DNA of 30,643 nt from assembly GCA_019358915.1 (NCBI GenBank), contig JAHHIM010000046.1:1-30643 (forward strand), in the 5' to 3' direction. Below the pieces are notes generated by a model. It was not told the origin of the DNA. It was given only the letters and a program-made list of their open reading frames with translations, and did no database searches. Both the position numbers and the translations under genes were made by a program. Positions 1 through 30,643 of the stretch are shown one piece after another (the first letter of the stretch is position 1; each line of letters begins with the position of its first letter). This stretch comes from Trichormus sp. ATA11-4-KO1 (lineage in GTDB: Bacteria > Cyanobacteriota > Cyanobacteriia > Cyanobacteriales > Nostocaceae).

Positions 1-126
1 AATTGCATTTAGGACTGACCACATATCGACTTTACGCTTGCGTCCACCGGGTTTTGCCTCTGGAATCAGGTCACTCAGAAATTCATATTGCTCACGGGTC
101 AAATTGCTGGGGTAAGCTTTACTCAT
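1..126 (-). CDS. IS5-family transposase, N-terminal 42 codons (truncated by window edge; not in ORF track)
   Basis: Manual translation MSKAYPSNLTREQYEFLSDLIPEAKPGGRKRKVDMWSVLNAI matches the YPSxLT...GRxR...NAI N-terminus (DUF4096) of IS5/IS1031 transposases. Confidence 0.85.
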   Translation of the reverse strand, partial: MSKAYPSNLTREQYEFLSDLIPEAKPGGRKRKVDMWSVLNAI

Positions 127-213
127 GCCACTCTCTCGGTGCTGTTTACTATTCATTCACAGCTTATACTGAGAGAGCTTTTTTACACCCTATCCGACTT
201 TTCAAACACCCTC
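1..213 (-). mobile_element. Left end of an IS5-family (IS1031-group-like) insertion sequence, continuing beyond the window start
   Basis: The minus strand reads TTA|GAGGGTGTTTGAAAAGTCGG from 213, a terminal repeat typical of cyanobacterial IS5/IS1031 elements preceded by a TWA-type target (214-216). A transposase start follows at 126. Confidence 0.8.
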
Positions 214-406
214 TAACTAATCCAGACAGTTCAACAATTTCAGGAATCTCAGCAGCTTGAAGCTTTTGAGTAGTTGGAAACTCCTGTTGCTGAGAAATTG
301 CCATACCTCCGGCAAACAGCGCGTAATCACTTACACTTGGAAAGCGGATTTCAAAAACCGCTTCCTGTAAGGGAGGATTACGCCAAGTTTCATGATTCTT
401 CACCAT
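214..406 (-). pseudogene. TIGR04255-family-like gene, 5' fragment interrupted by the IS
   Basis: N-terminal motif NPPLQEAVFEIRF is characteristic of the family. The frame runs into the IS end after ...ELSGLV, and the tail RGCLKSRIGCKKALSV of ORF 164..421 is IS sequence. Confidence 0.7.
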
Positions 407-805
407 GTTTAACCACTGCAATGAAGACTAGGAGTTCACTAGTTCTAGCTTAATCGATTTACAACGAGATTTCAGGTCAATCCCACTGCTAAATTTATAA
501 AGAAGAAATAATGCGTAAAGAATTGGTATCTGAGAACTTTTTAAGAGAATTAATATATTACCAATGTATCTTATACAAGTGCAATAATACAACCGTTAGG
601 CTGCTTCAAGTTTTTTTGAGGATTCACTCAAAAGTTATCCGTGGGTAAGCCCGTCAAAAATTACTGATAATTCTACAATTCCCCAGCGATAAGTAGTACA
701 ATTAAACTATAAGAGATACGGAAATTTTCCATAGCTTTTGCTGTACTAACTCTGGAAGTTGATGTATGCAGGTTAGTTATTCTGTAACAAGCTGAGGGGG
801 TGGTT

Positions 806-1258
806 ATGGTGCTGTCATGTTTTAACGTAGCAGATTACTTTATCTGGTTAGCAAACGAAACAGGTTCTTTTATAAGTAATTTAAAGCTGCAAAAACTTGT
901 TTACTATGCTCAAGCTTGGCATCTTGCACTCCATAACACTCCTCTTTTTCCAGAGGATTTTCAAGCATGGATACACGGGCCCGTGATACCTGCGCTTTAC
1001 CAGAAGTACAAGCTTTTTGGCTGGCAACCTATTTTAAAGGATGTTAAGCCGGACTTACCTGAAGATGTACAAGCGTTTCTGGATGAAGTTGCACAAGCAT
1101 ATTTTGCCTGCGATGCTTATGAACTAGAGCAGATGACTCACGCCGAATCGCCCTGGAATTGGGCTAGAGGAGATATACCACCTGATGCACCTTCCAACGC
1201 AGTTATTAAAAAGGAGTGGATGAAGGAGTACTACGGATCTCGTGCCGAAGAAGATTAA
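806..1258 (+). CDS. Panacea-domain (DUF4065, SocA/GepA-like) antitoxin
   Basis: Motifs ISNLKLQKLVYYAQ, FQAWIHGPV, LEQMTHAESPW. GAGGGG precedes ATG 806 (alternative GTG 800). Confidence 0.9.
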   Translation: MVLSCFNVADYFIWLANETGSFISNLKLQKLVYYAQAWHLALHNTPLFPEDFQAWIHGPVIPALYQKYKLFGWQPILKDVKPDLPEDVQAFLDEVAQAYFACDAYELEQMTHAESPWNWARGDIPPDAPSNAVIKKEWMKEYYGSRAEED

Positions 1259-1676
1259 GAAAACTGAAGTTGTTAAAGATGGCACATCAGCTATTAAACC
1301 AACCAAGCTGAAGTCACCTAAAGGCATCAGCTTTTCGTTTAAATATTATCAGGACGGACATGACAAATTTGCTTGTACCGAAAAAGAAGTAATTTACTGG
1401 CTGACTCTGCTTGATAGGTTAAAAGCTTTATCCAGCTTGACGGCTCAAGAATTGATAGTCAATCGTAGCAGTAGCCTCAGATGTCATCCTATCAAGTGGG
1501 AAGATACTAGCGAAAGCGGATTTGGTTTACCTAACGAAGAACAATTAGTTGATACGCCATATCAGTTTTCACTCTCTTCAAATCAACATGGCAGGGTTCA
1601 TGGGTTTTTTATTGATGAGATTTTCTATATTGTTTGGCTAGACCCAGATCATTTACTCTACCCTGCAAAAAACTAA
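1242..1676 (+). CDS. Putative cognate toxin of the Panacea antitoxin (uncharacterised; possibly RelE/ParE-like RNase fold)
   Basis: 144 aa ORF overlapping the antitoxin by 17 nt, AAGGAG upstream of the GTG. C-terminus GRVHGFFIDEIFYIVWLDPDHLLY resembles RelE-superfamily beta-strands. Toxin role is inferred from context. Confidence 0.65.
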   Translation: MPKKIKKTEVVKDGTSAIKPTKLKSPKGISFSFKYYQDGHDKFACTEKEVIYWLTLLDRLKALSSLTAQELIVNRSSSLRCHPIKWEDTSESGFGLPNEEQLVDTPYQFSLSSNQHGRVHGFFIDEIFYIVWLDPDHLLYPAKN

Positions 1677-2695
1677 GGATTTATTGCTACTTTAATTACC
1701 TTACGCGCCTTCATATCGCAAAACACCTGTTCTAAATCCTGTAACGATCGCTTTTCACTAATTAGTAATTCAAAAGGTATTTTACGACTAGCTATGAGTG
1801 CAAGTGCTGCCCGGACATATTCTGGTGTATTGTGGAACACACCTTTTAAAGTCAGTTCACTGTAATGTAGCTGTTCTGTGTTGACTGTAATAGTTGTATC
1901 TCGTGGACAACCACCAAATAAATTAACAGTTGCACCGGGACGAGCGCAAGCGATCGCAGTTTCCCAAACACTAGGTACGCCAGTAGCTTCAATTACCACA
2001 TCTGCACCCCATCCTTGGGTAAGTTCTTTCACTACACTGGGAATGTCTGGAATTTGATGATAATTAAAAATCTCAGTTGCACCCAGCTTCTTACCAATTT
2101 CTAGTCTGTGATCGTTACCACCCCAAAGCAACACTTCAGCTGTATCAGCCAAAGCGGCGACAAACATTAACCCAATTGCCCCATCACCTAATACAACTAC
2201 TCTATCTTTGGGTTTGATATGAGAACGGGCTACACCATGTAGCACACAAGCTAAAGGTTCTGTCATGGCTGCCAATTCCCAGGGCAACTCATCAGAAACC
2301 CGCAATAAATTATGCTTTACTATCGGTGCGGGAATTTTGAGGTATTCGGCAAAGGTGCCATTATTCCATGTCAAATTTGGACACAGCGAATATTCCTGAT
2401 GTTGACAGAAAAAGCATTTCATGCATGGAGCAGAATTATTGGCTACGACGCGATCGCCTAATTGCCAATCCGTCACACCTGCTCCCACAGCCACAATTTG
2501 TCCTGCTGCCTCATGACCAAATAAGGTGGGTAGTGTCAGCATTTTCGCATGACCACCACGCCGCCAGACCTTCAAATCTGTACCACAAGTTGTCGCCACT
2601 CCCACTTGGATGACAACTTCACCTGCTGCTGGAGTAGGCTCAACAACTTGCTCTAAGCGTAAATCTTCTTGACCGTAAAGTAACGCTGCTAACAC
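1673..2695 (-). CDS. Zinc-binding alcohol dehydrogenase (MDR family, sorbitol/threonine dehydrogenase-like)
   Basis: CGTD, GHE, CxxCxxC...C structural Zn site, EPLAC and GDGAIG motifs. Confidence 0.92.
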   Translation of the reverse strand: MLAALLYGQEDLRLEQVVEPTPAAGEVVIQVGVATTCGTDLKVWRRGGHAKMLTLPTLFGHEAAGQIVAVGAGVTDWQLGDRVVANNSAPCMKCFFCQHQEYSLCPNLTWNNGTFAEYLKIPAPIVKHNLLRVSDELPWELAAMTEPLACVLHGVARSHIKPKDRVVVLGDGAIGLMFVAALADTAEVLLWGGNDHRLEIGKKLGATEIFNYHQIPDIPSVVKELTQGWGADVVIEATGVPSVWETAIACARPGATVNLFGGCPRDTTITVNTEQLHYSELTLKGVFHNTPEYVRAALALIASRKIPFELLISEKRSLQDLEQVFCDMKARKVIKVAINP

Positions 2696-2748
2696 AGCTT
2701 TCGACCTAATTAATTAGCTCCACCCGATTTTATCAGGTTGCGAGCATA

Positions 2749-2825
2749 GGCAGAGGGGCAGAGGAGCAGAGGGGAAAGAACTTATATTAGTAATCTCCCC
2801 TTGTCCCCTTGTCCCCTTACTCCCT
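2749..2825. repeat. STRR-like short tandem repeats, G-rich arm then C-rich arm
   Basis: (G/A)GCAGAGG x3 at 2749-2772 and CCCCTTGT x2-3 at 2797-2825. Confidence 0.75.
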
Positions 2826-3015
2826 ACTCCCTGAGTGTAGTCTGAGGCAAAACTCCCGTATTTCGGGTCTCTACATTAGGGTTAGGCAAGCGAGTGACAG
2901 TTAATAATGGTACTTCTTGCCGACAGGACTGGCAAAACCAATACAGTTCACTATGACGCACATGACGCAGGAGGGAACCACCGCAACATGGACAGGTGTT
3001 GGCTCTCATACTCAT
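2824..3015 (-). CDS. Small zinc-ribbon protein (63 aa)
   Basis: CPCC...CQSC cysteine pairs. Strong RBS AAGGAGG upstream. Lies directly downstream of the GT4 gene on the same strand. Confidence 0.75.
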   Translation of the reverse strand: MSMRANTCPCCGGSLLRHVRHSELYWFCQSCRQEVPLLTVTRLPNPNVETRNTGVLPQTTLRE

Positions 3016-3072
3016 ACCAATGTCCTCCTTGAGAAAAAGTTGTTGTTTGAAATGAGCAAAAAAAGTTGTTGT

Positions 3073-4194
3073 TTAAAATTGGACTTTAGCCGCATGTATG
3101 TAACCATTTAAATTCATGCGACTTTTAATAATTTGTTTGTAAACAGCTTCATAGTCGTTAACCATTTGGTTAACACTAAATCTTTTTTCTACATATTCTC
3201 GACAGGCTTGGCGATTAAGTTCCAATGCCGCAGGAATCATACTTGCCATTTCTTGATAGCTTTGGCAGATAAAACCTGTTTTGCCATGAACAATTACCTC
3301 TTGTACGGAACCTAAATTCATGGCGATTACTGGTGTACCAGTTACCATTGATTCAATCATTACTAAGCCAAAAGGTTCTTGCCAATTAATAGGAAAGAGA
3401 GTGATTGCAGCATTGCCTAGAAGTTCAGCTTTTTCGGCGTGGTTGATTTCGCCTAGGTATTCAATCTGCTGACCATCAATATGGGGGGCAATCTCTTGTT
3501 CAAAAAACTGAGAGTCTACTACATCAATTTTTCCTGCCATCTTTAAGCGCCAACCAGTCTGTTTCGCCATGGCGATCGCATGTTGCGGCCCCTTTTCCGG
3601 AGAAAAGCGGCCTAAAAATGCCAAATATAGCGGTTCTTGTGGTTGTGCGATGAACTGATAATCTTTGGGTTCTATCCCGTTGTAAACAGTGCCAACATAG
3701 TTTAAATTGATTTGACGTTGTGAATTACTAATGCTGACGTATGGTTGTTTTTGGTGGTAGCTAAATACTTTGCGATTGTCCTTGGTAAAACTATCGTGCA
3801 AAGTATGCACTGTGGGAGTTGATACCAAACTCGCCAAAGGTAATGCCTTAATCCCTACATGAGAATGAATGATATCGAATTCCGCAGCTTGTTGGTAAAC
3901 TTGGCTAAGTTCTAAAGTTTCATACGCTGCATAATCTTGGACATATCTGTCTAAGCGCAGCGCCAGTGGATAAACTGCTTTTAAATCAGCCAAGGTTTGA
4001 GAGTCACCAGAAGCAAACAAAGTAACTTTGTGACCGCGACGAACTAGTTCATCGGTCAAGTGACTCACTACCAGTTCAATTCCTCCATAACTAGGAGGTG
4101 GAACTCGTTCCCATAAGGGGGCAACTTGAGCGATCTTCATAAGTTGTTTTGGTGCAGTGGGTAAAATTTCTTCAAAATTAAGTACTGTCATCAT
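3073..4194 (-). CDS. Glycosyltransferase family 4
   Basis: MKIAQVAP...YGGIE, FLGRFSPEKG and EPFGLVMIES motifs. The true start may be the internal MKIAQ. Confidence 0.92.
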   Translation of the reverse strand: MMTVLNFEEILPTAPKQLMKIAQVAPLWERVPPPSYGGIELVVSHLTDELVRRGHKVTLFASGDSQTLADLKAVYPLALRLDRYVQDYAAYETLELSQVYQQAAEFDIIHSHVGIKALPLASLVSTPTVHTLHDSFTKDNRKVFSYHQKQPYVSISNSQRQINLNYVGTVYNGIEPKDYQFIAQPQEPLYLAFLGRFSPEKGPQHAIAMAKQTGWRLKMAGKIDVVDSQFFEQEIAPHIDGQQIEYLGEINHAEKAELLGNAAITLFPINWQEPFGLVMIESMVTGTPVIAMNLGSVQEVIVHGKTGFICQSYQEMASMIPAALELNRQACREYVEKRFSVNQMVNDYEAVYKQIIKSRMNLNGYIHAAKVQF

Positions 4195-4408
4195 CTGATG
4201 ATCAATGAGTATTTGTACTTATTTCTGAGATTTAAATTAACCTAAATTGACTTGAGAGAGTGCAATATTGGTTAACCGTACTTTCAACCACTACATAATA
4301 TATTTGAGACCATTAGTAATAGCTACTAAGCAGCTACACTTTTAAAATATAGCTTAGGTTTTAATAGTTTCATCTACCTTGGGGATCATACTTTTTTGAG
4401 CAGTTTTT

Positions 4409-4451
4409 GTAGCTAAATTTACAAAATGCTAGATTTTGTAGCTGAAAATAC
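4409..4451. promoter_or_regulatory. Two tandem NtcA-like boxes (GTA-N8-TAC)
   Basis: GTAgctaaattTAC at 4409-4422 with TTTT/AAAA flanks, and GTAgctgaaaaTAC at 4438-4451, between the divergent GT4 gene and xth. Confidence 0.55.
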
Positions 4452-4596
4452 TAAAAAGATCAGATGGTATTAATTGTTTGTAACACCAAGTTAGCAAAAA
4501 TAGTTAAAAAAGAGCAAATTGCTTTAATGTTAAATGATTATAAAAAATTTACTCATAAAAAATTTAATATTTATTTGGAATACTGTTAACTAACTA

Positions 4597-5385
4597 ATGA
4601 AAATAGCTACTTGGAATGTCAACTCAATTCGCACTCGTCTAGAACAGGTGATCTATTGGTTAGCTCAAAATCCTGTTGATATCCTCTGCTTGCAAGAAAC
4701 GAAAGTTGTGGACGCTAATTTCCCGCGATCGCCTTTTGCAGATTTGGGCTACCATCTTTATGTATCAGGACAAAAAGCTTATAATGGCGTAGCTCTAATT
4801 AGCCGAAAGCCGCTTACAGATGTTACTACCGGATTCAGGGCTATTTTGCCCGATATTGAACGAAAATGGGATGAGCAAAAGCGGGTAATTACGGGTGTGA
4901 CTGATGGTATTCGGATTGTGAATCTGTATGTACCCAATGGTTCGGTCGTAGGCAGCGAGAAATACGAATTTAAGCTGCGTTGGCTAACAGTGCTCAGGGA
5001 GTATTTGCGAACCCTCCTGCTGTTACAACCTGCTATCTGTGTATGTGGCGACTTCAACATTGCTTTAGCAGCCGAAGATATTCACGAAAAAGTGAATCCA
5101 GACAATCACATCATGGCATCCGAAGCAGAGCGCCAAGCCTTACGGGATATCCTGGAACTAGGATTTGCCGATGCCTTTCGCAAATTCACCAGCGAAGGCG
5201 GACACTATAGTTGGTGGGACTATCGAGCCGCAGCCTTTAGGCGTAATATGGGTTGGCGAATTGACCATCATTATCTCACCCCAGTTTTATACGAAGGCGC
5301 TAAAAGCTGCATCATTGACGTTACTCCCAGAAAATTGACCCAACCCAGTGACCATGCACCAGTAGTTGTGGAATTTGAGATATAA
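4597..5385 (+). CDS. xth: Exodeoxyribonuclease III
   Basis: MKIATWNVNS, LQETK, YVPNG, GDFN, WWDYR, RIDH and SDHAP motifs. Confidence 0.97.
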   Translation: MKIATWNVNSIRTRLEQVIYWLAQNPVDILCLQETKVVDANFPRSPFADLGYHLYVSGQKAYNGVALISRKPLTDVTTGFRAILPDIERKWDEQKRVITGVTDGIRIVNLYVPNGSVVGSEKYEFKLRWLTVLREYLRTLLLLQPAICVCGDFNIALAAEDIHEKVNPDNHIMASEAERQALRDILELGFADAFRKFTSEGGHYSWWDYRAAAFRRNMGWRIDHHYLTPVLYEGAKSCIIDVTPRKLTQPSDHAPVVVEFEI

Positions 5386-5416
5386 GGATGCGTTAGGACA
5401 TTAGTCCTAACACACC
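5386..5416. terminator. REP-like hairpin between convergent xth and ocp
   Basis: GTTAGGAC-atta-GTCCTAAC (5392-5411) within a longer imperfect palindrome. Confidence 0.55.
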
Positions 5417-5435
5417 AAAATTTCTAGCGTAATTT

Positions 5436-6404
5436 CTAAACGCGACGCAGACTTAGTAGTTCTTGAGGAGAAGCCAGCATATCGATCGCCACGAAGAAAA
5501 TTTTGCCTTGGGGATTGATTAAGAACCGCCAAGCAATATTCATGCCAACGTTGACGCCAAACCAAGGAGTTTGTACTACACCTGTGACTTTAAGCTGCTT
5601 TGAGCCATCTGGCTGAATTTCACAGATACCCTGTTTTGGCATCATGTTCAATCCTTGTGCTTCTTCACGCATGTATTTAGCGATCGCTTCATGACCAACA
5701 ATCGGTTTTTGGAATGGTGGTTGCAACGCACCATCGGGAGTAAATAGATTGATGGCTTTATCAAAGTCGTCTGCGTTCATGGCTTCAATATATTCCAGTA
5801 CAGCAGGTTCAGTGATGCCATCAATCTTGATTGAGGAAACAGCTGGAGTTGTACGTTGGAATGCAGGTTCGGCAACGGCTTTGGGATAGCTGCTAGGACC
5901 AAGATCAGAAGTATCGAATCCCATATCTACCACGGTGTTACGTAGTACTGTGATTTGCTGACCTGGATCAAGCTTTTTGGTTGCTTCCAGTACTACTTGT
6001 ACACCAGGAGTCATTTGATAACCACTGGGGATAGGCGCGACAATACCCTGTTTCATCAACTCTCCTAACTCATACCAAAAAGCTAATTTGGTATTAACAC
6101 TGAAGAAACCATAAGAACGGCTAATGGGAGTATCAGCACGGCTAGCAAGATCTCGCATCACTTGAGTTTGTTCTTCCGGAGACATTTGCTTGATTTGGTT
6201 GAGCAAACTTTCCGCTAATTGCAGACGTGCGGCTCCAGGTGCTGCGGGAGTAATTGTCCGACCCATTTCAGTGTAGGCAAACCATAGATATGCCAGTTGG
6301 TCATCAACACCGAGTTGGTCGAACAGCGCTATGGTCGCTGGAATGGGGCTAGGAACTTGAGTGTTAGAGAAAATATTTTGAGCGGACTCAATAGTCAAAG
6401 CCAT
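5436..6404 (-). CDS. ocp: Orange carotenoid protein (full NTD+CTD), probably non-OCP1 clade (OCPX/OCP3-like)
   Basis: EMGRTITPAAPGAA, VNTKLAFWYEL, LQPPFQKPIVG, VTGVVQTPWFG and AIDMLASPQELL motifs. GGAG precedes ATG 6404. The OCP1-type Cys positions read MRDLAS and REEAQ. Confidence 0.93.
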   Translation of the reverse strand: MALTIESAQNIFSNTQVPSPIPATIALFDQLGVDDQLAYLWFAYTEMGRTITPAAPGAARLQLAESLLNQIKQMSPEEQTQVMRDLASRADTPISRSYGFFSVNTKLAFWYELGELMKQGIVAPIPSGYQMTPGVQVVLEATKKLDPGQQITVLRNTVVDMGFDTSDLGPSSYPKAVAEPAFQRTTPAVSSIKIDGITEPAVLEYIEAMNADDFDKAINLFTPDGALQPPFQKPIVGHEAIAKYMREEAQGLNMMPKQGICEIQPDGSKQLKVTGVVQTPWFGVNVGMNIAWRFLINPQGKIFFVAIDMLASPQELLSLRRV

Positions 6405-6622
6405 GATTGCAATCTCCAATATTGTTTATTAATTAGCTGCTTTCAAAATTCCCACAATGAATCTTAAAGCCGAGACAAACCGCTAAGAAATCAAATTAAC
6501 TCTCGTTAATCCCAGACTTCCAGCACTAAAAATGAGACCAAACTCAGTCAAAGCCAATCTAGGGACTGTCTTTTCGTTGGTTTATCCTCAGACGTAAAGA
6601 AGTGTAACAATAAAACTTAACT

Positions 6623-6640
6623 TTTGTAAAGTTATTTAAC
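6623..6640 (-). promoter_or_regulatory. HLR1 (RpaB)-like direct repeat upstream of ocp
   Basis: Minus strand GTTAAATA-ac-TTTACAAA against consensus KTTACAWW-N2-KTTACAWW (one mismatch). Confidence 0.45.
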
Positions 6641-6913
6641 TAATTCGTGACATATTCCGGCAAGTGTGGGCTTTTATATTTCTTGTCGTCAATCCCAAAA
6701 CAAGTAGGATGCAGGTGGATAAAGAGTGCTTTTTTCCGTTACAAAATTACGCAAGGCACAAACTTTAGATCACAAATAGCGATCGCTGAAATAAACTACA
6801 GAAAGTTTTTTTATTGGACTTACTCTAGGCTTTATACAAGCAAAAATCAGGGCAGGCAAATTACCTACCCGATAAAAGACATAAGCTGAGTTAAAAATAC
6901 TTTTGGCTTTTTT

Positions 6914-8062
6914 CTAGGCTCTGCGACTTAGCTGTAAAGGTCGCATTAGTAAAACATCTCGATAAAGTTCTTCCAACTGAGTAATATTCTTACAGAGGGT
7001 ATAGCGGTCTAATACACGCTGTCTGGCTTTCTGTCCCAGCAGGGTAGTTAGCTCAGGATGGTCTTGTAATAGTGGTAAGAGGGTTCTTAATTGCGATCGC
7101 ACTGTTTTAGTATTCAGAACTATACCTGCCCCTTTCTCTAATACTTCTCCATCGGCACCAACATCTGTGGCTAAACACGCTATTCCCGATGCCATCGCCT
7201 CTAATAAAGATAGAGATAACCCCTCTACCAAGGAAGGTAAAATAAATACATCTGCACCCCGTAAAATTTCGATGCGGCGATTTTCCTCTGCAACAAATCC
7301 CAACCAGATAATGCCGGATTCTGAACTATAGAATGGTTCCAAGGATGCTTTTAAAGCACCGTCACCAACAACCAGTAATTTACTACCAGCCCTCATTTGT
7401 GACTGCTTCCAAGCGCGCAGAAGAGCTTCGACATTTTTTTCTGGTGCTATCCGACCTTGATAAACAAATAAACGTTCGGCTTTAAATTCTGCTTTGACTG
7501 TAGATGCTCCTGGAGAATATTTGCTAGCATCAACTCCATTGGGAATCACGGCGATTTTTCCTTCCCGTACACCCAGGCGTGCTAATAACTCTCGTTGAAT
7601 TTGGGAAAATACAATCACGCGATCGTAGTTACCCAAAAAAGGCGCGTAGAGTTGATAAGCTAAAAGCTGTGTTCCAGATATTAATTTTGCCCCCTTACCA
7701 GCAAATGGTGTGTGAAAAGTGGCAACTAAAGGCAAATTCAGTTGGTCACAGATTTCTGGTAGAACAAAGTCAAGGGGAGATAAAGTTAGGGAAGCATGGA
7801 CTATATCAGGTTTAATTTCTCGTAGCGATTCGGTTAAAAGCTTGGTCGCTTTAAAGGTGGGAATTGTGTAAACCTGGGATTTATAGATGAAGGGCAAGGA
7901 AACTTCTTGGAAATTTGGCCAATTGTCGGGTTCAGATTCTTCTTGGGCGAAGTGGAGAAAACTAACTTGGTGTCCCCGGTCTAGCAAGGCATTTGTAATT
8001 TCTCGACTGTAGGTGACATTCCCACAAAAAGGTGATTTTTTTCCAATCCAGGCTATACGCAT
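6914..8062 (-). CDS. dgdA: GT4 glycosyltransferase, digalactosyldiacylglycerol synthase (DgdA/Ycf82 type)
   Basis: N-terminus MRIAWIGKKSPFCGNVTY recalled as DgdA-type; EGLSLSLLEA motif. Position after deoC-recO-MFS matches recalled Anabaena alr4178. Confidence 0.75.
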   Translation of the reverse strand: MRIAWIGKKSPFCGNVTYSREITNALLDRGHQVSFLHFAQEESEPDNWPNFQEVSLPFIYKSQVYTIPTFKATKLLTESLREIKPDIVHASLTLSPLDFVLPEICDQLNLPLVATFHTPFAGKGAKLISGTQLLAYQLYAPFLGNYDRVIVFSQIQRELLARLGVREGKIAVIPNGVDASKYSPGASTVKAEFKAERLFVYQGRIAPEKNVEALLRAWKQSQMRAGSKLLVVGDGALKASLEPFYSSESGIIWLGFVAEENRRIEILRGADVFILPSLVEGLSLSLLEAMASGIACLATDVGADGEVLEKGAGIVLNTKTVRSQLRTLLPLLQDHPELTTLLGQKARQRVLDRYTLCKNITQLEELYRDVLLMRPLQLSRRA

Positions 8063-8402
8063 TCTTTATTAGCTATCAGAGAAGCAGGTTTGATATATCA
8101 GTTTTATATTTTTTTAGTGGCTTATCTTTTATCCTGTTGAAATTTTTTGCTGTTTATTTGGCATAAAACTCAACCATAACCCAGTTAATAAGGCAAAACT
8201 TACTATTATTAACCCCGTATATTTATGGATTCATTTACCCTACATTTATTAAGTTGTTAATGACTATATCTTAATAGCAAATTAGTCTTGCTAATATCAA
8301 ATTGATACTCAGCAAGTCTGTAGTAGATTTTTGCTGAGATTTAGTTTAGCACGAAAGCAAAAACTTTCAGTAAATTAGTGATGCTTAGTAGGTAATGAAT
8401 TA

Positions 8403-8614
8403 TATAGCCGTAGTCAAATAGGTGAGGACAGTGTTGGTTGCTCAAAGTTTTGCAGCAACTGGGTTTATACTCAGCAACACTAGGTTCTACCCAGTAGCAA
8501 GCCGCGCAAAGCGCGTCTACCAGTCGGCAAAGCCTTATGCCTCAGGCAGTTCCTCTTTGGGGAAACCACTTCTTCTGGGGACTGCGTCACCACAGCACTC
8601 AGTACTTTGCTATA
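8403..8614. repeat. Composite intergenic repeat element (MITE-like) with nested hairpins
   Basis: Bounded by TATAGC...GCTATA. Internal hairpin GTAGCAAGCCGCGCAAAGCGCGTCTAC (8494-8520) and a GGAAACC-centred unit ending TCACC (8545-8591) similar to 17714-17757. Confidence 0.45.
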
Positions 8615-8632
8615 ACTCTTTTCGTCTCATCA

Positions 8633-10429
8633 TTACTGACGGGAGTTATAGTAAGTTAATATACCTCCCGCTAAGACGATCGCCGCTAATGCCAAAAAAA
8701 CTGCTTGCAATCCGATAAAGGTTTCAGCTAGTCCGGCTAATGCCAAAGGCAAAGATAAGGCAATGTTAATGACATTATTTTGCAACCCAAAGACTTTACC
8801 ACGCATTTCTGGTGGAGTTTCTGTTTGGATTGCGGTCTGCATAGGGATACCAACTAGTGCGCCAAACACGCCTAATAAAGCCACTAACAGCAGAACCATC
8901 CATAGCTGTGTTGTGAATATTGATAGACCAATCAGAGATGCTGCCATACCTAAACAACCACAGAGACTAAGTAAGCTGTAGGAGAAGCGTTGACCAAACT
9001 GACCGAGAACCGTAGCTCCAGTAGCAATCCCCACGCCACCAGCTGCTAGTAAAAAGCCAAACTGCGAGGCTTTTAAGTTAGGAATTATTTCTGCTATGCG
9101 AACAGCTAGAACAGTTAATGCGGCAAAAACCGAAAATAAAATAGTTAGTTGTAGTAGAGCATTACGGACACAATAATTAGCTTTGAGGTAGGAGAAACCA
9201 TCGCGGAGGTCAGAGAAGACATGGGGAAATTCTCTGTCGGGGTCGTGGGGTTTTTCTTTAGTCCTCAAGACCAACAAAATGAATCCGGCGATCGCATAAC
9301 TCCCACCCACTAAAAGTTCTTTACCTAGTCCACCACTACCACCGATTTGCCGCCACAATGTATCGGCGATCGCTAATAGTGGTTCCCCAATGGCAAATCC
9401 CACAATCACTGATGCCATCATGGTTGTCGTGTAGAGCGAATTAGCCGAGAGTAAATGCTGTTCTTCCACCACTAAGGGAATTGCTGTTTGTTCTGCTGGG
9501 GCAAAAAACTGGGTCAGTGTAGAAACTAAAAAAGTTACACCCAAGATGATGCCAAAACCCACTGGTAACATGCCAATGGGTTGCCAATCGTGAGTTAACC
9601 ACAACAGCAGAGGAATTACTAAAACCAGGATGCCGCGCCAAGCATTCGTTGCTACCAGTACAGTTTTTTTCGACCAGCGATCAACAAATACACCAGCCAC
9701 AGAACCAAATAGTACAGCTGGAATCGTAAAGGCCATCATTAAAGCTGATACCCAACCGCTAATGCTCTGATTACTCGCCTGAAACTGAGTATTAATCAAG
9801 CCAATCATCAGCACCAAATATACTTTATCTGCTAGCTGGCAGAAAACTTGACCACCCCAAAGAGCTAGGAAGTTAGGGTTTTTTAATACAGGTAAAAAGC
9901 CTTGCTGCTGCACATTCCCTGACGCTGCTTCACCACCGGAACCAGATCCATCTAATTTTGGTGGTTCTGCTTCTGGGGTGGTGTTAACTGGCAAATTCCG
10001 CCCATTGCCATTTGTCTCACCAGTGGTTAATTGGTCTGCGGATTGGCTGGGAACATCAGTTTTTGGTATTTCCGATGTCCATTTTTGATCATTTTGGGAA
10101 ACATCTTGAGTGGTTTTTTCTTGGCTATTGATCTTACTCAGTGCTGAGTGCTGAGTGCGCTTGCCCTGAGCGAAGCCGAAGGGGAGTGCTGAGTCAAAAG
10201 AAGAATACTCAGGACTTTCGCACTCGGTACAAGCCCCGTCCCTTGTGGGCGGAATCTTATTACTGTCATAAGGTTGATACCCCGCCCCTTGTGGGCGGTT
10301 TTTTAACTCAGCACTCAGCACTTTTAACTCAGCACTCTTCATTGTAGGATCTGATGCCCTATTCTGTTTTTTGGTATAGCTTGGTGACAAAGGCAAGATT
10401 TTTGTATCCAAATCAGACGGTTGCATCAT
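8633..10429 (-). CDS. MFS transporter with long disordered N-terminal extension
   Basis: [10 protein letters not shown] motif A, about 12 hydrophobic segments, [10 protein letters not shown]. Probable start ATG 10429/10426, overlapping the recO stop. Confidence 0.92.
10136..10337. repeat. Nested repeat cassette inside the MFS coding sequence
   Basis: GTGCTGA heptamers (left), 24-nt element CTTGCCCTGAGCGAAGCCGAAGGG (10160-10183), two CCCCGyCCCTTGTGGGCGG hairpins (10234-10252, 10280-10298) and inverted CTCAGCA heptamers (right). Confidence 0.8.
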
Positions 10430-11324
10430 GGTTGGCAGCAAAATAAGAGTCGATCAAGGTAGCGGAGCGAATAGGGCGACCTAAATGATATTGAGCATAT
10501 TGGCGCAAAATTTGCTCAACAGATAACCACCCATAATTTCTAGCAGCATCCATTTGCATTATCTCTGGTTGTGACAACTGTTGGAGCATAGCTAGTTCTG
10601 TAGCATCCAGACGACAAGAAATCACTGGAATGTCTTGCCAATGGACGACTGTTTGATAACCAGGGATTGCAGCATGGAGTGATGGAGTAAGAGTTGAATT
10701 TTCTCTATCTCCTCCTTTTTTCTGTTCCCTATCTTTTCGCAAAGTTTCCCAAGCCTGTAAGCTGACTGTACCACCAGCCGAAATACTAAATCCCACTCGC
10801 CAGTTGGGGTCTGCAAAGTCTGGTGTTAAGGAGTGTTGAGTCAGGCAACATACTTGAACTTGAGGTGTTAATCCGCCTAGGGCTAAAAAATGAAACACTG
10901 CATGAGCTAAGCGAGCATAAATACCAGATGTATCTGTTCTGGGCAATGCTTCCAATCGCTGGAGATGTTCATTGAGTAACTCATAAAGTTCTGCTTGGGG
11001 TTGTTCGCTTAACGCCTGACACAGGACTATTTCTGCTAAATACTGGCCAGCAGCGAGTTTTCCTAAATCTTTAGCCAGACCTGGATAAGTTTTTAAAGTT
11101 TGTGCTTGTGTAATTTTATCGAGCGATCGCCCTTTAGCAATCAGTAATTCATTGACTACAAACATCCCGCTCCTGCCACCAAGGCTAGAGTTATGCTTGC
11201 GTGCCCCTGGGGCAACTGCTCGAATCAAACCAAACTCTGGTGTCAAAATTGTCACAATTTTGTCTGATTCTCCCAGTACCTGGGTTTTGAGATTAATTCC
11301 AGTTACTTTATAGGTTCTACTCAT
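10413..11324 (-). CDS. recO: DNA repair protein RecO
   Basis: [24 protein letters not shown] and C-terminal YHLGRPIRS motifs; position next to deoC. Confidence 0.95.
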
Positions 11325-11430
11325 TAGTCATTAGTCATTAGTCACTTAGTCATTAGTCATTAGTCGTTAGTCATTAGTCATTAGGTTAAGAACAAATGAC
11401 AAAGACAAAGGACAAAATAAAGAATGACTA
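11321..11430. repeat. STRR heptamer array (TCATTAG)n followed by degenerate opposite-polarity units
   Basis: About nine TCATTAG units at 11321-11384, two imperfect, then ACAAATG/ACAAAGG-type units up to the deoC stop. Confidence 0.9.
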
Positions 11431-12108
11431 TTCACCCTTTTCCAGGTTATCGCGCTGGCGGATCAAATCAATACTGCGAGATGTGCCTAATCTAGTAGCA
11501 CCCGCTAGGATTAATTCTACGGCTTGATTGTAGGTGCGAATACCCCCAGATGCTTTAATACCGACCCTTTCCTTTGCCATGTCCTTCAAAAACCGTACAT
11601 CTGCCACTGTAGCCCCGCCATTCCAACCTGTACTGGTTTTTAAGAATGCCACCCCTGCTTCCATAGATAGTTCTGCGGCTAGTTTTTTTTCTGCTTGAGT
11701 CAGCAAATTGGTTTCCAAAATTGCCTTAACTGTTTGCCCAGTCTCTTCACAAATTTCCGCAATCTCTCTGTGCACTGCTTCAGTGTTACCAGCCTTCAAC
11801 CAACCTAAATTTATTACCACATCTAATTCAGTGGCTCCATTTTCCACGGCTTCTTGAGCTTCATACAATTTGACGGCGGAAGTTGTCGCCCCAGTAGGAA
11901 AGCCAATTACAGTACAAACTTTGGTTTTTTTGCCGTGGAGAAGTTCAGCTGCTTGCTTCACATAAACCGGTTGTAGACAAACCGCCGCAAAATTAAATCT
12001 GTCTGCTTCTTCACACCATTGCTCAACCTGCTCTGGAGTAGCCGTTGGCATTAGCAGAGAATGATCGATAAATGGCGCAATATCAATATCTGGATAGTCT
12101 GCTGCCAT
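11428..12108 (-). CDS. deoC: Deoxyribose-phosphate aldolase
   Basis: IDHSLL, VIGFPTG, ELDVVIN, KTSTG, KASGGIR and RLGTS motifs. Confidence 0.97.
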
Positions 12109-12260
12109 CGTGTCTTTTGCCAGTGATTGATTATTAAACTTTATAAAAAATTAAATCATTTCTTATATATATATTAAAACACATATATTCCGAGTTTATC
12201 CCCAAAACAAGCTACTGCGGTGGTTTTGTCTGTCAGTTTTCCGGGATTACTAAATTATTG

Positions 12261-13457
12261 CTAGTATTTTAATTGACATGAGGTAGTTGTAATTTGAGAA
12301 AGTTCAGCAGAATTTTGTCCCCCAGTTGTGAAAAAGTCGCGAATAGTTTGAGCTAATGCCTTTGATGCCAAATAAGGTACACCATTACCAATTGTTTTAA
12401 ACATATTGGTGAGTGACATATCTTCTGGAAGTACAAAATTTGCCGGCAAAGATTGAATAGCTAAAGCTTCTGCTACAGAAATTCGGCGGATTTTGTAGGG
12501 ATGTAAATGTACTTCATTATTTCCATAGCAAGCGGTCGGAGAGTAACGCCATCTGTGCAGACGTTTGAAAGACTTCTTAGAGTCATCTCCTTCATCAACA
12601 GCAGCCAATCTGGTGATACCTGCCCTGGGTTTAAAATAATGTTGAGCATGAGGATGGTTCAACACATTATTTTTTCTAAACCAGTATTCAACTGTGAGTT
12701 CCTGAGGTATGCCTTCAGGACAAGCTAGAAACGAATTTTCTTGGAATGGTTCGCACTTTTGCCAAGGGTAATTAAAAACATGTTCTTGAGGATATAAAAT
12801 CTGTTTTTTCCAAGTAAATGCCCCTTCATGTAGTAGATGAACACTACTTTTTTCTATTCCCATATCATTGATTAAATTATCTCGGAAACCAATAAGAATA
12901 ATTCTTTCTCTATCTTGGGGTACACCGTATTCAATAGCATTAATTAACCGTTCTGTTAATATATAGCTTGCTTGGCTTAATTTCTGCTTCAACGATTCAA
13001 AAAATAAACGGTGTTTTTTCGTCCGCCATAAACCTTTGACATTCTCAAATAAAAAGAAATCTGGCAGATTTCGACAAATTAATTCTACGTATGCGGCCGA
13101 AAGTTTACCATTATCTCCTAAACTTCCTTTATTTTTTCCGCCAACCGAAAAATCAGGACAAGGAGGCCCACCAATAAAACCGACAATATTATAAGACTTC
13201 CGACAATTTTTGACTAATTCACAGAGACGTTGTGCTTCTACCCCTTCAATAAGGTTGCTGACGTCTGCTGCTTCCCCTTTACAATATCCATATTCTGGCG
13301 ATGGTAATTTCAGCACTTCCCGTGAATAACGGTATGCTGCCATAAATGGTTTAAATATTTCATTGACATAAACAATTTTAAACCCGCTAGTTTCAAAGCC
13401 TAAATCGAGGAATCCTGAACCAGCAAAAAAGGAGAAAATACAAGGATAAACACTCAT
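12261..13457 (-). CDS. DNA (cytosine-5)-methyltransferase, apparently solitary (DmtD/M.AvaIX, RCCGGY-type, is a candidate)
   Basis: FAGSG (motif I), GGPPCPDFS (IV), ENVKG (VI), QDRERI (VIII), IGNGVP (X). Specificity is recalled, not demonstrated. Confidence 0.9.
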   Translation of the reverse strand: MSVYPCIFSFFAGSGFLDLGFETSGFKIVYVNEIFKPFMAAYRYSREVLKLPSPEYGYCKGEAADVSNLIEGVEAQRLCELVKNCRKSYNIVGFIGGPPCPDFSVGGKNKGSLGDNGKLSAAYVELICRNLPDFFLFENVKGLWRTKKHRLFFESLKQKLSQASYILTERLINAIEYGVPQDRERIILIGFRDNLINDMGIEKSSVHLLHEGAFTWKKQILYPQEHVFNYPWQKCEPFQENSFLACPEGIPQELTVEYWFRKNNVLNHPHAQHYFKPRAGITRLAAVDEGDDSKKSFKRLHRWRYSPTACYGNNEVHLHPYKIRRISVAEALAIQSLPANFVLPEDMSLTNMFKTIGNGVPYLASKALAQTIRDFFTTGGQNSAELSQITTTSCQLKY

Positions 13458-13487
13458 TAAAAATCTGAATACATTAGCACAATTATA

Positions 13488-14129
13488 TTAATTATTCTCT
13501 AATCTCTCTCTCAGCCAATCTCGAAAATATCGTAAAGTAGCAGTCTCACCTTCAATTAAACTTTTTCTAATCAATTGAGGAATTACCTCTGCTGTGAGTA
13601 CAGAAAAAGTCGGACTTTGCTGTACTTGATTGTAAATTAAAATCGGCTCAGATAAAACGAAAAACTTTAACTCTCTGCCATTATAGCGCCAAAGTTCTGG
13701 AACACCTAAAGCAGCATAAATCGGGTGTTTATTTAAAGAACTGCTATTAATATCAATTTCAATAACTAAATCTGGTGGAGGGTCAAAGTTAAGATTAATA
13801 TCTTGTTTACCTCTTACCAAAGGCTCATTTTGAATATAATAACAAGAGTCAGGTTCTGCACCCCGCCGCATATCATCACGCTTCAGGGTTAAAGAACCAA
13901 ATTTTTTTAGATGCATATTTAATTGATCTGCTAATATCCGAATTAAATCATCAATAAATCTGTTAGTGTTCTCATGCTCTCCCAAGGGAGTCATAATTTC
14001 TAAATTGCCCTCGTTATATGCTAAACGTGTAGCTCGTTTGTCACCCAATTCTTCCAGAATGGCATTGAACGTGTGCCAACTGATGTTATGAAGAATCACT
14101 CTCTGTTCGGCTGAAGTCGCTGTCGTCAC
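13488..14129 (-). CDS. Uma2 (DUF820) family putative endonuclease
   Basis: LEIMTPLGEHE, AEPDSCYYIQ, PPPDLVIEID and YAALGVPELWRY motifs. Probable GTG start at 14129 after GGTGG. Confidence 0.92.
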   Translation of the reverse strand: MTTATSAEQRVILHNISWHTFNAILEELGDKRATRLAYNEGNLEIMTPLGEHENTNRFIDDLIRILADQLNMHLKKFGSLTLKRDDMRRGAEPDSCYYIQNEPLVRGKQDINLNFDPPPDLVIEIDINSSSLNKHPIYAALGVPELWRYNGRELKFFVLSEPILIYNQVQQSPTFSVLTAEVIPQLIRKSLIEGETATLRYFRDWLRERLENN

Positions 14130-14241
14130 TATAGTTTTCCACCAAACTATTTTTTTTAGAGCTTCATGCAAAGACGCTTAAGAGACACTTGGCGCGGAAT
14201 TCGCTGATGGGGGAGACCACGCCACTCACCTTTGCGCAAAA

Positions 14242-15684
14242 TTATCCTACAACTTCAGGCTGCACTTGTGGTGATAAACGCTTCACACCTTGCTTAACAA
14301 ACCCTGACAAAAAACCAATCTGCTGGTTTCGCTGAAAGACGTTCTGCAAAGTTTGTCGCAACTTGTCCAAATTCAAAGCATTTCCAGAATCTAGCGCTAC
14401 TTCCTGCTGTTCCAAATATTCAACTAAACTTAACCCTGCTACCCTGGTGAGATAAGCTGCACTCACACCCTGCACTAAACCACCAGCAACAAAGGTGATA
14501 GCATTACTTTTGAGAACAGTGCTCACAGCTTTTGTAGAAAGTTCCACTAAACCCAGTTTCAGCATCAAACTTCCCATTGTTCCCGCTACAGTTTGCGCCT
14601 GTTCCAGGGAAAACTTCTGTTGATAGATATTACCTAAATCTATGACCATCTGAGCATTAATTGCCGCAGTTGCCAGAATATCTAGCGCTGGTACTGGGTT
14701 AGCAAAAGCAGCCGCCGCAGTTATCCATTGATATTGTTCAATAATTGGGGTGCTGCGATCGCGTCTGGTTTCATTCAATAAATTTTTCGCTTCAGCTTTC
14801 AATAACTTGGCTTTTCTGGCGGTAGTTGTCCACACTAGATGCTGTCCTTGCTGTGCCAAAACTTCACTTAATTGCTGTGTTAACTGCTGAATATCTGGTG
14901 CTGGTTGTTCCAGCCACTCTTGTACAGTACCATCAGCTTCATGCTTCCGGACTTTCTGAGGAATGGGAGAGGCCGCAGTTGCCACTACATTTCCCGGCAT
15001 TCGCTGTTTTAATGACAGTAAGACACTAGCACGTTCGTCTGCTAAATACTGGTCTTGTTTGTTGAAAACTAAAATAGCAGGCTGATTTGCTGCTTTTAGC
15101 TGCTGTAAGCTTTGAAATTCCGAGTCTGTCAAATCACCGTTTGTCAGGAATAGCACAAAATCAGATTGTTGAAGTTCTACTAAAACAGCTGCATCTGCAT
15201 TTTCACCCGTTTCTCTAAACAAAGGTGATGTTTCCCAAAAGCTTACTTTTTGGTGTGTTTCTTGCCAACCGCTAGACTCTAGCACTTGAATTAAAGTACT
15301 TTTACCAACGGATTTTCCACCAGTTACAGCTAGTTTAATTTCTTGCCTATCTAACTCCAGGAATAATTGAGCAACTTGTTCTTGTAGTATCGCTATAGCT
15401 GTGTGATTTTCTGCCTCTTGTGCCAGTTGATTAATCACGGCTTCTGTTTTAGCGATCGCACTTTCCCCGGTAGCCCGATCTACAACCATACCATCTAGCT
15501 GCTCTAAACTATCTTGCGGGCGATTTTTCTGGAATAACCACAAACCACCACCGATAGCCAAGGCACTAAATAAACCAATTTCACTCAATTGCACAATTGA
15601 ATGATGCCAACTTTGTAATATCCACAGAGAAAAGGATAGTCCCAATCCTCCCACTAAAATCGGTCGCTGCAACTTCACAACCAT
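14242..15684 (-). CDS. YcjF/DUF697-domain protein with degenerate GTPase-like region
   Basis: N-terminal TM segments, GGKSVGKS P-loop, NKQD (G4-like), C-terminal NPVPALDILATAAINAQMV. Confidence 0.8.
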   Translation of the reverse strand: MVVKLQRPILVGGLGLSFSLWILQSWHHSIVQLSEIGLFSALAIGGGLWLFQKNRPQDSLEQLDGMVVDRATGESAIAKTEAVINQLAQEAENHTAIAILQEQVAQLFLELDRQEIKLAVTGGKSVGKSTLIQVLESSGWQETHQKVSFWETSPLFRETGENADAAVLVELQQSDFVLFLTNGDLTDSEFQSLQQLKAANQPAILVFNKQDQYLADERASVLLSLKQRMPGNVVATAASPIPQKVRKHEADGTVQEWLEQPAPDIQQLTQQLSEVLAQQGQHLVWTTTARKAKLLKAEAKNLLNETRRDRSTPIIEQYQWITAAAAFANPVPALDILATAAINAQMVIDLGNIYQQKFSLEQAQTVAGTMGSLMLKLGLVELSTKAVSTVLKSNAITFVAGGLVQGVSAAYLTRVAGLSLVEYLEQQEVALDSGNALNLDKLRQTLQNVFQRNQQIGFLSGFVKQGVKRLSPQVQPEVVG

Positions 15685-15725
15685 GATTCTCCGCGCTTTT
15701 TGTCAGGTTTCTCTTTCAGAATAGA

Positions 15726-16220
15726 TCAAAATTCCATCTCTCCATCTTGAACAGGCGAACAGACATACTTTTCTTTACCTATTTCTTCACCTACAGATGC
15801 TTGTAAGATTAACTCCCAAGCTTCACGATATTGTGCAGAACGAGGTTTGCGCTGTCGTTTGTTAGTCTCGACAAGGTGTATCTCACTACCATAATTTATG
15901 AACACATTTACCGGGAAGATATAGAATAAGTCAAGTTTTCCTATATATACCAGCGCAAAATCAAAGTCTGAACGCTTGTATGCTGCTCGAATCATGATCC
16001 GCCAATTTGTTTTAGTGCGGCGATTATCTACAACATAATTGCCAGAAGGTTCATCAAACCAAGCGTGCTTAACTTGAATTTTGACTAAAGTTCCTTCTAC
16101 ATCAAATACTAAATCTTAGGGTAGCCGATCACCAACAGGCTTTAAAACTCCCCAACCACGCTTTAAGGCATGAAAAACAGCAGCCTGTTCTGCTATGTCT
16201 CCTTTCAGCTTTGTATCCAT
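15726..16220 (-). pseudogene. I-Ssp6803I-like PD-(D/E)XK homing endonuclease gene, free-standing, with one in-frame TAA at codon 35
   Basis: ORFs 16116..16355 and 15726..15995 share a frame. Joined they read MDTKLKGDIAEQAAVFHALKRGWGVLKPVGDRLP*DLVFDVEGTLVKIQVKHAW...NYVVDNRRTKTN...DFDFA...YGSEIHLVETNKRQRKPRS...REAWELILQ, closely matching recalled I-Ssp6803I with D8/E11/D36/Q49/K51. Confidence 0.9.
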
Positions 16221-16236
16221 ATAGCTAATCATCAGC

Positions 16237-16283
16237 ATAAAACGAAGCCCTGTAAACTTTAATTTTACAGGGCTTCGTTTTAT
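16237..16283 (-). terminator. Long hairpin / intrinsic terminator downstream of tRNA-fMet
   Basis: Perfect 20-bp inverted repeat ATAAAACGAAGCCCTGTAAA (16237-16256) / TTTACAGGGCTTCGTTTTAT (16264-16283) with a 7-nt loop. Confidence 0.8.
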
Positions 16284-16291
16284 CTTCTGTT

Positions 16292-16616
16292 TGGTGGCGG
16301 GAAGTGGATTTGAACCACTGACCTTCGGGTTATGCTTACCAACTACAGTTTTCACTGCCCGGCTATTCCGGTTTGTGGTCTGGACTGTCCCTTCACCCTC
16401 GTCTTTTAATAACGTTAGGGTGCCTGCCTTCCAGTCTCTACACCTTCTTCATTTCTGAAGCTTGGTTCGGGATTACCGCGCTAATGGCTTCCCCGAGTTT
16501 GACAGGTAAACATACGCAAGTTTCTTCGCGTACCGCCCACTGTAAGACCAACTAATAAGCGCTTAGCGAACCTTACAATTCGAGCCCGACGAGCTACCAG
16601 GCTGCTCTATCCCGCG
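16292..16616 (-). tRNA. trnfM: Initiator tRNA-fMet (CAT), intron-containing: 5' exon 16583-16616, 3' exon 16292-16334
   Basis: Exons join to the 77-nt CGCGGGATAGAGCAGCCTGGTAGCTCGTCGGGCT|CATAACCCGAAGGTCAGTGGTTCAAATCCACTTCCCGCCACCA. Unpaired C1:C72, three G-C pairs closing the anticodon stem, encoded CCA. Confidence 0.97.
16335..16582 (-). ncRNA. Group I self-splicing intron (248 nt, no internal ORF) in the anticodon loop
   Basis: Inserted after U33 and ends in G. P1 GCUCG/UGGGC has the U.G pair at the 5' splice site. Core elements AAACTCGGGGAA (P), AATCCCGAACC (Q), GTAGAGACTGG (R), AAGGGACAGTCC (S). Confidence 0.95.
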
Positions 16617-16634
16617 TCGCTGTTTGACTTTTCT

Positions 16635-16664
16635 AGTATAACCACAAAGTTATAAGTTTGGCAA
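16635..16664 (-). promoter_or_regulatory. Sigma70-type promoter of trnfM
   Basis: TTGCCA-N18-TATACT ending 18 nt upstream of the tRNA 5' end. Confidence 0.65.
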
Positions 16665-17618
16665 CTATAACAGCGATAATTCTCCAACTACTTCTAAACG
16701 CTTGTATTTACCTAAAGTCATAAACTTCTCTGATAGGCTTTCGGCGGCGCTGGGGCTAATCCAACCCATCTGCTGGAGTACGTGGATAGCAACGGCATAT
16801 TTTGCCCGTTTGGCTCCATCTATGACTTTAATGGTCAATCCCATGCCTTCACCCAGCCTGCCAATGCATTGCACGCCTTCGGCACCAGATTTACTTACCA
16901 GTTCTCCTGGAGCTAAACGCATCAGTTCTGTGTCAAATTCTCCTTCTCCGGCTACCATCGCTGGATGATGCGTCATGGCACGGACAATCCGCTCCATATC
17001 GACATTGCTGCTAGAGGCTAGTAGCGCATACAGAGATGCCATTTGACTGATTTGCATGAGATAAGTTGGTGCGCCACAGTCGTCATGTGCGCTGAGAAAT
17101 TCTTCGGCTGGCATCCGCAGTAATTCTGCTACTTTACCCAAAATTAACTGCTGTACTGGGTGCTTGCGATCTAAGTAGTTATTTAAAGGCCAATGGCGTT
17201 GCTGACAAACGGCTAACATCCCCGCATGTTTACCAGAACAATTGTATTCCAAAGGACTTTTCTTACCTTGGGGAATTGGACATTGGAGTGCAGTTGGGTC
17301 AAGGTCAGCGCGCCACAGGATGTTAAATGCCTGTCTTACCTGTTCGATTGTGCCTTTGTGGGAACTTGTAATAATAGCTAAGTCGCGATCGCTGAGGTTA
17401 TAGCGCTCCAGTGTACCTGTGGTAGTGACTGCCAGTGCTTGAAATGGTTTGAGTGCGGAACGGACAAATGCAGCCGTTTCCGAGTTGCCGGCGACGGAAA
17501 GCACCCGTCCGCGTTCGTCGCATATAACAGCTTGGACTACATGCCTTGATTCAATAATTCCTTCTCGCAACAGCCGGACTTCTAGGGCTGTGGCTTGAGT
17601 TCGCTTTCCCATTGTCAT
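16665..17618 (-). CDS. L-asparaginase II family protein
   Basis: RSALKPFQA, NCSGKHAGM, DDCGAP and SKSGAEG motifs. Confidence 0.9.
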   Translation of the reverse strand: MTMGKRTQATALEVRLLREGIIESRHVVQAVICDERGRVLSVAGNSETAAFVRSALKPFQALAVTTTGTLERYNLSDRDLAIITSSHKGTIEQVRQAFNILWRADLDPTALQCPIPQGKKSPLEYNCSGKHAGMLAVCQQRHWPLNNYLDRKHPVQQLILGKVAELLRMPAEEFLSAHDDCGAPTYLMQISQMASLYALLASSSNVDMERIVRAMTHHPAMVAGEGEFDTELMRLAPGELVSKSGAEGVQCIGRLGEGMGLTIKVIDGAKRAKYAVAIHVLQQMGWISPSAAESLSEKFMTLGKYKRLEVVGELSLL

Positions 17619-17691
17619 GGGTTAAATTTTATTACCTTTTTTATTTATTTATTAGTCCCAAGTCATTGGTGATTAGTAGCTAATTACTAAA

Positions 17692-17763
17692 CACCAATGA
17701 CCCTTCGGTTTCGTCAGTTGCTCATTTTGGAAACCAAAAAGACCGCACTGACTCACCAATGAC
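17692..17763. repeat. Small dispersed repeat flanked by 10-bp direct repeats
   Basis: CACCAATGAC at 17692-17701 and 17754-17763 flanks CCTTCGGTTTCGTCAGTTGCTCATTTTGGAAACCAAAAAGACCGCACTGACT. Confidence 0.6.
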
Positions 17764-17766
17764 GAT

Positions 17767-18267
17767 TTACGACAATTGCCAGACTATACTACCAATAAGA
17801 AACATTCCCGCCAAGCCAGCAAAGGAAAATTTTAACCGTTGCAGAATCGGTTTGATTTCGTACGCCACAATTAGGCGATCGCGCATCAGGACTTCTTGTG
17901 GCTTCATCCAAGTTTGACCGTCGTACCAGCCTGACTCTTCATAAAATACGGTTGTATTGTAGAGGCGATCGCGTATATAAAGCCAGCCCAACAACAATCG
18001 TACTAGTACTAGCACTACTCCTATACTTGCTCCTGCTGCACCGCAGAGGAGAAAATGATTCAACTGTTTGTGTGGCGGAAAACTGGCGGCTGCTACTGGC
18101 CCTGCTACCAGCCATGACACACTCCAAATCCAAACCATTTTCGTGATATATTCTCGCCAATTTAAGATGCAATCACAAAATAGCCAGGATGTTTTTAATT
18201 CTTCGTATTCATTCAGTGGTTGTTGGTCTGTAGGAACTGGGCAATTGGAAACCGAAGACCTCATCAT
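17767..18267 (-). CDS. CGLD27 / Ycf36 (DUF1230) family membrane protein
   Basis: [13 protein letters not shown] and [12 protein letters not shown] motifs. Confidence 0.92.
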
Positions 18268-18725
18268 ATTGGCTTACCCCCACCCTCATCAGCTTTTGGA
18301 AGGGAAATACGTTCTGCATGAACCCAGAACGCTTCTAAGTTATAGAATTCTCTCTCATTTGGCATCATGATATGAACGATCACTTCGCCGTAATCTTGTA
18401 GCACCCAACTACCCTCGGCTTTTCCTTCTGTCCTCAAGGGACGCCGTTGCCAATCACTTTCTACCTTACCTTCAATTGCCTCGGCGATCGCCCTGACTTG
18501 TACCCTAGAGTAGCCAGTCATCATCACAAAGTAATCTGCCAGATAAGATACATCTGCTACCCTAAGCAATAAAATATCACCCGCTTTGCGGTCTAATGCA
18601 GCTTCGGCGATGGTTACAGCTAAATTTTCACTCACATCTTTGGTTTCAGCCTCTAGGCTGCTGAGTGCATCCTTGATATCTGAGACAGATTGTAATGGGA
18701 AATTTCCTTGGAAATAATCAGACAT
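18264..18725 (-). CDS. rsfS: Ribosome silencing factor (Iojap)
   Basis: [27 protein letters not shown] and REFYNLE motifs. Confidence 0.96.
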
Positions 18726-18845
18726 TAAACCTCAGGTGCTTTATCCCTTTTGTTACAATTTTCTCCAATCACTTACTTACAAACAATAAATTGAATAGCA
18801 AGTCTATGTGTTGGTTTTTTTGAATACTAACAAAAAAACAGGTAT

Positions 18846-18992
18846 CTATGGGGTTGTTAAAACAATTAGCTGTTTGGCTCGTCAGATGAATAAAAACCAA
18901 TGGCGAATAGATATTGTCCTGGGATAAATCAAGCAATGGCTTTCTACCAAAGATTCCAGGTAATCATCCAAGCTTCGCCACACAGCTTTATC
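18846..18992 (-). pseudogene. yqeK: Relic of yqeK (HD-domain Ap4A hydrolase) C-terminus
   Basis: Translation DKAVWRSLDDYLESLVESHCLIYPRTISIRHWFLFI*RAKQLIVLTTP* resembles the cyanobacterial YqeK end (AVW..CDY.L..L......IHPRTI.TRNWFL). It lies where yqeK normally precedes rsfS. Confidence 0.6.
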
Positions 18993-19542
18993 CTAAATGT
19001 TTATATATATTTTAGACTGCTACCAGATTCTTCCAACTGGTAATATTTATATTTATGTCCTCAGACCAACTAGACATGCTGCTAACAACAGCATACAATA
19101 CAGCACAGTCATGCAATCTTATCTAAAGTCTGAATCGGCAATAACCAAGAATGCTTGAGGATATTGGCTCAGTATATCGTTAGCACAGGACGACAAAAAT
19201 CAACCTTGAGTTGATCTCATTCGTGGATATCCCTAATTAGTGCTGTCTGATTGAAGTTGGCTAAGACATCAAAAGTTCCCACAATGATATACATGGTAAC
19301 TCTATCGCATTGATTGTATTTTCAACCGTGTATTCAGGATATGCTAGCAGTCAAGTTTGGTCATGCGACCAGACCCTTCAGGCTCATATACTCACTTAGT
19401 AGCTGATCTCAGGCTTTTTCTGGATAATCGCGCTTTACCTAGCTAACTTGAAAAAGTGCTGAGTGGGGAGCGAAGCATTGGGAAGTGCTCTTTCTTATCC
19501 CCCTGCTACTTACTGCTTCTCAGGACGGCTAAATTATTTGGT

Positions 19543-20814
19543 TTATACTTCCTGTTTTGATACTACTTGAGACTCAACTGCTTGAGTCTCTGCCGTCACT
19601 GAGTAAAATAACTCCTCATAGTGATTTAAGGCTTGCTCAAAGGCGTATTGTTCAACAGCATATTGACGACTGTGGTAACCCAGATTTTTGACTTTTTCTG
19701 GATGCTTGTACAAGTCTAAAATTGCCATTGCTAAAGCTTTGGAGTCTTCTGGAGGTACAATAACTCCCCCGCCACTTTGTCTAACAGCTTTTGCGGCTGT
19801 GCCATTTTCGGGTACAGATGCCACTAAGGTACGACCACTGGCAAGTATTACTTGAATTTTAGATGGCATATTGAAAGATACCACATTTTTCTTTTGTACT
19901 ACCAAACCAACATCAGCTGCTGCCAACATTTGTGGTAACTGTTCGCGGGGTTGAAACGGCAGTAGCAAAACGTTATCTGCACCACAGTCTAAACAATACT
20001 GTTGTAATCTTTGCAAACCTTTTGCTTCACCCACAATCACAAAGGCAATATCTGGAATATGGCACAACTTAGAAGCAGCTTTCACAACTGTTTCCAAACC
20101 TTGGGTCAGAGCAATGTTTCCAGAATATAGCACGACAAATTTGCCATTGAGGTTATGTGCCTCCCGAAAAGGATTATTTTCTTTAGGCAAAGGGCGAATA
20201 AAATTCACATCGACCCAGTTAGGAATTTGTTCAATTTTATGAGGTTCTACACCTTTAGATAATAAATTTTCTACAAAACCATCAGCAATCACACTAATTT
20301 TTGCGGCTGTGTGGTAAGCAAATTTTTCTAATGCAGTAAATAGCTTGATCAGTGCTTTGTTTTTCAGTAATCCGACATGAATTGCTGCTTCCGGCAATAT
20401 GTCCTGAAGATTTAATACCACAGGGCAAGCGCGCAACCATCCTAAAAGGGCAGCAGGTACACAAACAGGTAGTGATGGTGACGTTGAGAGAATTACATCA
20501 GGACGCCAGCCGAACAGGGCGGGTAAAAAGCTAGTCACAACAAAACTAGCATCTAACAATACTCGGTCTAATAGATTGGGTTGTGGGCGAATCCAAACAT
20601 AACTGCGTTGGATTTGCACACCATTTTTGTCTTCATTTAAATACCACTTACCTCGATAAGCCTCGTATATTTGACGTTCAGGATAGTTGGGCATAGCGGT
20701 GATGACGCGAACTTGGTGTCCACGCTTGACCAGTCCCTCTGCTAATTCCGTCATCAGTGGGGCTATACCAATTGGTTCTGGATAGTAGTTGTAGGAATAA
20801 ATTAAAATCCGCAT
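19543..20814 (-). CDS. Glycosyltransferase family 4, WcaI/WbuB-like
   Basis: NYYPEPIGIA, MPNYPE, YSGNIALTQG and MPSKI motifs. Confidence 0.92.
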   Translation of the reverse strand: MRILIYSYNYYPEPIGIAPLMTELAEGLVKRGHQVRVITAMPNYPERQIYEAYRGKWYLNEDKNGVQIQRSYVWIRPQPNLLDRVLLDASFVVTSFLPALFGWRPDVILSTSPSLPVCVPAALLGWLRACPVVLNLQDILPEAAIHVGLLKNKALIKLFTALEKFAYHTAAKISVIADGFVENLLSKGVEPHKIEQIPNWVDVNFIRPLPKENNPFREAHNLNGKFVVLYSGNIALTQGLETVVKAASKLCHIPDIAFVIVGEAKGLQRLQQYCLDCGADNVLLLPFQPREQLPQMLAAADVGLVVQKKNVVSFNMPSKIQVILASGRTLVASVPENGTAAKAVRQSGGGVIVPPEDSKALAMAILDLYKHPEKVKNLGYHSRQYAVEQYAFEQALNHYEELFYSVTAETQAVESQVVSKQEV

Positions 20815-21471
20815 AACAAATTAGTCAGAAGTCCCCTGGTTTTGTGGATAATGAAAATATTTTGGGAAAATTACTGTTTTGTACTCTAAAGCACCTATAT
20901 GTAATTCTCTCTTTAGAATCTCTCTAATGACAGGGGTTTTCATTGAAGATTCAGTAAACTTTGTTATCCACCACTTAAGTAGGAATTAAAGTATTTTTTA
21001 CTACTTCAGAGTTGTTAAAATTGGATATATAAGGGTTTTCTCTAAGTATAATACCTATATTGATTGGTTAAAGACATTGTAAGCAGCAATTCACAGAGCT
21101 TTATAAAGAGTATAAAAATATAATGTAAATTATCAGCTTAGTTGCTTGATATTGGGATAGTGAGCAAACGATGGAGGAAAATACTTGTTTTACGTCCAAA
21201 AAATTTCTGCTTAGACTGGGATACCAACAAAGGAACAGGAAATAGAAAATCAGGAAGGTAATGGTGTAGGTCTTTTTTTTTCAAAAATCAAGTAGGAGTG
21301 TCTCATCTAGTAAGTATATACGTATAAATATAATTAACTATTGCTGTAAATTAGTGTAAATTACAGCACAGTAGTTCGTAATTGGTCACTTGAGGTATAG
21401 AACCTTTTAGGGACATATTTGTTCCATTACACTGACCACAAATATTTCTCACAATTTTTACAAGTATCCTT

Positions 21472-21500
21472 TTAATAGGAAACTACAGCGTTTCTATTAA
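21472..21500. terminator. Imperfect hairpin downstream of the ABC transporter operon
   Basis: TTAATAGGAAAC-tacagc-GTTTCTATTAA with a single bulge. Confidence 0.35.
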
Positions 21501-21649
21501 TAATGTAATTTACGCCGTTGCATACGTTGCATAATAGATTACACAAACTTATAGAGATTTTGCAAAGGGGATGGACTGTTTATTCAATGTTGGTGTAAAA
21601 GGTGTGGGGTAACAGCATGAATGATGTGGTCTTGAAGAAAATAGAGCTT

Positions 21650-22390
21650 CTAGAGGATTTGCGATAAAAACTTACGAGTCCGTTCTTCTTTGGGGTTGGT
21701 AAAAAACGTGTTAGGGGTGGCTGACTCCACAAGGGAACCACTATCCATAAGAATTACTCGGTCGGCAACTTCACGAGCAAATCCGACTTCGTGGGTAACT
21801 ACTACCATTGTCATCCCGTCTCTGGCGAGACTTCGCATGACATCTAACACTTCTCTCACCATCTCTGGATCTAAAGCTGAGGTGGGTTCATCAAACAGCA
21901 TAATTTTAGGTTGCATGGCTAAAGCACGAGCAATCGCTACTCGTTGCTGCTGTCCCCCAGATAACTGGCCTGGATATTTATGCGCTTGTTCTAAAATTCC
22001 TACTCTTTCTAGGAGTTGTATTGCTAATTCTTTGGCTTTTGGCTGCGACCATCGACGCACCCAAGTTGGGGCTAAAGTAATATTTTGTATAACTGTGAGA
22101 TGGGGAAATAAATTAAACTGCTGAAATACCATCCCCACTTCTCGCCGAATTGTTTCAATATTCCGCAGGTCATGACTGAGAGTAATACCGTCAATGGTAA
22201 TTTTTCCCTGTTGGTAAGCTTCTAAAGCGTTAAATGTGCGGATAAAAGTTGATTTACCAGAACCTGAAGGACCCATCAACACCACTACTTCTCCACGATT
22301 TACCGTTAAGCTCACACCCTGGAGAACATGAAATTTGCCATACCATTTGTGAACATCTTCAGCAAGAATAATCGGTTGTAATTCTGACAT
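21650..22390 (-). CDS. bgtA: Polar amino acid ABC transporter ATP-binding subunit
   Basis: [25 protein letters not shown] and VTHE motifs. Last gene of a natF-natG-natH-bgtA (N-II system) arrangement. Confidence 0.85.
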
Positions 22391-22431
22391 AGGATTTAAA
22401 GTTAGAAAAACTAGTAATATATCTCTATTGA

Positions 22432-23580
22432 CTAATAACCTAAATGTTTTTCTAATCGCCTAGAAGTTAACGACATAGAGTAACAAAATATCCAGTAAAT
22501 CAATCCAATAAACAAATACACTTCGGCATAGCGACCCAGAAACTGGGGTTGTGCCAAAACGGAACGAGCAATTCCCGTAAGTTCCACTAATCCCACCAAA
22601 GATAAAAGTGAAGTGTCTTTAAATAAGCCGATAAACTGACCAACGATCGCCGGAATTACAGCACGTAAAGCTTGGGGTAGGACAATAAAGACCACCACAA
22701 AAAAAGTATTCAGTCCTAACGCCTTCGCGGCTTCAACTTGTCCACGCGGGATTGCTTGGAGTCCACCACGCACGTTTTCTGCCATATAAGCAGCACTAAA
22801 TAATACTAGTCCTGCTACTCCTCTAAGTACCCGATCTAAACGTACATCTGCTGGTAAAAATAACGGCAACATTACCTGAGCCAGAAATAAAATTCCAATC
22901 AGTGGTAGTCCCCTGATAATTTCAATGTAGAGGATACAAAACCAACGGACTACAGGCAAATTACTTGTGCGCCCTAAAGCTAGTAAAACGCCAATGGGAA
23001 AGGAAAGCACTATACTAACTGCTGCCATTAATAAGGTAAGTAACAAACCATTCCACAGATTTGTGGATACAGATCGCAAACCGAATCCGCCGCCAACTAG
23101 CCACAGCATTATGGGGAAAGATAACAACCATGCTAGAGATAGCCAAGGTGCTATTACTTTAGTAAACTTTCCCCCAATCCAAAAACCTGCAATTACTAAC
23201 ACAGCAACTAACAACAACCAGAGGCGGGATGTCAAATCCCAGGGCAAAATTACCAACACAAGTCCCACAATGAAAGCAAACAAAGCAACTTTGAGCCTAG
23301 ACAACTGTTGCTTACCAAAAAATACACCCCCAGTTACAGCACCTAAGGTGGAAGCGATCGCCAGCACAATCCAGACTCGCCAGTATAATGCTTGAGGAAA
23401 TCTGCCAACTAAAAATAAACGTAAATTAACCCAAATTACTGTCCATTGTGCTTGAGTGAATGCCCAAGTCAAAATTCCCCGCACCAGCCAAAAGAGCAAA
23501 ACTAAGCAGACAACAGTTAAAACACCGTTGTACCAAGTACTAAAGAGATTTTTACGTAACCAAGTTAATTGTGGAGTCAT
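22432..23580 (-). CDS. natH: Amino acid ABC transporter permease (AapM-like)
   Basis: [17 protein letters not shown] and EAA loop [10 protein letters not shown]. Confidence 0.85.
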
Positions 23581-23599
23581 GGGGAAGAGGAATTCTTTA

Positions 23600-24526
23600 T
23601 TACCTTTCTTTGATCTGCACTTGGCGATTAAATAAGTTCATGATTACGGAAATAGTCAAGCTGAGGGTAAGATAGGCGAGCATGATTAGTAACATGACTT
23701 CTACCGCTTTCCCTGTTTGGTTAAAGGTGGTGGAGGCGACAAAATAAATGTCTGGATAGCCGATGGCGATCGCTAAACTGGAATTCTTGGTTAAATTCAG
23801 ATACTGGCTCGTCAGTGGGGGAATAATTACCCGCAAGGCTTGGGGAAATATTACCAACCGCATCACTAATCCTGGTTTTAATCCTAGCGATCGCGCTGCT
23901 TCCCATTGTCCTCTTGGTACTGATTGAATCCCGCCTCGGACAATTTCTGCAATAAACGCGCCTGTGTAAAACACTAACCCCAGTAACAAAGCTGAAAATT
24001 CTGGGGAGAGAGTAAACCAAGGAAGTTCTATACCATCTTGGCTGATTCCCAAAAATCCCCAGAGAGATATTTTATTTTCTCTTTGAGGAAAACCGAGAAA
24101 GACGGCAAAGTACCAAAATAATAATTGCAGTAATAAGGGTGTATTACGAAAAATTTCTACGTAAACTAGAGCGATTTTTTGTACTAGCCAGTTATCAGAC
24201 AGTCGGGCTATTCCTGTACTGATTCCCACAATTGTAGTCAGGAAAATTCCCGCAATTGCTATTCGCAATGAGTTAACCAACCCTGCCCACAAAGCGCGGC
24301 TGTAGGTGTCAGTTGGTTTATAGTTCAACAGCGATTCGCCAATATCAAAGGACGCTTGCTGCTTGAGAAAATCAAATCCAAATTGAATGCCTAATTGTTG
24401 TAAATTGCGGTTGAGGTTACCCCACAGTATTGCGACTACAAATACTGCTAAACATACAGCAATTAATTGTGCAGCAATGTGCCAGAAGCGGTAATCACGC
24501 CATATAGGCGGTTTTACATTAGTCAT
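23600..24526 (-). CDS. natG: Amino acid ABC transporter permease (AapQ-like)
   Basis: YVEIFRNTPLL, AEIVRGG, GQWEAARSLG and KNSSLA motifs. Confidence 0.85.
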   Translation of the reverse strand: MTNVKPPIWRDYRFWHIAAQLIAVCLAVFVVAILWGNLNRNLQQLGIQFGFDFLKQQASFDIGESLLNYKPTDTYSRALWAGLVNSLRIAIAGIFLTTIVGISTGIARLSDNWLVQKIALVYVEIFRNTPLLLQLLFWYFAVFLGFPQRENKISLWGFLGISQDGIELPWFTLSPEFSALLLGLVFYTGAFIAEIVRGGIQSVPRGQWEAARSLGLKPGLVMRLVIFPQALRVIIPPLTSQYLNLTKNSSLAIAIGYPDIYFVASTTFNQTGKAVEVMLLIMLAYLTLSLTISVIMNLFNRQVQIKER

Positions 24527-24555
24527 TGGTTATTCTCTTGCTCCCCTTGTCCGCT

Positions 24556-25632
24556 TTATCGGAATGGCGGCGAATACAGTAATCCACCTTGCGTCCAGAG
24601 TTGATTTTGACCACGAGCCAGATTTAATTTTGTATTTGGCCCGAGATTGCGATCGTAAATTTCGCCGTAGTTACCAACGTGCTTGATGATCCTAGTTGCG
24701 AAGTCGTTGGTTAAGCCAAGTCCTTCACCGAGGTTACCTTCTTTCCCTAAAAAGCGCTTGATTTCTGGGTCATTACTTGTGGCGAACTGTGCTAAATTTT
24801 GGGAATTAATACCCAATTCTTCGGCTTTTATCAGAGAATAAACCACCCACTTCACAGCACTAGTTAAGGTTGGATCACCTTTGGCGACTGCTGGTGCAAG
24901 CGGTTCAGAAGAAATGACTTCATCGAGAATCGTGTGAGCTTCTGGGTTGGGTAGAGTGATGCGCCGAGATACTAACGCCGAACGATCAGCTGTAATACCG
25001 TCACAACGCCCTTCAGCATAAGTAGCAAAAGTAACATTAACATCTTCAAAGACAACTGGTCGGTAGGTAATGCCTCGTTTCCGCATTTGGTCTGCTAAGT
25101 TTTGCTCAGTAGTAGTACCAGTTTGAACACAGATTGCTTTATCTTTCAGGTTTGCCAAAGAATTAATGCCACTATTTTTGCGTACCATGAGGGCTTGACC
25201 ATCGTAAAAGACAACGGGGGCAAATTCCAGACCCACGGAAGTATCACGACTCAGTATCCAGCTGGTATTACGGCTGAGAACGTCTATTTCCCCGGTTTGC
25301 AAGGCTGTAAACCGTTCTTTGGCACTGAGATTACGGAATTCTACTGCATCTGGGTTATCAAATAAGGCAGCTGCTATGGCTCGGCAGATATCTACGTCGA
25401 TACCACTATAATTCCCGTCAGTGCCGACAAAGCTAAACCCTGGGATTTCACCACTGACACCGCAAATCAACTGACCACGACTTTTAATTGCATCCCAGCG
25501 ATCGCGAGTTGCTTGTACTCCTGAATTACTACCTGTAGTTGCTATTTGTCCTGAATCTCCATTACAAGCAGTCAAGGCCAAGATTAGGGGGGCGATCGCT
25601 AAGATTAATGCTGATTTGCGCATAAACTTCAT
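24556..25632 (-). CDS. natF: Amino acid ABC transporter substrate-binding lipoprotein (AapJ-like)
   Basis: Lipobox LTAC, GIDVDICRAIAAA, RFTALQTGEIDVLSRN, VGNYGEIYDRN. Start at 25632 or 25623. Confidence 0.88.
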   Translation of the reverse strand: MKFMRKSALILAIAPLILALTACNGDSGQIATTGSNSGVQATRDRWDAIKSRGQLICGVSGEIPGFSFVGTDGNYSGIDVDICRAIAAALFDNPDAVEFRNLSAKERFTALQTGEIDVLSRNTSWILSRDTSVGLEFAPVVFYDGQALMVRKNSGINSLANLKDKAICVQTGTTTEQNLADQMRKRGITYRPVVFEDVNVTFATYAEGRCDGITADRSALVSRRITLPNPEAHTILDEVISSEPLAPAVAKGDPTLTSAVKWVVYSLIKAEELGINSQNLAQFATSNDPEIKRFLGKEGNLGEGLGLTNDFATRIIKHVGNYGEIYDRNLGPNTKLNLARGQNQLWTQGGLLYSPPFR

Positions 25633-25653
25633 ATATGGTGAACTAGAAACAAT

Positions 25654-25667
25654 GTATTATTAACTAC
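25654..25667. promoter_or_regulatory. NtcA-like box upstream of natF
   Basis: tGTAttattaacTACa, 21 nt upstream of the first ATG. Confidence 0.55.
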
Positions 25668-26239
25668 AATGATTGTATGAAAATAATTTAGATGCTTGTG
25701 ATATAAAACTTTTGGCTGTCCCTGTGTTTGATTTTTCTGTAAAAAGCGGCTCTCAAAAGTTTTATCTATATTTGATACTAGAAATGTTGAATATTGATAC
25801 AAAACTTTACATAATTGATTATACTAAGCCTGAAAAGCCTAAAATTGTCAACATAATATCATCTCCTCAAACCGATGAACATAACTAATTTTCTGACACA
25901 TACAAGACTGAAGATAGCGCAACTTATCTAATAACGTATTTCCCCATTGTTTGGGAATAGATAATAGCTGTAAAATTAGACTAAGCTATCAAATTCACAT
26001 GAATTTGTATAGTGATGCTATTAAAGTTTTTGCTAATTAATTTGTCCAGTTTTAAATGCATTTTCAAAAACTTCCACAACAATTCAACTCCCCACAGAAA
26101 TATTATTAGTCTTTGACCAAAATCTACCAGATTTAAGTGAATGTCATTTTTAATTTATTATTTTTTGATAAAAAATCTAAGTTAATTTAATAATATTTTG
26201 CTGGACTTTTTAATTATAAAATTATTAGTATGTTGATTT

Positions 26240-26398
26240 GAGTAGGACGACGTAAATAATTAAAGGTTTGTAAGACTTTAGTCCTCAAATTAAGGGCTGT
26301 TCGCGCAGCGTTCCTTAGGGTAGCCCTGACTACGAAATTAATTGTAATTATTTTACATTGCAAAACACATAGTTTGATTTATTCCTACAGACTTACTT
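26240..26398. repeat. Degenerate MITE-like repeat with nested palindromes
   Basis: Imperfect inverted ends AGTAGGACGACGTAAATAA / ATTTATTCCTACAGACTTACT. Internal GACTTTAGTC and AGGGCT...AGCCCT palindromes, the latter split by a GC-rich 23-nt insert. Confidence 0.45.
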
Positions 26399-26777
26399 GT
26401 TTTCCCTCTTGTTGATTAGCTTAAATTATTGATGCAAAGGTTAAATTCAAATATAAATCATTGAGTATTGCATAATTTAATTATAATTTTCTGATATTGC
26501 TTGCCATATTTATTGAGATGTGTCCCTAAGCTTGGTCAAAACAAACTTATCGCAGAATGATGAGGCTCATATGTCTAATCTTGCCTTCGATTTACAAATA
26601 GAAATTTTTTTCAATTCATGAAATCTGGATAAATCAGCAAATAGTTCAACTATTGTGCAAAAAATCATTGCATACTTTTAAAAAGAAGAGAAGTAGCTAC
26701 ACCAACTTAAACACTTGCCACTGGCAGGTTAAACTAGTTTTGGTAACAGCTGCTCCATGGTTCTTTATGAGGCTTTT

Positions 26778-27335
26778 ATGGGAGCTAATCTCAAACAGAT
26801 TGCCAATTACTTAGACAAACTAGGTTGGGACTACCGTTTTGATCATGAAGAAGACCGCATTATCACAGGTGTTGAAGCTGATAACCTAGAGGATTTTCTG
26901 ATAGTTGTCCAATTGGATGAAGAGGGAAAATTTTTCCGAGTGTTTGCGCCTCAAGTTCTGGCGGGAGTGCAAGATCATCCCTACAAGGGAGTTATCCTAC
27001 AGACAATGCTGGCAATTTCTTGGGAAACGAAGATGCTGCAATGGGAATATGACCCAGCCGATGGTGAGATCCGAGCCATTATTGAATTTCCTCTAGAAGA
27101 CTCAATTCTCACAGAAAGGCAATTTCACCGTTGTCTAAGTGGATTAATTCAGATTGTTGATAATATAGCAATTCCTCGCCTGAGAGAAGTGATGGTAACG
27201 GGTCAAGATCCAGGGAATTTAGAACTTGGGGAAAGAATGTTACTGAGTATTCAAGAAGAAGCTCCTGGATTATTAGAAATCCTGGAAAAAGCCATGGAAG
27301 CTAGGAGAAAGCGGGGAAGTTTTCCCAGCGAGTGA
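26778..27335 (+). CDS. Conserved hypothetical protein (YbjN / type III chaperone-like fold suspected)
   Basis: Long ORF with typical codon usage; GAGG precedes ATG 26778 (alternative 26757). Fold is inferred. Confidence 0.75.
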   Translation: MGANLKQIANYLDKLGWDYRFDHEEDRIITGVEADNLEDFLIVVQLDEEGKFFRVFAPQVLAGVQDHPYKGVILQTMLAISWETKMLQWEYDPADGEIRAIIEFPLEDSILTERQFHRCLSGLIQIVDNIAIPRLREVMVTGQDPGNLELGERMLLSIQEEAPGLLEILEKAMEARRKRGSFPSE

Positions 27336-27412
27336 GGCGAATTATCACTTAAATAGCTATACTCCAAAGTGATACCCTGACTATATACTGAAGTTTTCTA
27401 GGGCTGGATTTT

Positions 27413-28057
27413 ATGACATCCTATGCAACCTCCTTTGCCAAGGCAGAAATGAGTGAACTCCGGCGGTTAAAAGGCTTACTACCGCCAGAATTGCAGAGCT
27501 GGGTCACGGTTGAAGGCACAACTGAGGTCAATCCACCCCTGATCCGTTGCGAAGAAATTGGTAAAGACCAGGTAGAAATTCAAATAGACCTGGTGAAATG
27601 GGATGCTTTGGCGATGGATCAGCGTAATCTGCTTTTTTGGCATGAAGTCGCCCGCGTGCAAAATGATTCTATTCCCAAAGATGGTTGGGAAATGGCAGCA
27701 TTGGCTATTGGTTTAGGCGGTGCTGTAGGCGAATTGTGGGTACAAGATGGATTGTTGCTGGTGTTAGCTTTGGCGCTATGTGGTGTCTCAGGCTGGCGAT
27801 TGTATCAGAAGAATAATGGGGAAAAGCAACTGAAAGAATTACTCGCTGCTGACGAGAAAGCGATCGCATTGGCAACTCGCTTTGGTTATAGCCTCCCCAA
27901 CGCCTATAAGAGCCTGGGTAGCGCCTTAAAAACCATGATCGACAATACTCCTAGCAAGCGCCAACGGTCTCGATACGAAGCACGACTTTCTGCCCTCAAA
28001 CGCAGTGCTAACAAAGCCAAAGCTAAGTCTAGGACTACAGATGAAGCTGGACTGTAG
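27413..28057 (+). CDS. DUF3318 family membrane protein
   Basis: ELRRLKGLLPPEL, QRNLLFWHEVAR, two TM segments, ADEKAI. Confidence 0.85.
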   Translation: MTSYATSFAKAEMSELRRLKGLLPPELQSWVTVEGTTEVNPPLIRCEEIGKDQVEIQIDLVKWDALAMDQRNLLFWHEVARVQNDSIPKDGWEMAALAIGLGGAVGELWVQDGLLLVLALALCGVSGWRLYQKNNGEKQLKELLAADEKAIALATRFGYSLPNAYKSLGSALKTMIDNTPSKRQRSRYEARLSALKRSANKAKAKSRTTDEAGL

Positions 28058-28074
28058 AACTCAGCAAGTATGTT

Positions 28075-28093
28075 GGGTGGGCAATACCCACCC
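28075..28093. terminator. REP-like hairpin between convergent genes
   Basis: GGGTGGG-caata-CCCACCC followed by an A-run (U-run on the queE strand). Confidence 0.6.
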
Positions 28094-28146
28094 CCAAAAA
28101 AATAAAATTCCTTGGGTTTGACTTGATGACATCTTTCATCAAACTT

Positions 28147-28944
28147 TTACAGTTGATTTAACATTTTATGAGTCTGAGGCACGACCCGGACGTGTGGTAC
28201 AAATTGCTTCATCAAGGCTTGCCACATCAAAACTTGATCTGGAGCAGGTGCCAGTATATGCTTTTCTGTGAATTGTTCACCAGCTGCTAAAGGTGTGACA
28301 GGTTGTAAAAATACGGGAATATCTGAACTAACATCTGCTACCACAGAAGCGGCACGTTTCAATTCAGCCGGGTCGGTATCGTGAGAAATAATTATCTTGA
28401 CAAAAATATCTAAATGTGAATTTGAGCATAATTGTAAAAACTTTGTATGTTCTTGCCAACGACTTTCACCACTGACACTAGGCAGTTTTAAATCCATGCC
28501 CACAAAGTCTAGGTAGGGTAAAATTACCGCCAATTGTTCTGGACGATGTCCGCCAGTCTCTAAGTATATGGGTAGATTTGTCAGCGATCGCACTTCGGGC
28601 AAAAATTCCTTTAAGAAAGCTGCATGAAGCAGGGGTTCGCCGCCAGTTAAGCTAATGCTATCGTGTAGACAAGGTTGATTTTGCCTTTCGACCCATTCAA
28701 TTAAGATGGGTAGTGAGACAGGATTCGAGTGGATTTCAAAGTCACGTAATCCGGGCGATCGCTCTATCCGACAAGTAGCGGGTGCATTCCAAGTATGGGC
28801 ACTATCGCAAAAGTGGCAGCGCAAGTCGCATAAAGCAAAGCGAATAAAAAGTTGACGTGTCCCGACATTCAGTCCTTCTCCTTGAATAGCAGAAAAGACC
28901 TCTATCAGGCGTGCGGTAGGTTGAACCTTAGTTTTAGCAGTCAT
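28147..28944 (-). CDS. queE: 7-carboxy-7-deazaguanine synthase (radical SAM)
   Basis: EVFSAIQGEG, CDLRCHFCDS, LTGGEP, LETGG, FLQP and PQTHK motifs. Confidence 0.93.
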   Translation of the reverse strand: MTAKTKVQPTARLIEVFSAIQGEGLNVGTRQLFIRFALCDLRCHFCDSAHTWNAPATCRIERSPGLRDFEIHSNPVSLPILIEWVERQNQPCLHDSISLTGGEPLLHAAFLKEFLPEVRSLTNLPIYLETGGHRPEQLAVILPYLDFVGMDLKLPSVSGESRWQEHTKFLQLCSNSHLDIFVKIIISHDTDPAELKRAASVVADVSSDIPVFLQPVTPLAAGEQFTEKHILAPAPDQVLMWQALMKQFVPHVRVVPQTHKMLNQL

Positions 28945-29142
28945 GGGATAGTAGCAACGCGATCGCGCTGCGTCGGCACAAAAGCAGGTATGTTTTTTTT
29001 ACTTCTTGTTCTATTGTGAATCGTCGCTAGCAATCTTGGCTCTTATCCTTACTAACTAACCATTTAGTCTTTATGCCTACTGATTTAAGATGAGGTTAGG
29101 TAAATTGCTAGGACAAAATAATTTTTGGCAGCTTAAATTTAC

Positions 29143-30192
29143 ATGGCAACGAAAGTGCAGAGCTTCATGACTAGCCAACCCACACAGGTAGACTTTCCAG
29201 TTACTCCCTTAAAAGAAACAGTAATAGTGCAGGTACCAGCCCGGTTAAGCGTGCTTGAGGCAGTAGGCTTTAAGCATATCTGCCAAAAGTTAACTCAAGA
29301 AAATACACCTCCCAAGCAAATAATTATTGATTTTCACCAAACTACTTTTATGGATAGTAGTGGTCTAGGTGCCTTGGTCAGTAATTTTAAACATACCCAG
29401 GAACAAGGAATTGCCTTGATTTTGCGGAATGTGACTCCTCAAGTCATGGCAGTGCTAAATCTCACAGGCTTAGATCAAGTTTTTCCTATTGAGTCTAGCA
29501 GCGAAACGTCGCCAGTAGAAGCTGACAAGCCCACAGATACCCAAAAGAGTAATTCCCGTAAAGTAGAGCCGTTACCAACTACTCATCCTTCTGTGGCATC
29601 TTGGATGAAGCGGTTCATAGATATTGTTGGTGCAATTGTGGGTTTAGTCATTACAGGTTTTTTGTTTATTCCCATTGTGATTGCTATTCAAATCGATGAT
29701 CCCGGCCCTATTTTCTTTGGTCAAATCCGTTGTGGTTGGATGGGGAAACGTTTTAAGATTTGGAAATTCCGCTCCATGTGTGTGGATGCGGAAGCCAAAA
29801 AATCCCTAGTCAAAAACCAAGTCCAAGGTGCATTTTTCAAGAACGAGAACGATCCCAGAATTACACGTGTAGGGAAGTTCTTGCGGCGCACCAGCCTGGA
29901 TGAATTACCACAATTTTGGAATGTCCTCAAAGGAGATATGAGCTTAGTTGGTACTAGACCACCCACACCTGACGAAGTAGAACGCTATGAAGTACCGGAA
30001 TGGCAACGTTTAGATGTTAAACCCGGTATGACTGGAGAATGGCAAGTAAATGGGCGGTCTACGGTACGTAGTTTTGAGGATGTGATTCGCCTAGATTTGG
30101 AGTATCAAAAAAATTGGAGTTTACTATATGATTTGAAATTAATTTTTAAAACGGTAACAATTCTGTTTCATAAAAACAGTGGTGCTGTTTAG
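29143..30192 (+). CDS. STAS (anti-sigma antagonist) domain fused to a priming sugar transferase (recalled All4160-like)
   Basis: FMDSSGLGAL STAS motif; KRFIDI, KFRSM, DPRITRVG, SLDELPQ and KPGMTG (Bac_transf). Confidence 0.9.
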   Translation: MATKVQSFMTSQPTQVDFPVTPLKETVIVQVPARLSVLEAVGFKHICQKLTQENTPPKQIIIDFHQTTFMDSSGLGALVSNFKHTQEQGIALILRNVTPQVMAVLNLTGLDQVFPIESSSETSPVEADKPTDTQKSNSRKVEPLPTTHPSVASWMKRFIDIVGAIVGLVITGFLFIPIVIAIQIDDPGPIFFGQIRCGWMGKRFKIWKFRSMCVDAEAKKSLVKNQVQGAFFKNENDPRITRVGKFLRRTSLDELPQFWNVLKGDMSLVGTRPPTPDEVERYEVPEWQRLDVKPGMTGEWQVNGRSTVRSFEDVIRLDLEYQKNWSLLYDLKLIFKTVTILFHKNSGAV

Positions 30193-30643
30193 TCATTTAC
30201 CTTAATTAATTTCTAATTTGTTGGTAACTTACAATTTCATTTCGTCTTTGGCGATACCCAGGCTTTTTATGAGCTTGGGTATTATTTTTTTGTTTTATTC
30301 ACTCTTTTTCATACTCGTCTAAATCAACATATATCAAATTACTTTTCTCTACATTCTCTAAGGCTTTGAGTAAATGTTTTTTGTTAGCTTCTGATTTTAG
30401 AAGATAGGTAGTTTCATTTTCTTTAGTGGGTGATTCAACTAGCACAATGACTTCTACCACAGTTCCTTCTGGTAGTTCCTAAGCATAATCACTCTTAACT
30501 TTCATCTTTTCTTTAATTTAACCCACCTTCCGCACCCCCAAGTGTCACAAACGGAAATTACTGAGAGAAAAAAAGCAAGCAGGAATAAAAACAGACATAT
30601 TTAGAAAAAAAAGGGGTTTGAGCAGCCATGAATCACCACAAAA

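What the first reader, a model, noticed from the sequence alone, without database searches (positions are those of the whole stretch)
15726..16616. Split homing system: ORF-less tRNA-fMet group I intron with its homing endonuclease gene outside, downstream of the tRNA
Seen: the 248-nt intron has no ORF, and an I-Ssp6803I-like gene starts at 16220, 71 nt after the tRNA CCA, on the same strand. Established: in Synechocystis PCC 6803 this nuclease is encoded inside the trnfM intron and cuts the intron-less allele. Its recalled site TCGTCGGGCTCATAACCCGAAGG equals the exon junction here. Inference: intron and free-standing nuclease could spread together by collaborative homing, with the intron protecting the cut site and the flanking gene co-converted. 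I know this arrangement from phages (e.g. S-PM2 psbA intron and F-CphI) but not from a chromosomal tRNA gene.
Basis: partly seen in the sequence, partly recalled or inferred. Interest (0 to 1): 0.85.

Follow-up and report, generated by a model that had tools for sequence, protein, structure and literature searches.

The report
Homing nuclease outside its tRNA intron
This cyanobacterium's only initiator-tRNA gene is split by a self-splicing intron, and the DNA-cutting gene that normally rides inside such introns sits just behind the tRNA, broken here but intact in many relatives, where its tail still carries a scrap of the intron it seems to have left.

Summary
Confirmed, on the minus strand: the genome's only tRNA-fMet gene holds a 248-nt ORF-less group I intron, and an I-Ssp6803I orthologue starts 71 nt behind the CCA. 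This copy is a recent pseudogene (stop at codon 35, plus R73W). The layout is common in the family: of 251 genomes, 66 have the intron and 42 an intact downstream nuclease; all 42 sit behind an intron-split tRNA, and only broken remnants sit behind unsplit ones. Intact copies are under purifying selection (dN/dS 0.08). Close relatives differ by exactly intron plus nuclease against a uniform empty site, which fits homing, but the two parts also reassort, so the partnership is loose. Added here: the downstream genes end in a decayed copy of the ribozyme's P2.1-P3-P4 sequence, in the register seen in intron-encoded homologues. The gene therefore most likely left a composite intron, the reverse of the usual route proposed for collaborative homing. 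Cleavage and homing are untested. This scan noted the arrangement before on other DNA (four notes, one suggesting escape). I found no paper on it in 9 searches, but three primary papers were not held.

The parts
16635..16664 (-). Promoter-like site (TTGCCA, 18 nt, TATACT) upstream of the tRNA
   Evidence: consensus match 10 of 12; function not tested
16583..16616 (-). tRNA-fMet 5' exon (34 nt)
16335..16582 (-). ORF-less group I intron, 248 nt, inserted between U33 and the CAU anticodon
   Evidence: Rfam RF00028; core aligns with composite introns
16292..16334 (-). tRNA-fMet 3' exon (43 nt) with encoded CCA
16237..16283 (.). 20-bp inverted repeat, terminator-like; a host feature also present at empty sites
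   Evidence: empty alleles
15726..16220 (-). I-Ssp6803I orthologue (PF11645), pseudogene: TAA at codon 35 (16118-16116), R73W, E94G; its final TGA comes from host sequence TTTGATCTATTC
   Evidence: stop and junction
15735..15778 (-). Decayed relic of the intron's P2.1/P3/P4 sequence in the gene's tail (weak in this copy, clear in relatives)
   Evidence: window copy: 1.4 bits in the shared register, p 0.11; family 27 of 43 at p<0.05
16665..17618 (-). Upstream host gene, asparaginase II (PF06089); left flank of the locus
14242..15684 (-). Downstream host gene, DUF697 (PF05128); right flank of the locus

Best explanation
A two-part selfish element on a cyanobacterial chromosome, dead in this genome but alive in the family. 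The downstream nuclease cuts intronless tRNA-fMet genes at the anticodon (inferred from orthology to I-Ssp6803I). The ORF-less intron splits that site and so protects the host's own copy (inferred; supported by co-occurrence). Repair from an element-bearing allele copies the intron, and copies the nuclease gene when the tract reaches DUF697, about 0.6 kb away (inferred). The link is loose: the intron often persists alone, the nuclease decays, and either part can be swapped. The arrangement arose when a fragment of a composite intron (ORF plus the start of the ribozyme core) landed just behind the tRNA's terminator and the intron's own ORF was lost (relic shown; order of events inferred).
For: Family sample of 251 genomes: intron in 66, nuclease match in 69 after dropping 2 distant paralogues. 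42 are intact (open for at least 136 codons, D8/E11/D36/Q49/K51 kept) and all 42 lie behind an intron-split tRNA. Of the 14 matches without an intron, 11 are short or stop-ridden pieces, G070 lacks E11, D36 and Q49, G021 is frameshifted near residue 103, and G155 lacks its first 28 residues at a contig end. Genus g74: intron in 32 of 125, 20 intact nucleases, all with the intron; 31 of 40 intronless loci fetched share one clean empty junction. Median pairwise dN/dS 0.082 over 41 intact genes, against 0.066, 0.147 and 0.028 for three host genes. Four sister pairs on the flank tree (bootstrap 97-100) differ by just the intron and the nuclease insert. G705 and G652 differ at 7 of 600 element bases against 39 of 1000 in ansA. 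A second nuclease lineage (6 genomes, bootstrap 99) sits inside genus g74 apart from the main one. Relic: 43 of 60 genes hit an intron-core profile at nt 420-496, 18 of 60 at 5 bits or more against 0 of 300 codon shuffles.
Against: No activity, expression or homing was measured. Nuclease and intron trees mostly follow host genera. No co-phylogeny beyond the host signal. G018, and G688 against G662, show the parts from different sources. Sister pairs could be losses to an empty allele as well as gains. The protein tree does not reject a single clade of intron-encoded genes (p-AU 0.144), so direction rests on the relic alone. The relic was seen in only 1 of 11 downstream genes of the second set, those from other cyanobacterial families and metagenome contigs.
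Confidence: 0.68

Rival explanations
1. Guardian rather than invader: an old, mostly inherited locus in which the nuclease only stops displacement, cutting any chromosome copy converted to the intronless allele so that repair restores intron and gene. Spread into new lineages is rare.
For: Mostly vertical trees; synonymous divergence of the nuclease is close to that of host genes; remnants beside intronless tRNAs suggest the intron is lost after the nuclease dies.
Against: Cross-genus and within-genus transfers of both parts; interleaving of full and clean empty alleles among close relatives.
Confidence: 0.17
2. Free-standing first: the downstream gene is the ancestral state and later entered the intron, as proposed for phage collaborative homing.
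For: Free-standing tRNA-adjacent relatives exist (phage locus L244; paralogues behind tRNA-Arg). One clade of intron-encoded genes is not rejected (p-AU 0.144).
Against: The downstream genes carry ribozyme-core sequence in the composite register, while L244 does not. Composite introns span many phyla; the downstream form was seen almost only in cyanobacteria.
Confidence: 0.07
3. Domesticated protein: the gene is kept as a splicing helper or for another host role, not for homing.
For: Strong purifying selection and strict association with the intron.
Against: 24 of 66 intron-bearing genomes, this one included, lack an intact copy; the nuclease active site is kept in all 42 intact copies; loss is frequent.
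Confidence: 0.06
4. Neutral debris or assembly artefact.
For: This copy is a pseudogene.
Against: dN/dS 0.08 in relatives; same layout in dozens of independent assemblies; run contig spans the locus unchanged.
Confidence: 0.02

Closest known systems
I-Ssp6803I and the tRNA-fMet group I intron of Synechocystis PCC 6803 (PDB 2OST; Pfam PF11645; 655-nt intron, 150-aa ORF per PMC1995217 Table 1, passages seen)
   Same: Same protein family, active site, intron insertion site and target sequence; intron cores align.
   Different: Gene lies outside the intron, behind the tRNA terminator; intron is 248 nt and ORF-less; this copy is broken.
Collaborative (trans) homing in phages: cyanophage psbA intron with a free-standing nuclease; T3/T7-like phages (PMC3984707, PMC10055350, PMC13565253, passages seen)
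   Same: ORF-less intron at the nuclease's target with the gene beside it; intact gene only with the protected allele.
   Different: Chromosomal tRNA gene, not a phage protein gene. The sequence relic points from composite to split, whereas those reviews present the arrangement as a step towards the composite or say its origin is unclear. Homing not demonstrated here.
Intronless homing by free-standing nucleases (T4 Seg/Mob; SegB cuts tRNA genes; PMC13565253 passages)
   Same: Free-standing gene next to a conserved target gene.
   Different: Self-protection here is by the intron, not by a changed target: the exons are unchanged. Phage locus L244 looks like the changed-target type.

Membership tests
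I-Ssp6803I family (PF11645) | Profile match above the curated cut-off | tested here: met
   171.4 bits against 26.1, read with X at the stop
I-Ssp6803I family (PF11645) | PD-(D/E)XK active-site residues in an open frame | tested here: not met
   Window copy has a stop at codon 35 and R73W; met in 42 family orthologues
I-Ssp6803I family (PF11645) | Cleaves the intronless tRNA-fMet junction | not testable with these tools
   Target sequence match only
Mobile (composite) group I intron | Group I ribozyme core | tested here: met
   RF00028 above gathering score
Mobile (composite) group I intron | Endonuclease gene inside the intron | tested here: not met
   Gene starts 71 nt after the CCA
Collaborative homing system | ORF-less intron at the nuclease's target, gene adjacent | tested here: met
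   (target assigned by orthology)
Collaborative homing system | Active gene occurs only with the intron-protected allele | tested here: met
   42 of 42 in the family sample, 20 of 20 in genus g74; samples overlap by 3 genomes and kin are not independent
Collaborative homing system | Intron and gene are transferred together | tested here: inconclusive
   Single cases for, no overall co-phylogeny and cases of reassortment against
Collaborative homing system | Nuclease-dependent gene conversion in vivo | not testable with these tools
   needs a bench test

The most novel reading that the evidence does not exclude
A still-active chromosomal collaborative-homing element that formed by fission of a mobile intron: the nuclease gene left the tRNA-fMet intron with a piece of ribozyme on its tail, stayed under selection through the radiation of a whole cyanobacterial family, and now drives its empty former host intron in trans. 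Full, intron-only, remnant and clean empty alleles all segregate among close relatives.
Probability: 0.55. Interest if true: 0.75.

Novelty: new variant of a known kind. Interest (0 to 1): 0.62.

Why it matters
Collaborative homing is described from phages, and reviews treat it as a step on the way to intron-encoded nucleases or call its origin unclear. Here a sequence fossil points the other way, on a bacterial chromosome, in about a quarter of the genomes of a large family. It also offers a reason why ORF-less tRNA-fMet introns are scattered through these cyanobacteria: their driver sits next door. Every stage of the gain-decay-loss cycle is present in sequenced relatives, so the question can be tested directly. 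The window's own copy is a dead example.

Tried and rejected
ARAGORN finds no tRNA in the window without its intron option and calls it Ser(cga) with it: an annotation trap, not a result. RNA runs X2 and X3 cover only tRNA and intron pieces of other strains; junction-like loose ends cannot be told from intronless genes, so no splicing or expression claim is made. AU tests across gene trees rejected nearly all alternatives, host against host included, so they say nothing on transfer. Protein trees of 141 columns leave most deep forks open: the quick tree grouped 68 of 69 downstream rows (SH-aLRT 96), the careful tree on 56 rows split them, and neither one-clade test was rejected (p-AU 0.144 and 0.178); the third test did not finish. 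The intron-core tree is unrooted and gives no direction. Fisher tests (p about 5e-31) are not relied on, since kin are not independent. No match in plasmids; phages gave 45 records, all under 60% identity; viral contigs gave 1 locus. Both collection scans returned only the best 80 (of 219; of 232), and each is biased towards its query. Structure prediction was not run: the solved orthologue is close. Zhao 2007, Paquin 1997 and Bonocora and Shub 2001 were not held, so I cannot exclude that they mention the downstream form.

Full report
1. Observation. Everything lies on the minus strand. The tRNA 5' exon is 16616-16583, the intron 16582-16335 (248 nt, Rfam RF00028 above its gathering score) and the 3' exon 16334-16292. 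The joined exons form tRNA-Met(CAT), and BLAST finds no second copy in the 5.97-Mb assembly, so the intron must splice if the cell is to start translation (inference). A 20-bp inverted repeat follows (16283-16237). The gene starts at 16220, 71 nt after the CCA, and ends at 15726, with a TAA at codon 35. Read with X there, it matches PF11645 (E 1.3e-50) and the solved I-Ssp6803I (2OST, E 7.2e-66). The exon junction matches the published target oligonucleotide over 19 contiguous bases (PMC2175346 Table 1, passages seen). One contig of run X1 spans the locus without differences (X1 may be the source of this DNA).

2. This copy is recently dead. The same-genus genome G001 has an open gene differing at 5 of 495 bases, 4 of them changing the protein: the stop, R73W, E94G and C152Y. 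Position 73 is Arg in 123 of 125 open homologues.

3. Distribution. Of the best 80 genome loci returned (of 219), 58 have the gene downstream of a tRNA-fMet with a short intron (240-311 nt) and 22 have it inside a 644-663-nt intron. The downstream loci are titled as cyanobacteria except L024 (uncultured bacterium) and L035; the inside loci are other phyla or unnamed bacteria. In a phylum sample of 401 genomes, 7 matches lay outside the window's family: 6 inside the intron (the 655-nt Synechocystis type among them) and 1 downstream, G303. Of 80 metagenome loci found with an intron-encoded query, 69 were inside, 7 downstream (one is the window's own contig, L324) and 4 other. Plasmids gave no match and phages only distant ones.

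4. Co-occurrence with a control. In 251 family genomes, 66 hold the intron and 69 a nuclease match, after dropping 2 distant paralogues. 55 have both, 11 only the intron, 14 only a match, 171 neither. All 42 intact genes lie behind an intron-split tRNA, downstream of the conserved ansA-trnfM block and in most cases directly before DUF697. None of the 14 without an intron is intact: 11 are short or stop-ridden pieces, G070 has lost E11, D36 and Q49, G021 is frameshifted, and G155 lacks its start at a contig end with no tRNA on the stretch fetched. In genus g74, 32 of 125 genomes hold the intron; 20 have an intact gene, 9 a broken one, 3 at most a tail. Of 93 intronless genomes I fetched 40: 31 share one clean empty junction, 7 have other inserts, 2 have broken genes. 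The same empty junction occurs in 4 other genera, and shows that the gene is inserted right after the terminator and borrows its stop codon from host sequence.

5. Selection and movement. Median pairwise dN/dS over 41 intact genes (G003 left out, no full rpoC1) is 0.082, against 0.066 for ansA, 0.147 for DUF697 and 0.028 for rpoC1. At genus level the nuclease and intron trees mostly follow the host. Within g74, full and empty alleles alternate at the tips of the flank tree, and G708/G637, G635/G622, G667/G641 and G683/G642 differ by just the intron and the gene insert. G705 and G652 are nearly identical across the element (7 of 600) but not in ansA (39 of 1000). Against tight linkage: no co-phylogeny after removing the host signal (partial r -0.19, p 0.93), intron data fit the nuclease and flank trees equally (p-AU 0.52 and 0.48), and G018 pairs a g74-like intron (distance 0.025) with a g5-like nuclease. 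That is what a split element would give if the intron, at the cut, is always copied and the gene only sometimes (inference).

6. Origin. In composite introns the ORF starts about 10-35 nt after the 5' exon, sits in the loop of the first hairpin, and its end runs into the ribozyme. Many read on through P3 and P4, giving tails such as SPVKFGEA (helix names follow the Rfam alignment and my recall of the standard nomenclature). Downstream genes keep a decayed copy in the same register: SPVQFGEAGF in G169, SPVQDGEMEF here. A profile built from ORF-less intron cores hit 43 of 60 genes (59 downstream and the phage homologue) at nt 420-496; 18 scored 5 bits or more, against 0 of 300 codon shuffles. 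A P3/P4 matrix on the tails alone gave p<0.05 in 27 of 43 family genes, 1 of 11 downstream genes from other families and metagenome contigs, and not in the free-standing phage homologue L244. The window's own tail is too decayed to be significant (p 0.11). A gene that had never been in the intron has no reason to end in ribozyme core, so the direction is most likely composite to split. The trees neither confirm nor deny this.

7. Mechanism. Shown: anatomy, strict association of intact genes with the intron, selection on the active site, exchange of both parts among relatives, the relic. Inferred: cleavage of intronless trnfM (from orthology), protection by the intron, conversion with variable tract length, low expression by terminator read-through. 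I put loose collaborative homing with origin by exit at 0.68, a mainly defensive role at 0.17, free-standing first at 0.07, domestication at 0.06.

8. Known and new. The protein and intron are those of Synechocystis PCC 6803 (PMC1995217, PMC3384342, PMC3424549; passages seen). [quoted passage not shown] PMC12702839 had no fMet passage. Nine searches (listings and abstract starts only) showed no paper on a downstream tRNA-fMet nuclease, but three primary papers were not held and no supplements were read. Earlier notes of this scan report the same layout in other genomes, one with the idea of escape; I saw them after my own tests and count them as leads, not support.

9. Verdict. Real, widespread, a new variant of a known kind. 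The window holds a dead copy of a live two-part element whose origin can be read from its sequence. Interest 0.62.

Noticed in passing
L012, L013, L015, L016, L017 (about 1345-2150): Distant PF11645-like genes (31-33% identity, open for 200-216 codons, with a C-terminal extension) lie about 75-80 nt behind an intronless tRNA-Arg(TCT) in several family genomes: a second tRNA-adjacent nuclease-like group with no intron to protect a site.
   Followed up: partly
L244:2001-2499: Viral contig with a free-standing homologue whose end overlaps the start of an intronless tRNA-Met that has a changed anticodon-arm sequence; looks like intronless homing.
   Followed up: partly
L293:1-1279 and L273:1-1155: Two diverged nuclease-bearing introns head to tail, with little or no exon between them; a possible duplication route to the split form, but both contigs are short.
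   Followed up: partly
L323:1432-2185: Composite intron in a tRNA-Met whose anticodon arm differs from the usual target, in a tRNA cluster.
   Followed up: no
L078:3083-3220: A second, partial copy of the nuclease's first 46 codons follows the intact downstream gene.
   Followed up: no
window 16118-16116; G069 and G207 loci (L188, L161): A stop at the same Tyr codon 35 occurs in genomes of three genera.
   Followed up: no
G000:C1:80951-81309: A second intron-split tRNA in this genome, 78% like this intron over 67 nt; probably the tRNA-Leu(UAA) intron (recalled, not tested), miscalled Ser by ARAGORN.
   Followed up: no
L035: A record titled Acetobacteraceae carries the downstream form and groups with genus g74 in the tree; probably a misbinned cyanobacterial contig.
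   Followed up: no
window 12261-14171: A C5 cytosine methyltransferase (PF00145) and a Uma2-family protein lie just beyond DUF697.
   Followed up: no
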